In this document: positions 1 to 58,865 of the stretch, piece by piece
How positions within the stretch are numbered: position 1 is the first letter of the stretch
How the letters are laid out: the number at the start of each line of letters is the position of its first letter
Assembly: GCA_038046465.1 (NCBI GenBank)
Contig: JBBSWB010000041.1
Coordinates: forward strand, 1 to 58,865
Reading direction: 5' to 3'
Source of the DNA: Nanobdellota archaeon
Lineage (GTDB): Archaea > Nanobdellota > Nanobdellia > Woesearchaeales > GW2011-AR9
Length of the DNA: 58,865 nucleotides
Notes under the pieces: generated by a model
Told to the model about the DNA's origin: nothing
Databases searched by the model: none
The model's input: only the letters and a program-made list of their open reading frames with translations
Position numbers and translations under genes: made by a program

Positions 1-98
1 GATTTCTGTACTCGAGAATATAGATTAAATCACTTCAGAATACTGAAGTATTACTTAAATGCAAAAACTTTATAAAGACTTAATTGACAAAAGCAAGA

Positions 99-785
99 AT
101 GGCTGAAAAAATTAAATTACATGATTTTGTAGAAGTAGACTATACTGGAAAGCTTCCAGAAGGGCTGGTATTTGACACCACTATAGAAAAAGTGGCTAAA
201 GAAAATGATATGTATTCTGCACAGATGAAATTTTCTCCCGCTACAGTTTGTGTGGGGGAAAGACAAATTCTGCCTGGATTAGACCAAGAATTAGAAGGAA
301 AAGAAATTGGAATAGAATATACGATTACTTTACCTCCTGAAAAGGCCTTTGGTAAAAGAGATATTAAGAGAATGAAAATTATTCCGGCAGGAACTTTTAA
401 AGAACATAAAATAAACCCTCAGCCTGGACTGCAAGTAGATATTGACGGAGAGATGGGCATCATAACCCATATTTCCGGAGGAAGAATCATTGTTAATTTT
501 AATCATCCTTTAGCTGGAAAAGAAGTTATTTACACTTTCAAAATAAATCGAAAAATTGAAGACGATCAGGAAAAAGTAATCGCTTTCTTGTCTACTTTGC
601 TAGGTCTTCCAAAAGAAAAAACAGAAGTGAAAGTAGTTGAAAACAAAGCAACGGTAATTTTGCCAATAGAACTTCCTGCGCCAGTAACGGATCTGCTTAA
701 GAAAAGACTGGTAGAAGTAACTTCCTTAACCGAAGTAGTATTCGAGAAAAAAGAAGCTACTAAAGAAACAAAAGCTAAGAAATAA
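99..785 (+). CDS. FKBP-type peptidyl-prolyl cis-trans isomerase (archaeal long FKBP/SlyD-like)
   Basis: ORF 84..785 with FKBP-like motifs (VDYTGKL..G.VFDTT, ILPGLDQEL.GK, NFNHPLAGK). A TATA-like TTTATAAA at 69-76 favours the ATG at 99 over the TTG at 84. Confidence 0.85.
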   Translation: MAEKIKLHDFVEVDYTGKLPEGLVFDTTIEKVAKENDMYSAQMKFSPATVCVGERQILPGLDQELEGKEIGIEYTITLPPEKAFGKRDIKRMKIIPAGTFKEHKINPQPGLQVDIDGEMGIITHISGGRIIVNFNHPLAGKEVIYTFKINRKIEDDQEKVIAFLSTLLGLPKEKTEVKVVENKATVILPIELPAPVTDLLKKRLVEVTSLTEVVFEKKEATKETKAKK

Positions 786-880
786 AAAATAACCTTATGA
801 ATTAAAGTTATTTCTGTTTTTATTATTCCGTTGGTATTGTTTAGTTAATTTAATAAACTTCTTAAATTTACTTATTCTTA

Positions 881-2449
881 ATGTCAGAAAAAAGAGAACT
901 AAAGAGATTAAGCGAAGATTTAGTTCTAGCTTTAAATTGGGCTGCTGCGGAATATTATTATTTTAAGGAATTACAAAAGGAATTTGAAATTATAGGAAAA
1001 AAACGCGATGAAGCGCCTTATGCTAAAGAAGCTCGTCGAGTAGCAAAAATTGTTAAGTATATTTGCTCAGCAGAAAGGAGAACAGACCAATTTGAAGAAA
1101 AAGCAAGAAAAAAAAATGAAGATTTTGCTGAAGAATTAAGTAAACGTCTTGGAGAAAATATTGCTTTAATGGATTTAATTAAGGGATTTAGAGCAATCGC
1201 TAAAGAACTGAATGTAGAACATGCACATTTAGCAGCGTTCGCAAGCAGATATGACGGGTTTGTGAATGAATATATCGGTAAACTCGGCGGATATTCAGCA
1301 GCTCATTCTAAACTATATACATATATCAAGAGGTCTCCGGATTTAAAATCAGAAGAGCAGGAGAAAGTTAGTATCGCTGTTTCCAAATTTATAGAGCAAA
1401 CAAAAGAACAAGTTCAAGATGCTCAAAGATGGATCGCCGCTTTAGAAGCGAGCCTGAGGAAAGCTTACAATTATACGTCGGGATTCAAATTGACTGAAAA
1501 GAAAGAAGCCAGGTTAACCGAAAAAGAAGAAAACTTGAAAATCTTGCATGAACAACGCTGGCCCTTTCCAGATAGAGACGAAAGAACAAATTTTCTTGTC
1601 CAACAACCTACGGAAGATTTGCGCCAATTGATTAAAAAAATGGCTCGATATAGGTATGCGCACGGAATCCTTCAAACATCTTATTTTTTTACTGAAGGCA
1701 TGCTTCTTGCAATAGATCCATTAATGAAAAAGCAAATAACTTGGAAAGAAATTGTGGAAGATTTACCAATGGCGGATTTGACAGAAGAAGGCCGTTCTAA
1801 TTTACAGCATTACGCTAAATTGTTTATTTATGGATACCTTAGGGTTTATTTAAAATTAAACAAGGCCGGATATTTCAAGTATTTTCCAAATCACGAAGAA
1901 ACCTGCAAGCTTTATGAATTTATGCGCCAGCTCGTGCATGAAGTGGAAAGAAGCAACGTCGACTTTGTTTATGCAATTGACCGCAGCGGCAGGATTCTAG
2001 GTTTCTTACTTTACCAAGTCTTAAAAAAGCTCGGGAAACTGGGAAAAACAAAATTTTATTTTATGTACGCTACTAAGGAAATGGACGTTGCTCTTTATTC
2101 CGAAAAGCAGAAAAAAGAAATTCGTGGCAAGAAAGTTTTATTGATTGATGATTTTTCTTCAGTAGGTAACACTATGACTTCAACTCTTTCTTATCTTCGA
2201 GCATTCGGACCTGAAAAAGTTATTCCTTATGTATTTGCAAGCTTCGGCTACCGTCCTTTGCGTGGAAGAGAAGATTACCATATTGTTTACGACCAAGAGC
2301 CCAGTTGGTTCTGGAAAAAAGAATATTCCGGTCTAAATGAAAAACCGCACGGAGGAGTAGAAGTCAATAAAGGTGCTAAAGAAATTTCTCGAAAGGTTAG
2401 AAAAGTCTTAATTACCTTTGCCGAAGTCATTGCTGAATATTATTACTGA
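881..2449 (+). CDS. Hypothetical protein: N-terminal helical/coiled-coil region plus C-terminal phosphoribosyltransferase-like domain (paralog of 6891..8402)
   Basis: 522-aa ORF. The C-terminal KKVLLIDDFSSVGNTMTS resembles the PRPP-binding loop of type I PRTases. The N-terminus aligns with 6891..8402 (W.AAE..Y..ELQ, AERR, W..AL.A.L.KA). Confidence 0.6.
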   Translation: MSEKRELKRLSEDLVLALNWAAAEYYYFKELQKEFEIIGKKRDEAPYAKEARRVAKIVKYICSAERRTDQFEEKARKKNEDFAEELSKRLGENIALMDLIKGFRAIAKELNVEHAHLAAFASRYDGFVNEYIGKLGGYSAAHSKLYTYIKRSPDLKSEEQEKVSIAVSKFIEQTKEQVQDAQRWIAALEASLRKAYNYTSGFKLTEKKEARLTEKEENLKILHEQRWPFPDRDERTNFLVQQPTEDLRQLIKKMARYRYAHGILQTSYFFTEGMLLAIDPLMKKQITWKEIVEDLPMADLTEEGRSNLQHYAKLFIYGYLRVYLKLNKAGYFKYFPNHEETCKLYEFMRQLVHEVERSNVDFVYAIDRSGRILGFLLYQVLKKLGKLGKTKFYFMYATKEMDVALYSEKQKKEIRGKKVLLIDDFSSVGNTMTSTLSYLRAFGPEKVIPYVFASFGYRPLRGREDYHIVYDQEPSWFWKKEYSGLNEKPHGGVEVNKGAKEISRKVRKVLITFAEVIAEYYY

Positions 2450-2478
2450 TTTGATTAAGAAATTAAAAAAATTAAAAT

Positions 2479-2622
2479 TTATTTCATTCTTCTTTTTAAT
2501 TTGGCTAAAGCTTCATAATCTGCTTTGGTGCCGCTGCCGCCTTGACATTTGGTTTCTAAATTTTTAAGTTCGTCTTTCAAAACCGAATACCTTCTTTCCA
2601 AATCGCGTTTGCTTATAGTCAT
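2479..2622 (-). CDS. Small coiled-coil protein (47 aa), not in the ORF track
   Basis: My translation: MTISKRDLERRYSVLKDELKNLETKCQGGSGTKADYEALAKLKRRMK. A GGTGA Shine-Dalgarno-like motif lies 6-7 nt upstream of the ATG at 2622, and the stop TAA is at 2479-2481. Confidence 0.4.
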   Translation of the reverse strand: MTISKRDLERRYSVLKDELKNLETKCQGGSGTKADYEALAKLKRRMK

Positions 2623-2783
2623 GTTTTCACCTTTGCTTAGATTAATATTGGATTAAATTTGTTTAATATTAATAAACGAGATTAATAAACTAATACGGAT
2701 TAAGTTAATCTCTTAATCCCCTAAATGATTAAACCTATAAAAAGTTAACTGTTTTTGGAGAATATGTAAAAAGAGATTTATTT

Positions 2784-3059
2784 CTAATCTCCCAAAATTT
2801 TATAGGCAACTAGTGCCCCATAAGGAAGAATCACTTGATCTGGCGATGCAAAACTAAAACTAAAACCCGCAATCAAATCTACAGCAACGGCATAATCTGC
2901 TTTTGCTTTCAGTATTTTAAAATCATTTTTATGGTGGGTTAAATCAACTACAAAAATCTTCTTTTCTTCAAACTTTTTAAAAGCATCTTTAAGCGTGGGC
3001 GCATCTTTAAGTAGATCGACTAGCGAAGGATTCAATGTTTGTTTTTCTGTTGCGGTCAT
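2784..3059 (-). CDS. Hypothetical protein (91 aa)
   Basis: Intact ORF in an otherwise gene-free gap, with no recognisable motif. Confidence 0.4.
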   Translation of the reverse strand: MTATEKQTLNPSLVDLLKDAPTLKDAFKKFEEKKIFVVDLTHHKNDFKILKAKADYAVAVDLIAGFSFSFASPDQVILPYGALVAYKILGD

Positions 3060-3109
3060 AAATTAGTGGAGACTTTATTGGAATTATAAGCTTTTTGGGT
3101 TTGGAGAAT

Positions 3110-3541
3110 TCATTTAAAATTGGTTCTCAAAAAATTATAAATTTCTTCTAAACAATTACAAACTTCTGGGAATTTTAATAATTTCTTCGCTTCCCCAAAT
3201 CTAAACCAAGCAAATCCCTGGTGTTCAGAAGAAATAATCGGGTTTTTACTACATAGGCCCGCAAACAGCACAATTTTACGCAAAGAACCGGAAGGAGCTG
3301 TATACTCATAAGTAAATTCTTTTGATTGTTTATTTTCTTTTATAATAATCATATCTTTATCGGTATTTAAGTTCACTTCTTCCATTAGTTCTCGTGTTGC
3401 TGTTTCATAACAGGTTTCAGAGTTTTCTTGATGTCCCTTTGGAAAATCCCATTCCCCTTGATTGGGGTGTTTTAGTAATAAAAATAAGATTTCTGGTGAT
3501 TTGCGGTATAATACAAACCCGCAAGAAATTTCCTTTTTCAT
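3110..3541 (-). CDS. NUDIX hydrolase
   Basis: Nudix box G.....E.......REL.EE..L is present as GHQENSETCYETATRELMEEVNL. Confidence 0.85.
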   Translation of the reverse strand: MKKEISCGFVLYRKSPEILFLLLKHPNQGEWDFPKGHQENSETCYETATRELMEEVNLNTDKDMIIIKENKQSKEFTYEYTAPSGSLRKIVLFAGLCSKNPIISSEHQGFAWFRFGEAKKLLKFPEVCNCLEEIYNFLRTNFK

Positions 3542-3739
3542 ACTTAGTTTATTTTTAAATTTTATTTATATACTTTTCTAAATAATATTTCTAAATAGTA
3601 TGCTCCTTTTAACTTCTTTTAACTCATTTTAACCCGCGTTGAGAAGATAGGTTTCAGTGCAATAATCTTTATATATCCTTTCTTTTTTTAATTAAGCAAG
3701 GGATTAGTTGAGGGTAGTTAAAAAAAGGTGGTTTTTAAG

Positions 3740-4945
3740 ATGGATAATTATAACGATAATACTTATAAAGAAAATTTTGCTGAAAAAAAAATAGTTAGCC
3801 CGCTGGAAAAAACTTCACGGGAAGTCCGAACTTCTAAAGAAGCAGAGTATTATAAAGAACCGGTTCGCGCTGAACAAATTTCTCATAAGAAAGCTAATGC
3901 TGATATTGACGCGGAATTAGAACAATTAATTGCTGCCCAAAAAACAAAGATAAAAGTTATTGGTTGTGGGGGAGCAGGTAATAATACGATTAACCGCATT
4001 TCTGAAGTAGGAATAAAAGGTATTGAAACCGTTGCTATAAATACGGATGCTCAAGACTTGTTATATACTTCTGCGGATAAAAAGATTCTGATTGGAAAAG
4101 AATTAACCCAAGGATTGGGAGCAGGTTCAAATCCGCGTATAGGAGAAGAAGCGGCTAAAGAAAACGAACACGAACTTAAAAAGATGCTGGAAGGAGCAGA
4201 TATGATTTTTATTACCTGCGGTTTAGGCGGAGGAACGGGAACGGGTAGTGCTCCTTTTGTAGCCCAATTAGCTAAAAAAGTAGGAATCCTTAGTGTAGGT
4301 ATTGTAACTATTCCTTTTTCCATGGAAGGTTCACACCGCTTTGAAAATGCCATGATGGGATTAGAAAAGTTAGAACAGAATATTAATACTTTAATTGTTA
4401 TTCCTAATGAAAAATTATTGGAGATAGCTCCTAATTTACCGTTGCAAACTGCATTTAAGATTGCTGATGAAATTTTAACCAACGCCGTTAAAGGGATTGC
4501 TGAATTAGTTACTAAAGCCGGATTAGTCAACCTTGATTTTGCTGACGTAAAAGCAATTATGGGTGAAGGCGGAGTAGCGTTGATTGGCGTAGGAGAATCT
4601 GATTCGGAAAATCGCGCCGAAGAATCCGTGCACAAAGCTTTAGAAAATCCTTTGATTGATGTAGATATATCCAATGCTACTGGCGCTTTAATCAATATTT
4701 GCGGCGGAGAAAGCCTTTCTCTGGACGAATCCCGAAAAATTGTGGAAACAGTAGCCCGAAGTCTTGACCCTAAAGCAAAAATAATTTGGGGAGCACAGAT
4801 CTCTAAAGATTTAGAAAGAACTATCCGGACTATGCTAATCATTACGGGAGTAAGTTCGGAACAGATTTTCGGAGAAGACAATACTTATTTCCAACGAAAA
4901 AAAGAGCAAACTGAAGACGATTTGGGAATAGAATTTGTGAGTTGA
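3740..4945 (+). CDS. ftsZ: Cell division GTPase FtsZ
   Basis: GCGGAGNNTINR and GGGTGTGSAP tubulin/FtsZ signatures. AAGGTGG lies 9 nt upstream of the ATG at 3740; the ORF track opens at the GTG at 3728. There is an N-terminal extension of about 70 aa. Confidence 0.95.
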   Translation: MDNYNDNTYKENFAEKKIVSPLEKTSREVRTSKEAEYYKEPVRAEQISHKKANADIDAELEQLIAAQKTKIKVIGCGGAGNNTINRISEVGIKGIETVAINTDAQDLLYTSADKKILIGKELTQGLGAGSNPRIGEEAAKENEHELKKMLEGADMIFITCGLGGGTGTGSAPFVAQLAKKVGILSVGIVTIPFSMEGSHRFENAMMGLEKLEQNINTLIVIPNEKLLEIAPNLPLQTAFKIADEILTNAVKGIAELVTKAGLVNLDFADVKAIMGEGGVALIGVGESDSENRAEESVHKALENPLIDVDISNATGALINICGGESLSLDESRKIVETVARSLDPKAKIIWGAQISKDLERTIRTMLIITGVSSEQIFGEDNTYFQRKKEQTEDDLGIEFVS

Positions 4946-4995
4946 GATTTTTTATAATTTTAAAAGTCTAAAAAAATAATCTAAAAAATAAAAAA

Positions 4996-5475
4996 TTATA
5001 TTTCCTGTTTCATGTCTAATTCTATGACCGAGTCAATTTTCCGGATCTCGTACTTGTCTTCTGCTAATGCAGTCATTAAGCCTTCTACATTTAAAAGCTT
5101 ACGAGAGAGCATGGCTAGTTGCGTATGGTAATGCCTGACTTCATCTCTATTCATTAATTCACCAGTGCTCCACCATTTCCATTGTTCCCGGACAGGATTC
5201 TGTCTAACTTGCTCTACTTCTCGACGTACGTGGTCCCTTAAATCAACTAAATTCATTAAGGTTTCGTCTATGCACCTTAAATGGGATTCCATTCTTTGGT
5301 CTTCGAAGTGGGTTCTGCAATCGTTCCCTGTTGGCTCGGATTGCACTAAGTGCACCGCTGAGCTGAACCTATTTTCAATCACGGCGTATAAACCGTCTCT
5401 CTGTAAGAGATTAGTGTTTTCGTCTACTAAAGCCAGGTATTCTGGCCGATTTGCGTCTTTACATGTTTTTTTCAT
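4996..5475 (-). CDS. Hypothetical protein (159 aa), compositionally atypical
   Basis: Intact ORF with a strong GGAGGAG Shine-Dalgarno about 8 nt upstream. It is visibly more GC-rich and more R/H/W-rich than its neighbours. Confidence 0.55.
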   Translation of the reverse strand: MKKTCKDANRPEYLALVDENTNLLQRDGLYAVIENRFSSAVHLVQSEPTGNDCRTHFEDQRMESHLRCIDETLMNLVDLRDHVRREVEQVRQNPVREQWKWWSTGELMNRDEVRHYHTQLAMLSRKLLNVEGLMTALAEDKYEIRKIDSVIELDMKQEI

Positions 5476-5601
5476 TTTTGTTCTCCTCCCCGTTTATCTC
5501 CCGTAGGATGTTGTCAAAGGACTGGTCCTTTGAGCAAAGCCCGGTCGGCTTTTTTATAGCTTGGTCTGTTTAGTTATGGTAACTAAAGCAGAATTCCAAT
5601 G

Positions 5602-5663
5602 GTTTGAATTTAGAGTAAGATTATAAGACAAGATTTACAGTCTTAGAAAATCTAAATTCAAAC
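5602..5663. repeat. Long inverted repeat/hairpin (13-bp arms GTTTGAATTTAGA / TCTAAATTCAAAC with a nested TAAGAC/GTCTTA)
   Basis: Read directly from the sequence. It lies inside the 435-bp gap between the divergent genes 4996..5475 and 5911..6840. Confidence 0.6.
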
Positions 5664-5855
5664 GTAACTAAAATAAATAAAAGTAGAACTAACTAAAAGA
5701 ACTTTACCCGATCCTTTGCTAGTTTTTTGTTTCATGTTAGTTGAAAATAACACCAAATATATAAACCTTTTGGTTATTTTGTCACAATTGAGTAGTTACG
5801 AGTACAAGAAGAGGCACTTTAAATTGTTCTTAAATAAAGTAACTACTATTTAGTA

Positions 5856-5870
5856 GCGAAAGATTTATAA
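5856..5870 (+). promoter_or_regulatory. BRE/TATA-like promoter motif GCGAAAGATTTATAA
   Basis: The identical 15-mer recurs at 47762-47776. It lies about 40 nt upstream of the ATG at 5911, with AAGGGGG Shine-Dalgarno-like sequence in between. Confidence 0.5.
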
Positions 5871-5910
5871 AGATAGGCTATTTTTAGTCATTGAATAAGG
5901 GGGTATTAAA

Positions 5911-6840
5911 ATGGATATTAAAAAAATAAGAGCAGAACTGGAAACACTTGTTATAGATAACCCGGAAAATAGATTCTATCAACGAACAGGTTTACCAATG
6001 CCAAGCAATAGGGATAAGAGCTGGGATTATAACCGGGGCGTTATTAATTTAAACGCTTATGGTATGGGTATTCTTTTTGGTCGAGAAGCATATTTAGAAC
6101 AACTTTTACAAACCTTGCCAGCACAAGATGAAACTTCAGAAGAAGCACAACAAGAAGTTAAAAAAATGCTAGCTCTGGAAGTATATGACAATATTGCAAA
6201 AAGACTAGAAAAATTAGCTATATCTTTACAATCTTCTTGGGAATATAAAGAAAGGGCCAGGCAACTTTGGGATGACGTCCGCGAATACGGTAGAAAATCT
6301 CAGTCCTGCAAAAAAGAAATAACTCATCCAACAGTTTTGCAGTCTCTGCGCTATCAAGAGGCCCTAACTTATGAACAAGACAATCGAACAAAATTGGATA
6401 TGGGTGACGAACATAACCGTGATCGATTTTGTGTTGAAACAGCGGGGCGCTTATGGGCTATTGCTGGGGAAACAGAAAAAGCAGTAAATTATTTTAACCA
6501 AGGCGGGCCATATAGTTATCCCGTTGCTGCTGCTACTTTTGAACGGGTAGGAGATCGGAAAAACGCCCGGGCTTTTTGGATAAAAGCTGCAGAAGACCCT
6601 CAAGGTTACAGCGATCAGCAAGATGTTGATGCTGCGGAATATTGGTTAAAAGTTGGAAATCTTGAGAACGCATTAGCACGTTATGAACGAGCAATGAACT
6701 ATTGGATTTCACAAGATGGGAGTATTGACCTGCATGGTGAAGAAAAACCAGGAAGAGCTGAAGCTGAATCATTAAGAAAACAGGTTGTAGAACCACTAAA
6801 ACAACGGCTTAAACGGAAACAAAAGAAAGCTCGAAAATAA
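5911..6840 (+). CDS. Hypothetical protein (309 aa) with TPR-like C-terminal helices and a basic tail
   Basis: Intact ORF with promoter motif and Shine-Dalgarno upstream. No catalytic motif recognised. Confidence 0.55.
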   Translation: MDIKKIRAELETLVIDNPENRFYQRTGLPMPSNRDKSWDYNRGVINLNAYGMGILFGREAYLEQLLQTLPAQDETSEEAQQEVKKMLALEVYDNIAKRLEKLAISLQSSWEYKERARQLWDDVREYGRKSQSCKKEITHPTVLQSLRYQEALTYEQDNRTKLDMGDEHNRDRFCVETAGRLWAIAGETEKAVNYFNQGGPYSYPVAAATFERVGDRKNARAFWIKAAEDPQGYSDQQDVDAAEYWLKVGNLENALARYERAMNYWISQDGSIDLHGEEKPGRAEAESLRKQVVEPLKQRLKRKQKKARK

Positions 6841-6890
6841 ATTTATTTATTTTTTAATTATAATTTCTTAGTTTATTATCATCAACTTTT

Positions 6891-8402
6891 TTATTCCGTC
6901 GCTTCGCCTAAATAGTAATATACTCTGCCAAAAGCGATTAGAAGTTCTTTAATGAAGCTGATTCTGGCAGTTTGTTCTGGAGCTTCTCCGCTGGGAAATA
7001 CAGTACTATATAATTTTGGTTTTTCCTGCATTTCCTGAAGATGTGAAAGCGGAATAATTTTGCCGCGCCTAGTTCTTACAAATAAAGATGTTGGACGGAT
7101 TCGGTATTTTTTGCATCTATCTATTTCGGTCTGAATTTCAATTTCTAATTTATAATCCTTAGCAATAAAAGCTTCATGGCGAAGATCATCAAGCTGCTCC
7201 AGCCTTTTTTTTAAGTTGTTTCTTTCAGCGGCAGGAGTTAAATTTATTTCTTGATGTTCTTTAGGATCATCGTATCCCCGGTAATGAATCCCTTCTCTTT
7301 GAAAAGCTCGACTAATTCGGTCAATGGTTCCGCCGCGGCTGCTAAAATCTAAAATAGTAAAAGTATCAGCTTTATTCTTTTTTAAAATAAGTTTTACCTG
7401 CTCATTTAAATAGATTATAGCCTCTTTCGATGATTTTTCTTCATCATCATAAGCTGCAGGAGGGGGTTGGATAGTTAACAGTTTTAAACCTTTTCCTAAT
7501 CCTCCCCTTAACATCTCTTGATGGATTCCTTTAGCAACATAATAATTAAACAGGCTACCTAGTAAAGGAAATAAAACTAAGTGATCTGGTGGAGATGCAT
7601 ATTTCAGTAAATGTTTTTTTATAACTCCTGCCGACCAACCCAATTGCAGCAGTAAATCATTATATACCAAATGAAAATTTTTAAAAAAATAAATATCGGC
7701 AGTTTCCCTTCTTATTTTTTTACTGCCTTTCAATCCTAAGGTTCGGAGCTGTCTTCTTCGGAAAAGTTCTGCTAACGTTTTTTTCTGTTTCTTTTCGGGT
7801 TGACTTAAAACCGCAACCACATCGTCCACAGATTTTACTTTATGCAAGATATTCTGTTCAGTTTCAATTTCTTCAAAAATATCTTTGGCTTTAATTAGAG
7901 CTGCATCTAAAGCAGAAACCCACAAAACTAACTGTTTTATTTCGGTTTTCAAATGGGTAAGTTCTTGCTCAACTTTAGTTAACTGGGGTGTCCGATCATG
8001 AAAAGTATTACCCCATCTAACTGGAGCATATTTTTGTTTTCTTTGGACAGCAGTACGCAGCCCATTTAACTCTTCTCTTAATTTACCAACATAAAAAGAA
8101 CCGTATTTTATTAACATCCCGGCAGGGATTTCTATTTGCTTAAGGGTTTCTTCGATTTCTTTCCTAGGTATTTCTTCTTTTCGGGCTGCTTTTAGTTCAG
8201 TAAGAATTTTAGTTACGTCTTTCTCCGCTCTCCGTTCAGCTTTTCCGATGTAATTAATACAAGCAAGGGTTTGCCTCTCATCAAAATATTGCTCCATATC
8301 TAGAAGCTGCTGCAACTCTTGTAGATATTTAAATTCAGCCGCTAGCCATTTAATGGCATGAACCACATCTTTAGTCGGTTTGGTAGACACGTTAATAAGC
8401 AA
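6891..8402 (-). CDS. Hypothetical protein: paralog of 881..2449 with a degenerate PRTase-like C-terminal domain
   Basis: 503-aa ORF with N-terminal motifs shared with 881..2449. The PRPP-loop equivalent FTILDFSSRGGTIDRI has lost the acidic pair. Confidence 0.6.
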   Translation of the reverse strand: MLINVSTKPTKDVVHAIKWLAAEFKYLQELQQLLDMEQYFDERQTLACINYIGKAERRAEKDVTKILTELKAARKEEIPRKEIEETLKQIEIPAGMLIKYGSFYVGKLREELNGLRTAVQRKQKYAPVRWGNTFHDRTPQLTKVEQELTHLKTEIKQLVLWVSALDAALIKAKDIFEEIETEQNILHKVKSVDDVVAVLSQPEKKQKKTLAELFRRRQLRTLGLKGSKKIRRETADIYFFKNFHLVYNDLLLQLGWSAGVIKKHLLKYASPPDHLVLFPLLGSLFNYYVAKGIHQEMLRGGLGKGLKLLTIQPPPAAYDDEEKSSKEAIIYLNEQVKLILKKNKADTFTILDFSSRGGTIDRISRAFQREGIHYRGYDDPKEHQEINLTPAAERNNLKKRLEQLDDLRHEAFIAKDYKLEIEIQTEIDRCKKYRIRPTSLFVRTRRGKIIPLSHLQEMQEKPKLYSTVFPSGEAPEQTARISFIKELLIAFGRVYYYLGEATE

Positions 8403-8571
8403 GAAATTTAACTTTATATATGTTTTGTCAACTCATACAGATTACAAAAGTCGCCTTAGAAATCAAAATTTACCCGTAACCATACAAAAGCATTTTAGCT
8501 TTTGGGGTTTTAAAAAATTGAAAATGATTTTTTAGAAACCTTTATAAATCAAGCCACGTCTTTTAGCATTT

Positions 8572-8760
8572 ATGGACTTTGAAGAAACTAAAACGACTAA
8601 AGTCAAAAGATTTATAAAGGAAACCATTCGGGTTTTGCGTATAACTAAGAAACCCAATAAAGAAGAATACAAAAGTATTGTTAAAGTTACTGGTTTAGGA
8701 ATATGCATCATTGGAGCAATTGGGTTCATCATATTCCTGTTAAAACAACTATTATTTTAA
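8572..8760 (+). CDS. secE: Preprotein translocase subunit SecE/Sec61-gamma
   Basis: 62 aa with a single C-terminal TM helix and basic N-terminus. It sits immediately upstream of spt5, the conserved archaeal order. Confidence 0.85.
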   Translation: MDFEETKTTKVKRFIKETIRVLRITKKPNKEEYKSIVKVTGLGICIIGAIGFIIFLLKQLLF

Positions 8761-8776
8761 AAAAGCAGAAATACAA

Positions 8777-9259
8777 ATGGCAGAAACACAGATATTTGGA
8801 TTAAGAACTGCAGCTAATCGAGAAGATCAGGTAGTAGACTATTTAATTTCTAAATTACAAAAACATCCTAAAGGCATTTTAACCGTAATCCGACCACATG
8901 GAATGAGAGGATATATTTTTATTGAAGCTGAGTCAAAAACTGAAGCAGAAGCAGTTCTGCAAGGTGTTCCTTATGCCCGTGGATTATTACCTCACGAAAT
9001 TCCTTACCCGGAAATAGAACATATGCTGGAACAGGTTAAAGTAGAAATGAATATCCGTAAGAATGATATCGTAGAAATTATTTCTGGTCCGTTCAAGCGG
9101 GAAAATGCAAAAGTCATCCGAATCAATAAGCAGAAAGAAGAAATTGTCGTAGAATTATTGGAAGCTGCTGTACCTATTCCTATTACTATTAAAATGGACG
9201 CAGTAAAAGTAGTCAGAAGAGATGAAGATTCTAAAGACGACGACGAAGAAACTGCTTAA
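8777..9259 (+). CDS. spt5: Transcription elongation factor Spt5 (NusG homolog)
   Basis: NGN domain followed by a KOW motif (DIVEIISGPFKRENAKVIRI), downstream of secE. Confidence 0.9.
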   Translation: MAETQIFGLRTAANREDQVVDYLISKLQKHPKGILTVIRPHGMRGYIFIEAESKTEAEAVLQGVPYARGLLPHEIPYPEIEHMLEQVKVEMNIRKNDIVEIISGPFKRENAKVIRINKQKEEIVVELLEAAVPIPITIKMDAVKVVRRDEDSKDDDEETA

Positions 9260-9329
9260 GTAATTATTTTTTAATATTATTCTTTTCCAGTTCAATAATT
9301 CTTATAAACTGATAAAACTAAAATAGATT

Positions 9330-9614
9330 ATGGTAAAATATTGTGGCCCCTTAGAACACCCAGATTATTATTGCCCCATAGACGGAAGAAAATTACGTTC
9401 TGAAGCAATTATGGATGGGGAATTTACTAGGGGGGAAAGATTCAAGTGTTATAATTGCGGTGCTGATTATTCTACTAATCCAGAAAAACACCCTCAAGAA
9501 GCACGCCTATATTTACGTGAAATAGCCGCAAAAATAAAGAAAATAAAAACAAAAGAGCTTCAACCATTAGAGAAAATTATTGAAGCAGCAGGAGAAAACG
9601 GACTTCTTAAATAA
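9330..9614 (+). CDS. Zinc-ribbon-like small protein (94 aa)
   Basis: Cys pairs YCGP..YYCPIDG and CYNCG. Function unknown. Confidence 0.45.
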   Translation: MVKYCGPLEHPDYYCPIDGRKLRSEAIMDGEFTRGERFKCYNCGADYSTNPEKHPQEARLYLREIAAKIKKIKTKELQPLEKIIEAAGENGLLK

Positions 9615-9631
9615 ATAAAGATTAATACTTT

Positions 9632-9907
9632 CTAATGTTTTGGAGAACCATAATATCTTTTTTTAACTTTATTGTATGGAAGATTGATGTATATTTTTGA
9701 ATCTTTCTCATAAATGGCTTTGCAAGCTTCGGCAAGTCTAAGCCAATCATAAATCTGGTCCCGGCTTAAATCTCCAAACTGACGCGATAGGCGATTAACA
9801 AAAAAAGTTTTCTCTAATCCCCCACTCTTATCATAATTCTCGTGCATCCAACCATGTGCTGTAACAATGGTGCCAATATTTAGGTGTGCCATTATAGATT
9901 TACACAA
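9632..9907 (-). CDS. Hypothetical protein (91 aa)
   Basis: Intact ORF with no motif. The start could instead be the internal Met of MAHLNIG. Confidence 0.4.
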   Translation of the reverse strand: MCKSIMAHLNIGTIVTAHGWMHENYDKSGGLEKTFFVNRLSRQFGDLSRDQIYDWLRLAEACKAIYEKDSKIYINLPYNKVKKRYYGSPKH

Positions 9908-9941
9908 CTAATTTCTTTTTAAAGATTTCTGTCCTAAAAGA

Positions 9942-10082
9942 TGGACTTGGCGGGACTTTCGTGCAGCAAAATCTTTTTTGCTTGGTGGGCTTCAGCCCGC
10001 CGTACTTGCCTAGATTGCTGGCATTCGAACCCGCAGCCTTTCACATGCGAAGCGAACGCGATAGCCGTTTCGCCACAAGCCC
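9942..10082 (-). tRNA. tRNA-Ala (anticodon CGC) with a 68-nt intron in the T-loop (intron 9956..10023, position 59/60)
   Basis: Manual fold of the minus strand: GGGCTTG TG GCGA AACGGCTA TCGC G TTCGC TTCGCAT GTGAA AGGCT GCGGG TTCGAA [68 nt] T CCCGC CAAGTCC A. G3:U70 is present, and a helix-bulge-helix-bulge-helix motif sits at the junction. Confidence 0.85.
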
Positions 10083-10144
10083 AACAGAAGCTAAGAAGTA
10101 ATAAACAATATTTAAAGATAGTTGTGTTATAAGAATAATAAAAC

Positions 10145-10459
10145 CTAAATCTCAACCATCTCAATCTCAATATTCAATCCTTCGGGGATAGGAACTCTCA
10201 TCACTAATCTTAAAGTTCGTTCATCAGCAGAAAGATCAATTAAGCGCTTATGTACCCGCATTTCATATCTCTCCCAGGTAGCTTTACCTTCTCCACAAGG
10301 GGATTTACGAGTAGTAACTTTTAATTTTTTAGTAGGCAAAGGAATAGGTCCATGAAGTTTTACACCAGTCTTATCGGCAATATCTTTAATATCAGAACAA
10401 ATTTTATTGATCTTATCAATTTCCGTACTGGCTAATTTTATTCTTGCTCTTTGCGTCAT
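10145..10459 (-). CDS. rps10: 30S ribosomal protein S10
   Basis: Typical S10 sequence (RIKL.S.....L......I.....G....GPIPLPTK), downstream of EF-1alpha as in other archaea. Confidence 0.95.
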
Positions 10460-10540
10460 GATAACCTATGTATACACAGTAATTCTTTTTGGTTACTGTG
10501 CGTTTATTTTTTTAAATATTAAATAAAAAAAATGTAAAAA

Positions 10541-11833
10541 TTACATTTCTTTTTTAACTATTTCCATACACATGCCTGCAGCAACGGTAACTCCTGAGTC
10601 CCTAATTGCAAACCTAGACATCTGAGGAATTTTACTGTTCGGTTCGATAACAACTGGCTGCATTGGTTTTAATCTAATAACTGCAGCTTCGCCGTTTCTT
10701 AAGATGTCTTTGTTTTCTTTGATTTCCTCACCAGTTGCTGGATTGATCTTTTTAAGGATCTCAACAAACTGACAGGCAACCTGAGCAGTGTGGATGTGGA
10801 ATACTGGCGTATAACCCACCGTAACAACACTAGGGTGCTGCATAATTACAACTTGAGCGGTAAATTCAGTAGCAACTGTTGGAACGTTATCAGAGTGTCC
10901 AAGAACGTCTCCTCTGGCAATGTCTTTCTTACCGATTCCTCGTACGTTGAATCCAACGTTATCACCAGGTTCAGCAGAATTCATAGCTTCGTGGTGCATC
11001 TCAATAGTCTTAACTTCACCACTAATACCTTTTCCTTCTCTTCCTGGAACAACGGTAACTTTGTCGCCAACTTTCATTATCCCGGTTTCGATTCTTCCAA
11101 CTGGAACTACTCCGATACCGGTGATGTTATAAACATCCTGAATAGGCAATCTTAAAGGTAAGTTAGTTGGTTTCTGTGGAGCATCAAATTTATTGATTGC
11201 TTCTAATAAACAATCTCCAGTCCACCAAGGCATATGTGCTGGTTTCTTAAGAATATTTTCACCAGGTAAGGAAGCCAAAGGAATAAATCTAACTTTGTCA
11301 ACTTTCCATCCTGCTTGAGTGGCGTGTTTCTTAACTTCTTCAACAACTTCTTTGTATCGTGCTTCAGAATAAGCAACACCAGAAATGTCCATTTTGTTAA
11401 CAGCAACAACTAATTGTCCTACTCCAAAGATTTTACTTAAGCGTAAGTGTTCAATAGTTTGAGCGTTAACGCCGTCGTTAGCAGCTACTACTAGAACTGC
11501 GCAATCAGCCTGAGATGCACCAGTAATCATGTTCTTAATGAAATCTCGGTGCCCAGGAGCGTCGATGATAGTGAAGTAATATTTGTCGGTGTGGAATTCT
11601 TTGTGAGCTAGGTCGATGGTAACCCCTCTTTCCTGCTCTTCTTTTAAATTATCCATGACGAAAGCGAATTCGAAACCAGCTTTACCAAGTTGCTGTGCTC
11701 GTTCTTTCAATTTTCGCATAGCTTGTTCGTCGATATTACCTGAATCGTACAATAATCTACCTACAGTCGTAGATTTACCATGATCTACGTGACCGATGAA
11801 TACTAAGTTGATATGTTCTTTTGCTTTTGCCAT
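10541..11833 (-). CDS. tuf: Translation elongation factor 1-alpha
   Basis: [17 protein letters not shown] and NKMD GTPase motifs; 430 aa. Confidence 0.98.
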
Positions 11834-11968
11834 TATTTATTTCCTCCGTTTTTCTCCAATAATTAGGATTATAAATTTACTTTTCTTTTGTTTTATATTT
11901 ATTTATAAAGCTTTCGGTGATAAATTAGTTAAAATAAAAAATAAAAATAAGAAATTAAAACAAATTGC

Positions 11969-14164
11969 CTAAGCACCTAATTCTCCAGACGACAATCCTT
12001 TCCTTTGGACAATCTGAGTTCGCACTCTTTCTTGTAATTCCGCCGGCAGTTTCTCAAACATCTGGTCGACCAGAGTGGAATTACCTCGTCCTTCAGTCGC
12101 TGAACGCAAGTCGCTGCTCCATCCAATCAATTCGGCAACGGGAAGTTTGGCTTTGACAATTACCTGATCTTCTTCCTGATTCATGTCTAGTAATTGACCT
12201 CGCTTAGAAGAAACAATTTTAGAAATTTCTCCAGTGTATTCAGTAGGCGCTTCTATTCGCATGATCTGCAAGGGCTCAAACATTACTGGTCCAGCCTGCA
12301 TCATTGCTCCTCGAATACCTTCACGAACTGCTGGATACATTTGTGCCGGTCCTCGGTGAATAGCATCTTCGTGTAAGTTACAGTCCATTAAGCTAACTTT
12401 TACACCCATACAAGGTTCTTTAGCTAATGGTCCTGCTTTCATTACATCTTCAAACATGTCTAACACTAGCTCGATGATTTCATTAATGTAAACTATACCT
12501 CGAGTTTGGTCCATAAACATATTGCCGTTGCAAGTAGCTTTAACCATCCCAGCAGTTTTAGTATCCCAGCCGCATTCTTCCCGAAGGAAAGTGATGGTCT
12601 GTTCGTCTCTTTTCCGTAATCTTCCATTGGTAACTTTTCCTTCTTTAATTCCTTGGGCAATTACTGGATCTAAAGGCTCGACGACAAAGTAAAGTTTGTT
12701 GTGCTTGTTAGGAGATTTACCTTCTACTTCTGGGCTTTTCTTAGTAACCGTTTCACGGTATACTACAATTGGCGGAGAAGTTTTAACTTCTACATTTTTT
12801 TCAGTAGTGATCCTGTTTTCAATAATCTCTAAATGCAATTCTCCCATTCCGCTGATTAAGTTTTGTCCGGTTTCTTCATTGATTTCAATTTTGATGGAAG
12901 GATCTTCCCGACCAACTTTTCGCAGAACTTCAATTAACTTAGGCAAATCGGCAGATTTCTTAGCTTCGATAGCTTTAGTAATTACTGGTTCAAAGATATG
13001 TTTTATCTCTTCAAAGGGATGCTCGGGTACAACCGTTACGGTTTCTCCTGCAAATCCCAATACGCCAGAGATAGCTAAAACGTTTCCTGCCGGCAAAGAT
13101 TCGATGATTTCCGGTTTAACTCCGTTATAAATGTAAACGTTTTGAATCCGCTGCTTTTGCTTAGCGTTATTAAGATAGACTTCCATTCCGCTTTTAATTG
13201 TTCCACTAAACAACCGTCCGGCAGAAATGTCTTTTCCTGACCGAGGATCAACTACAATCCTAGTAATAATAAAAGCGATTTGCCCATCAGGGTTACAATT
13301 AACTAAATCTTTTCCCATCTCTGATTCTGGATCGCCACGCCAAATCTTAGGAATTCGATATTTTTGTGCGCTAATCGGATCAGGATGGTGTTTAATAACC
13401 ATGTCTAAGATAACTTCGTGTAAAGGTGCATTATCCCAAACCCAGTTTTTTCGTTCTTCTCCTTCCAGTTCATAAATTTTTAAGATATCAGAGAATTTAA
13501 CATTTTTTTTCTGCATGTACGGAAAGGACAAGGCCCAGTTTTCTCGTGCACTACCAAAAGCAACGCTTCCTTCCTGAACTTTAACTTTCCATAAGTCTTT
13601 ATATTCAGGTTCAGCAATACGTTCAATTAAATTATTAAATTGGCTAACTAAAGTCATAACTCGTTCTGCAATTTTATCCGGAGAAAGTTTTAATTCTTTT
13701 ACCAATCGGTCTACTTTATTAATAAACAGCACCGGTTTAACTCTTTCTCTAAGAGCCTGTCTAACTACAGTTTCCGTCTGCGGCATGATTCCTTCAACTG
13801 CACAGATTAAAACTACTGTACCATCAACTGCTCGCATAGCCCGAGTTACGTTTCCGCCAAAGTCAACGTGACCAGGAGTATCAATAAGATTAATTAAAAA
13901 TTCTTTTTCATCATAATTGTGAACCATGGAAACATTTGCTGCATCAACGGTCATTAAACGTTCCTGCTCGTCTTTGTGCAGCCAAGTAGCCATACCTCCT
14001 TCTAACTGCCCGGCAAATTTTTCTGCCATCATTCCTGCTGCAGCCAGTAAGTTATCAGTAAACGCGGTTTTACCGTGGTGAATGTGTGCACTGGTACAAA
14101 TATTTCTGATTTGCCTAGGGTTCTGCGTAATCCGCATAACCTTATCGACCATTTTTTCTGCCAT
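11969..14164 (-). CDS. fusA: Translation elongation factor 2
   Basis: AHIHHGKT, DTPGHVDF and NKVD motifs; 731 aa. The diphthamide-region sequence HEDAIHRG is present. Confidence 0.98.
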   Translation of the reverse strand: MAEKMVDKVMRITQNPRQIRNICTSAHIHHGKTAFTDNLLAAAGMMAEKFAGQLEGGMATWLHKDEQERLMTVDAANVSMVHNYDEKEFLINLIDTPGHVDFGGNVTRAMRAVDGTVVLICAVEGIMPQTETVVRQALRERVKPVLFINKVDRLVKELKLSPDKIAERVMTLVSQFNNLIERIAEPEYKDLWKVKVQEGSVAFGSARENWALSFPYMQKKNVKFSDILKIYELEGEERKNWVWDNAPLHEVILDMVIKHHPDPISAQKYRIPKIWRGDPESEMGKDLVNCNPDGQIAFIITRIVVDPRSGKDISAGRLFSGTIKSGMEVYLNNAKQKQRIQNVYIYNGVKPEIIESLPAGNVLAISGVLGFAGETVTVVPEHPFEEIKHIFEPVITKAIEAKKSADLPKLIEVLRKVGREDPSIKIEINEETGQNLISGMGELHLEIIENRITTEKNVEVKTSPPIVVYRETVTKKSPEVEGKSPNKHNKLYFVVEPLDPVIAQGIKEGKVTNGRLRKRDEQTITFLREECGWDTKTAGMVKATCNGNMFMDQTRGIVYINEIIELVLDMFEDVMKAGPLAKEPCMGVKVSLMDCNLHEDAIHRGPAQMYPAVREGIRGAMMQAGPVMFEPLQIMRIEAPTEYTGEISKIVSSKRGQLLDMNQEEDQVIVKAKLPVAELIGWSSDLRSATEGRGNSTLVDQMFEKLPAELQERVRTQIVQRKGLSSGELGA

Positions 14165-14278
14165 TGTAAGTTACCTCATTGAAAGATTTGTTAACTTTTT
14201 ATTTTTAAATATTTTATTTTAAATGTTTTATAATCATGTAACTTTATATTTTTCCTATTTATAATTTCATATTAAGTC

Positions 14279-14767
14279 TTAAAACGCATGCGCTTCATGC
14301 ACGGTCTTATAGCTATGTAATTCTTTGGAATTAAACCATAATTTAATCTCTACTTCTGCTTCGGCAACATTACCAGAAGCATGAACTAAATTTTCAATTG
14401 CTTTATTTTGCTCGTCAGTGTATTTAAAAGAATGATGTGCAAAATCCCCGCGGATAGTTCCGGGTAAAGCAGATTTTGGTTCAGTGCCGCCAACAATCTT
14501 TCTTACATTTTCAACGGCATTAATTCCTTCAATACATAAAGCCAGTATTGGTCCAGTAGTCATGAATTTCAGCAAAACTTTCAGCACTTTTTCTCCTCGG
14601 CGCTGGGCAACATCGGCGTAATGTTTTTTTCCAAAATCTTCGTCTATCCAGACCATTTTAGCGCCAATAATTTTTAATCCCGCATCTTCAAAACGGGAAA
14701 TTATCCGCCCCATCAGTCCGCGCTTTACTGCATCAGGTTTTAACAACACCAAAGTTTGTTCTTTCAT
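14279..14767 (-). CDS. ndk: Nucleoside diphosphate kinase
   Basis: TLVLLKPDAV, GTIRGDF and NLVHASG (active-site His) motifs. Confidence 0.93.
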   Translation of the reverse strand: MKEQTLVLLKPDAVKRGLMGRIISRFEDAGLKIIGAKMVWIDEDFGKKHYADVAQRRGEKVLKVLLKFMTTGPILALCIEGINAVENVRKIVGGTEPKSALPGTIRGDFAHHSFKYTDEQNKAIENLVHASGNVAEAEVEIKLWFNSKELHSYKTVHEAHAF

Positions 14768-14772
14768 GATTC

Positions 14773-14958
14773 TCAGCTCTTCCCTCTTTCTTTCCGGGAT
14801 GCTTCAGTCCAGCGTACCCGCAAAGGCTTTCGGTTTAGTTTCAAACAATTTTTTTCGCATTTAGTTGAACAAAAGTAGGAAATTTTTCCGCTGACATAAA
14901 CATACATTTTTCCAGTTCCTTTTTCAATCTGTACTCCACAAAATGTGCATTTAGACAT
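14773..14958 (-). CDS. rpl24e: 50S ribosomal protein L24e
   Basis: C.FCG......G......G....FCS.KC zinc motif; 61 aa. Confidence 0.92.
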
Positions 14959-14963
14959 TTTTC

Positions 14964-15257
14964 CTACCTCCTGCCGCCGCGTCGGGCACCGCCTAGACGC
15001 TGAGCTTCAATTTCTGTTTCCAAGAGCATTAAAATATCACCAGTACGAACTGGGCCTTTAACATTTCTTCGAATGGCTTTGTTCTTATCCCGTCCGTCTA
15101 AAATCTGGCACATCACTTGGGTCAATTCACCACGCGTGCCGGTTCTGCCGACGATTTCTTTAACTTCTGCGGGAATGCCGGGAGAAAATCTAATTTCGCC
15201 TTCAACTTTTACTTCCTCGACTTTCTCGGTTTCTTTTGAAATTATCTTTTTTGCCAT
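14964..15257 (-). CDS. rps28e: 30S ribosomal protein S28e (with N-terminal extension)
   Basis: [49 protein letters not shown] is the S28e core. Confidence 0.9.
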
Positions 15258-15267
15258 GAAAATTCAC

Positions 15268-15591
15268 CTATTTAGATAATTTTGCTAATTGTTCAATTGC
15301 AGATTTGGCTTCGCCTTCTTTAACGACAGCAACTGCAGCCGTAGAAACAGCTAACCCAGCAGCTGCGCCAAGATCATCTTTTTTAGAAACGCCAAAACAA
15401 GGAATATTTTTTTCTTTGCACAATAAAGGCAAATGCATAATAATTTCCTTAGGACTGACATCTTCGGCATACACAACCAATTTTGCTGTTCCTTTCTCAA
15501 TAGCTTTAGTTGTTTCATTCGCGCCTTTGCTTATTTTTCCAGTAGTTCTAGCTACTTCCACTGCTTCCAATACTTTTGCTTCATCAGACAT
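15268..15591 (-). CDS. rpl7ae: 50S ribosomal protein L7Ae (K-turn binding protein)
   Basis: GANETTKAIEKG.AKLV..AEDV.P.EI..HLP.LC.EK.IP is typical of L7Ae. Confidence 0.95.
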   Translation of the reverse strand: MSDEAKVLEAVEVARTTGKISKGANETTKAIEKGTAKLVVYAEDVSPKEIIMHLPLLCKEKNIPCFGVSKKDDLGAAAGLAVSTAAVAVVKEGEAKSAIEQLAKLSK

Positions 15592-15641
15592 TTTATTTAC
15601 CCTCCGTAAATCATAAACATTTTGGTAACAAATAAAGAATT

Positions 15642-15674
15642 GCTACCTCGTTGGATACCAACTCATTGGTAATG
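15642..15674 (-). promoter_or_regulatory. K-turn hairpin in the rpl7ae 5' leader (candidate L7Ae autoregulatory site)
   Basis: Minus strand reads CATTACC AAT GA G TTGG TAT CCAA C GA GGTAGC. This gives a C-stem TTACC/GGTAG, a 3-nt bulge AAT, tandem GA/GA, then the stem TTGG/CCAA. TTTATAAA at 15695-15702 puts the predicted transcription start at the hairpin. Confidence 0.6.
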
Positions 15675-15836
15675 TTCATTAAAAAAGGGGCTTGTTTATA
15701 AAGATTTCTGGAAGAAACTTCAAAAACAAAATATTTTTGTATGATTTCTACTCGTTTCGCTTTATTTTATTCTTAGATTAACCTTTGAGCCATAATTCAC
15801 AACTTACTTAAATTGGTTTTTAATTCTAAAGGGGGC

Positions 15837-17588
15837 ATGTGTGGAATTATTGGGTATATCGGTGAAAAAGAGGCAAATAATATTCTACTTGCCGGCTTAG
15901 AAAGATTAGAATATCGAGGATATGACTCGGCCGGAATGGCTATAATCAGTGAAAATAAAATCAGTATTAATAAAGTTCAGGGAAGAGTTGAAAATTTAAA
16001 AAAAACTTTTTTGCTGGGAAACACCGGTATAGCCCATACTCGCTGGGCCACACATGGAAAACCATCTGAAAGTAATGCTCACCCTTTTACCGATCAGAAT
16101 AATTCTTTTTCAGTTGTCCATAACGGCATTATTGAAAATTACTTAGAATTAAAAGAAGAATTGCGAGGCGCAGGTATAACTTTTTCTTCCGAAACAGATT
16201 CAGAAGTTATCGTCCATTTAATTGCTCAGAATTATGCTGGAAGTCTTAAAGACGCAGTATTAAAAACGGTAAAAAAGCTGCAAGGAGCCTATGCTTTTTG
16301 CGCCATCAAGAATGATGCTCAGGAAATTATTGGAGCTAGAAACGGCAGCCCCTTGGTTATCGGTCTGGGAAATCGGGAAAATTTTCTCGCTTCCGACGTA
16401 TCTGCGTTGATAGAACATACTAAAAAAGTTATCTACTTGAATGATTTTCAGATTGCTGAAATCAAGAAAGACGATTTTAAAATATATGATTTTAATGACG
16501 ATCTACAGAACTACCACGTCAAAGAAATCAATTGGAATTTAGAAAAAGCACAAAAACAAGGGCATAAGCATTTCATGCTCAAGGAAATATTTGAACAGCC
16601 GGAAATCGTCGAAGAATCGTTAAAAGTTCCGATTAATATCCAACCAATAATTCAAAAAGATTTTTCTAAGATTTCCCGAATCATATTTGTCGCCTGCGGT
16701 ACTGCTAGCTATGCCGGATTAGTTGGAAAATATTTGATTGAAACTGTAGCCAAAATCCCAGTGATTAATGAAATTGCTTCTGAGTTTAGATATAAAGAAC
16801 CATTGATTTCTGAGAACGATTTGGTCATCGCCATTTCTCAAAGCGGGGAAACTGCGGACACCTTGGCAGCGATACGTTTAGCTAAGGAAAAAAAAGCTAA
16901 AACCTTAGGAATAATTAATGTCGTCGACAGCACCCTCGCCCGGGAAGTTGATGAAGTTATTTACAGCCGTGCCGGCCCCGAGATTGGTGTGGCTTCCACT
17001 AAAGCATTTATTTCTCAATTAATTATTATCTATAAATTGGCGTTTAAGCTGATAGGTAAAGAATTTCCCTCTGACAATATTGCTCAAAAAATTAAAGAAG
17101 TTCTGGCTTTAAATGAACCCATCAGACAATTAGCAGAAAAATATTATTTATATCAAAATATTCTATATATCGGCAGAAATATCAATTTTCCTCTAGCTTT
17201 AGAAGGAGCGTTAAAATTAAAAGAGATTTCTTACATTCATGCCGAAGCTTATCCGGCAGGAGAACTTAAACACGGCCCGATTGCTTTAGTTTCGGAAGAC
17301 ATGCCGACGGTAGCCATTTGTCCTAACGATCACGTTTATGCTAAAACTATCAGCAATATTGAAGAGATTAAAGCCCGCAGCGGCAAAGTGATTGCAATTG
17401 CCACCGAAGGCGATGAAAAAATAAAAATGATCAGCGACGATGTGATTTACATTCCCAAAGTAGATGAATTATTGTATCCTTTAATAATCGCTATTCCTTT
17501 GCAGTTATTTGCTTATCATGTTGCCGATCTGAAAGAATGTGATATTGATAAGCCTAGGAATCTGGCGAAGAGTGTGACGGTAGAATGA
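15837..17588 (+). CDS. glmS: Glutamine--fructose-6-phosphate aminotransferase
   Basis: MCGIIGY N-terminal nucleophile plus two SIS domains. The start is placed at the ATG at 15837 (Cys2), preceded by AAAGGGGG; the ORF track opens at 15813. Confidence 0.95.
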   Translation: MCGIIGYIGEKEANNILLAGLERLEYRGYDSAGMAIISENKISINKVQGRVENLKKTFLLGNTGIAHTRWATHGKPSESNAHPFTDQNNSFSVVHNGIIENYLELKEELRGAGITFSSETDSEVIVHLIAQNYAGSLKDAVLKTVKKLQGAYAFCAIKNDAQEIIGARNGSPLVIGLGNRENFLASDVSALIEHTKKVIYLNDFQIAEIKKDDFKIYDFNDDLQNYHVKEINWNLEKAQKQGHKHFMLKEIFEQPEIVEESLKVPINIQPIIQKDFSKISRIIFVACGTASYAGLVGKYLIETVAKIPVINEIASEFRYKEPLISENDLVIAISQSGETADTLAAIRLAKEKKAKTLGIINVVDSTLAREVDEVIYSRAGPEIGVASTKAFISQLIIIYKLAFKLIGKEFPSDNIAQKIKEVLALNEPIRQLAEKYYLYQNILYIGRNINFPLALEGALKLKEISYIHAEAYPAGELKHGPIALVSEDMPTVAICPNDHVYAKTISNIEEIKARSGKVIAIATEGDEKIKMISDDVIYIPKVDELLYPLIIAIPLQLFAYHVADLKECDIDKPRNLAKSVTVE

Positions 17589-18811
17589 AATACGCTCATT
17601 TAGCAGACCTGCATCTTGGCTCCTGGCGTGATCAAAAAATGCGCGACTTGTCCGTCAATGCTTTTCTCAGTGCGATCGACCAGTGCATAGAAAAAAAAGT
17701 AGATTTTATCCTCTTTGCTGGAGATCTGTTTAACACTTCTCTGCCGTCTTTAGACACGCTTAAAATAGTTACCAAAAAATTGAAAGAATTAAAAGACCAA
17801 AATATTCCTTTGTATGCGATTGCGGGTTCCCATGATTTCTCACCGAGTGGAAAAACTATGCTAGATGTGTTAGAAAATGCCGGCCTGCTAAAAAATGTCT
17901 GTAAAGGCAGAATCGATCCGGAGACTAAAGAGCTGCTGCTCAATTTTACTATCGACCACAACACAGGAGCAAAAATTACCGGTATGTTGGGAAGAAAAGG
18001 GCTGCTCGATAAAAAGTATTATCAAAATCTTTCTCAGGGATCCCTGGAAGCAGAATCGGGCTATAAGATTTTTATGTTCCATACTACTTTAAGCGAATTA
18101 AAACCCAAACATTTGGAAATGCTTGATTCCCAACCCGCGTCTTTTCTGCCCAAACACTTTAATTATTATGCCGGAGGACATATTCACCACCCCACTAAAA
18201 TCGAACTTCCTGAATATGGAACTTTAACTTATCCAGGAGCTTTATTTCCAAATAATTTTGCGGAGGTAGAAAAATACAGTATTGGAGGTTATTACTTGAT
18301 CACCGCAGAAAATAATCAGCAAGTTATCGAATGGGTTCCGTTAGAAATAATCAAACACCATCATCTCTCCCTCGACAGCAAACATCAATCTCCAGAAGCT
18401 CTTTTTTCTCAAATTCAAGACCAGTTCAGCAATAAAAATTTAACTGGTGTATTGGTTACTATCCGCCTTTCCGGCACCTTGGAACAGGGCAGAGTTTCGG
18501 ATATCGACTTTAAACAAATATTTACTGACTTGTATGCCCAAGGAGCTTATTTTGTAATGAAAAATACAGCAAAATTAGATTCAAAAGAATTTGAGAACAT
18601 CAAAATTACCACAACAAATCCAGAAACTGCCGAAGAAGAGATCATTAAAGAACATCTGCAGCAAATAAAACTGTTCAACCCAGAAACGGAACTGCAATTA
18701 ACCCAATCCTTGCTGAAAGCTTTGAATACGGTAAAGAAAGAAGGCGAAACGGTTACTGATTTTCAAAACAGAGTAGAAAGCGAAGTAGATAAATTGTTGA
18801 ATTTAAATTAA
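17585..18811 (+). CDS. mre11: Mre11/SbcD-family DNA repair exonuclease
   Basis: Calcineurin-like phosphoesterase motifs ADLHLG, GDLFN, GSHD and GGHIHH. It overlaps the glmS stop by 4 nt (ATGA). Confidence 0.8.
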   Translation: MKYAHLADLHLGSWRDQKMRDLSVNAFLSAIDQCIEKKVDFILFAGDLFNTSLPSLDTLKIVTKKLKELKDQNIPLYAIAGSHDFSPSGKTMLDVLENAGLLKNVCKGRIDPETKELLLNFTIDHNTGAKITGMLGRKGLLDKKYYQNLSQGSLEAESGYKIFMFHTTLSELKPKHLEMLDSQPASFLPKHFNYYAGGHIHHPTKIELPEYGTLTYPGALFPNNFAEVEKYSIGGYYLITAENNQQVIEWVPLEIIKHHHLSLDSKHQSPEALFSQIQDQFSNKNLTGVLVTIRLSGTLEQGRVSDIDFKQIFTDLYAQGAYFVMKNTAKLDSKEFENIKITTTNPETAEEEIIKEHLQQIKLFNPETELQLTQSLLKALNTVKKEGETVTDFQNRVESEVDKLLNLN

Positions 18812-18893
18812 AAATTAAAAAACAATTCTAAAAAATTAATTTAAACAAAATAAGAATAATAGAATAAAAAAGAAAAAAATAAAATAAAAATAT

Positions 18894-21701
18894 TTACCTT
18901 CTTCTTTTAAGGTAAATGATTACAAAGGCAGCAATAATCACAACTAAAGCGATTGCTACTACCCAAGGCCAAGTTATTTTCTGTGCAGCTTCTCCGGCAA
19001 CTTCGCCAGCAGGTACTTCACCGGCAACTTCTCCGGCAGGTACTTCACCAGCAGGTACTTCACCAGCAGGTACTTCTGCAGCTGCGCCAACGCCTTTCTC
19101 ACCAATGATAAAGTAGCTAAATCCTGGCGTGGTTGCGGTATAATGGACATAAGTTCCATCATCCTTGACAAAAGTAGTTCCCAATTCAGTCCATTTACTA
19201 TCAACATAGCGGTAGATAGCAACTTGGTTTTGAGTTAATCCTTTTGCAGTTAACCAGGTTTTTTCAACCTTAAAGTCGATTACTGCATCTTTAATGTTAT
19301 CCTCTTTTAAAGCAACCCCTTTAGTAATCTCTATATTTTTGTAGACTGCGCCGCTGAAGCTTGCCATAGAGCTTGGTAAACCATCTACTTTAGCAACTTT
19401 CACCCAGGCACCATAAACCGTGCTAGGGGCTACGAAAGATACCTCAGTAACACCAACTACACCATTATCAACTTCGACTGTTGCGGTTTCACCAGCATTG
19501 ATGGATGCCCATACTTCTTTACCGAATTGGCCCGTAATTCCAGCAGATGAACCTCCGCCAGATCCGCTTGTACCTGAACCGCTGGTAGTATCGGAATCTG
19601 TTGCAAAAGTAACCGACTCAGTAACATTATTGGACAATTCATCAACACACCGCATATTAAAAGTATAACTAGTCCCAGCAGTTAAACCGGTATAAGTTAA
19701 AGTGTAAGATGAACCGGAGCCCGTAATACTGCCTTGCCCTTTAGTGTCTTCACAATAGATTACATCAGTAGCCGTAGCAACATCCAGCACTAATTTGCTG
19801 GTAGTTGAACTGCTTGATCTGGTCACAGTCGTAGCAGGAGCAGTATAATCTGTATAAAACGTAATGGTTTCTGTTGCATTTTGGTTATTGCCATGTGATC
19901 CGCCGACCCCCCCAGCACTATCATTGACAAAGATAGTAACGGTGTTGTTACCTTCTGCAAGTCTGGACACATTGTAAGAAAATACCCAACTTGTGTATTT
20001 ACCGTAAGCATTTGCAAGGGTATTTGGTCGTTGAGCAAAGACGGTTACATTAAAGTCTGCACCACTAGCATTATTAAACATTAAAATTACTGCCGATATG
20101 TTAGTCAGGTTTAAGTTAGCGGTAACGTTAAAGGTGGCGTTATCTGAATGCAGGTTAAACGGTCTTCCATTACTAGTTGAAGGGTGAGTAACATTTATCC
20201 AGGAATTAAGGTTAAAAGTAAGCGTCTCTGTAGCATTTCGGTTATCCAAACTATCATTAACCCAAATGGTTACGCTGTTAGTCCCTGGATGTAAGGTTGA
20301 AATATTATAGCTAGGAGACCACCAAGTAAAACCATTGTTAGTTACGCCTTTTCCTCCCTGTTCATCAACAACATCAAGCGTATAGTTGAAATCCTTTCCG
20401 CTGGCATTATCAAACTGTAAAATGACATATTTAATTTCAGCGCTTCTTGTACCAGTAAAGTTTCCAGCAACGGAAAGATTAAATGTCTTGTTGCCAGTAC
20501 TGTAGTTGTAAATCACTCCCGATGTATTTATAGAAAGTTTAGTCGTACTTAAATTCAACCAAGTAACATTTAACTGCCTATTTACTTCAAAAGAGGCTGT
20601 TTGTGATTGGTTTATGTTGCCTTTGGAATCATTTACCCACAATCTAACCGTTCGCGTTCCTGGACGCAGCATGGAAAGATTATAACTAAGATTTGCAAGT
20701 ATAGTTGCAGTATCCCCATGAGCAACAGGTATACTAATATTAAAACTACCGACAGTTGCATCAGTATTGTTATTAAACATCAAATAAATAGTATCAATCC
20801 AAGTAATGTTACCATTTATGGAAACATTGATAGAGAAATTACTCATACCATTATTATATGGTCTTCCAGTACCCCACCCAAATAATTTGCCATCGGGGCT
20901 ACCTACAATAGTGGTATTAAATGGTGTATTAAGGGTGAATGTAAAAGTTTCAGTACTATTCAGAAGGCCAAAGTTATCGTAAGCAAATATCCTTACGGTG
21001 TGTGTTCCAGCATGAAGTGCAGAAACGTTATAACTTACATTCCAATCAGTAAGGGAATTATTTCTAGCTATTGTTGAGTTAAACCCAAACTCCAATGCAT
21101 AAGTTCCATTGGAAAAGCTAAATGTCATGTTACGGGCTACTCTTGCCGGATAATCTTTAATTGTTGCGTGAAAAGTTATATTACCCGTAGTAATAGTATA
21201 AGCGGGAGTCCCCGTTGGTGATACAATTGTAACGTTAGGTGGAGAATTATCTACTGACACGTGTTCATTATGTCGACTAGTAACGTTATTGCATGCCCAT
21301 TCAAAAGACATATTTTGAGCGCAAAAAGTTAAGTTATAAACGCCATTACGCAGAGCTGATGAAATAAACCCTTTTGTTGCATTTAAAGTCCAGGTAGTAT
21401 TCCAATTAGTTTGGTTGCCAGTGGTGTTGGTAACGGTGACGTTTAACTCTAAGCTATTAGTTGCCATCAAATACCATAAAAATGAGACATTAGTTACATT
21501 ATCAGCATTTGTATATACGCTTAAGTTTGAATAGTTACCGGTAACATTCACGTTCGGACCGGGAGACCTGCCCTCAAACATCTCCGGGGAAAATAAAGTT
21601 ATATCTGCCCTGCTATTTAAAATAATTAAACCACTTGAATAAACCATAACAGCAAAAGCTAATATTAAAACCAACCAAATAATAAATGATTTCGTTTTCA
21701 T
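18894..21701 (-). CDS. Large N-glycosylation-rich cell-surface protein (signal peptide, repeated Ig-like modules, PGF-type C-terminal region, TM anchor)
   Basis: 935 aa with an N-terminal hydrophobic signal. Dozens of N-x-S/T sequons are present. Modules recur, ending in ..GT.TV.I.VNDS.GN.N.TET.TF.LN. The C-terminus carries TTPGFSYFIIGEK, a VPAGE repeat and a TM helix followed by KRRR. Confidence 0.8.
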   Translation of the reverse strand: MKTKSFIIWLVLILAFAVMVYSSGLIILNSRADITLFSPEMFEGRSPGPNVNVTGNYSNLSVYTNADNVTNVSFLWYLMATNSLELNVTVTNTTGNQTNWNTTWTLNATKGFISSALRNGVYNLTFCAQNMSFEWACNNVTSRHNEHVSVDNSPPNVTIVSPTGTPAYTITTGNITFHATIKDYPARVARNMTFSFSNGTYALEFGFNSTIARNNSLTDWNVSYNVSALHAGTHTVRIFAYDNFGLLNSTETFTFTLNTPFNTTIVGSPDGKLFGWGTGRPYNNGMSNFSINVSINGNITWIDTIYLMFNNNTDATVGSFNISIPVAHGDTATILANLSYNLSMLRPGTRTVRLWVNDSKGNINQSQTASFEVNRQLNVTWLNLSTTKLSINTSGVIYNYSTGNKTFNLSVAGNFTGTRSAEIKYVILQFDNASGKDFNYTLDVVDEQGGKGVTNNGFTWWSPSYNISTLHPGTNSVTIWVNDSLDNRNATETLTFNLNSWINVTHPSTSNGRPFNLHSDNATFNVTANLNLTNISAVILMFNNASGADFNVTVFAQRPNTLANAYGKYTSWVFSYNVSRLAEGNNTVTIFVNDSAGGVGGSHGNNQNATETITFYTDYTAPATTVTRSSSSTTSKLVLDVATATDVIYCEDTKGQGSITGSGSSYTLTYTGLTAGTSYTFNMRCVDELSNNVTESVTFATDSDTTSGSGTSGSGGGSSAGITGQFGKEVWASINAGETATVEVDNGVVGVTEVSFVAPSTVYGAWVKVAKVDGLPSSMASFSGAVYKNIEITKGVALKEDNIKDAVIDFKVEKTWLTAKGLTQNQVAIYRYVDSKWTELGTTFVKDDGTYVHYTATTPGFSYFIIGEKGVGAAAEVPAGEVPAGEVPAGEVAGEVPAGEVAGEAAQKITWPWVVAIALVVIIAAFVIIYLKRRR
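18989..19077. repeat. In-frame tandem repeat (about 15-nt units) encoding (E)VPAGE x about 6 near the C-terminal anchor
   Basis: ccagcaggtacttca-type units, read directly from the sequence. Confidence 0.8.
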
Positions 21702-21916
21702 CTAACAACACCTTCTTTTTTTTAATTTTATTATACTCTTAATTTATTTAACACTCATTAACACATCTATCGATTAAATATACGTAATTGGAACTATCTT
21801 CTAGAATATAACTTAATGGATTTATAAACATTTATTTTCATTTTAAAATAGTAACTGTGTTAGTTGGGGCGGAGGTGCAAACACTTTTATATACTAAAAA
21901 AGTCTTTCTAACCAGA

Positions 21917-23134
21917 ATGAAACGATTTACTTTAGAAAATTTCCCTCTGGAAAATAAAACAGTTTTCTTAAGAGTCGATTATAATGTCCCTCTAGAAAAA
22001 GAGAAAGTTGTCGACGATAACAAGATAAGATCATCTTTGCCGACGATTAGGTATCTTCTTCAAAAAAATTGTAAAATTGTCCTGGCAACACATCTGGGAA
22101 ATCCGGCCGGAAAAGTAGATGCGAAATTGAAAGTAAACCCTTTATTTAGTAGACTACAAGAATTGCTGTCTAAAGAGAAAAAATGGAACATTATCCAATT
22201 TATTAAACTGAATGACTGTATTGGGAAAGAAATCAAAGCAAAAATAGCGGAAAGCAAACCAAAAACGATTTTTATGCTGGAAAATCTGCGCTTTTACCGA
22301 GAAGAAGAAACAAATGATGTTTTCTTCGCTCATTCCTTGGCTCAGCTTGCCGAAGTATATGTGAATGATGCTTTTGCTGTTTCCCATCGGAAACATGCTT
22401 CTGTAGACGCTATTACTAAATATTTACCTTCCTTGCCGGGCCTTTTATTAGAAACTGAAATACAGCAATTAAGTTTAGCTTTAAATCCAAAAAAACCAGC
22501 TATCTGGATTATGGGCGGCGCAAAATTAAACAAAATTGATCTGATTAAACAAGCCCTGAAAAAAGCAGATTATTTGTTAATTGGAGGAGCATTAGCCTTT
22601 TCTTTTTTGCGGGCTAAAGGAATTAACATGGGCTTGTCTAAACTGGATCCGGAATCAGTCAAAATAGCCGCAAAAATACTTAAATCCGAAGCGGCAAAAA
22701 AAATAATCTTGCCAGTTGATTTTGTTGCTGCAGCTGATTTTTCTCCGCATGCACAAACTGAAATAGTAAAGTATAATCATCTTCAGGACCAACAAACTGC
22801 TTTAGATCTTGGACCAGAAACCGTCAGTTTATTTAAGCAATATCTGCGCAAAGCGCACACTATTGTATGGAATGGACCATTAGGTTATTTTGAATGGGCT
22901 AAATTTGCCCATTCGACTAAAGAAATCGGCCGTTTCTTAGGTAAATTGACGGCAACAGCTATCTGCGGAGGAGGCGAAACCGTAGAAGCAGTTAGGAAAT
23001 TTCGTTTGGAACACTATTTTACCCATGTATCTACCGGCGGAGGAGCAGCGTTAATGTTTTTATCCGGCCAAGAATTGCCGGGAATAACCGCTTTGGAAAA
23101 TAATTATCAGAAATTTAAAAGAAAGTTTAGATAG
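21917..23134 (+). CDS. pgk: Phosphoglycerate kinase
   Basis: RVDYNVPL, THLGNP, VNDAF..SHR and GGGE / STGGGA motifs. The ATG at 21917 (MKRFTL) fits the family N-terminus better than the track start at 21857. Confidence 0.93.
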   Translation: MKRFTLENFPLENKTVFLRVDYNVPLEKEKVVDDNKIRSSLPTIRYLLQKNCKIVLATHLGNPAGKVDAKLKVNPLFSRLQELLSKEKKWNIIQFIKLNDCIGKEIKAKIAESKPKTIFMLENLRFYREEETNDVFFAHSLAQLAEVYVNDAFAVSHRKHASVDAITKYLPSLPGLLLETEIQQLSLALNPKKPAIWIMGGAKLNKIDLIKQALKKADYLLIGGALAFSFLRAKGINMGLSKLDPESVKIAAKILKSEAAKKIILPVDFVAAADFSPHAQTEIVKYNHLQDQQTALDLGPETVSLFKQYLRKAHTIVWNGPLGYFEWAKFAHSTKEIGRFLGKLTATAICGGGETVEAVRKFRLEHYFTHVSTGGGAALMFLSGQELPGITALENNYQKFKRKFR

Positions 23135-23193
23135 ATAAATTAAACTAGAACGTTAAAATAAACTAGAAAAAAGTTAAATAAATAAAGTTGAGA

Positions 23194-24627
23194 TCAAAAC
23201 CCGATAATTACTTTTTTATGCAATTCTGCATCAACCATATTTTGGAATAAATTTTGCTCTCCGGCTAATTGTTCGATCAGCTTAATTTTCTTATCTTCTA
23301 ACAATAAAATTTCGCCGGATAAAGCTTCAATTTGCCTAGAGAAATGTTCCAACCGGTATTCTAAATCTTCCACTTTAGAAATGAAATCGTTATTGGCAGG
23401 AATCCAGCCAAGCGAATGTAATTCTTCAGTCAATCTGCTTTGGTTCTGCTGCAGTTGATTCAAATAAGTTCCTTCTACTTTATCCAAAAATTCTAACAGG
23501 AAATTAGTTTCTTTTGAACTTAATGAAAATCGTTCCTCATTCAAAACTGCTTTAAGTTGTTTTAAAATCGGTTTGATAGATAAATTCTGGTCGTTGATAA
23601 AGGCAGCAACGGAATCTTTTAGATAGGTATCAATCAATTGGCCATTGTTAAAAGAATTATTTAAATTACTTCCAGGTAAATTGCTTCCCGGATTAATGCC
23701 TGCCGAAATTAATTCTTTTTCAAAATCTTTATAGCGGATTAATAGCGGCCTTATTTTAGAAAAGAAAATAAAAATAGAATCTTTGTTTCCTTCGATCTTT
23801 TTTAGAATCTCGGCCCTTTTTTGTTTGAGGCTGCTTAAGGAAACATATCCGGGTTCTTGTTTTAATTCAGCAATTTGAATTTCTTTTTCTTTTTTCTTGC
23901 TGTCGGCAATATTCTGTCTTTCCCGTTTGCTCAGTAATTCTTTTTCCAGCATTTCTAACTGGGAAACATGACTGTTCAATAAAACTGTTTTTTGGGTTAA
24001 AAATTTAATTGCACTATAACCGCAGGAAGTTAATTTCTGCTCAAAATCTCTTTTAATGTTTTCAAGCTCAAGTAGTTCGGTTAGTAAATGATTAGTTATT
24101 TGGTTGTTAGAATTGTTGGCTGAATCATTTGCGGCTTCGCTTTGGTTAGTATCCGCTTTAATAGGGTCTTTAACAGAATCGTCATTAAAAATTAGGTTAA
24201 AACTGGTAACAAAATCTGTTCCGTCTGCTTTTTGTAGTAGGTATTTTATTTTAGGTTCCAGGGATAAATTAAGACCAAGAACCGTTTCTACAGTAATATT
24301 TTCCGGGAAAGTTAATACTCCTAACGCAGTTCTGGTTTCTTGAAATAAATTTTTAATTTCTTCCAAATCATAATCGATCCAATCGGCACCAAAAGGTTTT
24401 AATTTACTTTCCCATTCATCCAACTGGCGTTCTAACATCCAGCGTTTATCTTTAAGAACATTAACGTAATTAACTAGTTCCCCATTTAATCCGGAAGTAG
24501 TCAGCAGCTGTTGGGTCTGTAATTTTAACCAAGCATCTAGATCAGTTAACTGAACGTTTTCAATCTGGTCATTAGCTTCTGTTGATCCTTTTTTGAAAAA
24601 ATTTAATGCTTTAAACAACCACGACAC
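23194..24627 (-). CDS. Hypothetical coiled-coil protein (477 aa)
   Basis: Long ORF with heptad-like, low-complexity Q/E/L/K composition. No catalytic motif. Confidence 0.55.
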   Translation of the reverse strand: MSWLFKALNFFKKGSTEANDQIENVQLTDLDAWLKLQTQQLLTTSGLNGELVNYVNVLKDKRWMLERQLDEWESKLKPFGADWIDYDLEEIKNLFQETRTALGVLTFPENITVETVLGLNLSLEPKIKYLLQKADGTDFVTSFNLIFNDDSVKDPIKADTNQSEAANDSANNSNNQITNHLLTELLELENIKRDFEQKLTSCGYSAIKFLTQKTVLLNSHVSQLEMLEKELLSKRERQNIADSKKKEKEIQIAELKQEPGYVSLSSLKQKRAEILKKIEGNKDSIFIFFSKIRPLLIRYKDFEKELISAGINPGSNLPGSNLNNSFNNGQLIDTYLKDSVAAFINDQNLSIKPILKQLKAVLNEERFSLSSKETNFLLEFLDKVEGTYLNQLQQNQSRLTEELHSLGWIPANNDFISKVEDLEYRLEHFSRQIEALSGEILLLEDKKIKLIEQLAGEQNLFQNMVDAELHKKVIIGF

Positions 24628-24739
24628 GTTTTACACCCCTTAAACTACCTTTTTGCTAAAGAAGGGGGTGGCGAGGGCTTTTTAAGAATTTCTGTATGGG
24701 AAAATACAGGAAAAACCAGTAATCAAAACGAAATTGGGT

Positions 24740-25939
24740 TTATTTCCCAGAAACAATCTCAACTACATCTAAATTCTTCAACAGATAATCTTTGCCAACT
24801 GTTCTTTTAGTGCGGACATCTTTGGCACAGATAAAGTTTTTTCCAAAATCAGTATGTAACTTATAGGCAAAATCTAACGCCGTGCTTTTAGGAGGCATTA
24901 AAAAACAATCGGGCAGAACCCGGCCTTCTTTATCTTCTAATTTAGCTACTCCTCCCGGGAAGATAGCAATATATTGCAGTAAATTAAATACCGCTTGGTC
25001 TAAAACTTCCTGCACGCCGGTAGAAGAAAATTTATCTAAAACATTGGTTTGAATAAACTCCAATGCTTTCTTTTGCCGTTCAGTTAATTTTTCTTCATTA
25101 GTGAGCGTAAACTTATTTTCTCCAGGTACATATTTAATTAACCCAGCTTTACCTGCTTCCCTTAAAGCCAATTCTGATTCAGCAGAACAGCCAATAAATA
25201 GATAACTAGTAAACTGTTTTTTTAATCTATTAAAATTAGCTTCTGCACCGGGAACATCAATTTTGTTGCAAGCAATAATCATGGGTTTCGTTTTCTTCCT
25301 TAACGTGGTTGCTAAATTATGTAAATCCTCTTCCGCCCATCCATTGGGCTTATCTTTATCTAAACCCAACTGAGCTATAACTTCTTCAACCATTTTATCA
25401 GTAACTTTTAACCCTGACAGCTGCTTACCTAGAGCAAGATGGACCTCTAATTTTTCTTGCATGACCGTCCGAGCAAATTTTTCCCAGCCCTTCTTAATAA
25501 TACCTAAATACCACATATCCAATTCTACTTCTAAAAATTTAACGTCTTCAGCAGGATCATAACTGCCTGCTTCTACTACTTCGCCTTTTTCATTAGTTGA
25601 ACCAGAAACATCGATAACGTGAACCAAAACATCGGCCTGTCTTAAATCGTCTAAGAATTGGTTGCCCATACCTAAGCCTTCGTGCGCACCGGGAACTAAG
25701 CCGGCTACATCGAGCATCTGCACCGGAACAAACCGAGACTTATCTATTACATATCCATTGCGGGGATTAGAAATTTTTCCAAAATCTCTGGCTGGGTCAT
25801 TAACTTTTACATACCCGACCCCAGAATTGGGTTTAATAGTAACGAAGGGATAATTAGCAATTTCTACTTCTGCCAAGGTTGCTGCCTTAAAAAAGGTGCT
25901 TTTTCCAACATTAGGTTTTCCTACGATTCCGATGAGCAT
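24740..25939 (-). CDS. ychF: Obg-like ATPase/GTPase of the YchF/OLA1 family with C-terminal TGS-like domain
   Basis: GIVGKPNVGKSTFF P-loop, DVAGLV.GA and NK.D motifs. Confidence 0.88.
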   Translation of the reverse strand: MLIGIVGKPNVGKSTFFKAATLAEVEIANYPFVTIKPNSGVGYVKVNDPARDFGKISNPRNGYVIDKSRFVPVQMLDVAGLVPGAHEGLGMGNQFLDDLRQADVLVHVIDVSGSTNEKGEVVEAGSYDPAEDVKFLEVELDMWYLGIIKKGWEKFARTVMQEKLEVHLALGKQLSGLKVTDKMVEEVIAQLGLDKDKPNGWAEEDLHNLATTLRKKTKPMIIACNKIDVPGAEANFNRLKKQFTSYLFIGCSAESELALREAGKAGLIKYVPGENKFTLTNEEKLTERQKKALEFIQTNVLDKFSSTGVQEVLDQAVFNLLQYIAIFPGGVAKLEDKEGRVLPDCFLMPPKSTALDFAYKLHTDFGKNFICAKDVRTKRTVGKDYLLKNLDVVEIVSGK

Positions 25940-25996
25940 TTTTAGGTTTCAAAATTCATTAGATATATAAACATTTACTTAAAAAAATAAAATGAT

Positions 25997-26118
25997 AAAA
26001 ATCACCTTGGCCGCTCGTTCGGCCTATCCTAGCCAATAACTTTCGAAGGGATAGGACTTAATTTATTACTAAAGTATACATTCCCTCACTCGCCTCTTGG
26101 CCTAGGCGGTGATTTTTT
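25997..26118 (-). repeat. Structured hairpin repeat, copy A (family A/B/C; strand given relative to copy C)
   Basis: The reverse complement aligns along its whole length with 44606..44726. Stems are AAAAAATCACC/GGTGATTTTT, CCTAGGCC/GGCCAAGG and CCTATCC/GGATAGG. Confidence 0.7.
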
Positions 26119-26137
26119 ATGAAAATGAGATCAACTT

Positions 26138-26659
26138 ATGACTTTTGCTTTTGGACACCTGACTGGTGCTTGGCTGTTTGGAAAGATGACAGAATGGTTC
26201 AGCCGCAAAAAGATTCCTCTTTCGGCGTGGTTATATCTGCTCCTGGGGGGAATAATCTCTGATATTGATTTCTTATTAGACTGGACTTTCAAAACAGAAG
26301 CGCATCGGACCTTTACCCATAGTTTAATTTTTTTAATGGTCTCCTGCTTCCTTGTTTATGTGGTTTTGTTTTTATTGAACAAATCTAAAGAAGCTAAATT
26401 ATTTTCGTTGATGTTTGGTTCCGGAATAGTTGTTCATATTGTATTAGACATGCTGTTTTCCCAGGGAGTGCCTTTATTTTGGCCTAATTTATTACATTTC
26501 TCGTTTCAAGGACTTAGTTATTTTGACCCGGCCACCCCTTCTTGTTTAAACGGCTCTTACGAAACAATAAAACATTCTTTAAGATTAGCAGTGGTAGATA
26601 TGGCCCTAGGAACCGCTTGGGTGTTTTATTTTGCCCTTAGAAAACGAATTAAGTTTTGA
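26138..26659 (+). CDS. Membrane-bound metal-dependent hydrolase-like protein (YdjM/DUF457-like)
   Basis: Multi-TM protein, 173 aa, with conserved His positions (FGHLTG, HRTFTHS). Confidence 0.5.
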   Translation: MTFAFGHLTGAWLFGKMTEWFSRKKIPLSAWLYLLLGGIISDIDFLLDWTFKTEAHRTFTHSLIFLMVSCFLVYVVLFLLNKSKEAKLFSLMFGSGIVVHIVLDMLFSQGVPLFWPNLLHFSFQGLSYFDPATPSCLNGSYETIKHSLRLAVVDMALGTAWVFYFALRKRIKF

Positions 26660-26680
26660 GTTTATTAAATCGGCGGCTCT

Positions 26681-26828
26681 GTAGAAAAAGTCTAGGCCTT
26701 TCACTCGTTCAGTTCTAAAAAGCGTAACCGTTAAGAAAAAGAATAATTTAAAGATGGAACTGAACCTGTGTTAAATCTTACGAATTAAAATTACTCGTTC
26801 AAATCTTGGCCTAGACGACTTTTTCTAC
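26681..26828 (-). repeat. Structured hairpin repeat, copy B (divergent, longer member of family A/B/C)
   Basis: Stems are GTAGAAAAAG/CTTTTTCTAC, TCTAGGCC/GGCCTAGA and GGTTCAGTTC/GAACTGAAC. It shares TCTTGGCCTAG.CG and CTCGTTC motifs with copy A. Confidence 0.6.
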
Positions 26829-26879
26829 TAAACTAATTTAGACTAAACATTTATATACATAAATTTCTTCACTAACCTT

Positions 26880-27497
26880 GTGCCAGCAAAAAAAATTCCT
26901 TCGGACCGATTGATCCAAATTGTTAGCCCTATGCGGGTTAAGTATAAAGACGTCTTCAGCATAAAAGCATTCTATGAAGCTTTACACGAATGGTTATTAG
27001 AATACGAATGGAAAGATTTGGAAGAGGGATCAGATAAATATGAACGCTTTTATGGAGAGAGAGTCCGGCAAGACCGCTCCAAAGAAATTTGGATTAGGTG
27101 GCGTACTTGTAAAAAAGCTCCGGACGCAGATTATCTAACTTATTATTTGGATTTTGATTTTCACAGCCCAGCCATCGTAACGATGGAAGTGATTAAAGAA
27201 GGTAAAAAATTAAAGACTAATAAAGGAGAACTTGAACTCACTATAAGAGCCTTCATCGAAGAGAATTATAAAGAAACTATGGAAGGGCATCCATTTCTAA
27301 AACATTTTAAAGATTTATTTTCAAAAAGAATCTACAACAAAACTATTGTAGAACGAAAGAAAGAATTATACCGGGAAGTTTATGCCCTGCAGACCTTTAT
27401 CAAACAATGGTTCAAGTTGAAGAGATACCAGCCTTACGAAGATACAAAAACGCTGTTTGCCAGTGAAGCTTATCCTTCGCATTTGAAAGAGAAATAG
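26880..27497 (+). CDS. Hypothetical protein (205 aa)
   Basis: Intact ORF starting at a GTG about 25 nt downstream of a TATA-like ATTTATATA. An alternative ATG lies at 26931. Confidence 0.5.
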   Translation: MPAKKIPSDRLIQIVSPMRVKYKDVFSIKAFYEALHEWLLEYEWKDLEEGSDKYERFYGERVRQDRSKEIWIRWRTCKKAPDADYLTYYLDFDFHSPAIVTMEVIKEGKKLKTNKGELELTIRAFIEENYKETMEGHPFLKHFKDLFSKRIYNKTIVERKKELYREVYALQTFIKQWFKLKRYQPYEDTKTLFASEAYPSHLKEK

Positions 27498-27552
27498 ATA
27501 TTAAAAAACACAACAACAACAAAGTTTTTAAAGTTATAAAGTCAAGATAAAA

Positions 27553-28116
27553 TTGCCCATGGAAAGAGAAGTAAAAAATTTAAATATTCTCAGTCAGTTT
27601 TGCGAAGATTTCTGCACGATTATTAACAAACATTGCAAATATATTGTGGTGTCAGGATTTGTTGCTATTGCTTCAGGAAGAACCAGAGGCACAGAAGATA
27701 TCGATTTAATCATGGAAAGAGTTGATTTTAACAGATTTAAAACAATCTTTGCAGACCTGAAACGGAGCGGATTTGTTTGCATGCAATCAGCTGACGTGAA
27801 AGAGATTTATGATTATTTAACAGAAAACCTCTCGGTAAGATTTACTCGAAAAAATAAACCTTTACCGGAGATGGAAGTAAAATTTGCCAAGGACGAATTA
27901 GACAATTACCAATTAAATACTAAAGTAAAATTAGAACTTACCGGCTTAGGAGTATGGTTCAGTAATATCAACGTGAACCTCGCTTTCAAAGAAGAACTTT
28001 TAAAAAGCCCAAAAGATTTAGAAGATGCTAAACATTTAAGAATTGTTTACTCTGAATTGGTTAACGAAAAAGAAATTAATGAAATAAAAAAAATGATTAA
28101 ACGGTTAAGATTATGA
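27553..28116 (+). CDS. Minimal nucleotidyltransferase-fold protein (AbiEii/DUF-type NTase-like)
   Basis: GFVAIASGRTRGTEDIDLIM fits the G[SG]-x(9-13)-D.D polymerase-beta-like NTase signature. Confidence 0.5.
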   Translation: MPMEREVKNLNILSQFCEDFCTIINKHCKYIVVSGFVAIASGRTRGTEDIDLIMERVDFNRFKTIFADLKRSGFVCMQSADVKEIYDYLTENLSVRFTRKNKPLPEMEVKFAKDELDNYQLNTKVKLELTGLGVWFSNINVNLAFKEELLKSPKDLEDAKHLRIVYSELVNEKEINEIKKMIKRLRL

Positions 28117-28349
28117 GAGAATCCCATTTAGGTCAAATAACAAGATGGGCTAATTTTGTTAGAAGCAATCCGGAATGGAGAGAGGCCCACAATGAGTTTA
28201 TTAATGCTCTTTTTGATAGCCACGAAAAGATTATTAAAACATTGCTTAAAACTAAGCATGGAAAAAAGAAAATAATCAAACTATACGGGATTAAAAACAC
28301 CAAGGGATATGATTGGTTAAATCACAAAAAAACTAAAAAAATGCATTAA
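28113..28349 (+). CDS. Hypothetical small basic protein (78 aa), translationally coupled to 27553..28116
   Basis: 4-nt ATGA overlap with the upstream gene. Confidence 0.45.
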   Translation: MRESHLGQITRWANFVRSNPEWREAHNEFINALFDSHEKIIKTLLKTKHGKKKIIKLYGIKNTKGYDWLNHKKTKKMH

Positions 28350-28411
28350 TAATTTAAAAAATCAAAAGAAGTTTAAAAAAAGAAATTAAAAAATAAAAAA
28401 AAGTTTTTTCT

Positions 28412-29152
28412 TTATTCTACGTCAAGGAAGAAATAGTAGGTTTCCGTACCACCTACTCCCGTCGTATTTACTGGCACTATTAACTCATAATCAACCAGAG
28501 TTAAGTTCCTAAAATCCCTTTCGTCGGCATCAACAGCTACCCCAAAGGCAAAATCAATTTCCTGTGCTGGCGAAGCTGTATCAGTAAAAACGCCACTTTT
28601 GTAAATGCTGGTATTCAGAACGCACCCCGCACATTGCGCCGTGCCGGTATCCTCGTATGCTCTTAAACCTACTGCGGGCACACTAGTTACTGTCGCAATG
28701 GTGGCAGTACCAGTAAATACCGACGTTGCTGAATCAACATCCGCTGTTGAAAATCCCCAAGCGCTGTCAGCGTTTCCTGCAGATGCTGCAAGAAGATTGC
28801 TAAAATCAAAAGCTGAATCGGGCGCGGCAAAAACACTCTTGATCTGGCTATTCGTTACAGAGCCAAAGTCATAGAGGACATCAGAACCGAATCCTAATTT
28901 TAAAGCACTGGTTACCTGACCAAAATAACCCGCCCACTTACCTGTGCTCTTTGTTGCAGTCACGTTTAGCTGGGTTACGTTGCCTGCCCGGGCATTATGC
29001 GAACCGGCGCCCGTATTGGTTAAACGACCGTTAGCATACGCCGTTACAGAACCCCCAGAAACTGCATCGCTTTTATCAACTGCAACAGCCATAAAAGCTA
29101 ACATTAAAAAAACTATCGTAGTCAAAACTAATCCCGCCATCTTTTTTTCCAT
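28412..29152 (-). CDS. Secreted protein carrying the module shared with 33110..34123 and 35007..36599
   Basis: Signal peptide (..LMLAFMAVAV/DKS), G/S/T/A-rich composition, and a C-terminal ..DYELIVPVN....TYYFFLDVE motif. Visibly more GC-rich than neighbours. Confidence 0.65.
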   Translation of the reverse strand: MEKKMAGLVLTTIVFLMLAFMAVAVDKSDAVSGGSVTAYANGRLTNTGAGSHNARAGNVTQLNVTATKSTGKWAGYFGQVTSALKLGFGSDVLYDFGSVTNSQIKSVFAAPDSAFDFSNLLAASAGNADSAWGFSTADVDSATSVFTGTATIATVTSVPAVGLRAYEDTGTAQCAGCVLNTSIYKSGVFTDTASPAQEIDFAFGVAVDADERDFRNLTLVDYELIVPVNTTGVGGTETYYFFLDVE

Positions 29153-29627
29153 ACTCTCACCCTCTCCTTATTTTTTATATTTTTATTTACTCGCCTTACT
29201 TTTTACTTTTAGTTTGTTTTTTATTTTGTGTTCAGTTTAGTAAGGTAAGTTAGCGTAAAACAGAAGAGCAATATAAACATTTATTTGATGAGTTATATTC
29301 TTTAAAAAACCGCTAATCGGTCCTATTTTTTACAAATCAATTTACCCATTATATATATTAAAATTTAATGAATGCGTTGTCTATTTTAATGATGATTTGA
29401 ATTGATTATTTAATTATTAATTATTTTAAGAATATACTTTTAACATAAAAAAACATTTTTATCATTTAACTATTTTTGTCATTTTTATTAGTTAAAATAC
29501 TTTTATAATAAATAACACAAAACAACTTTTGTTATAGAAATACTAAAGAGTAGAAAAGGTTATAATCACCTTACTTTCAAACAGTAGTTGCCCCATAGTT
29601 GCTCTATAAAAATATTAATGGTTAAAA

Positions 29628-29852
29628 ATGAAAAGAGTTAATATCAGTTTAAGAAAAGATGTGCATTCCCAGGCAAAAATAATTTGTATTCTAAAAAATG
29701 TTCATCTAAATAAATATCTTGAACTATGCATTGAAAAAGCAATAAAAGAAGATCAAAAAATTTTACAGGTGCTTAAGATAGAAAACAACTTCTTTAAAAT
29801 AGAAAAAAACCCGATCGAGATTGAAAAGAGCTCAAATAAAGAAGAAGGATAA
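29628..29852 (+). CDS. Ribbon-helix-helix (CopG-like) small protein
   Basis: N-terminal MKRVNISLRKDVHSQAK has a beta-strand-plus-helices pattern typical of RHH regulators. Confidence 0.4.
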   Translation: MKRVNISLRKDVHSQAKIICILKNVHLNKYLELCIEKAIKEDQKILQVLKIENNFFKIEKNPIEIEKSSNKEEG

Positions 29853-29918
29853 GCGAGTACTTTAATTTTAGTTTAATAAAATCAAATGGTGATGGGATGT
29901 TAAAACTGTGGCAAGTAC

Positions 29919-32858
<2,940 letters not shown>

Positions 32859-32867
32859 AAAATACTA

Positions 32868-33039
32868 AGAGCCTATCCCGTTAGGGCGTTCAGCAGCATA
32901 AGGTCGAACGTCTTAAATTTACACAGCAAGGGCGTCACGGGGGGTTGTCCCATACGGGGACGCAGCCCTAGCAAATTCACAATGCGATGCGTTCGAATCT
33001 GCTGAACGCCTCTACTTTTTACCTATTGGGATAGGCTCT
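32868..33039 (+). ncRNA. Rod-like GC-rich structured element D (candidate ncRNA, strand uncertain)
   Basis: Nested perfect stems AGAGCCTATCCC/GGGATAGGCTCT (12 bp), GGCGTTCAGCAG/CTGCTGAACGCC (12 bp), TCGAACG/CGTTCGA and GGGCGTC/GACGC. The core is far more GC-rich than the flanks. Confidence 0.4.
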
Positions 33040-33109
33040 AAACAAATAACTACAAATAACTAAAGCGATAAATAATAAAAGCAATAATATTAAAATGATT
33101 TATGTTTAA

Positions 33110-34123
33110 ATGATTTTTTCCAATAATCCTAAAATTCCGAGAAAAAAAATATTTACAGCAACTGCATTACTTATATTTTTATTATTATTGTTACTATCTG
33201 CGTTCTCAGTTATTAGTTTTATTGACTTAGCCGTAAGTTCAACCAGTATTACTTTTAGCAACAACAACCCCATAGAAGGAGAACTGGTAAATATCAGCGC
33301 AATGATTAGCAACCTTGGCAATGAAACTGCAACAAACGCAACCCTTCAATATTTAGATGATAAAAAAGAAATAAGTAATGTTACCATTAATGTACCTAAT
33401 TTCTCTTCAGTTGCTGCCTCCCTGTTTTGGCCCGCAGAAATCGGCCCTAACAATATTAGCATTATAATCGACCCCGATAATAGTATAGCCGAATCTGACG
33501 AAACAAACAACTATGCTTCCAAGAAAATAGCTATAAATGGATATCATACTTATTTTGGAAAAGCTGCAGGTTATCTTGCTTTAGGAATAAACTCAAAATT
33601 TTTGTTTCAGGCAAAACTACCAGCATGTAATATTCTCATGGCAGATACGGACAGCAACGTTGATTTTAGTTCTCTTCAGGCCATAGGAAAGAAAAAAAAT
33701 GCAGGAAACTCCAACAGGGATTTTGAAGAAATAGATACACTATTAGGAATGGCTACTTTTTCTGATTCTGTTACTAATCTTTTTAGCGTGAAGCATGGGG
33801 GAAAAATGGTTCCAAAACAAGTAGAAACATTTACTATTTTTGGCACAACCATTCCTGATGTTCCGGTTATAAACAGTACAAATAGTTCTGCTTTTCTAAC
33901 AGGAATATTGTGGGACATTTCCGATGATACTGTGGGAAAGAACGGAGAGTTTGATATAATTAATCGTGAAGATTTAATCTTTGTTACAAAAATAAACCCT
34001 TCACAACAGGGGCAGTATGGCGTTTATGATTACGAAATTAAAATTCCTGCTCTCTTGCGGGAATATAAGCCCGGCAACCCAACGGTTGATTTTTTTATTG
34101 ATATTGATTCTTGTCTTTCATAA
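33110..34123 (+). CDS. Membrane-anchored surface protein with CARDB-like domain and the shared C-terminal module
   Basis: N-terminal TM helix, then a CARDB-like segment (P.EGE.V.ISA.ISN.GN..A....L..... ..E.DE.NN). The C-terminal YDYEIKIPA......VDFFIDIDSC resembles 28412..29152 and 35007..36599. Confidence 0.65.
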   Translation: MIFSNNPKIPRKKIFTATALLIFLLLLLLSAFSVISFIDLAVSSTSITFSNNNPIEGELVNISAMISNLGNETATNATLQYLDDKKEISNVTINVPNFSSVAASLFWPAEIGPNNISIIIDPDNSIAESDETNNYASKKIAINGYHTYFGKAAGYLALGINSKFLFQAKLPACNILMADTDSNVDFSSLQAIGKKKNAGNSNRDFEEIDTLLGMATFSDSVTNLFSVKHGGKMVPKQVETFTIFGTTIPDVPVINSTNSSAFLTGILWDISDDTVGKNGEFDIINREDLIFVTKINPSQQGQYGVYDYEIKIPALLREYKPGNPTVDFFIDIDSCLS

Positions 34124-34286
34124 AAATTAGTTCAAGCACCACTAATTTTTTTCTTGTAAAAAGTTTTTAATTTCTTTCTTTTTATTAAGACATGCTCGGG
34201 GCATGAGTTTCAGCGGTGATTTAATTAATTTAAAGTAGAACTAATTCAAAACAAGAGCATAAATTTAAAGAATAAATTTCTTAACT

Positions 34287-34508
34287 TCACTTTCTTCTTT
34301 TAACTTTCTTAGATTTAACTCTAGACTTAGCTAATTTAATTAATTTTTTAACTTTAGAATGCTTTCCTTTACCAGAAGCTTTTCTGCTCTTCTTCCTTAA
34401 ACTATTGCTGCGAGTTGATTTCTTTTTAATAGATTTCTTTTTAACTGCTTTCTTTTTAGTAGCTTTTCTCTTAACTACTTTTCTTCGAATACTCTTTTTT
34501 TTAGCCAT
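34287..34508 (-). CDS. Lysine/arginine-rich small basic protein (73 aa)
   Basis: Uninterrupted ORF, more than half K/R. No Shine-Dalgarno is visible, so it could be a low-complexity artefact. Confidence 0.35.
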   Translation of the reverse strand: MAKKKSIRRKVVKRKATKKKAVKKKSIKKKSTRSNSLRKKSRKASGKGKHSKVKKLIKLAKSRVKSKKVKRRK

Positions 34509-34540
34509 CTAGTTTTAACTCTTTTATTTTTTAACGTTTT

Positions 34541-34790
34541 AAAGACTGGACTCGGTGACATAGTGCCTTAAACAACTCCCTTCATCAACTTAACCTTTAG
34601 GGTTATTTTAAAGGTGATCTACGTCGCTTCACAGACAAGCTTAACAAGCACAGGTTTCGTGCAGTGAGTTATAGTCCAGACACCGCATTAATGGCGAGCA
34701 CTTGTAAGAGGCTGCTATGATGGCATCCTTTTCAGGACAACCGAAATGTCCGCTTTTCTACTAACACCAGGAAAGTAGATTAAGTTAAAA
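34541..34790. ncRNA. GC-enriched intergenic block, candidate structured RNA of unknown class
   Basis: About 250 nt with clearly higher GC than the flanks and no ORF. Local helices include CTGGACT/AGTCCAG, GGACA/TGTCC, GCAC/GTGC and GCTT/AAGC. Confidence 0.3.
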
Positions 34791-35006
34791 GAAGTCTTTC
34801 TTTAAATATTTGTCGTATCATCAAAATAATGATTACAATAATCGCAATAAAGTAGTTCTTCCTTTCTTGCGCAAAGTTGTTTTGTCTTGGTTGATTTTTT
34901 AAATTTAACACTTTGTATGTAATAGGTTAACATGCCCGGCTTTTAAATGAAATGTTATTTTTGCCCAATCGGAGCAAAAAACGAGCCCCGTTCCAGAGCT
35001 GACCTA

Positions 35007-36599
35007 TTACATACGCTTTTTTAATTTTACACTTTTTCTAAATTTTCCTACCCTGAGCCCGATTAAAAATAAAATTAGGAATATGGTAATTACCAATAAT
35101 AATAGCAATACTGGGATTCCAAAAAGGTAGAATGTTCTTTTATCCATCAGCGCAGCCATGCCGACAAGAGCTTCTGAAAGCGGCGGACCGGGTTCAACGA
35201 CAGTAAAAGATTCAGTTGCAGTCGTAAAGGAGCTGCCATAAATTACCTTTAATGCGTATAGGTATTGCCCAACAGTAATATTTTGACTAAGTGGAATGAT
35301 TTTGGAGAAAGAGACTTGATTCCACATGGTGATTCTTTCTTCTTCGTCGTAGATTATGTTGTTGTTCATGTCCATAATTAAGTGAATTAAGGTTACATCT
35401 GCAGGATAAGTTTTTTTAAGATTAAGCAAGGTAATAATTGCCTTAAGCTCTTCTCCGGGAAAATAGGTTTTCTTCGGCAAGTCCAGGCTGGCATCAAAAA
35501 TAACTTCTTTAGGTTCGACTTCCAATATGATATATGCGGCTTTACTTATGCTTCTTAAATCATTTTCAGCAAAGAATACCATTGCTCCAGTATAAATTCC
35601 GGGCTTAATATTTAAGTAAGGATTAAAAATAAAAGTAATTTCTTTTTCTCGTCCCTGTGGCAAATAAAAGGCATTGGGAGAAACTGTGAGTAAAGCCGAT
35701 AAAGCAGTAGTTGTTTTAATTAACAGGTCTGCTTTCCCAGTATTTAGCACCCGGATTTTTTTTTCTAAACGTTCTCCTTCAGTTAAGGCAACTTTAATTA
35801 ACTCTTCGCTTAATTCAAACGACATTTCTAGACGCGCTTCTTTTTTAATCTCGCCCGCTCCGCCAACAGAAATATAAACTGGCACTGGAACGGATACGGC
35901 AGCCTCGCAATCGCTAAAAAAATAATAAGTAACAAAACTTCCATTGACGGGCACCAGCATTTGATAATCATGGGTTTTATTATCAAAACCTTTTGTGTCC
36001 AAGGAAATATGGCTTACAAAAACTAAAGAATTGGAAATATTCAACAAGCCAAGATCAAAGGTAGTATTGCCCGGAGAACCGAATACTTTAGTATATGACG
36101 TAGGAATATTAGCAATGGCAGAAGAACCAACCGTAAATGTTTTTGTATTTGCAAAAATCTGCGACCCTGATTCTAAATGGCTGGCATTAAGCTGGAGATA
36201 ATGATCAATAGCTTCCTTGCGGCCAGCAGAAATATCCTTAAAAGCAATATTGCCATTAGTGCTTGCGTAAATCTCTTCGCCCACGCAGGGAAAAGTGACA
36301 TTAAGTTCAGTTATATTCCCTTTCCGGGCGAGGCTGGAAGGAGTTTGATTAAACGAGGAATCCTCAAAAATTTCTCCGTAGAAGCCCTGCCAGTAGCCGG
36401 ATTCTTCCGTTAGGGAAAGATTAACTTCTTCCACCGCCCCAGCGTTTGAAACCCTAGATGTTGCTCCTCCAGTGACATTGCTAACGGGCGTGAAGGAAAT
36501 AAGAAAAAAAATTAGCAGGAAGAAAACAAGCAGAAGAAACAAGATAATATAATTTATGTTTCTTGATATTACCTTTTTTAATATTGTTTTTTTTAACAA
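35007..36599 (-). CDS. Surface protein: N-terminal TM/signal, shared module, beta-rich domain, C-terminal TM anchor
   Basis: 530 aa. Contains ..SGYWQGFYGEIF.. and ..YQMLVPVNGSFVTYYFFSDCE motifs paralogous to 28412..29152. The C-terminal TM helix is followed by basic residues. Confidence 0.7.
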   Translation of the reverse strand: MLKKTILKKVISRNINYIILFLLLVFFLLIFFLISFTPVSNVTGGATSRVSNAGAVEEVNLSLTEESGYWQGFYGEIFEDSSFNQTPSSLARKGNITELNVTFPCVGEEIYASTNGNIAFKDISAGRKEAIDHYLQLNASHLESGSQIFANTKTFTVGSSAIANIPTSYTKVFGSPGNTTFDLGLLNISNSLVFVSHISLDTKGFDNKTHDYQMLVPVNGSFVTYYFFSDCEAAVSVPVPVYISVGGAGEIKKEARLEMSFELSEELIKVALTEGERLEKKIRVLNTGKADLLIKTTTALSALLTVSPNAFYLPQGREKEITFIFNPYLNIKPGIYTGAMVFFAENDLRSISKAAYIILEVEPKEVIFDASLDLPKKTYFPGEELKAIITLLNLKKTYPADVTLIHLIMDMNNNIIYDEEERITMWNQVSFSKIIPLSQNITVGQYLYALKVIYGSSFTTATESFTVVEPGPPLSEALVGMAALMDKRTFYLFGIPVLLLLLVITIFLILFLIGLRVGKFRKSVKLKKRM

Positions 36600-36606
36600 T
36601 TCCTCT

Positions 36607-38256
36607 TTACCTCTTCTTTCTTATTGATAGTATTAGTTTTATTACAATTAAAATAATGATAACTAACACTAACAGCTTATAATTAAATGTTTTAAACGCA
36701 AAATCAAATTCCCGAGTCATCGACTTTAACAGGATGTTTTCTCTTTCTCCATATCTAACCCGCGCCGTTACAGTTGGATTGTCTTCAATATCCATTTCCT
36801 CCAGAAGCGCTTTAATCTTAAACAAATTCTTCTGCCCGGGCTTAATTTTTTGCTGTTCAGCGCCCAAAGTCACTTTCTCGCTGGCAATAATTAAATCAAC
36901 AATCTCAGCATCAGCATAGACATCTTTCTCGCCTTCATTTTTTACGATTAATTCAAATCGTTTCGTCCCTTTATTGTAAACCAGGCTTTGAATGGATATT
37001 TTTGACGAATCCTCAACGGCAACAACATCCAAATTCAAGGTCTTCGCCAATAGTTTAGTTAAGGAATTAGCGCTTTCTCCGAAGATAATTTTGCTCTCAA
37101 CTATTAGATTTTTATCAAGATAAGGCGTTAAGTCAAGGCTATAAACTTTAGTCAAAGTATCGCCTTCGTTAAGAAAGAAGGCTTTTTCATCACCAACTTC
37201 CGCAATGGCAGTCCCGTCTGCTTTAATTTGATGAGACAATGCCTGAGCATAAGTATAAACCGCGCCTTTATTTTTATAACTGACTTCCAGCTGCCTTGAA
37301 AGAGTATTGTAATGAACTGCTTCAATATCAATTTCCGAGTCATATTCCGGCAGAGGAAAGACATCAAGAGCGTAGATCTGCGAATTTCTTCCTTGCCCAT
37401 ACTTAAGAAGAATTTTTATTCCCGTATCTTCTCGTATTCTTTTGGCGTTGGCAAATAGGTCGTACCCAATAACAATCCCAGCTCTTACATCGGTATCCCG
37501 GATAAAATCTATAACTGGTTGGGGAACGTTGCTTGTTCCAATAAACAGGGCCGGGAATTCATTATTAAAAAAACCCAGTTCCAGAGTTTCTCCATCTGTA
37601 AGCAAGACCTGTTTTGTTGGCTTTTTATTAATAAATTTCTTTACAATCTCAATATTGTCTTGGTATCGGTCGCCTTTATTTATAATTAAAGGATTTAGAA
37701 CGCCGAGTTCTTCCTTAACTGCCCTGTTAAGATGACCATAAAAGAGAATATTATCTGCCGAAGCAGACAAAAAAGAAAAGAGGACATCAACATTTTCAGC
37801 ATCTGCAAAAAGAACAAAAGAATTTGTAAGCAAGGCATAAGGAGCTACTGAAATAGCATCATAGCCCAAACTGCCGTCAATCACTATAAAATTAGCAATG
37901 CCCTTCTCATCAGCTGCCTTCTTAGCAAACTCTAAATTGGTCTTTTGCGCATCTAAAGAGAGAAATTTTTCTACTTTAAAGCCCTGTTTTTCTAGCTGAA
38001 GCTGATAACCAAAAATAAGAGGTTCTTTAGATTCAATGAGCAAAATATCAACAGCCCCTCTGTTAAGAACCTCTTCGATCAACTGCAGACCTTGCGTTTC
38101 TTTAGCAACATAATGCGCATCTAAACCGTTCAACTTGGCATAAAGAATTCCTGTATATATATCCCGCCAGTCTTTTGAATTAATTACGACTTGATCCGCA
38201 GCACTGACAATAGGAAGAAGCAATAAGAATAATAACAATAAAAAATACCTTTTCAT
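36607..38256 (-). CDS. Surface protein with three alpha/beta repeats (cell-wall-binding-repeat-2-like), beta-rich domains and C-terminal TM anchor
   Basis: 549 aa with signal peptide LLLLPIVSA. Three similar segments of about 100 aa (VVINSKDW.., FIVIDGSLGYDAI.., VLLTDGETL..). Terminal TM helix plus KKR. Confidence 0.65.
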   Translation of the reverse strand: MKRYFLLLLFLLLLPIVSAADQVVINSKDWRDIYTGILYAKLNGLDAHYVAKETQGLQLIEEVLNRGAVDILLIESKEPLIFGYQLQLEKQGFKVEKFLSLDAQKTNLEFAKKAADEKGIANFIVIDGSLGYDAISVAPYALLTNSFVLFADAENVDVLFSFLSASADNILFYGHLNRAVKEELGVLNPLIINKGDRYQDNIEIVKKFINKKPTKQVLLTDGETLELGFFNNEFPALFIGTSNVPQPVIDFIRDTDVRAGIVIGYDLFANAKRIREDTGIKILLKYGQGRNSQIYALDVFPLPEYDSEIDIEAVHYNTLSRQLEVSYKNKGAVYTYAQALSHQIKADGTAIAEVGDEKAFFLNEGDTLTKVYSLDLTPYLDKNLIVESKIIFGESANSLTKLLAKTLNLDVVAVEDSSKISIQSLVYNKGTKRFELIVKNEGEKDVYADAEIVDLIIASEKVTLGAEQQKIKPGQKNLFKIKALLEEMDIEDNPTVTARVRYGERENILLKSMTREFDFAFKTFNYKLLVLVIIILIVIKLILSIRKKR

Positions 38257-38367
38257 AATCTTTCTTTTAAGTGTTTGTTTTATAATAATTTGTTGCTTTC
38301 ATTATATAAAATATAAGCCATAAATCCAAAACTTTAATAAACAAACCCTCCACTTTCTAATTAATTT

Positions 38368-38486
38368 GCCCCAGTAGCTTAGTGGCTATAGCACCTGACT
38401 TGTAGCCAACTATCTGCTATGTTTCCAACGAAATATAAGCATAGTAAGATATCAGGAGATCGGGAGTTCAACTCTCCCCTGGGGCT
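38368..38486 (+). tRNA. tRNA-Thr (anticodon TGT) with a canonical 46-nt intron at 37/38 (38405..38450)
   Basis: GCCCCAG TA GCTT AGTGGCTA TAGC A CCTGA CTTGTA [46 nt] A TCAGG AGATC GGGAG TTCAACT CTCCC CTGGGGC T. Central BHB helix CTTG/TAAG with 3-nt bulges. Confidence 0.9.
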
Positions 38487-38513
38487 TCCTTTTTTAATTT
38501 GTTTTTCTTTCAT

Positions 38514-38633
38514 GGCTTGTCCAGAATGAAAAACATTTGTATACTGGGGCACGGCGCGATTATAAATTTACTTCGTAAATTTATGCGCCTCCATTGGCAC
38601 CAGTATACAAATTAAGGGTATTCTAGACAAGCC
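38514..38633. other. 120-nt rod-like imperfect palindrome E immediately downstream of tRNA-Thr
   Basis: Nested arms are GGCTTGTC/GACAAGCC, AGAAT/ATTCT, TTTGTATACTGG/CCAGTATACAAA, GGCGC/GCGCC and ATAAATTTAC/GTAAATTTAT. Confidence 0.5.
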
Positions 38634-38732
38634 TTTCTTTCAGAAATTATTATAAACACCAAAACTACCATAATCAATAAAAAGATTAAAAGTAAACAAA
38701 ATTTAAAAAAGGAATAAAAAGAGGTTAAAAAG

Positions 38733-39485
38733 ATGAGACTTAAAAACAAGATTGCAATTATTACCGGTTCCCAACGGGGCATTGGCTTGGGCATTGCTGA
38801 AGAGATGGCCAAGGAAGGCGCTAATGTAGTTATCTCTGATCTCGATCAAAAAGATTGCGAAAAAGTCTGCCAGAGTTTAGAGAAAAAATATAAAATAAAA
38901 ACTTTAGCAGTAAAATGCGATGTTTCCAAGAAAAGTGAAATTGATGATTTAATAGAACAAACCATAACTAAATTCAAGCGCATTGATATTTTAGTCAATA
39001 ATGCCGGTATCGTCCGCTTTGGATCATTGCTGCAAAAGACGGAAAAAGAATGGGATGCCACTTTAGACATTAATTTGAAAAGTGTGTTCCTGTGCACCCA
39101 AGCTGCGGCCAAATATATGGTTAAACAAAAAAGCGGAAAAATAATTTCCTTGGCCAGTATTGCTGGCATGGTTGGTTTTGAAAATGTTGCTGATTATTGC
39201 GCATCGAAAGGAGGGATCATTAACCTCACTAAAGAATTAGCCTTAGAGTTAGCAAAATATAATATCAATGTTAATGCTATTGCTCCGGGAATTATTGAAA
39301 CCAAGATGACTGAAGGCATGCTTAAAGACGCAAAAAGCCGGGAAAATTTACTGGCGCAAACTCCGTTAAGAAGATTTGGCCAGCCGCAAGATATTGGTAA
39401 AGCCGCCGTATTTTTAGCGTCGGAAGAAGCTAATTTTATTACCGGACACACTTTAGTAATCGACGGGGGCTGGTTAGCCCGCTGA
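38733..39485 (+). CDS. Short-chain dehydrogenase/reductase (3-oxoacyl-ACP reductase FabG-like)
   Basis: TGS.RGIG cofactor motif, NNAG, and the S...Y...K catalytic triad (YCASK). Confidence 0.9.
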   Translation: MRLKNKIAIITGSQRGIGLGIAEEMAKEGANVVISDLDQKDCEKVCQSLEKKYKIKTLAVKCDVSKKSEIDDLIEQTITKFKRIDILVNNAGIVRFGSLLQKTEKEWDATLDINLKSVFLCTQAAAKYMVKQKSGKIISLASIAGMVGFENVADYCASKGGIINLTKELALELAKYNINVNAIAPGIIETKMTEGMLKDAKSRENLLAQTPLRRFGQPQDIGKAAVFLASEEANFITGHTLVIDGGWLAR

Positions 39486-39517
39486 ACGAAGAACAGAACA
39501 GACATTCATGAACACAA

Positions 39518-41116
39518 ATGAGATTAAATTTACTTATCGGAGGGAAAGCTGGACAGGGGATTAATAAGTTAGCAGAAATAATCTCTTCGTCATTAGTGCG
39601 TGCCGGCTGGTATGTATTTAATTACAAAGATTACCAAAGCGCAATCAAAGGCGGGCATAATTTTAATTTAATCAGTATCTCCGACCAAAATCTAGCTGCT
39701 TATGAAGAAGATTTAGATCTGCTGTTTGCGTTTGATGCACAGACTTATGACGAACATAAAAAAAATATCAGTAAAAAAACTATTCTAGCAACTGCAGATT
39801 CAGAATTAAATAAAAAAGTAGGCGGATTTTTTTTAGATTTATCCCAACTGGGTAAATTTGGCAACATGGCTTTTGCTGGATTTTTATTTAAGTGTTTAGG
39901 ATTAGATAAAAAATTTCTGCTGGAAGAAATAGAAAAAGAATTCAAACAAAAAGAGATTGTTATCGAGAATAAAAAAATTATTGAACAGTTTTATGCTCCT
40001 GAATACTCAGTGGATTTAAAACTGCCGGAACCACAGCAAAATGAACCACAACACCAACAAAAAAAAGAACTGCCGGGATACTCTCACTTATCCGGATCAG
40101 AAGCAATTTCTCAAGCAGCAGTGGAAGCAGGTTTAGAAATTTATTTTGGTTATCCCATGACTCCCTCTACCGGCGTATTGTCTTCCTTAGCTTTGAAACA
40201 AAAAGAAAACAAAGATTTATTTGTGTTTACCCCTGAAAATGAAATTGCTGTAATCAATTCCGCTTTAGGAGCTAGTTTTGCAGGAAGAAAAGTAATGGTC
40301 GGTACTTCTGGCGGAGGATTTGATTTGATGAGTGAAGCCATGAGTTTACAGGGGATGGTTGAGTTGCCTTTAGTGATTCATTTATCTCAACGGGCCGGAC
40401 CAGGAACGGGAGTTCCAACTTATTCTGGACAAGGTGATTTAAATGCGGCTATCTATGCCGGGCATGGTGAATTTCCTCGGTTAGTGGTTGCTCCAGGAGA
40501 TGCACAAGAAGCTTATGAAAAAACAATTGAAGCATTTTATCTTGCAGAAAAATTTAAGCTCCTGTCGATAATTTTAACGGATAAACATCTTGCTGAATCT
40601 GGTTATACCGACCAAATAAAAAAATCTTCCGTGGTTGTTCCTAAACGAGAAGATCTACTTAGCCAAGGCGTGGTTAAGAAAAATAGTTATGAACACGATT
40701 TATTTGGAAACACTACCGAAATCGCCGCAGAAATTAAAGAGAATACCGACCGAAGAATTGCTAAAACCAAACTAGTGGAAAAAGAAACTCAAAAATTTAC
40801 GCGCTACAAATTTTACGGAACAGGAAAAAATTTATTGATTGGCTTTGGCTCTACCAAAGGAGGCATTCTTGATGCTCTCCCTAATCTTCCTGAGTTTAGT
40901 TATTTACATTTAATTTATCTTGAACCTTTCCCTTCCGAAATTATTGCTTACCTACAGAAAGCAAAAAAAATATTGGTTATTGAACAAAATTCCACTGGAC
41001 AATTAGCCGATCTGCTCAGTAAACAATTAGCAGTTACTATTCCTGAACATAATAGAATCCTAAAGTATGATGGGCGCCCGTTCACGGCAAAAGATTTGTT
41101 AGGGAGAATAAAATAA
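39518..41116 (+). CDS. 2-oxoacid:ferredoxin oxidoreductase alpha subunit (gamma-alpha fusion, two-subunit type)
   Basis: N-terminal gamma-like GGKAGQGI domain followed by an alpha domain (GYPMTPST...), with the beta subunit directly downstream. Confidence 0.85.
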   Translation: MRLNLLIGGKAGQGINKLAEIISSSLVRAGWYVFNYKDYQSAIKGGHNFNLISISDQNLAAYEEDLDLLFAFDAQTYDEHKKNISKKTILATADSELNKKVGGFFLDLSQLGKFGNMAFAGFLFKCLGLDKKFLLEEIEKEFKQKEIVIENKKIIEQFYAPEYSVDLKLPEPQQNEPQHQQKKELPGYSHLSGSEAISQAAVEAGLEIYFGYPMTPSTGVLSSLALKQKENKDLFVFTPENEIAVINSALGASFAGRKVMVGTSGGGFDLMSEAMSLQGMVELPLVIHLSQRAGPGTGVPTYSGQGDLNAAIYAGHGEFPRLVVAPGDAQEAYEKTIEAFYLAEKFKLLSIILTDKHLAESGYTDQIKKSSVVVPKREDLLSQGVVKKNSYEHDLFGNTTEIAAEIKENTDRRIAKTKLVEKETQKFTRYKFYGTGKNLLIGFGSTKGGILDALPNLPEFSYLHLIYLEPFPSEIIAYLQKAKKILVIEQNSTGQLADLLSKQLAVTIPEHNRILKYDGRPFTAKDLLGRIK

Positions 41117-41139
41117 AGACCAACCTGAGTGAAATAAAA

Positions 41140-41937
41140 ATGTTAGAAACTAAAAATAAAATTACCTGGTGCCCAGGATGTCCCAATTATCTGATTAAGC
41201 AGGCCATCCAAACGGCCATAACTAATCTAATTCAACAAGGTTACCCTAAGGAAAGTTTTGTAGTAGTTACTGATATTGGCTGCAGCAGTAAAATCTATGA
41301 TTATTTAGACCTCTCTGCTTTTTATGGTCTGCATGGGCGGGCGATTCCCACTGGATTTGGAATTAAAGTCGGTAATCCTAAATTAAATGTGCTGGTTATT
41401 GCCGGAGATGGAGGCACCTATAATGAAGGGCTTGATCATTTTATTCACGCCTGTAGATATAATATTAATCTGACTCTGTTAGTCCACAACAATGGTGCGT
41501 TTTCTTTAACTACCGGACAAGCTTCAGCAACCACTAAAAAAGGTTTTATAGAAAAAACCCATCCGTTTGGCGTGCAAGAAGATGCTCTTAACCCGTTAAG
41601 TTTAGCCTTAGAATCGGGGGCTAGTTTTGTAGCCAGAACTTCGGCTTTAGATTTAAATCAAATGGCTGCTATCATTGAGCAAGGCATAAAACATCCGGGC
41701 TTTTCATTTATAGACATTTTACAGCCGTGTTTAATTTACAATAATTTTTCAGAAGTTTTGAAAAAAAATAGTTATATACTAAAAAACCCTTTACCGTTAG
41801 AAAAAGCACTGGTTGAAGCTAGAAAAAGCGCGTTTGCTTTGGAAAATCCGGCTAAAGAAAAAATAGCTCTGGGCGTTTTCTTTCAAGAAAAAAAGCCAAC
41901 TTTTGAAGAGAAATATTTTCAAAACCGAAATATTTAA
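41140..41937 (+). CDS. 2-oxoacid:ferredoxin oxidoreductase beta subunit (TPP-binding)
   Basis: WCPGCPNY and GDGG..NEG thiamine-diphosphate motifs. Confidence 0.88.
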   Translation: MLETKNKITWCPGCPNYLIKQAIQTAITNLIQQGYPKESFVVVTDIGCSSKIYDYLDLSAFYGLHGRAIPTGFGIKVGNPKLNVLVIAGDGGTYNEGLDHFIHACRYNINLTLLVHNNGAFSLTTGQASATTKKGFIEKTHPFGVQEDALNPLSLALESGASFVARTSALDLNQMAAIIEQGIKHPGFSFIDILQPCLIYNNFSEVLKKNSYILKNPLPLEKALVEARKSAFALENPAKEKIALGVFFQEKKPTFEEKYFQNRNI

Positions 41938-42000
41938 AAACAAAAAGCCTTTTTAACCAATAAGATAAATGATAGGTGTTAATCATTCTGGGTGTTAATT

Positions 42001-42630
42001 ATGGAAGAAAGCTTAAAAACTGGTACAACCACTGTTGGTTTAGTTTGTAAAGATGGAATCGTCTTAGCTGCTGATAAAAGAGCAACAGCTGGAGATATGA
42101 TCGTTGATAAAAGAGCAGAAAAAGTGCATATCATTTCTGATGATTTTGCTTTGACTATTGCCGGAGGAGTTTCTGACGCACAATTGCTGATCAAATTAAT
42201 CCGCGCAGAACTTAAGTTAAAAGAAGTATACACGGGTAAAAGACCAACTGCAAAAGAAGCAGCAAATTTATTGGGCGGATTAGTGTATAATGCTATCCGC
42301 AGACCTTCCATGCTGCCGGGAATCGTTCATTTTCTGTTAGCAGGTAAAGATATTCAAGGACTACACTTATACGATTTATTCCCTGACGGAAGTATTACTC
42401 ATATAAGAGATTACATTTCTTCCGGTTCAGGATCCGTTTTCGCTTACGGAGTATTAGAAACCCATTATAAAAAAGATATGACTGTAACTGAAGCAGTTGA
42501 GGTAGCTGTAAAAGCTATTAATACTGCCTTGCAAAGAGATTGCAATACGGGCAATGGAATAGATGTAATGGTTATTAATGAGAAGGAAATCAAGCGGGTG
42601 ATGCACAAAGAATTAGTGTATAATCTGTAA
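42001..42630 (+). CDS. psmB: Proteasome beta subunit
   Basis: Short propeptide, then TGTTTVGLVCKDGIVLAADKRAT with the Thr1 nucleophile. ATG at 42001 is preceded by GGTG; the track start is a GTG at 41992. Confidence 0.93.
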   Translation: MEESLKTGTTTVGLVCKDGIVLAADKRATAGDMIVDKRAEKVHIISDDFALTIAGGVSDAQLLIKLIRAELKLKEVYTGKRPTAKEAANLLGGLVYNAIRRPSMLPGIVHFLLAGKDIQGLHLYDLFPDGSITHIRDYISSGSGSVFAYGVLETHYKKDMTVTEAVEVAVKAINTALQRDCNTGNGIDVMVINEKEIKRVMHKELVYNL

Positions 42631-42711
42631 GAATGAATAAATTCTAAACAATTAATCTTCTTTATTATTACCAATAATGTACAGTAAATTATCACGAGGA
42701 AATACTTAACT

Positions 42712-44601
42712 ATGCCAGACATATTAAAAGAAATAATAAAAATCCTTCCTAAAGGCAAAATCTCTGATGCTGCTTTTGAAGGAGCAAACATTGTACTTTA
42801 TACTAAAGACCCAGAATATTTCATGGATAATAATGGCACCATTAGGGATGCCGTAAAAGAATTTAGAAAAAGAATTGAACTGCGTTCTGATCCGGCTTTG
42901 TGTTTAGAAGTCGAGAAAGCAGAAAAACTGTTAAAAGAACTTATTCCCGAAGAAGCGGGAGCTCAAGAATTTATCTTTGACCCGCCGCGCTCACAGGTTA
43001 TTATTCATGCCGATAAACCCGGATTAGTTATTGGAAAACAGGGAGAAATCTTAAGAGAAATACGTGCTAAAACTTTTTGGGTGCCGTTAATAAAACGCTT
43101 GCCTCCGATCAGATCAAAATTAATTGAAAGTATCCGTTCCGTTCTGTATGAACATGCTGATGAAAGAAAAAAGTTCCTGGATAAAACCGGACACCGGATT
43201 TATGACGGCTGGATTAGATCAAAAAAACACGAATGGGTTAGATTATCCTGTTTAGGTGCATCCCGGCAAGTTGGAAGAACCTGTTTCTTAATTCAAACTC
43301 CTGAATCACGAGTGTTAATTGATTGCGGTATTGACGCTAGCCAGGAAGGCACGGAAGCTTATCCTTTTTTAGATGCCCCTGAATTTAACATCAGCGAATT
43401 AGATGCAGTTATCGTTACTCACTCCCACTTAGATCATTCTGGTTTGATTCCTTACTTGTTTAAATTTGGATATACTGGACCAGTATATTGTACTCTTCCT
43501 ACTCGGGATGTTATGGCCCTGTTGCAATTAGATATGGTTAAAATTCAGCGCAGTGAAGGTAAAGAACCAATTTATACTAGTGAAGAAGTTCGACAAATGG
43601 TTTTACATACCATCTGCTTAGAGTATGAAGAAGTGACTGATATCACTCCTGATGTCCGCTTAACTTTTTATGGTGCGGGACACGTCATTGGAAGTTCCAT
43701 TGTGCATTTAAACATTGGAAATGGATTACATAATTTTGCTTATACTGGTGATTTAAAATATGCTCGAACTAATGTCTTAGAACCAGGTAATACTCAATTT
43801 CCCCGTCTGGAAACTTTAATGATTGAATCTACTTATGGTGGAAAAGAAAATGTTATGGCTGAAAAAGAAGCCGATGATTACATGATTAAAGTTATCCAAG
43901 AAACTTTTGCGCGGGGCGGGAAAGTATTGATGCCTGTATTAGGCTCAGGAAGAGCCCAGGAAGTAATGATTATTGTAGAAAGACTGATGCGGGAAAAATT
44001 AATCCCTGATGCGCCCGTATACCTTGATGGGATGTTATGGGACGTTACGGCTATTCATACCGCTTATCCAGAATATTTAAATCGAAACATTCGCGAACAG
44101 ATTTTCCATAAAGAAAATAATCCTTTCTTATCCGGAATATTCAAACAAGTTGGCTCTCCTAAAGAAAGAAAACAGATCATGTTAGAAGAAGGGTCTTGTT
44201 TAATCTTGGCAACTTCAGGAATGCTTACCGGCGGACCTTCCGTCGAATACCTTAAAGGATTGGGAGAAGGAAAAAAACATTCTTTGATCTTTAGCTGTTA
44301 TCAACCTCCCGGAAGTATGGGTTACCGCATTAGAAACGGAGAAAAAGAGATTATGGTCCGAGAAGAAGGTAAAAACCAGGTGCTTAAAATAAATATGGAA
44401 GTGCACAAAGTAGAAATTACCAACCACTCTGACCGAAAACAATTGATGAATTATGTAAAAAGATGTAATCCTCAGCCTAAAAAAGTCATTGTAGTGCACG
44501 GAGAAAGTTCAAGATGCTTAGATTTAGCTTCTTCGATACATAAGGTATACCGCATTGAAACGGTTGCTCCTAAAAACCTGGAAGTTATCAGGATTAAATA
44601 G
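42712..44601 (+). CDS. aCPSF1: KH-domain beta-CASP metallo-beta-lactamase ribonuclease
   Basis: N-terminal KH-like region, HSHLDHSG metallo-beta-lactamase motif and beta-CASP motifs; 629 aa, typical of archaeal CPSF1. Confidence 0.93.
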   Translation: MPDILKEIIKILPKGKISDAAFEGANIVLYTKDPEYFMDNNGTIRDAVKEFRKRIELRSDPALCLEVEKAEKLLKELIPEEAGAQEFIFDPPRSQVIIHADKPGLVIGKQGEILREIRAKTFWVPLIKRLPPIRSKLIESIRSVLYEHADERKKFLDKTGHRIYDGWIRSKKHEWVRLSCLGASRQVGRTCFLIQTPESRVLIDCGIDASQEGTEAYPFLDAPEFNISELDAVIVTHSHLDHSGLIPYLFKFGYTGPVYCTLPTRDVMALLQLDMVKIQRSEGKEPIYTSEEVRQMVLHTICLEYEEVTDITPDVRLTFYGAGHVIGSSIVHLNIGNGLHNFAYTGDLKYARTNVLEPGNTQFPRLETLMIESTYGGKENVMAEKEADDYMIKVIQETFARGGKVLMPVLGSGRAQEVMIIVERLMREKLIPDAPVYLDGMLWDVTAIHTAYPEYLNRNIREQIFHKENNPFLSGIFKQVGSPKERKQIMLEEGSCLILATSGMLTGGPSVEYLKGLGEGKKHSLIFSCYQPPGSMGYRIRNGEKEIMVREEGKNQVLKINMEVHKVEITNHSDRKQLMNYVKRCNPQPKKVIVVHGESSRCLDLASSIHKVYRIETVAPKNLEVIRIK

Positions 44602-44605
44602 TTCT

Positions 44606-44726
44606 AAAAGCCACCCGCCTGGCCAAGATGAGCGCGAGAGAATGTTTATTTTAATCAAAAATTAATTCCTATCCCTTTAAATTTTAATTGCAAGGATAGG
44701 TCGAGCGCTCGGCCAGGGTGGCTTTT
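44606..44726 (+). repeat. Structured hairpin repeat, copy C (family A/B/C)
   Basis: Stems are AAAAGCCACCC/GGGTGGCTTTT, CCTGGCC/GGCCAGG, GAGCGC/GCGCTC and CCTATCC/GGATAGG. Homologous to the reverse complement of 25997..26118. Confidence 0.7.
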
Positions 44727-44819
44727 GCGACCAGCTTAGACAGACTAATTCTACCTAAATATTTATAAAACCGATTAGGATTTTAATGACGTTAGTGCCA
44801 GTTGTTCACTCACGTTCAC

Positions 44820-44964
44820 GCCAGCGTCGCATAATTCGGTACTTTGCATAAGCAAAGGTTTACGCGAAGCGAAAAATTGCGCAGGTCTTGAAAACCTGTT
44901 CCTTCGGGAATTCTCGGTTCAAAGCCAGCAATCTAAATTGCTGATGAAATTCCGAGCGCTGGCG
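44820..44964 (+). tRNA. tRNA-Ser (anticodon TGA) with two introns: about 35 nt in the D-loop (about 44842..44876) and 27 nt in the T-loop at 59/60 (44924..44950)
   Basis: GCCAGCG TC GCA TAATTCGGTA [35] T TGC G CAGGT CTTGAAA ACCTG, long variable arm TTCC-TTCG-GGAA, then CTCGG TTCAAA [27] T CCGAG CGCTGGC G. Perfect hBHBh' at the T-loop junction. Confidence 0.8.
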
Positions 44965-44984
44965 CTTTTTATTTTCTAAAAGAA

Positions 44985-45689
44985 TTATTTCTTGGCTATT
45001 CCCCATAATAAATTAAAATAATTTTTAAAAGCATTCATTATGTTTTTGTTATTTATGAGTATGGCGGCAGGTTCAATCCCCCAAACAATAATTGCTACTT
45101 TGTCGTCATAGATATTTAGAGATACTGGAGAATCGTACTGCTTAGGAAGAGTTCTCACCAAGGCGAAAGGTGCAGTTTTGCCTTTCTGTCCACCAGTATA
45201 AATTATTTTAAGTTTTATCTGTTTTGCAACTCTTTTGGCCGTATAGCGCCCAACATAATAAGACAATGCTTTTTTAGCATAATCGGCTGGACCAAGAACT
45301 AGAATCTCCCCTTTAGATTGTAATTGGTCCTCAAATATGAACCTAACCCCTTCCAGCCCTTTATAAAATTGAGTTTCCTGCTTATTTTTGACTTCATTAA
45401 ATTTTGCTTCTAGAAAAGGCAGTACCTCGAGAAAGGCATCTTTTTTTGCATCTATGGAATTGAGAACATTCTGAGGATCCAAAGCCATATACAATCTTTT
45501 ATTATTCTCACGTATGAAGCTAACCTGCCCTTTTTTAATCATCCTTTCCAGAGCATCATAAACATTTCGGCGGTGAATACCCGTCTTTCGCGATAAAGCT
45601 CCTGCCTGCGCTTTGCCTAATTCAACCAGAGCAACATAAATCTTAGCCTCACAAAGCGTTAAGCCTGCTCCCATTAGTTCTTCATACAT
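44985..45689 (-). CDS. TrmB-family transcriptional regulator
   Basis: N-terminal wHTH L...EAK.Y.AL...G...A..L......I.R..VY..L..L..KG, plus a TrmB-like C-terminal domain. Confidence 0.75.
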   Translation of the reverse strand: MYEELMGAGLTLCEAKIYVALVELGKAQAGALSRKTGIHRRNVYDALERMIKKGQVSFIRENNKRLYMALDPQNVLNSIDAKKDAFLEVLPFLEAKFNEVKNKQETQFYKGLEGVRFIFEDQLQSKGEILVLGPADYAKKALSYYVGRYTAKRVAKQIKLKIIYTGGQKGKTAPFALVRTLPKQYDSPVSLNIYDDKVAIIVWGIEPAAILINNKNIMNAFKNYFNLLWGIAKK

Positions 45690-45800
45690 AAGTTTACAGA
45701 AATAGCCTATATTTTTATATCTTGCGGTGAATTTTACATTTTGTGGTAATGTCCATCACCCCAATCTTATTTATACTTCCTGCCTTTTTAAGCTTCTTAG

Positions 45801-46898
45801 GTGAAAAAAATGAAAGAAAAAATGAAATTATTAGAACCAATTGAACCAATGCTGGCAGTTTATGCCGGCGGAGAAAATGTATATGAAGATATATTAAACC
45901 GACACGGCCAGCTTACTTTTGCTGAACTTAAATACGACGGCTACCGCTTGCAGCTGCATAAGAAAGGAAGCACGGTTAAAGGATATACTAGAAATCTTAA
46001 TGATGTGCCTTTGGATATTTATCCTGAACTGTCCTCTTCGTTAAGCAACTTGCCAAACTGTATCTTAGATTGTGAACTTAATGGAGGTATTGGACATACT
46101 GGATTTAAGACGGTAAAAAACCGATTTAGGAGTAAGAAAACTGACTTAACTGCTTACGAGAAGAAAGCAGACTTGAGTAAACCTGTAGAATTAAGAGTTT
46201 TTGACGTTCTTTACTACGGAAAAAAATGGTTGATGGAACTTCCTTTACTTGAACGAAGGAATTATACTGAAAGGATCGAAGAGTCCAAGATTAGGCCTGG
46301 ACAGCAGTGGAGAGTAAATAGTGCAGAAACCTTAGAAGCTTTATTTGAAACGCTGATAGAAAGCAAGCATGAAGGGCTGGTTTGCAAAGACCCTTCTTCA
46401 TTATATTTGCCAGGAGATAAAAGCGGTAAATGGACTAAGATCAAAAAATTTGAAACTTTAGATTTAGTGGTGTTGGGAGTTTACCTCAACAATGAAGAGA
46501 TAAGCCAAATCCTTTGCGGCGCTTACAATGAAGAATCAAAATGTTTTGAAACGCTGGCAAAAATAAATGCCAAACGGGAAGGAACTAATCAAGTATTAGC
46601 TGATTTGCTTACAGGCAAGTTTCAAGCAGAAATACCTGCATCGGTAATCATTCACCCTAAGGCTAAAAGCGAAGATCTGCCCCAGCTTTATGTTGAACCG
46701 AGAGTATCAGTAGTTGTAGAAATAAAAGCTATGAACCTTAATTATGGCAAGAATGAATATAGCTGCGGCTTTGACGGAAACAAATCTTATTCGCTGCGGA
46801 TAGCCTGGGCAAAGCAGATTCGAGAAGACAAAAAACCAAGTCAAGCCACGACTACAACAACGGTGGCAGAATTGTATAAAATTCAGGAGGGATTATAA
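45801..46898 (+). CDS. ATP-dependent DNA ligase, minimal form (adenylation plus OB domains, no N-terminal DNA-binding domain)
   Basis: Motif I ELKYDGYR (KxDG), with motifs EGLV.K and KIK further on. At 365 aa it is well below the roughly 550-600 aa typical of archaeal replicative ligases (recalled from general knowledge). Confidence 0.85.
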   Translation: MKKMKEKMKLLEPIEPMLAVYAGGENVYEDILNRHGQLTFAELKYDGYRLQLHKKGSTVKGYTRNLNDVPLDIYPELSSSLSNLPNCILDCELNGGIGHTGFKTVKNRFRSKKTDLTAYEKKADLSKPVELRVFDVLYYGKKWLMELPLLERRNYTERIEESKIRPGQQWRVNSAETLEALFETLIESKHEGLVCKDPSSLYLPGDKSGKWTKIKKFETLDLVVLGVYLNNEEISQILCGAYNEESKCFETLAKINAKREGTNQVLADLLTGKFQAEIPASVIIHPKAKSEDLPQLYVEPRVSVVVEIKAMNLNYGKNEYSCGFDGNKSYSLRIAWAKQIREDKKPSQATTTTTVAELYKIQEGL

Positions 46899-46899
46899 A

Positions 46900-47058
46900 A
46901 TGATAAATACCAAAACGATGCTTAATGAAGTAAAAAAAAGAGAATTTTCAGAGGCAATGATAGAAGAAGTCGGCACTATCCGTTTTATGAGTGATACATT
47001 TCTCAAATCACTCACTTTTTTCTTAGTTCTATTTTTGGACTTACAAGAAATGCAGTAG
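46900..47058 (+). CDS. Small hypothetical protein (52 aa), not in the ORF track
   Basis: My translation: MINTKTMLNEVKKREFSEAMIEEVGTIRFMSDTFLKSLTFFLVLFLDLQEMQ. AGGAGGG lies 9-15 nt upstream, inside the ligase 3' end. Confidence 0.35.
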   Translation: MINTKTMLNEVKKREFSEAMIEEVGTIRFMSDTFLKSLTFFLVLFLDLQEMQ

Positions 47059-47139
47059 AGAGGAGCTTAAAACAAGAATATTTCTTAACTACTCGCCAAA
47101 GCTAATTACAAAAACGAGCAAAATCACTCACTTTTCGAA

Positions 47140-47682
47140 TTGTGCCAAGAAGTCAGAAAAGAGATAATCAAAGAACTATCGGCAGTTCAGAGGGAAGGTA
47201 TTGACCAGTTGATAAATCACTTGGAAGGAAATAATTTTTTCACTTCCCCCGCTTCAACTAAATTTCATGGTAATTATGTTGGCGGCCTGGCTGCTCACAG
47301 TTTGATGGTCTATAAAGAGTTTGACTTTTTGCTGAAAAGATATTCTGGAACCTTGGAACAGGATAGTCGGCGAATTGCTGGCATTTGTCATGACTTCTGT
47401 AAAATAGGAGTTTACCAGAAAAATGAATTAAAAAATGGGCGAATTCCGGCGAACCCGTATCATTTTGATGACCCTCTTCCAATCGGGCATGGAGAAAAAT
47501 CAATGTATCTGGTTTCGCAATATGTAAAATTAACGCCAAAAGAAGCTTTGCTGATCAGGTGGCATATGGGCAGCTATGACCCCAATTATGAAATCAATCA
47601 AGATAAACTAAAAAAAATATGTCCAGAATTATGCCTGCTTCATTGTGCGGATCAGCTGGTTTCCGGCGGATTGGGCTTATAG
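47140..47682 (+). CDS. HD-domain phosphohydrolase
   Basis: KFHG..VGGLAAHSL and GICHDFCK (H...HD) motifs. Only a TTG start is available in this frame. Confidence 0.7.
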   Translation: MCQEVRKEIIKELSAVQREGIDQLINHLEGNNFFTSPASTKFHGNYVGGLAAHSLMVYKEFDFLLKRYSGTLEQDSRRIAGICHDFCKIGVYQKNELKNGRIPANPYHFDDPLPIGHGEKSMYLVSQYVKLTPKEALLIRWHMGSYDPNYEINQDKLKKICPELCLLHCADQLVSGGLGL

Positions 47683-47761
47683 AACAGAACGACCTTTTTG
47701 GATGCAGTACTTTTTTTATTATATTTTATTTTTATTATATTCTAAGATAGGTAATTTAAAA

Positions 47762-47776
47762 GCGAAAGATTTATAA
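47762..47776 (+). promoter_or_regulatory. Second copy of the BRE/TATA-like 15-mer GCGAAAGATTTATAA
   Basis: Identical to 5856-5870. About 100 nt upstream of the ATG at 47874. Confidence 0.45.
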
Positions 47777-47873
47777 TAAATTAAAATTAACTGTTAGTTA
47801 GAAAAAATTAAATGTGAAAAAAGAGGTGTTAAATAATGGTGGAAAAAAAACCTGTTTGAGGTGAAGATGTTAT

Positions 47874-48143
47874 ATGAATAAAGCATTAAAATCTATTTTA
47901 TTTACAATGTTAAGTAAGAAATGTATCGGTGGGAAGCACACTCCCGAAGAAAAGTTGATTAAATCTAAAATAAAATGGCTCGAATCTGATGAAAAAAAAG
48001 AATTCGAGAAAGAATATAAACGAATAGTAAATAATGGTGTTATCCTTCGCTCAAAGAAAATGACTGGGAAAGGATCGGATTGGCATGTAAGCTTGAATCC
48101 AAGAATGTTAAAAGAATTATATGAAAAGTTGAGAACGCAATGA
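47874..48143 (+). CDS. Hypothetical small protein (89 aa)
   Basis: GAGGTG Shine-Dalgarno 11 nt upstream, and a 4-nt overlap with the next gene. Confidence 0.5.
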   Translation: MNKALKSILFTMLSKKCIGGKHTPEEKLIKSKIKWLESDEKKEFEKEYKRIVNNGVILRSKKMTGKGSDWHVSLNPRMLKELYEKLRTQ

Positions 48144-48523
48144 ATGAAAAGGTGTTAAAAATGAAAAACAAAGGCGCATTTTGTGAAACTTATGGTATCA
48201 CTATAGAAAATTGTATCCTCGAATATTTGTTAGAAAATCAGGATTTAGATATTGCTATCGGCGATATGGCGAAAGAACTAGATGTAAGCAAACCAAAAGC
48301 ATACGAAGTAATCAAAGAGTTTGAAGAAAAGGAATATATTATTAAATCTAGAGTTGTTGGAAAAACCCAACTGTACAAATTGAATAAAACAAATATTAGA
48401 GTAAAAATCTTTTTGAGAAACTTTGATGAATGTTTGCAGCTAGTGATTGAAGAACATAGTAATAAAAGTTCTACCATCAGTGCTCCAATGAGTATCGGAG
48501 TGGCATCGGCAAGATCATTTTGA
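48140..48523 (+). CDS. Winged-helix DNA-binding protein (127 aa)
   Basis: IGDMAKELDVSKPKAYEVIKEFEEKEYIIKSRVVGKTQLYKLN is a wHTH pattern. Confidence 0.55.
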   Translation: MNEKVLKMKNKGAFCETYGITIENCILEYLLENQDLDIAIGDMAKELDVSKPKAYEVIKEFEEKEYIIKSRVVGKTQLYKLNKTNIRVKIFLRNFDECLQLVIEEHSNKSSTISAPMSIGVASARSF

Positions 48524-48530
48524 TTTCACA

Positions 48531-48548
48531 TTCACGCCAGCGTCGCAT
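48531..48548 (+). pseudogene. Orphan fragment of the tRNA-Ser 5' end (5-nt leader plus first 13 nt)
   Basis: TTCAC GCCAGCGTCGCAT is identical to 44815-44832 and 48595-48612, but no tRNA body follows. Confidence 0.6.
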
Positions 48549-48599
48549 CCACAGAGAAATAATTTCCCTGGGCGCGACTCAGCATTCACTCACGTTCAC

Positions 48600-48749
48600 G
48601 CCAGCGTCGCATAATCCGGTATTGCGGCAGTCTCGAACAGATCTTTACAATCGAAAGAAAACTGCTCCCTCTGGGATTCTCGGTTCAAACGAGAAACTGC
48701 GTTTCTTACCCAGAAAAACGCAGTTTTTCTGAATGTCCGAGCGCTGGCG
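48600..48749 (+). tRNA. tRNA-Ser (anticodon CGA) with two introns: 22 nt in the anticodon loop (about 48638..48659) and 46 nt in the T-loop at 59/60 (48690..48735)
   Basis: GCCAGCG TC GCA TAATCCGGTAT TGC G GCAGT CTCGAA [22] A ACTGC, variable arm TCCC-TCT-GGGA, then CTCGG TTCAAA [46] T CCGAG CGCTGGC G. A T-run follows. Confidence 0.8.
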
Positions 48750-48789
48750 CTTTTTATTTTTAAAAAAAAGCTAACCTTTCAAAATAAAG

Positions 48790-49860
48790 TTAAGAACACT
48801 TAAACCCTTCTCCTTCTAATAATCGTTTCTGCCAATTCCGTAAGCAGCTGCAGTCGTTGTTGAAAACGATTTGATTCATCTGCTCTTTATTGATGATCAA
48901 ATGGCCTTTTATTTTTAGTTTACCAGCAAGTTTGGCCTGCAATTCATACAATTTTTCAAATTGCTCTTTCTCTTCTACGGTGCTGTATTTTCTTTTGATT
49001 TTAACTAACTGAACTGGTTCTTGTTTTCCTTTTTCCACGGCTTCCTGAAATAATTTTGCTTTAATTCTAACAATAGGATGGACGCTGCGCACGAAACTCC
49101 AATTTATTGCCGGATTAACGGCAAATTCTTTTAATTTTTGCGTACTGATAACAAAATGAACGGGGCGGTCTACTTCTTGGGCTAACTGTTTGCGCAGAAA
49201 AAATAATTGCTTAAAGATACCTAATTGCTGTTCGGATAAGTCCCTTACTCCGCGGACATCCATAAATTCCTGTTCAGTATAAGTAAATTCAATATTCTCA
49301 ATCATCGCAAATTCTTCTATTGCCCAGGACAGGCGATCTTTTTCTTGCAATTCTTTCTTTAAAATTTCCCGCAGGGGCAATAAGTATAAAATATCCGTTA
49401 CCGCATAAGCTAACATGGCCGGAGAAATGGGGCGCTTGGTCCAATCAGCCATCTGAAATTTCTTTTCTTTGTGGATACTTAGATATTCTTCCAATAATGC
49501 GCCCAAGCCGATATTTTCTTTTCCTAATAATAAAGCAGCAATCTGGGTGTCAAAAATGTTTTTAGGGCGGCAGGAAAATTGTTCATACAAAATTCTGAAA
49601 TCAAAACCGACATCATGGAAGACTTTTTGAATACTTTTATTTTCCAAAACTTCAATAAGAGGCTTAATTTCTTTTAGAGTCAGCACATCCACAACCCAAT
49701 TTTCTATGCCGTTAGAAATCTGGATTAAAGTAATATAGGCTCCGTAATGATGTAAGTTGTTTTCACACTCTAAATCGACTGCTAAATCAGCAGAAAGCCC
49801 CCACTGTTTAGCTGCTTCCTCTAACTCAGTTGGAGTATTAATGTACGTAAAATGAGACAT
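48790..49860 (-). CDS. rnd: RNase D-like 3'-5' exoribonuclease (DEDDy domain plus HRDC-like domain)
   Basis: DLECEN, HDVGFDFRIL and ADWTKRP......YAVTDILYL exonuclease motifs. Confidence 0.8.
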   Translation of the reverse strand: MSHFTYINTPTELEEAAKQWGLSADLAVDLECENNLHHYGAYITLIQISNGIENWVVDVLTLKEIKPLIEVLENKSIQKVFHDVGFDFRILYEQFSCRPKNIFDTQIAALLLGKENIGLGALLEEYLSIHKEKKFQMADWTKRPISPAMLAYAVTDILYLLPLREILKKELQEKDRLSWAIEEFAMIENIEFTYTEQEFMDVRGVRDLSEQQLGIFKQLFFLRKQLAQEVDRPVHFVISTQKLKEFAVNPAINWSFVRSVHPIVRIKAKLFQEAVEKGKQEPVQLVKIKRKYSTVEEKEQFEKLYELQAKLAGKLKIKGHLIINKEQMNQIVFNNDCSCLRNWQKRLLEGEGFKCS

Positions 49861-49889
49861 AAATTGAATATTTAAAAGTAATATATAAA

Positions 49890-50276
49890 TTGTTTTGTTT
49901 TTTTGGTTTGAATATTTTAAGAATTAAGAAAAATAAACCTGATTTTTTGTTAGTAGTTAATTTTTATTCATTACAATCGTTACTATATAGCCACGGTTCA
50001 TTTTCCTCCGAGTTAAAAAACCTGCAAATTTTAGAAAAAAATAATGAATATATACTAACGGTTGCTAATGTTCCTGATATTTCTGGGCTTAAAGTTAGTT
50101 ATCCAAAATGTGTTGGTAAATATTATGTTCAAAAAAGGATTGATTGCTTAAAAACACCCCAATCAGAAGAAATAAGTAAAGAATATTATCAAGAAAAAGT
50201 TGGAGAACTAAAAGAAAAACAAGAAAGTCCGATTTTTTTAAGAATTTTTTCTTTCTTTAAAAGATTTTTTCCTTAA
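49890..50276 (+). CDS. Doubtful hypothetical ORF (128 aa, TTG start only)
   Basis: No ATG in frame and no Shine-Dalgarno. Kept only because nothing else occupies the gap. Confidence 0.2.
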   Translation: MFCFFGLNILRIKKNKPDFLLVVNFYSLQSLLYSHGSFSSELKNLQILEKNNEYILTVANVPDISGLKVSYPKCVGKYYVQKRIDCLKTPQSEEISKEYYQEKVGELKEKQESPIFLRIFSFFKRFFP

Positions 50277-50385
50277 GAAATTTAAAATTATATTTAATGC
50301 GTATATGTCCGCCCTTTTTTGATATCGATTAAATACACAATTTTTTAAAGCAAGGTTTTAATATCTGTGAACAATATCAGTTTAA

Positions 50386-51891
50386 ATGAAGCTAACTGCG
50401 CCATTATTGTCCGTTCTGGCTTTAGGCTGTGCTGGACTACCGGGCAATATTTCTTTACCAGAAGTTTATACTAATTTAGTTTGTTCTGAAGAAACCCGAA
50501 TGCTGGAAGAAGCAGTAAATCAAGAAGCAAAAAAGAATGAAAACATTTACGAATGTAAAGTCGATACTACTAATTTTTTTATCCCAGAAGTATTGGGCTG
50601 CTCGGTTAATGCGGGATTATATTTTTCTGGTGAAGAACCTTTTGTGGATCAAGAGCAACGGGAACGATATGGGATGTTTTATACTTTTGAACCTTATCCG
50701 GAACGGATAGATCATTACCAACAAGCAGTAGAAAGAAAAAATGGTGCAGAAACGCCTAAATTAGATTTTAAGTTGAGCATGGGTAGTTATTATACGACTT
50801 CAGCAAATTTAAAACAAATTGAAACCTTACAGAAAAAAGAAAAACGCAGTAAATACGAAGAGCAGCTGTTAAAAAGCTTAGCAGAAAAAGTGGCCCGGGT
50901 TAAGGAGATCCAAACTATTCTTAGCTGGGAAGGATTTTATCAAAAAGAAATTAACGGAGTTTATCCGCAGAAATCTGTCCGAGATTACCAACGCTTTCAC
51001 CATTTGCCTGCCCACGGATGGATGGATTTAGAAACTAAACAACAGATGATTATGCCTTTAGAACAACAGGTTTTTCCGGAGCGGCAGAATATCTTACATA
51101 TTTTAGAAGAACGGGTCTTTCATGCCCAATGCCGCATTAATGAACGTGAAGTTTATCCCTATGTAATTGAAGATGCTGCCTTGGATAAGCTAGTAAGTTC
51201 GGCTGCAGAACAATTAGGATTGGATTCGATTAAAGGAACGGCTGATTTTTTTAAAAATGATCCGGGAGAAGTTACCGTGCAGCTGAAGATTCCTGGACGT
51301 TATGTTCAAGAAACCATGAGTTTAGAAATGCAGGTGATTAAATCTAAAAAAGATCGCTCCAAAACTTCTTTCACTTTATATGCTTGGGAAGATGGGGAAG
51401 AGATTGAACTGTTTAAAAGAAGAGCAGTAGTGGGCGGTCCGCACAAAGTCTTTGGGGTAAAAAAAGAATTTGATACTCCCGCCGGAGAAGCTTATTTAAA
51501 ACGGGTAGTGGTGATGCCTCACTGGAATCCGCCTGCTTGGTCCAAAGAAAAGTATGGTGAAGTAAGCACTGTACCGGGCCCTTTAAACGCCTATGGTATG
51601 TTTATGACTGAATTATATTACAGCGATAAAATTCCTAAAGACCCTTATGTTTGGTATATGGACGGAGATTTAGGATTTCGATTACATTTAACCGCTAGTC
51701 CGGGAAGTGTGGAAGGCGGTTATGGTAAATCCCACGGATGTGTAAGATTACATCCTACGGACGGGAGCAGGGTGTTTTATTTTATGTTACGATATACGCC
51801 GCATTTACCGATGAAAGAACTGTTTAAGAAAGGCGAGATTATTCCGTTCGTACCCGGAGAAATGATTAAGGTCAGGATTAAGGAGAAGTGA
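50386..51891 (+). CDS. L,D-transpeptidase (YkuD) domain lipoprotein with peptidoglycan-binding-like domain
   Basis: Lipobox LSVLALGC. PG_binding_1-like segment GFYQKEINGVYPQKSVRDYQRFHHLPAHGWMDLETKQQM. Catalytic motif GKSHGCVRL. Confidence 0.8.
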   Translation: MKLTAPLLSVLALGCAGLPGNISLPEVYTNLVCSEETRMLEEAVNQEAKKNENIYECKVDTTNFFIPEVLGCSVNAGLYFSGEEPFVDQEQRERYGMFYTFEPYPERIDHYQQAVERKNGAETPKLDFKLSMGSYYTTSANLKQIETLQKKEKRSKYEEQLLKSLAEKVARVKEIQTILSWEGFYQKEINGVYPQKSVRDYQRFHHLPAHGWMDLETKQQMIMPLEQQVFPERQNILHILEERVFHAQCRINEREVYPYVIEDAALDKLVSSAAEQLGLDSIKGTADFFKNDPGEVTVQLKIPGRYVQETMSLEMQVIKSKKDRSKTSFTLYAWEDGEEIELFKRRAVVGGPHKVFGVKKEFDTPAGEAYLKRVVVMPHWNPPAWSKEKYGEVSTVPGPLNAYGMFMTELYYSDKIPKDPYVWYMDGDLGFRLHLTASPGSVEGGYGKSHGCVRLHPTDGSRVFYFMLRYTPHLPMKELFKKGEIIPFVPGEMIKVRIKEK

Positions 51892-51969
51892 TTTTAATTG
51901 TCGACAGAAAGTCGATGCCTGGCCAAAAAATAAATTTTCTGCCGAAATATTTATATACTATTATAAAAA

Positions 51970-51987
51970 TGTAATAGTTATATTACA
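51970..51987. promoter_or_regulatory. Palindromic operator-like site TGTAATA-GTTA-TATTACA upstream of the HTH-NTase gene
   Basis: Read directly from the sequence, adjacent to a TATA-like ATTTATATA. Confidence 0.4.
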
Positions 51988-52004
51988 AAAAGGTAATAAT
52001 ACTA

Positions 52005-52586
52005 ATGAATAATAATCTAAAGATACTAAAACTGTTTGTGGACAACAAAGACAAAACCTTCACCATAAAGAAGGCAGCCGAAGCACTAAAAATAAATTAT
52101 AAAATTGTTTACGAAGAGATAACAGAATTGGAAAAAGAAAAATTAATTTCAATAACCAGGCAGGGAAATGCTAAAGTCTGTGTTTTTAATTACCAATACC
52201 ACAGTAAGATTGTTGAAATTGAAGAAATCCGAAAGCAGGAATTATTTAAAAATAAAGATTTGAAATTGATTTATAACCGAATCAAAGAAGTTAAAAACCC
52301 TTTTTATTGCTTAGTTCTTTTCGGCTCTTATGCCAACAAAACTAATCAAAAAGGGTCTGATATTGATCTATGCTTAATTACTGACAACTCTAAAATTAAC
52401 CGCCAAGTTCAGTCGATTTTAAGTATAACTCCTTTGCCAATTCACCTGCAAGAATTTAGTTCGAAGCAGTTTTTGCTCATGCTCAAAAGCAAAGAAGTTA
52501 ATGTTGGCAACGAAATAGTTAAAAATAATGTCCTTTTATACGACATGGAAGCATTTTACGAATTGATAAACAATGTTAAGCAATGA
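52005..52586 (+). CDS. wHTH-fused minimal nucleotidyltransferase (MNT-type antitoxin-like)
   Basis: LFGSYANKTNQKGSDIDLCLI NTase signature, with an N-terminal wHTH. Confidence 0.75.
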   Translation: MNNNLKILKLFVDNKDKTFTIKKAAEALKINYKIVYEEITELEKEKLISITRQGNAKVCVFNYQYHSKIVEIEEIRKQELFKNKDLKLIYNRIKEVKNPFYCLVLFGSYANKTNQKGSDIDLCLITDNSKINRQVQSILSITPLPIHLQEFSSKQFLLMLKSKEVNVGNEIVKNNVLLYDMEAFYELINNVKQ

Positions 52587-53094
52587 ACGGATAAAAGAAG
52601 CACAACAGCAGGTTTCAACCTATCTTGCAGAAGGTTTGCTCAAAAAAGAAAAGGTTAAGAGAATAGTCTTGGAAACTTATCTTAAAAACCATCGGGAATC
52701 TTTGTTAGTGGCCAGGAAACTATTTGATGAAAAAATATCTAATCTTTGGGTGGTGGTCATCAGTTATTATTCTATGTTCTACCTAGCCAATGCTTTGTTG
52801 TATAAAATAGGATATAAAGTCGGCTCAAAAGTTGCACACAAAGTTACTTCAGATGCGCTGATTGTTTTAGTAAGGAATAAGCTGAAAGACCAGCTCATTG
52901 AAGATTATGAATTGGCCAGCAATGAAGCCTTAACCCTTTCTGATAATCTGTTGCAAAATTTTGATTTGGAAAGAGCAAAGCGTTCTGTCTTCCAGTACGA
53001 ATCGACGGAGGAAATAAAAGCTGCTAAAGCAAAAACTTCTTTAGATCGGGCGGAAGAATTCAGTGTTAAAATAGAAAAACTGCTCCTAGACTGA
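52573..53094 (+). CDS. HEPN-domain protein (partner of 52005..52586)
   Basis: All-helical, 173 aa. It overlaps the upstream NTase gene by 14 nt. It resembles 53798..54271 (YYSMFY/YYSMYH, conserved His). Confidence 0.6.
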   Translation: MLSNERIKEAQQQVSTYLAEGLLKKEKVKRIVLETYLKNHRESLLVARKLFDEKISNLWVVVISYYSMFYLANALLYKIGYKVGSKVAHKVTSDALIVLVRNKLKDQLIEDYELASNEALTLSDNLLQNFDLERAKRSVFQYESTEEIKAAKAKTSLDRAEEFSVKIEKLLLD

Positions 53095-53131
53095 AAGAAT
53101 GATTTAAATATTCTAAAATAATTCTAATCTT

Positions 53132-53794
53132 ATGATAAAAGCAGTGCTATTTGATTTGGATAATACTTTAATAGATTTTATGGTGATGAAAAGACGGTGC
53201 ACTGAAGCAGCCGTTTCGGCGATGATTGATGCTGGTTTAGGAATGAGTAAGAAAAAAGCGTATACTTTAATGTTTGAGCTGTATGAACGGCACGGCATTG
53301 AAGACAGCACCATTTATCAGAAATTTCTGCAGAAATATGTTCACAAAGTTGATTATAAAATATTATCTGCCGGAGTAGTGGCCTATAGAAAGGTTCGGGC
53401 GGCGCAGTTGGTTCCCTATCCGCAGGTGCGGGCGACGTTAATTGCTTTGAAAAGTAAAGGGTTAAAATTAGGAGTAGTTTCCGATGCGCCTAAGATGCAG
53501 GCCTGGTTAAGATTAACCGAAATGAGTTTAGTAGAATTCTTTGATGTGGTGTTGGGCTTTGAAGATACCGGCGAATTAAAACCATCTTCAGCTCCGTTTA
53601 AGAAAGCGTTGTTACGAATGAAAGTTAAAGCTTCTGAAGTAGTGTTTATTGGTGACAATCCGCATCGGGATATTGTTGGCGCAAAGAAAGTAGGCATGAA
53701 GACGGTGTTGGCTAAGTATGGCGGATGTAAGAGTAAGAGCGGAGCGGATTGGGAGATTAAGGGAATTGGAGAGTTATTGAAGATAGTGAAATAA
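53132..53794 (+). CDS. HAD-superfamily hydrolase (subfamily IA-like)
   Basis: DLDNTL motif I, S/T motif II (VVSDAP), and K...GDN..D motifs III/IV. Confidence 0.85.
   Translation: MIKAVLFDLDNTLIDFMVMKRRCTEAAVSAMIDAGLGMSKKKAYTLMFELYERHGIEDSTIYQKFLQKYVHKVDYKILSAGVVAYRKVRAAQLVPYPQVRATLIALKSKGLKLGVVSDAPKMQAWLRLTEMSLVEFFDVVLGFEDTGELKPSSAPFKKALLRMKVKASEVVFIGDNPHRDIVGAKKVGMKTVLAKYGGCKSKSGADWEIKGIGELLKIVK
53746..53790 (+). repeat. Direct repeat, copy 1 (functional 3' end of the HAD gene)
   Basis: GGATTGGGAGATTAAGGGAATTGGAGAGTTATTGAAGATAGTGAA recurs, decayed, at 54836-54886. Confidence 0.8.
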
Positions 53795-53797
53795 AAT

Positions 53798-54271
53798 CTA
53801 TTGTAATCTCTTTACAGTTTTAGAACGATATTCCTTAATTTTGTCTTCAGTTAGGTTTTCTGTAAAATTATTAATCTCAATAATAAACTCCTCTGCAATA
53901 TGTATTGATTTCATTACTTCTTCTTTGGTAATAGCAAAGTCAATGTAATACTGTTTATCAACCCTTTCGCTTTTTGCTTTAGAAATCACCGCATTATCCA
54001 AATTAAAAATTTCTTTAAGCAGTATTATGGCGGCAGTGTGGTTTTCGCATTTGATTCCGCTGCGGAAGAGCAGAGATAAAAGCGCGTGATACATAGAGTA
54101 ATAAGCTAAAGCAACAGAATCCTTTAGATTGCCAATCTTTAGAAGAGCCTTGGCTGAAGAAAGTGATTCCTGTGCGCGCTGTAGATAAGCTATCCTCATT
54201 TCTTCGCTTGGTTCAACTACCTGCAGCTTCTTTTCCTTGGCTAATTTATGCAAAAAATCTGTTTTTCTCAT
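53798..54271 (-). CDS. HEPN-domain protein
   Basis: Helical, 157 aa, with a YYSMYHA...ENHTAAI pattern. It overlaps the upstream NTase by 26 nt. Confidence 0.65.
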   Translation of the reverse strand: MRKTDFLHKLAKEKKLQVVEPSEEMRIAYLQRAQESLSSAKALLKIGNLKDSVALAYYSMYHALLSLLFRSGIKCENHTAAIILLKEIFNLDNAVISKAKSERVDKQYYIDFAITKEEVMKSIHIAEEFIIEINNFTENLTEDKIKEYRSKTVKRLQ

Positions 54272-54803
54272 AATATACTTCTATCCCTTTGATGAGGAGA
54301 TGGTTCTTTTCAATTTCTTTAATCAAAAGATTGCTTGGATCGTAAAGGCCGATTTTTACGCTGAGTTTGGAATCAAGCAGCTCTACTTCTTCTTTGAGTT
54401 TTTTATCTTTGGTTTCTAAGTAAAGATCTATATCGCTGTCTTTATGCGCAGTTCCTTTGGCATAAGAGCCAAAGATTAGGGCCAAAGTAATTTTAGGATT
54501 TTTTCTGATGTTTTCAGTAATTAAACGCAACCGAGGATATTTTTGCAGCGCTTCTTTAAGTTTGTGCAACTCTGCAATATAAGCATATTGTTTTGCCTCT
54601 AGGGTTTTTTTAAGATGAAAAACTTTGTTTTTACCTTCCATTTGGAAATCTGCAGCATTTTCTTGATATAATTCCTTGGTTTTTCTGGCAATAGTGGTCT
54701 GGTTGGTGTTGAGTTCTTTGGCCAGCCCTCTCACGTGGTTCTCTTTTTTTAACAGCGCTTCCACAATTTGTATTTTGTAATCTTTTTGTGACATATGTAA
54801 CAT
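54246..54803 (-). CDS. wHTH-fused minimal nucleotidyltransferase (MNT-type)
   Basis: IFGSYAKGTAHKDSDIDLYLE NTase signature, with an N-terminal wHTH. Confidence 0.75.
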   Translation of the reverse strand: MLHMSQKDYKIQIVEALLKKENHVRGLAKELNTNQTTIARKTKELYQENAADFQMEGKNKVFHLKKTLEAKQYAYIAELHKLKEALQKYPRLRLITENIRKNPKITLALIFGSYAKGTAHKDSDIDLYLETKDKKLKEEVELLDSKLSVKIGLYDPSNLLIKEIEKNHLLIKGIEVYYEKNRFFA

Positions 54804-54835
54804 AATTATGACAAAGTATATAAAGGTTTGGATAT

Positions 54836-54886
54836 GGATTGGCTGGGAGATTAAGGGAGTTGTGAAGAGTTATTGAAGATAGTGAA
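54836..54886 (+). repeat. Direct repeat, copy 2 (decayed relic of the HAD gene 3' end)
   Basis: GGATTGGCTGGGAGATTAAGGGAGTTGTGAAGAGTTATTGAAGATAGTGAAGAG. Indels break the HAD reading frame. Confidence 0.8.
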
Positions 54887-54945
54887 GAGTTAAGTAGGCA
54901 TACCTTTATAAATATCTATACCTTTTAGACATCAGTTGATATAAA

Positions 54946-55257
54946 ATGGGAACTCAAACAGCACAATACCAAGATACTGAACTTCAAATTGTAAAAAGCC
55001 ATAAAACTAAGCGTTATCCTAATTTGAATACTGTTCTGATGGTCGAAAATTTTCTTAAAGCAAAGAGAGATTTGCCGCTAAAACTTGCAGAAATTAAAAA
55101 ACAATTGCCTAAAAAAATAATGCATGAGACTTTAAAAATAATTTTAGAATACCTTTGGAAAAGCGGCAAAATAATTTATGGCCCGAAAGGAGTGCAATGG
55201 ATTTATGTTGAACCGGAACATTTAAGAAAGATGCTCGAAAACACCTTAGAAATATAA
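54946..55257 (+). CDS. Putative antitoxin/wHTH protein upstream of the RelE-like toxin
   Basis: 103 aa. Its stop lies 1 nt before the toxin start. Confidence 0.45.
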   Translation: MGTQTAQYQDTELQIVKSHKTKRYPNLNTVLMVENFLKAKRDLPLKLAEIKKQLPKKIMHETLKIILEYLWKSGKIIYGPKGVQWIYVEPEHLRKMLENTLEI

Positions 55258-55258
55258 A

Positions 55259-55600
55259 ATGTATTTGGGCAAAGATGTTCGGATTCTGTTAAAAGGTTCT
55301 GCTAAAGATAGTTTTTTAGAATTAAAGAAGCGCCAGGATAAAGAAGCACAGATCTTGATAAAATCTGTGGAAAGAATAATTCTTATTTTAAAAGATAACC
55401 CTCTTTATGGCGATCCTATTAATAAAACTTTAATTCCTGAAGTATTCCGGAAAGAAGGAATTAAAAACCTTTATCGAGTGGAATTATCTAATTATTGGAG
55501 AATGATTTATACCATTGAAGGGAGTAATGTAGAAATATTTTTATTTGTCTTAAGTCTGGTTGATCATAAAAAATATAATAAAATGTTTGGGTATAAATAA
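55259..55600 (+). CDS. RelE/ParE-superfamily toxin-like protein
   Basis: C-terminal LYRVELSNYWRMIYTIEGSNVEIFLFVLSLVDHKKY matches the RelE-fold pattern (..R...YR.IY.I......I.....H..Y). Confidence 0.6.
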   Translation: MYLGKDVRILLKGSAKDSFLELKKRQDKEAQILIKSVERIILILKDNPLYGDPINKTLIPEVFRKEGIKNLYRVELSNYWRMIYTIEGSNVEIFLFVLSLVDHKKYNKMFGYK

Positions 55601-55641
55601 ATTGTAATTAATTATATAAACTTCAACTTCTTTTCTAATAT

Positions 55642-56187
55642 ATGCTTCAATCTTTGGAAGAAAAACAGGAATTATTGCAAAAGTCAGAAGTTAGCCTGTG
55701 GATTGACCACTATGATGATATTTTTTCTGACTTTGATCCCCGCCCTTATTCCCAGCGCGGCCTTTCCGATGACTTTTTGATTGAAGCTAAAAAATTTATT
55801 AAAGAAAAGGCTTCGGGAAGCTTTGAATTAATTTTTTTAGTACCTGAACTGATGAGAAAACCTGAATCTGAAGGTATTATCAAGAAACGCCTGCGTGAGC
55901 ATTTTAAAAAACACCACCTGTTATTAAAACATGACATGGTTAAAATAAAAAAGAAAGGGATTGCTTTAGCTGCGGTGGGTATGCTGCTGATGTTTGCTGC
56001 TTATTTGGTAACTACGGTTGAACAGAATATGCTGATGAATTTAATTTTTATAATTCTTGAACCGAGCGGATGGTTTCTGGCTTTTATAGGGATGGAGCAT
56101 ATCTTCTATGAAACTAAAGGGAAAACACCTGATTTAGAATTCTACACCAAGATGAGTAGATGCGAGATTAAGTTCAGGAGTTATTGA
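55642..56187 (+). CDS. Membrane protein (two C-terminal TM helices)
   Basis: 181 aa with hydrophobic segments GIALAAVGMLLMFAAYLV and LIFIILEPSGWFLAFIGM. Confidence 0.55.
   Translation: MLQSLEEKQELLQKSEVSLWIDHYDDIFSDFDPRPYSQRGLSDDFLIEAKKFIKEKASGSFELIFLVPELMRKPESEGIIKKRLREHFKKHHLLLKHDMVKIKKKGIALAAVGMLLMFAAYLVTTVEQNMLMNLIFIILEPSGWFLAFIGMEHIFYETKGKTPDLEFYTKMSRCEIKFRSY
56121..56187 (+). repeat. Direct repeat, copy 1 (3' end of membrane protein gene)
   Basis: GAAAACACC.GATTTAGA...GATGAGTAGATGCGAGATTAAGTTCAGGAGTTATTGA recurs at 58061-58120 with a 7-nt indel. Confidence 0.85.
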
Positions 56188-56218
56188 TTTGAAAAGAAGG
56201 TTTGTATTTATAAGAGGT

Positions 56219-57058
56219 TTATTTCTTTTCTATTTTCTTCTTTTTAGTTAAATCCAAGTAATTTTCAGGAGACACTATTTTTATTCCAAAAGTGGTTTCC
56301 GCGTCTTTCCTGGCTCGTCCGGCTACTTCACCGCCTTCTTTTGCTGCATCTAAGTTTTCTGTAAATCCTTGTGCATCCTTCTTGCGTGTAGCCTCAGTAC
56401 TGAGCCTTTCTCCTAACATAGAAAAAATGAGCTCCAAATCATTCATATGGTCGCGTAGATTTTGATTCTTAAACTTTGGATCTAAACCTTTAATTTCTTT
56501 ATGCTCTTTTATAGGTATTCCGAAAGTTGCTTTACTAATTTCATTGGTAAGAATAGCAAATTCTCGCTGTTCTTCAACGCCTCTTTTTTTCCATTCATCA
56601 GTAAGCTCTTGCCGAATGGCAATTCCTCTAAGCCGTTTGTCAATCCAATCTTTAGGATAGCCTTTGAGTTCATAATATCCTTTGGCTCGGTCTTGGGCTA
56701 ATTCTGGATTTTCTATTTCTTGAATTCGTTCGTAGCCTACTTGGGCTAACCATTGCTTAAATGGTTCAGCTTTCTTAGAAGGGATGGATTGAATTATTCT
56801 AAACATATTTTTGGTGTTAGCACAATCTGTAAGATAGGATTTACCATCAGAAGCAAGTAATTTCAGTTGGTTACAATTTGTAACCACCTCGCTTCCTTCC
56901 TCAGTGAGGCGGTATTTAAGTACCTTCCAATAATTTCTAGGGTTATCACTATCACTTAATACTCTAATTACATCAACTACTGAAAACCACCACTCTTCGT
57001 TGCGCCAAACCCTGCGGATGCTTTTTCCTTCAAAAACAGCTAATGAATTATTTTCCAT
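56219..57058 (-). CDS. Bro-N domain / DinD-like (DNA-damage-inducible protein D-like) protein
   Basis: N-terminal FEGKSIRRVWRNEEWWFSVVDVIRVL is a Bro-N pattern common in viruses and prophages. Confidence 0.65.
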   Translation of the reverse strand: MENNSLAVFEGKSIRRVWRNEEWWFSVVDVIRVLSDSDNPRNYWKVLKYRLTEEGSEVVTNCNQLKLLASDGKSYLTDCANTKNMFRIIQSIPSKKAEPFKQWLAQVGYERIQEIENPELAQDRAKGYYELKGYPKDWIDKRLRGIAIRQELTDEWKKRGVEEQREFAILTNEISKATFGIPIKEHKEIKGLDPKFKNQNLRDHMNDLELIFSMLGERLSTEATRKKDAQGFTENLDAAKEGGEVAGRARKDAETTFGIKIVSPENYLDLTKKKKIEKK

Positions 57059-57168
57059 GTTATTTCTGCAACTTAGAAGCTATATAAACCTTACGTGCAC
57101 CTGTCCAGTGGGTGTGTGGTTTAGATTAGAACATAATGTTTCTGTTGGCATAATGGTTATTAAGATAA

Positions 57169-57399
57169 TTGATGTGCTCAGTAATTATGAAGAAAACACG
57201 AGAAAAATATCTTTCTTTGCCAAAAAAAGTAGAAATAAAACCAGAAACATTAGGTTTGCCGGCTAATTTGCGTGAAATTTTTGGAAGTAAAAACTGGGAT
57301 GAACTAAGTAAAAAGAACCAAACTTATTTTATTTTTGGGCAATTGCTTAAGGAAGGTAATTTCATTTTGACTGGAGAAGGGAAAGTGGTGAGAATTTGA
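57169..57399 (+). CDS. Hypothetical small protein (76 aa)
   Basis: Intact ORF overlapping the next ORF by 4 nt. Confidence 0.4.
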   Translation: MMCSVIMKKTREKYLSLPKKVEIKPETLGLPANLREIFGSKNWDELSKKNQTYFIFGQLLKEGNFILTGEGKVVRI

Positions 57400-58019
57400 G
57401 CATATGCTGGATTAATCATTTTCCGGATGAAGCGCCATTGATTCTGATTAACGATACTGGGCTTTATTTTGAAAAAATATTGGCATATGAAAAAAAGTTT
57501 ATAGAAAAAATATTTAAACTAGATTTAGAAAAAGATATCATAAAATATCCTGCTTACGAAGAAGCTTTGAAAATAATTCCAGAGATAATCAAAACTAAAA
57601 AGATGGTTATTTTAGGCCCAACCCAACATAAAGAAATTGGGTTTTTCTCTACTTATTTCCCAATAGTTAAATTCCCGGTTGTAATGGACTTTATTATTAA
57701 AGAGTTTGTTCATGACCAAATGGCAACTTATGATGAAGAAAAAATATTAGCTGCTGCAGAAAAATCAGATCGATACAAATGGCTGACTTTATTTGTTTTT
57801 GGAAGAATACATCAAGAGCTTAAGTTAAATCCTTCTTATTTATACACTAATGGTTCAATTGAAACGGTTTGGCAATATTATGATTTAAACGGATTGTCAT
57901 TGAAAGAAACAAAAAAATATCTTTTGTTAGCCAAAGAATTCGATAACAAAATATTTTTGGAGTTGGCAGCCAGCGAACTGCTGGGAAAGGAAACTCCTGC
58001 AGTTAAACTAATAAGATAA
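57396..58019 (+). CDS. Hypothetical protein (207 aa, TTG start)
   Basis: Intact ORF coupled to the upstream gene. No motif recognised. Confidence 0.45.
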   Translation: MSICWINHFPDEAPLILINDTGLYFEKILAYEKKFIEKIFKLDLEKDIIKYPAYEEALKIIPEIIKTKKMVILGPTQHKEIGFFSTYFPIVKFPVVMDFIIKEFVHDQMATYDEEKILAAAEKSDRYKWLTLFVFGRIHQELKLNPSYLYTNGSIETVWQYYDLNGLSLKETKKYLLLAKEFDNKIFLELAASELLGKETPAVKLIR

Positions 58020-58020
58020 T

Positions 58021-58058
58021 TTTATACAATAATTGTACCTATTTATACAATAATTGTA
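58021..58058. repeat. Tandem 17-mer TTTATACAATAATTGTA x2 (21-nt period), each containing the near-palindrome TACAATAATTGTA
   Basis: Read directly from the sequence, immediately left of direct-repeat copy 2. Confidence 0.8.
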
Positions 58059-58060
58059 TA

Positions 58061-58120
58061 GAAAACACCCGATTTAGAGTCGAGATGAGTAGATGCGAGA
58101 TTAAGTTCAGGAGTTATTGA
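58061..58120 (+). repeat. Direct repeat, copy 2 (relic of the membrane protein gene 3' end)
   Basis: See 56121..56187. Confidence 0.85.
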
Positions 58121-58228
58121 GTGAACCTGGAAGTAAACCAGATTGACCAGTCTAAAAAGAGTACGATAATAGGTGTGCGGGAGCTCTAATCTTCCAAAAC
58201 TTAATTTCCTCATCGCAACATTTATAAA

Positions 58229-58247
58229 CGTTACCAAATTGGTAACG
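58229..58247. promoter_or_regulatory. Perfect palindrome CGTTACCAA-A-TTGGTAACG abutting a TATA box (TTTATAAA 58221-58228)
   Basis: Read directly from the sequence, just upstream of the third HTH-NTase gene. Confidence 0.5.
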
Positions 58248-58259
58248 ATTGTTATTAAA

Positions 58260-58859
58260 ATGATGCCATTAATCAAAACGGGATATTGGAAAATTATGCA
58301 GCTCTTTTATACTAATAAGGTTACAAAGATGCATCTTAGGGAGATTTCCAGGAAAGCCAAGCTTCATGCGCCTAGCACGACCACTTTTTTAAAATCCCTG
58401 GAAAAAGATGGGGTATTGAAGTCAGAAAAAGATGGGAATCAGAAAAAATACTTCTTAAAACTAAATTATAAAACTTATGCTGTCTTTCAGCTCTTTGACT
58501 TAGAAAAACTTAATGCTCTCCCTAACATACGTAAGAATGCAATAAAATATTTCCTTGATTACCTCAAAGAAAAGCCTTTAATTGCTTTTGTTTTTGGTTC
58601 AACTGCAAAAGGAACCTTTAAAGAAGATTCCGATATAGATATCTTTATAATAACTAACTCTAAAATTAATACTGAAGAAGCTGAGAAGCATGCCGAAGCA
58701 TTGACTGGGATAAGGATCAGCACCTTCCAGATGAGGTTAGAACCTTTTTTGAAAGAAATAAAACTTAAAGAAGATCCAGTTATCCAGTCTGCCATAGCTT
58801 CCGGCTATCCGGTGCTGAATAATTTATATTATTACGAGATACTTTACAATGGACCTTAA
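58260..58859 (+). CDS. wHTH-fused minimal nucleotidyltransferase (third MNT-type gene)
   Basis: VFGSTAKGTFKEDSDIDIFIIT signature. The ATG at 58260 or 58296 is preferred over the track start at 58173, which would run through the promoter and palindrome. An overlapping ATG at 58850 opens a further ORF cut by the window edge, possibly the HEPN partner. Confidence 0.7.
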   Translation: MMPLIKTGYWKIMQLFYTNKVTKMHLREISRKAKLHAPSTTTFLKSLEKDGVLKSEKDGNQKKYFLKLNYKTYAVFQLFDLEKLNALPNIRKNAIKYFLDYLKEKPLIAFVFGSTAKGTFKEDSDIDIFIITNSKINTEEAEKHAEALTGIRISTFQMRLEPFLKEIKLKEDPVIQSAIASGYPVLNNLYYYEILYNGP

Positions 58860-58865
58860 ATACCT

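Follow-up and report, generated by a model that had tools for sequence, protein, structure and literature searches.

Gene-end duplication around a recombinase-free HEPN/nucleotidyltransferase cassette in the 3' end of an archaeal HAD hydrolase gene

Toxin-antitoxin (TA) pairs are among the most mobile genes of prokaryotes. To our knowledge, most of their chromosomal copies are accompanied by no transposase, integrase or repeats, and their movement is largely unexplained. How such a pair comes to sit within the end of a chromosomal gene is the question raised by contig JBBSWB010000041.1 (assembly GCA_038046465.1) of a Nanobdellota archaeon, whose entire 58,865-nt stretch is referred to here as the window. 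The last part of a HAD hydrolase gene recurs about 1.05 kb downstream, and the original prediction, made from the letters of the window, was that an element without a recombinase had integrated into the 3' end of the gene while carrying a replacement end. Relatives that lack the insert, together with the same scar at related cassettes elsewhere, hint at how recombinase-free cassettes spread.

The interval between the two copies had been predicted to hold exactly one HEPN and nucleotidyltransferase (NTase) pair on the reverse strand, and the open reading frames and Pfam matches agree. The presumed antitoxin (54246..54794, minus strand) has 182 aa from a conserved MSQ start, with an open reading frame that reaches 54803, and joins a winged helix-turn-helix (wHTH) domain to a minimal nucleotidyltransferase (MNT). 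It matches Pfam Polbeta (7.9e-12) and NTP_transf_2 (1.2e-10), carries a GS…DxD-type motif, FGSYAKGTAHKDSDID, and belongs to a family of 1682 members at E<=1e-10. The presumed toxin (53798..54271, minus strand) is a 157-aa HEPN-domain protein (Pfam HEPN, 8e-11) whose family conserves the motifs GIKxENH and AKxERxDKQYY across 51 members; with respect to the Rx4-6H motif, the R seven residues ahead of the H is not conserved in these 51. The two genes are co-oriented, overlap by 26 nt and have one promoter, upstream of the MNT gene.

This arrangement resembles the HepT/MntA (HEPN/MNT) type VII TA modules, such as Shewanella SO_3166/SO_3165 (PMC4621449, PMC7641770), in its overlapping two-gene operon with the nucleotidyltransferase placed before HEPN, in the GS…DxD motif of the NTase, and in a weak but specific similarity to MntA (PDB 5yep, 1.1e-4) and to HEPN structures (PDB 9xbd, 1.3e-5; AF0298/2hsb, 1.4e-4). 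It differs in that the NTase has an N-terminal winged-helix domain, the HEPN protein has the family motif GIKxENH and seems to lack a canonical Rx4-6H, and the family is archaeal (DPANN) and closest to AF0298/UPF0332. By homology with HepT/MntA, the HEPN RNase would be kept in check by the nucleotidyltransferase, and the pair is presumably stabilised in place by addiction.

The control region of the cassette (54771..54829, minus strand) was delimited by a repeat search and by the 90-nt upstream regions of 45 family loci. A palindrome of the TGTAACA…ATGTTACA type lies over the NTase start codon (54771-54818), and a BRE/TATA box, CCTTTATATAC, is at 54816-54826 on the minus strand. The position of both is conserved across the 45 loci, and no conserved border motif was found beyond promoter and operator in the family upstream regions. 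The insert is a self-contained module of ~1.05 kb of the HEPN/MNT toxin-antitoxin kind, a wHTH-nucleotidyltransferase/HEPN pair with its own promoter and operator, and it is embedded in the tail of a HAD hydrolase gene on the chromosome of an Iainarchaeota-like DPANN archaeon from groundwater.

The target gene (53132..53794, plus strand) encodes a HAD-superfamily hydrolase of 220 aa (Pfam HAD_2, 8e-29; Hydrolase, 8e-25) with 4422 homologs at E<=1e-40, for the most part in DPANN archaea. Its final 45 nt, ending 4 nt short of the stop codon, form copy 1 (53746..53790, plus strand), and their predicted recurrence at 54836-54886 is accurate in coordinates and description. There are exactly two occurrences of the 21-mer AGAGTTATTGAAGATAGTGAA in the window, and none of 100 dinucleotide shuffles contained even two matches to it at up to two mismatches. 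The copies share a 21-nt exact block and a 19-nt block with one mismatch, copy 2 having two small insertions. In the repeat search, 53750-53768 and 54844-54862 match at 18/19 positions and 53767-53790 and 54863-54886 at 23/24, with offsets of 1094 and 1096 that indicate a 2-nt insertion; self-blastn of the HAD tail repeat gives 43 nt at 90.7% identity (E=2e-8). Further left, GGATTGG is also common to both copies, and four extra bases (CTGG) in copy 2 bring its length to 51 nt against 45 nt in copy 1. In the HAD frame, copy 2 runs to a stop (GAT TGG CTG GGA GAT TAA), so that its indels do break the frame as foreseen. The right limit of 54886 needs correction, since the remnant reaches AGT TAA at 54888-54893; copy 2 is the displaced and decaying original 3' end of the HAD gene (54830..54893, plus strand), closed by the ancestral last codon and stop. 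Four differences separate the copies, all of them derived in copy 2, which has kept the ancestral stop.

The left junction, ATAAAAT (53791..53797, plus strand), provides HAD with its present stop codon (53792-53794) and borders directly on that of HEPN (53798-53800, minus strand); the junction is conserved as AT(A/T)AAAT in the related loci L109 and L121. The present gene ends in …GTG AAA TAA (protein end KIVK), whereas the ancestral form is …GTG AAG AGT TAA (KIVKS), and the closest relative, P0002, has the C-terminus KIVKS. The insertion kept the HAD gene intact: the cassette side supplied the end …GTGAA|ATAA, and the original end, …GTGAAGAGTTAA, was shifted beyond the cassette and is in decay there.

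An empty site, which the original prediction proposed to look for, is present in L014. Its HAD gene (90% aa identity) ends in KIVKS, and the next core gene, a homolog of the conserved DPANN membrane protein ORF181 (55642..56187, plus strand), follows 37 nt on; the AGTTAA end of L014 matches the right end of copy 2 in the window and is unlike the present HAD end. L109 carries the HEPN/NTase cassette alone, its HEPN gene being split into pieces of 48 and 100 aa. The fragment downstream of the cassette shows decay and passes into the native intergenic DNA, TCAAATATTATATAAACC, that is seen in L014, and this fragment has the diagnostic features of copy 2 in the window, GGCTGG and GTGTGAAGAG. In L121, the displaced fragment begins ~145 nt ahead of the HAD stop, aligning to HAD nt 518-555 in 4/4 HAD alleles with scores of 30-38, compared with maxima of 26-30 in shuffles. 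From this, the duplication originally measured ~145 nt and has since become shorter. The relatives form a series from the empty site (L014), through the cassette with a displaced fragment (L109, L121), to a further cassette behind the old stop (the window), and the insertion into the gene 3' end with a replacement end is upheld by the empty site, by the displaced ancestral end and by these relatives. The relatives show the HAD tail duplication to be the scar of an insertion, and the three states in which this one insertion can be traced are the empty site, the occupied site and the site with a second cassette added. Three other sources were set aside in reconstructing the ancestral state: same-population contigs L001-L007, which are ~100% identical to the window and all occupied; L008, the nearest GTDB match (79% aa in HAD), whose neighbourhood is unrelated; and more distant Iainarchaeum loci, which lack the HAD-ORF181 adjacency.

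Compared between strains, HAD is 88-93% identical over nt 1-400 and 75-82% identical from there to its end (nt 401 onwards); against the outgroup L008, no drop occurs before the last ~60 nt. This is the pattern expected if the tail had been repeatedly exchanged along with the variable region, and the 3' third of a core gene beside such a hotspot has a history unlike that of the rest of the gene.

That copy 2 might instead be a functional repeat (a regulatory site, terminator or small RNA) or an integron-type attC site would accord with its place between two divergent promoters and with the report of archaeal integrons carrying TA cassettes (PMC9668308). A functional repeat would be kept equally in both copies by relatives, but copy 1 and copy 2 in L109 are similar at noise level, and copy 2 has a 22-nt deletion there and is absent from L014; the unequal copies exclude a functional repeat. 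The region 54804-54945 has no attC-like structure and folds no better than shuffles on the two strands (z +0.56 and +0.74). Integron cassettes are likewise small, often of TA type, and stacked between core genes, but the present cassettes have their own promoters, lie in both orientations and have gene ends as repeats rather than 7-nt cores; no IntI was found among the window ORFs scanned, and the HEPN end, with 3 nt to the HAD stop, leaves no room for attC. An integron cassette was rejected on these grounds, and we regard this whole family of explanations as highly improbable.

An enzyme of the cassette itself can also be set aside. The insert consists of the HEPN and MNT genes only, and its lack of a recombinase, already noted from the letters alone, is borne out by ORF content and Pfam. 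The recombinase search that had been suggested found neither a recombinase nor a transposase among the ~50 ORFs scanned with Pfam in the 59-kb window, nearly all of them of at least 100 aa. There are no terminal inverted repeats at the cassette ends, the repeats vary from 18 to ~145 nt, and no transposase was found, so an insertion sequence, transposon or MITE was rejected.

The e14 element and phage 21 integrate in the 3' end of a protein gene (icd of E. coli) while carrying a substitute end; tRNA-integrating elements are comparable. The HAD locus shows the same order of intact gene, element and displaced 3' fragment, with the new end given by the element side, an empty site in relatives, and a duplication of ~145 nt compared with ~165 nt in the icd case. 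It differs in having no integrase, excisionase or other mobility gene, the whole insert being a 1-kb TA pair, and in that related cassettes use unrelated targets, gene 5' ends included. The cis-mobilizable elements (CIMEs) of Firmicutes (reviewed in PMC5704250; ICEberg 2.0, PMC6323972) are similar in having att-like flanking repeats and no recombination genes, so that any mobility is in trans. CIMEs, however, originate from ICEs or IMEs that have a known integrase and an att site in common with them, and they rely on these parent elements; in the 59-kb window, neither a helper of this type nor a common att site was seen, and the targets differ between family members.

How general the footprint is was asked of 36 non-redundant family loci from unrelated DPANN genomes, with a repeat score of at least 30 and, as controls, 439 pseudo-cassettes in the same loci. 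Flank-to-flank direct repeats of a neighbouring gene's end occur in 11 of the 36 (about 30%) compared with 1.6% of the controls (p=7e-12), so cassettes of the same kind do lie beside other gene ends, as had been anticipated, and well above the control rate. The repeated sequences are all different, among them a tRNA-Leu 3' end (40/40), a 66-nt gene 3' end, DegT, FttA/recombinase and a DNA ligase 5' end, which implies that no single site-specific enzyme could recognise every one. Repeat lengths vary (18, 27, 40, 45, 66 and ~145 nt, the HAD locus included), and seven repeats formed from a gene 3' end have their border at -4 to +2 nt from the stop codon or tRNA end. In L033 and L072, the overlapping ends of two convergent genes are duplicated and both genes are intact. 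An identical cassette in a second context was not found, the closest non-self member, P0242 (73%), and the multi-contig member P0313 having one context each; plasmid, phage and IMG/VR records contained no family member, only distant NTase-core matches of 27-38%.

A perfect tRNA 3'-end repeat, such as the 40-nt tRNA-Leu repeat of L094, is the classic signature of a tyrosine integrase. The cassettes could accordingly be miniature integrative elements moved by a tyrosine recombinase encoded elsewhere, the repeats being attL and attR and the cassette carrying an attP-like gene end; they would then correspond, in archaea, to a cis-mobilizable element or to a satellite that lacks an integrase. Direct repeats of gene or tRNA ends together with an empty site are what integrases leave, and in seven cases the repeat border is only a few nt from the end of the gene. 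In L033, the family cassette is directly preceded by a gene of the Phage_integrase family (4.7e-41), homologs of which are upstream in L023 and L060; the L033 gene, however, is outside the repeat-bounded segment, and its own 3' end is the duplicated target. The unlike repeats would further demand many integrases for one cassette family, only ~10-30 nt remain outside genes and promoter across the family for arm sites, the ORFs scanned in the window include no recombinase, and the original duplication was ~145 nt. A recombinase acting in trans thus appears unlikely, though it deserves more weight than any other alternative to the route set out below.

Insertion-duplication (Campbell-type single crossover) and homology-facilitated illegitimate recombination occur in naturally transformable bacteria, where they are known mainly from laboratory constructs and transformation experiments. 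We know of no description of insertion-duplication as a recurrent natural route of an archaeal TA cassette family. The HAD locus shares with these processes a direct duplication flanking the insert, one homologous and one microhomology join, and the absence of an element enzyme, and at ~145 nt or more the duplication has the length that homologous recombination needs and exceeds that of a transposase-type stagger. Homology-dependent insertion-duplication without a cassette-encoded enzyme is in our judgement the most likely route, and a reasonably probable one. Cassette-bearing DNA adjoining a copy of the HAD tail would recombine with the chromosomal HAD tail, and this DNA could be a circle excised through the flanking repeats or a chromosome fragment of a relative. 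One join would be homologous; the other, between the promoter end of the cassette and HAD nt ~515, would be illegitimate, and the GTTT..TTG microhomology found at this junction is as expected of such a join. The resulting direct repeats would permit excision and re-entry by host recombination functions alone, with an expected empty-site junction of …GATAGTGAAGAGTTAA then GTAGGCATACC or TCAAATATT and an expected circle junction of …AAAGGTTTG-GATATGG…GATAGTGAA-ATAAAATCTATTG.

No excised circle or recombination junction was observed for the HAD-site cassette. One object alone resembles a circle: contig L035 (1527 nt), whose ends are identical over 99 nt and which holds one family member; a tandem array or an assembly artefact would explain it equally well. 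The repeat borders within -4 to +2 nt count against random homology and would be more usual for a defined att site. That a Bro-N block in the window, a different cargo, and family members in unrelated genomes all show this footprint speaks for a generic route at the level of the host. Tentatively, the wHTH-MNT/HEPN cassettes of DPANN, and possibly the Bro-N block too, may be enzyme-less mobile cassettes that travel with a copy of a neighbouring gene end and enter gene termini by a 'self-healing' insertion-duplication, using host recombination only, with the repeats as the site of excision and re-entry. If true, this would provide a concrete general mechanism for the mobility of chromosomal TA loci, at least in ultra-compact genomes. 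Insertion-duplication at gene termini is in any case a testable proposal for TA mobility, one in which flanking essential genes are spared although these genomes have almost no space between genes.

A further possibility is that a double-strand break with staggered or resected ends captured linear cassette DNA and that fill-in synthesis duplicated the target to a variable length; the survivors in compact genomes would be the events that regenerated a gene end. The variable repeat lengths, the intact convergent genes of L033 and L072, the microhomology near HAD nt ~515 and the confinement of all derived differences to the non-functional copy suit such an event. A 145-nt stagger is implausible, however, selection alone would allow repeats extending far past the stop rather than the -4 to +2 nt observed, and the present HAD stop lies outside the duplicated sequence. 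Break-repair capture is for these reasons improbable. In practice, short gene-end or gene-start fragments can be used to mark cassette borders, and the findings account for part of the assembly fragmentation near such loci.

The duplication of gene ends is recurrent, being seen around related cassettes in unrelated DPANN genomes, at a tRNA gene and around non-TA cargo in the window. A second, later cassette (54894..55610, plus strand) follows directly after the ancestral HAD stop, inside the displaced fragment, and consists of a 103-aa gene (54946..55257, plus strand) and a ParE/RelE-like gene (55259..55600, plus strand; ParE_like 0.004, weak); it is present in L019 and missing from L014 and L109. 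ORF181, the direct HAD neighbour at the empty site, has a 3'-end repeat of its own (67 nt, 85%, E=6e-15), with an in-gene copy at 56121..56187 and a downstream copy at 58061..58120 (both plus strand). The latter has a 7-nt deletion in its left half; over its right 39 nt, which finish precisely at the TGA stop codon, it shows no difference from the in-gene copy. Between the two copies lie Bro-N (56219..57058, minus strand), o75 and o207. The Bro-N block is absent from L016, where an MNT3-like gene directly follows the ORF181 homolog and a 3.3-kb block has the same repeat footprint (60 nt, 55/60). Around the other cassettes, MNT1/HEPN1 (52005-53094) and cassette B, no flanking repeat exceeds the noise level. 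Two repeated structured elements noticed in passing received no name from Rfam.

Relatives also have HAD, ORF181, MNT3/HEPN3 and Bro-N in circularly permuted order, with several further HAD and ORF181 fragments, which indicates that segmental duplication and deletion also shaped the region. The displaced fragment could then be the remnant of a second HAD copy, left by a segmental tandem duplication with deletions, the cassette having arrived separately. The permuted orders fit this, as do the HAD 5' fragments in L016 and L017, a HAD 3'-like fragment in L001 and the ORF181 3' fragment in the window. It would, however, require that deletions ended right at the cassette border, both at this site and at about 10 independent loci of other genomes, and L109 and L014 are a simple occupied/empty pair in which the fragment continues into native DNA; such an origin seems even less probable than capture at a break. 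Derived bases that seemed common to copy 2 and the L001 fragment proved on realignment to be an artefact. The fragment itself, the third of its kind (L001:15955-15985), lies just beyond the window end and represents a HAD end that has diverged and lost 9 nt in frame.

The HAD hydrolase gene (53132..53794, plus strand) is followed directly by two minus-strand genes, HEPN (53798..54271) and a wHTH-nucleotidyltransferase, MNT (54246..54803, with a conserved start at 54794), which overlap by 26 nt. The 45 nt of HAD that precede its last 4 nt (copy 1, 53746-53790) are repeated on the far side of this cassette at 54836-54886 (copy 2). In the alignment of the copies, a 2-nt insertion separates a block of 19 nt with one mismatch from a block of 24 nt, also with one mismatch, 21 nt of which are exact; further left, GGATTGG is common to both, set off by 4 extra bases. 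The repeat is found by self-blastn at E=2e-8, no second copy of the 21-mer occurs in dinucleotide shuffles, and reading copy 2 in the HAD frame leads to a stop. Block alignment, self-blastn and shuffles agree throughout with the original prediction of a repeat that has lost its frame and encloses a HEPN and nucleotidyltransferase pair.

The HAD locus is an insertion with gene-tail duplication that has left the ancestral tail beyond the cassette. The relatives compared are all short metagenomic contigs, and their strain histories are mosaic. The closest HAD homolog outside the window's population (P0002, 90% identical, 221 aa) ends in GELMKIVKS, one residue beyond the GELLKIVK of the window HAD. 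In its contig, L014, the HAD stop is followed by 37 nt and then by a homolog of ORF181 (55642..56187 in the window), a conserved DPANN membrane protein gene. The alignment of L014 to the window covers 53104-53791 and then jumps to 55611-56136, so everything between is extra in the window; the empty site that had been proposed as a check exists in this contig, where ORF181 comes directly after HAD with no cassette. The right end of copy 2 (54882-54893) reads GTG AAG AGT TAA, the K-S-stop end of L014, and differs from the present HAD end, GTG AAA TAA.

A second contig, L109, found by way of a protein in the same cluster as HAD, has the order YkuD, Bro-N (minus), HAD, HEPN and MNT (both minus) and ORF181; its alignment to the window is colinear, covering 53104-54872 at 90% and resuming over 55611-56185. 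Beyond its cassette promoter lies a degraded HAD-tail fragment that has the odd GGCTGG and GTGTGAAGAG features in common with the window, lacks 22 nt between two GTGAAGAG repeats and runs on as CTAA followed by TCAAATATTATATAAACC, the stop and intergenic DNA of L014. Because the fragment continues in this way, copy 2 is the original HAD end with its native downstream DNA still attached. Equal conservation of both copies in relatives had been named as the sign of a functional repeat; in L109, the resemblance between copies 1 and 2 is gone (score 17, the noise level), and HEPN is broken into 48 and 100 aa beside an intact MNT, so the repeat is not kept for a function.

Two further strains (L120, L121) have the same junction of HAD and cassette. 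In L121, the DNA past the cassette promoter aligns to HAD nt 518-555 with all four HAD alleles tested (scores of 30-38 versus shuffle maxima of 26-30), which indicates that the displaced piece once began ~145 nt before the stop. It has since been shortened by internal deletions that differ among strains, and the 'CTGG insertion' in copy 2 may itself be a deletion junction. The join of cassette and fragment (AAAGGTTTTG then CTGATAAAATCC, versus GTGTTTATTGGTGACAATCC in HAD) has a few bases of microhomology. Among close strains (window versus L014, L109 and L016), HAD identity is 88-93% over nt 1-400 and 75-82% from nt 401 to the end, whereas against the outgroup L008 there is no comparable fall until the last ~60 nt; since the drop is confined to the tail, the history of the HAD tail differs from that of the rest of the gene. 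Cassette B (54894-55610), a 103-aa gene with a weakly ParE/RelE-like gene, is placed exactly after the ancestral HAD stop codon, has no flanking repeat and is present in L019, not in L014 or L109. As L109 carries only the first cassette, with copy 2 joined to native DNA, cassette B is the later addition.

The MNT protein contains the motif FGSYAKG…DSDID, matches Polbeta and NTP_transf_2, is weakly similar to the MntA antitoxin 5yep and has weak HTH matches in its N-terminal ~80 residues. HEPN matches PF05168 (8e-11) and the structures 9xbd and AF0298; among 51 family members GIKxENH and AKxERxDKQYY hold the invariant residues and the canonical Rx4-6H is not conserved. All family members have a BRE/TATA element (aaagCTTTAAATA) ~25 nt from the MNT start codon (window 54816-54826) and a palindrome of the TGTAACA…ATGTTACA type over that codon (54771-54818), and with its own promoter and palindrome the cassette is transcriptionally autonomous and probably autoregulated. 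Homology to HepT/MntA (PMC7641770, PMC4621449) points to a toxin-antitoxin pair; taken as a gene pair, the cassette is an HEPN/MNT module whose HEPN motif is non-canonical and whose nucleotidyltransferase has gained a wHTH domain. In DPANN this family is very large, with 1682 proteins at E<=1e-10, and the top non-self match reaches only 73% identity. Three MNT-type modules are found in the window, including 52005-53094 and 58173-58859. The HEPN toxin appears to decay first: the partner of MNT3 (58239..58859) is truncated, as seen in contig L001, and at L109:3448-3926 HEPN is split and MNT intact.

The recurrence of the border was surveyed in 80 metagenomic loci whose family members are 54-69% identical, by locating the downstream HEPN and aligning the DNA left of the MNT start to that right of the HEPN stop. 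With 400-nt flanks, 13 of 40 family loci lay above the 99th percentile of a cross-locus null (31), and the window scored 67. With 150-nt flanks and duplicates removed, 11/36 scored at least 30, compared with 1.6% of 439 pseudo-cassettes in the same loci (binomial p=7e-12) and 0.2% in a control on window 1-50000; some low-scoring loci (L024, L048, L077) are A-rich and possibly spurious. Cassettes flanked by other gene ends, for which the original prediction had suggested a search, thus exist in these 11 of 36 loci, on unrelated targets. The repeats include a perfect 40-nt 3' end of tRNA-Leu(TAG) in L094/L096, a convergent gene's 3' end over 66 nt (61/66) in L062, the DegT aminotransferase 3' end in L072, an 18-nt perfect repeat over the stops of two convergent genes, for a tyrosine recombinase and FttA, in L033, and the start regions of DNA ligase in L079 and of an Eco57I-like restriction-modification gene in L064. 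The repeated sequences of different loci are unrelated to one another and share one layout: the copy on the MNT side stops 28-57 nt short of the MNT start, immediately beyond the promoter, and its partner begins <=30 nt from the HEPN stop, overlapping it in two loci. In the seven repeats built on 3' ends, including both pairs in the window, the border falls -4 to +2 nt from the stop codon or tRNA end. One 1527-nt contig (L035, Ga0180438_10213450) has identical 99-nt ends, giving a 1428-nt unit whose sole contents are a family MNT, its HEPN, one ORF of 56 aa and a hairpin. This contig is ambiguous: it may represent a circle, a tandem array or an artefact of assembly.

The elements e14 and phage 21 in icd enter a gene 3' end and bring a substitute end. 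The cassette is like these, and like tRNA-integrating islands, in the same respect. It is also like integrase-less CIMEs (PMC5704250), and differs from integrase-type integrative elements, which are defined by an element-encoded recombinase, in having none and no shared att site. That the cassette has no recombinase was already part of the original prediction, and the insert indeed holds no mobility genes; nor was a recombinase or transposase found among ~50 window ORFs scanned against Pfam. An integron cassette was rejected, as no attC-like fold exists at the HAD-tail locus, and an IS or MITE was rejected, the cassette having no terminal inverted repeats and no transposase having been found. 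No family copies were found on plasmid, phage or IMG/VR records.

We favour homology-dependent insertion-duplication, because the repeats all differ in sequence, their lengths vary and reach ~145 nt, the footprint does not depend on the cargo and the drop in HAD tail identity fits repeated import of tail plus variable region. DNA bearing a gene tail and the cassette would recombine with the chromosomal gene tail, the incoming DNA being either a circle formed when flanking repeats recombine or a piece of a related chromosome that is joined by one homologous and one microhomology crossover. The main rival, a site-specific recombinase acting in trans, would account for the repeat at the tRNA 3' end (L094/L096) and for borders that coincide tightly with gene ends, and a tyrosine recombinase gene (Phage_integrase 4.7e-41) lies immediately upstream of a family cassette at L033:3-512, L023:1-405 and L060:20-256; however, the gene in L033 is outside the repeat-bounded segment and its own end is the duplicated sequence. 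Capture during break repair is a weaker alternative to insertion-duplication. Literature searches turned up no account of toxin-antitoxin cassettes that are recurrently bordered by gene-end duplications. The family survey makes the mechanism testable and is relevant to toxin-antitoxin mobility and DPANN genome dynamics.

The window has a second gene-end duplication, the ORF181 3' end (56121-56187), which occurs again 1.9 kb downstream at 58061-58120, with a 7-nt deletion in its left half and a right part of 39 nt that is identical and ends exactly at TGA. The interval (56188-58060) contains Bro-N (56219..57058, minus) and two unknown ORFs (57169..57399, 57396..58019). In L016, an MNT3-like gene directly follows the ORF181 homolog, and the HAD start (-12 to +48) is repeated over 60 nt (55/60; L016:1848-1907 and 5175-5234) on either side of a 3.3-kb block of ORF183, MNT3-like/HEPN, an 82-aa gene and Bro-N. 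A fragment at L017:2773-2812 corresponds to the HAD upstream region with 10 nt of coding sequence. A third fragment resembling the HAD 3' end (L001:15955-15985, GTGGATTGGGAGATTAAGGAGTTGTTAAATAA, with a 9-nt in-frame deletion) lies ~1.1 kb past the window 3' end. It follows MNT3 and its truncated HEPN (52 aa), adjoins a convergent gene, and may be either the trace of an older insertion into the tail of HAD or what is left of a second HAD copy. L014, L016, L109 and the window differ from one another by circular permutation of the order of HAD, ORF181, MNT3 and Bro-N. From these permuted orders, the HAD 5' fragments in L016 and L017 and the third fragment in L001, the HAD region clearly also undergoes duplication and deletion, and the same observations speak for tandem duplication followed by deletion, again a weaker alternative to insertion-duplication, as the origin of the repeats.

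The window belongs to the chromosome of an archaeon of low GC content (about 36%) and includes genes for FtsZ, EF-1α, EF-2, Spt5, S10, L7Ae, a proteasome subunit and FttA/aCPSF1. Hainich groundwater metagenomes and a MAG contain identical contigs, and its genes have their closest named relatives in DPANN (Iainarchaeum, Diapherotrites, Woesearchaeota, Nanoarchaeota). A YkuD L,D-transpeptidase (4e-13) with a peptidoglycan-binding domain is encoded at 50386-51891 (plus) in this archaeal genome; the gene is kept next to the HAD hotspot in L016 and L109, and the slot between YkuD and HAD holds a Fic gene in L016 and Bro-N in L109. ARAGORN found only tRNA-Ala (10011-10081) and missed a 119-nt, presumably intron-containing tRNA at 38368-38486 (plus) that Rfam identifies (57 bits).

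In another strain, two contigs from the same sample (L120:26-38 and L019:16-28, SRR22388314) have a MITE-like insertion between the HAD remnant and cassette B, inside which both break. Its terminal inverted repeats (GGCTCTGTCCTAA) are perfect over 13 nt and do not occur in the window, its target duplication (TAATGTAGG) is 9 nt long, and its interior begins like the window hairpin element at 25997-26109 (CCTAGGCCAAGAGGCG). This ~113-nt element has two intergenic copies of 77% identity (44611-44722, plus; 25997-26109, minus), each a long hairpin with a T run after it, and 4 pair changes between them are compensatory; it has no Rfam match and could represent a small RNA or, alternatively, a mobile hairpin element's core. 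Two elements of ~170 nt (44805-44984 and 48585-48768, with a partial third 5' copy near 48525-48550), also without an Rfam match, are conserved at the 5' and the 3' end (97% and 90%), and the two ends pair as an 11-bp terminal stem. With a variable interior that shows compensatory changes and a following T run, they look like paralogous non-coding RNAs.

Follow-up and report, generated by a model that had tools for sequence, protein, structure and literature searches.

A duplicated membrane-protein gene end flanks a defence-like block in a DPANN archaeon and points to insertion, probably by a single crossover

DPANN archaea have genomes of roughly 1 Mb and depend on other cells, and to our knowledge the ways in which they gain and shuffle genes have been little described. 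Among the closest known systems, the cis-mobilisable elements (CIMEs) related to ICESt-type elements of Streptococcus, as well as decayed genomic islands, consist of att-flanked DNA without an integrase of its own. The minimal mobile elements of Neisseria are hotspots flanked by core genes, at which cassettes are swapped by double crossover and no duplication is left behind. In Campbell integration of non-replicating circles, in IS26-style translocatable units and in homology-facilitated illegitimate recombination, one incoming stretch of homology gives rise to an insertion flanked by the duplication of that stretch. Archaeal elements are known to integrate in 3'-distal parts of protein genes, whose stop codon they replace, and the reported att sites of Crenarchaeota measure 29-69 bp (PMC6563490).

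Here we analysed a window of 58,865 nt, the whole stretch of a DPANN archaeal contig from Hainich groundwater, in which an earlier note had described a 1.9-kb block lying between two copies of the 3' end of a membrane-protein gene, S3 and S4 (Table 1). A sensitive self-BLAST of the window and a 612-nt extension, covering direct repeats less than 10 kb apart with E-values below about 1e-5, confirmed this duplication (E 2e-13) and returned only three sets of short direct repeats, namely S3/S4, the HAD-end pair of a neighbouring cassette (cassette A) and an ncRNA-like pair at 44.8/48.6 kb. The C-terminus ...CEIxFxSY* of the membrane protein is kept family-wide, so that the end of the intact gene is native. 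In the alignment of S3 with S4, positions 56150-56187 and 58083-58120 are identical over 38 nt, and the 29 nt upstream of this identity in S3 show three substitutions and one 7-nt gap against the 22 diverged 5' nucleotides of S4. All four differences thus lie among the 29 nt at the start of the 67-nt repeat (p about 0.035), and they include a frame-breaking gap, which fits an element-borne, non-coding copy. The repeat-flanked block was assembled identically in at least five independent contigs, an NCBI MAG among them, by different assemblers; Logan contigs break off within the repeat, and the probable reason is that its 38-nt identity exceeds the word size of that assembler.

Table 1. Positions of the block, of cassette A and of their flanks in the window
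Feature	Position	Strand	Remarks
S1, functional HAD hydrolase 3' end, left repeat of cassette A	53746..53794	+	ends KIVK*
Cassette A, HEPN (157 aa) and wHTH-NTase (185 aa) pair	53798..54803	-	PF18765/PF01909 and PF05168; PDC-M05A-like
S2, remnant of the HAD 3' end and right repeat of cassette A	54836..54893	+	3' part in frame, ...ELLKIVKS*
Membrane-protein gene, target	55642..56187	+	181 aa; conserved in DPANN; 1331 homologues
S3, left repeat, attL-like, functional gene end with stop	56121..56187	+	67 nt, last 22 codons and stop
Left cassette flank	56188..56218	.	starts TTTGAAAAGAAGGTTTGTATTTAT...; same flank in L005 and L006, with a different downstream gene there
Bro-N/DinD-like protein	56219..57058	-	279 aa; PADLOC defence candidate PDC-S13
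Bro-N gene, upstream (promoter) region	57059..57125	.	conserved hairpin 57094-57118
o76, displaced C-terminal module of o207's rare family	57169..57399	+	hhalign
o207, N-terminal ~200 residues of a rare family of ~230-250 aa	57396..58019	+	207 aa
Tandem 17-mer TTTATACAATAATTGTA, candidate operator/promoter	58021..58058	.	TATA-like box and 13-nt palindrome
S4, right repeat, attR-like, non-functional gene-end remnant	58061..58120	+	60 nt
Ancestral intergenic DNA that followed the membrane gene	58121..58238	.	NTase promoter and palindrome GTTACCAAATTGGTAAC
NT3, wHTH-nucleotidyltransferase	58239..58859	+	PDC-M05A-like; ancestral downstream neighbour of the membrane gene

The suspicion that the block is a genuine insertion was borne out by related loci that carry the empty arrangement. 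In L002, L003 and L004, whose membrane protein is 85% identical, the wHTH-NTase and HEPN genes come straight after the membrane gene, and the DNA past S4 (58121-58260) is homologous to the DNA past the stop codon of the L002 membrane gene, which places the right-hand repeat in the ancestral context. Cassette A, to which the earlier note had ascribed the same architecture, likewise has attL/attR-like mosaic repeats and an empty-site relative, L242, in which the cassette is absent and the membrane gene begins 37 nt after HAD. The HAD protein of L242 (90% amino acid identity) ends in KIVKS*, as does the remnant S2, and the functional HAD of the window in KIVK*, so that the remnant keeps the ancestral tail and the functional gene has an element-borne one. 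Within cassette A, a predicted pol-beta-fold NTase gene lies next to a HEPN gene, the arrangement of the MNT/HEPN type. More generally, the window, L002, L005, L006, L242 and L245 carry differing cassettes at the same gene ends, without mobility genes, and the gene order runs Bro-N, HAD, membrane protein in L242 and membrane protein, NTase, HEPN and, further on, Bro-N, HAD in L002. The polymorphism anticipated for the block was therefore found between related lineages, but not within the sampled population, in which a single arrangement prevails: exact-protein look-ups with the membrane protein, HAD and NT3 returned no circular form, empty site or variant, every contig being alike. The block is fixed in this population and gives no sign of current mobility.

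Homology of the left flank of the block to L005 extends to position 56209 and then ends; L005 and L006 have the first ~22-35 nt of the cassette in common with the window and carry a different gene. The Bro-N protein has an N-terminal PF02498 domain (Pfam, E 2e-13) and matches phrog_15286 over its full length (E 4e-95) and PADLOC PDC-S13 (PDLC04920) over residues 1-275 (E 5e-121). Its score against the NCBIfam equivalog of E. coli DinD is 23.8 bits, far under the cutoff of 242, so that it does not qualify as a DinD equivalog, and it is 44-62% identical to proteins of many IMG/VR viral contigs. The 5' end and promoter of the gene are 85% identical at the nucleotide level to the Bro-N gene upstream of HAD in the sister lineages L242 and L002, where the Bro-N promoter region adjoins the HAD promoter instead. 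The Bro-N gene of the block is the orthologue of the one upstream of HAD, an old resident of the neighbourhood that has been relocated. The two remaining reading frames, previously taken for coupled orphans, do overlap by 4 nt, but o207 is no strict orphan, as an exhaustive HMMER search recovered 23 remote relatives (best identity 49%). Residues 34-76 of o76 align by hhalign to profile columns 205-249, exactly the part that is missing from o207 (p 0.0013); o76 and o207 thus represent a single rare gene whose two halves have changed places. A single-sequence AlphaFold (AF2) model of o207 was unusable (pLDDT 38). Taken together with cassette A, the cargo is defence- or toxin-antitoxin-like: the match of the Bro-N protein is to PDC-S13, that of the wHTH-NTase/HEPN pair to PDC-M05. 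The content of the 1.9-kb block is neither simply foreign nor brought in whole, but reshuffled; the block is internally scrambled and probably no longer mobile.

Directly inside the right repeat, the tandem 17-mer was found as first described, with TTTATACAATAATTGTA at 58021-58037 and 58042-58058, repeating every 21 nt. Its 13-nt palindromic core has no other exact occurrence in the window, and folding of the single strand suggests that the two copies are able to pair with each other (z -3.3/-4.0). The pair, a candidate operator/promoter, looks more like a TATA box with a palindromic operator than like a recombination site, and it resembles the operator TTACAATAATTATAA that precedes the NTase orthologue of L002. 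Nothing like the 17-mer pair was found at the other events described below. Two further candidates in this part of the block were discarded. A possible repeat relation between the 17-mer region and the DNA upstream of o76 reached a local score of 16 (p about 0.01 relative to shuffled sequences) and was assigned to background, since other parts of the window hold higher-scoring matches. In the 3' end of o207, a stretch that matches the repeat core in inverted orientation (57992-58009, 15/18 nt) was no better than ~30 further inverted pairs within these 2 kb.

About ten further blocks of this kind were found in contigs of other DPANN lineages. These events affect several genes at 5' and 3' ends and at differing crossover positions, some with a foreign gene-end allele; the repeats are 20-105 nt long, the blocks measure 0.7-4.4 kb, and no cargo gene is common to all. 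In L245-L250, a 29-nt identity in the 3' region of HAD flanks a wHTH-NTase gene, with the remnant continuing into a divergent in-frame alternative C-terminus, and the HAD promoter and 5' end are duplicated over 32 nt around Bro-N and Fic. A 60-nt duplication of the HAD 5' end surrounds a 3.3-kb block in L002, and in L259 the 5' part of an HhH-GPD gene is duplicated over 105 nt at 100% identity, the remnant carrying a divergent alternative N-terminus; further events, in L261, L306, L283 and L311, came from a survey of 80 DPANN loci in which the first and last 120 nt of genes were compared with the flanking 10 kb. The idea that insertion targets gene 3' ends does not hold in general, as at least four of the events duplicate a promoter and 5' end instead. 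The tRNA duplications of L282 and L298 represent a different phenomenon, as they do no more than flank a gene for class-I lysyl-tRNA synthetase.

No integrase, transposase or Cas1 gene was found in the 59-kb window, out of a genome of roughly 1 Mb, or beside the other events, and no IntI in the window or its 612-nt extension, although the array may go on past the end of the contig. The blocks showed no terminal inverted repeats and the repeats no inverted-repeat core and no attC-like or dif-like structure, and the repeat regions fold no better than shuffled sequences (z +0.7 to -1.2). In both cassettes of the window the duplications span 43-67 nt. S3 contains the motif GAGATTAAG-N5-GAGTTATTGA, and the form GAGATTAAG-N5-11-GAGTTATTGA is common to the four repeat copies of the two cassettes, in reading frames that differ between the genes. 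Within the window this bipartite pattern is confined to those four copies, exact GAGTTATTGA occurs nowhere else, and the similarity between the HAD and membrane-protein gene ends places them among the top 0.3-0.6% when 1431 pairs of gene ends are compared. The motif is imperfect in the empty-site relatives and absent from the other events, and a comparison of repeats across all events gave no motif common to them. Exact motif scans of metagenome and genome contig collections, in which the lineage is absent, returned single scattered matches in unrelated taxa that resemble chance, and a search of the same collections with the membrane protein returned nothing. The motif and the gene-end similarity are a hint of a sequence-specific recombinase, or else of repeated cycles of integration and excision.

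With moderate confidence, we favour a Campbell-type single-crossover insertion of DNA that carried a copy of the gene end, probably by general homologous recombination, in a hypervariable defence island. One reciprocal crossover would have taken place between the resident membrane-protein gene and a ~60-70-nt copy of its 3' end on the incoming DNA, for which we infer a circular form and whose source would have been a related genome or a copy of this island that had been rearranged. The gene would have retained a complete end (S3), now running into element DNA, while the partial copy of the element would have been fused to the original gene tail (S4) and stranded beside the old downstream neighbour, the NTase gene. 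The short homology would have been acted on by the general machinery of homologous recombination rather than by a dedicated site-specific integrase. The same process would have acted repeatedly at both ends of a few conserved genes in a defence/toxin-antitoxin-like island, the genes of which include wHTH-NTase/HEPN pairs, a RelE/ParE-like pair, Fic and the Bro-N/DinD-like PDC-S13 gene, and gene ends would be the points at which homology between otherwise unrelated versions of the island stops. The common, undescribed insertion mechanism proposed earlier is not required, since repeat lengths, crossover positions and sequences vary and neither a common cargo gene nor a recombinase was found; Campbell-type recombination at a borrowed gene-end copy is the simplest reading.

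There are, however, features that do not sit easily with homologous recombination. Frame-breaking indels in the element-borne arms beside a perfect core are typical of a long-lived att site and not of a donor gene copied only lately, and perfect identity over 38-105 nt next to strong divergence needs gene conversion or a pre-existing hybrid site if plain homologous recombination is to explain it. It is possible, although we consider it the less probable course, that the block is a remnant or cis-mobilisable derivative of a classical integrative element, moved by a site-specific (tyrosine) recombinase encoded elsewhere or lost, with an attP mimicking the gene 3' end and later deletions sparing nothing but addictive defence/toxin-antitoxin cargo. 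The attL/attR-like mosaic repeats of 40-67 nt lie inside the crenarchaeal att range of 29-69 bp (PMC6563490), and the bipartite motif common to the repeats of both cassettes, the decayed arms beside a perfect core, and a ~75-nt scar and remnant after HAD in L002, suggestive of cassette loss by deletion, all agree with such an origin. It would nevertheless have to account for the lack of an integrase in the window, in any cassette and beside about ten comparable events, for repeats without an inverted-repeat core and for a Bro-N cargo that appears to be a relocated resident gene rather than imported element DNA, and the use of 5' and 3' ends of several genes with varied crossovers would call for many different integrases in very small genomes. 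More speculatively, and in our estimate rather improbably, DPANN archaea may build and reshuffle defence islands by a dedicated pathway without an element-encoded integrase, in which small circular cassettes mimicking the 5' or 3' ends of conserved genes are inserted by a host factor not so far known to be a recombinase or by recombination at unusually short homology, the GAGATTAAG...GAGTTATTGA core and the 17-mers serving as recognition elements in this lineage.

A history without any insertion seems unlikely to us. It would start with the island duplicated locally in tandem, whereupon redundant copies would be lost, leaving the gene-end stubs S2, S4 and S5 and an apparent relocation of Bro-N, and it would fit the gene-order differences between L242 and L002, which resemble a circular permutation, a third HAD-like stub past the window end (L001 13448-13478) and the permuted o76/o207 gene, as expected from duplication and then deletion. 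Yet the altered tail lies on the functional HAD copy and not on the stub, the differences are clustered instead of spread over the stub, and the stubs of L245 and L259 show a strongly divergent allele beside 29-105 nt of perfect identity, which decay within a single genome cannot yield; moreover, HEPN2/NT2 and o76/o207 lie between repeats without a second copy nearby. Three other readings, namely an array of integron-like cassettes, the insertion of a transposon or casposon, and an assembly artefact, are effectively refuted. The directly oriented sites S1, S2, S3, S4 and S5 do separate successive small cassettes, and one report describes integrons from DPANN-type archaeal MAGs (PMC9668308), but the repeats are coding ends of the target genes, their attC-like hairpins score a z of about 0 and IntI is lacking. 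Transposons and casposons are opposed by the lack of terminal inverted repeats and of a transposase and by duplications far longer than target-site duplications, and an artefact by the independent assembly of the same structure at least five times with different assemblers.

In this locus and its relatives, a gene end present in two copies, in some cases with a foreign allele, is a repeatable footprint of the insertion of defence/toxin-antitoxin cassettes beside conserved genes without a visible mobility gene, and it could serve as a simple genome-wide marker for mapping recent gene flow and the turnover of defence islands in uncultured archaea. It raises the question whether short-homology single crossovers alone can build such islands; should a specific recombinase be responsible instead, it would constitute a new integration system for the DPANN superphylum.

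Compared with the known systems, the block is like the products of Campbell or IS26-type events in being an insertion flanked by a duplicated stretch of homology, but the homologous piece, 20-105 nt long, belongs to a host gene end and not to an IS. As in CIMEs, there are att-like flanking repeats, no recombination genes and tandem accretions, although the repeats are not one conserved site. With the minimal mobile elements of Neisseria the locus has in common that differing whole-gene cassettes, often with defence or toxin-antitoxin cargo, occupy the space between the same conserved genes without mobility genes, whereas here a single crossover would have left the gene end in duplicate, in some cases with a foreign allele. 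Integron cassettes, including the archaeal ones as that report presents them (PMC9668308), are likewise small, often promoter-carrying toxin-antitoxin or defence cassettes in a directly oriented array, but the blocks described here have no IntI or attC structure and their sites are copies of neighbouring genes. In contrast to the integrated elements of Thaumarchaeota (iMGEs, PMC6563490), the blocks lack an integrase, measure 0.7-4.4 kb, also use 5' ends, vary in crossovers and sequences and include a relocated resident gene. With these elements they nevertheless share direct repeats of a gene end, a gene left intact with a tail or stop supplied by the element, empty sites in relatives and arrays formed by re-use of a site.

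The 1.9-kb block was inserted at the 3' end of the small membrane-protein gene, as the earlier note had proposed, and comparable architecture recurs widely in other DPANN loci, at 5' as well as 3' gene ends. The membrane-protein C-terminus (...CEIxFxSY*) is conserved in more than 100 homologues, and the gene end is therefore native. In three related loci (L002, L003 and L004; membrane protein 85% identical), the orthologous wHTH-nucleotidyltransferase (NTase) gene and a HEPN gene lie directly 3' of the membrane gene, and the window DNA following the right repeat (S4) aligns with the L002 DNA that follows the membrane-gene stop codon, so that S4 marks the former position of the gene end. Judged from these alignments, the left repeat (S3) and all DNA up to 58060 were added, with S4 being the old gene end. 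The empty-site comparison thus bears out the insertion, and it was generalised to further loci.

The duplication of the membrane-gene 3' end was likewise confirmed, with the alignment as described. The final 38 nt of S3 and S4 are identical, while the 29 nt ahead of them carry three substitutions and a 7-nt gap; the confinement of all four differences to the first 29 of 67 nt (p about 0.035) is suggestive of clustering but not strong. When the window was compared with itself at high sensitivity, three sets of short direct repeats spaced by less than 10 kb were significant: S3/S4, the HAD hydrolase gene-end pair of the neighbouring HEPN/NTase cassette (cassette A) and two ncRNA-like copies at 44.8/48.6 kb; a third, weaker copy of the HAD end was also detected. 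The perfectly matching part of the repeat measures 20 nt in cassette A and 38 nt in the block and is on the 3' side in each, and the remnant contains frame-breaking indels on its 5' side in both. The tandem 17-mers directly internal to the right repeat were located as claimed. Each has a TATA-like box with a 13-nt palindrome after it, and the pair, with a period of 21 nt, can form a hairpin. Their core closely resembles the palindrome preceding the orthologous NTase gene in L002 (TTACAATAATTATAA), and both cassette A and the scar-like remnant in L002 have comparable AT-rich palindromes at the right end. We speculate that the 17-mers are promoter/operator elements, possibly bound by a wHTH-NTase; a role as a general recombination site is unlikely, because nothing like them was found in the other events.

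The cargo of the block is partly a relocated resident gene. The minus-strand gene belongs, over its full length, to a Bro-N family that phage contigs often carry and that PADLOC lists as defence candidate PDC-S13. Together with its upstream region (window 56990-57125), it adjoins the HAD promoter (window 53104 onward) in L242 and L002/L244 at 82-85% nucleotide identity; it lies upstream of the membrane gene in L006, and in a more distant lineage Bro-N and Fic genes lie upstream of HAD. Given these placements, the Bro-N gene of the window is the local orthologue, moved across HAD and the membrane gene. In L005 and L006 the sequence past the membrane-gene stop matches the window for ~22-35 nt and then continues into a different minus-strand gene. 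The two plus-strand ORFs, o76 and o207, are two pieces of one rare gene with their parts swapped (57169-58019). All aligned members of the 23 remote relatives of o207 (~230-250 aa) carry a C-terminal module of ~45 residues that o207 lacks, and residues 34-76 of o76 match exactly this missing module (hhalign p 0.0013). As the C-terminal piece (o76) lies upstream of the N-terminal ~200 residues (o207), with an overlap of 4 nt, the interior of the cassette has itself been rearranged.

Cassette A is informative about the direction of exchange. In L242 (HAD 90% identical) the order is Bro-N (minus strand), HAD, membrane gene, with a gap of only 37 nt between the latter two, and both the HEPN/NTase cassette and the o103/RelE-like pair are absent. 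HAD ends in KIVKS* in L242 and in KIVK* in the functional gene of the window, while the remnant S2 (54836-54893) reads in frame ...ELLKIVKS*. The remnant therefore represents the ancestral tail and the working HAD tail came from the insert. Cassette A is accordingly an attL/attR mosaic, of the kind expected of a single reciprocal crossover with DNA on which the gene end was also present. Just past the window end there is a third HAD-like stub, at 13448-13478 of L001, the locus that runs on beyond it; since stubs occur beyond the terminal NTase gene (NT3), the gene-end stub array extends past the window. Several independent assemblies stop between 58865 and 59477.

The left 44 kb of the window hold core archaeal genes (FtsZ, EF-1alpha, EF-2, NDK, GlmS, PGK, proteasome and FttA), and the variable island begins after FttA, which ends at 44601. 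It contains three wHTH-NTase genes with HEPN-type partners, a RelE/ParE-like pair, the Bro-N gene and several orphans, among which two conserved genes are scattered, HAD (53132..53794) and the membrane-protein gene (55642..56187). The ncRNA-like pair flanks a 3.6-kb block encoding a TrmB-like regulator, a short ATP-dependent ligase, an HD-domain protein and a wHTH protein. This element, found only in the population of the window and without a match in Rfam, may be a case in which an RNA gene bears the gene-end-duplication footprint.

Coordinates of features in the window and of repeat-flanked blocks and remnants in related loci
Locus	Position	Feature	Details
Window	38368-38486	Intron-containing tRNA, 119 nt	Rfam tRNA, 57 bits; missed by ARAGORN
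Window	44611-44728	Long inverted repeat, GCCACCCGCCTGGCC ... GGCCAGGGTGGC	Core/island boundary, directly 3' of FttA; Rfam search, no match
Window	44805-44975; 48585-48760	Two ~170-nt ncRNA-like copies	5' 37 nt 97% and 3' 25 nt 100% identical, middles divergent; both with closing stem CGCCAGCG/CGCUGGCG and T-run; folding z -3.3 and -3.9
Window	45801-46898	Short ATP-dependent DNA ligase, 365 aa	Matches adenylation and OB domains only (dnl1 profile positions 162-527); no N-terminal DNA-binding domain
Window	48521-48557	Third, 5'-only ncRNA-like fragment	64 nt before copy B
Window	56121-56187; 58061-58120	S3; S4	Membrane-gene 3' end
Window	57094-57118	Hairpin CGTGCACCTGTCCAGTGGGTGTGTG, Bro-N upstream region	Kept in L242 and L006 despite different neighbour gene
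Window	58021-58037; 58042-58058	17-mer pair	
L001	13375-13478	One or two degenerate HAD 3'-end stubs, GGATTGGGAGATTAAGGAGTTGTTAAATAA and CGATTGGGAATTAAATAA	About 59016-59119 in window numbering; after NT3 and truncated partner ORF
L002	4164-5085	Bro-N/DinD-like gene broken into 188-aa and 122-aa ORFs	Frameshift or pseudogenisation; same split in L244 (another sample)
L002	5847-5960	~75 nt past HAD stop with tandem pair of CAGATTATAATCG (palindromic core GATTATAATC), then degenerate HAD-end remnant	GGATATGG flank common to window S2; looks like scar of lost cassette
L002		60-nt repeat (91.7%), HAD promoter and first 48 nt	Flanks 3.3-kb block: membrane gene, NTase, HEPN, o82, frameshifted Bro-N
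L245-L250 (HAD 70%)		29-nt perfect repeat, HAD 3' region	Flanks wHTH-NTase
L245-L250		32-nt repeat, HAD promoter/5' end	Flanks Bro-N and Fic
L259	9733-9837; 14151-14255	105-nt direct repeat, 100%	5' coding part of HhH-GPD glycosylase gene
L261	12033-13752	47-nt 3'-end duplication	Around wHTH-NTase and two further ORFs; survey
L283	2558-5580	64-nt intergenic repeat	Around wHTH-Fic and wHTH-NTase; survey
L306	14040-15629	101-nt HSP20 promoter/5' duplication	Cargo 215-aa ORF; survey

A survey of the HAD neighbourhood in 80 species-level DPANN loci (1.1 Mb) added L261, L283 and L306, whose hosts are unrelated DPANN MAGs, as well as L311 and possibly L277 and L323. The targeting of 3' ends claimed for the block does not hold as a rule, as 5' ends were used too (L002, L245-L250, L259 and L306). 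The repeat in L259 flanks 4.3 kb with HAD, two Hjc-like resolvase genes, DUF2779 and others, and its remnant ORF encodes a divergent but homologous alternative N-terminus; past its 29 identical nucleotides, the 3' remnant in L245-L250 encodes a divergent in-frame alternative C-terminus (DWEVVDVKGIVGIIISR* vs KADFEMADIKNLLKIVE*). Such divergent alleles directly beside perfect identity show that a different but related genome was the source of the incoming DNA, and for those events simple duplication in place followed by decay is ruled out.

We propose that a single crossover would join a conserved resident gene to incoming DNA through a short stretch of homology, the incoming DNA having a copy of the end of that gene, and would yield an insert flanked by the duplicated gene end. 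The gene would stay intact because the insert brings a new tail in 3' events and a new promoter and start in 5' events, and gene ends would be used because homology between island versions stops there. With 5' events known and this crossover favoured, the undescribed mechanism specific to 3' ends that the earlier note had suggested was not borne out. As catalyst, general homologous recombination seems somewhat the likelier, because the positions, lengths (20-105 nt) and genes vary and recombinase genes are wholly absent; no integrase, transposase or Cas1 was found in or beside any repeat-flanked block in L002, L245-L250, L259 or the survey loci, nor was any sequence motif common to all repeats.

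The main rival, a site-specific recombinase acting in trans or decayed integrative elements, is possible though distinctly less probable. It could account for the pattern GAGATTAAG-N5-11-GAGTTATTGA, which is common to the four repeat copies of the two window cassettes, occurs only there and is read in another frame in HAD than in the membrane gene; these two ends rank 4th-8th of 1431 gene-end pairs in an a-priori test, imperfect versions of the motif are present in empty-site relatives, and the element-borne repeat arms look old and decayed. A history of pure duplication and deletion is unlikely, because the HAD tail was supplied by the insert and divergent alleles lie beside perfect identity elsewhere, but such events may have contributed to the wider reshuffling, as at the third HAD-like stub. 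Integron, transposon and artefact readings of the block failed direct tests.

Identical sequence also occurs on Hain_H41/H43 contigs (ENA ERZ1292625 and others; Hainich groundwater) and in the NCBI MAG GCA_964357055.1, and homologues of the window proteins carry Woesearchaeota, Nanoarchaeota or Diapherotrites annotations; the window is thus assigned to a DPANN archaeon of the Hainich groundwater. No polymorphism of the block was seen in the sampled population, in which it is fixed: the arrangement was the same on all contigs with an identical HAD (14), membrane protein (5) or NT3 (5), and there was no sign of current mobility among them. The recurrence of the footprint across DPANN lineages makes it a possible marker of gene flow. 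Cassettes with att-like ends are themselves known; those described here are integrase-less and lie in a DPANN defence island.
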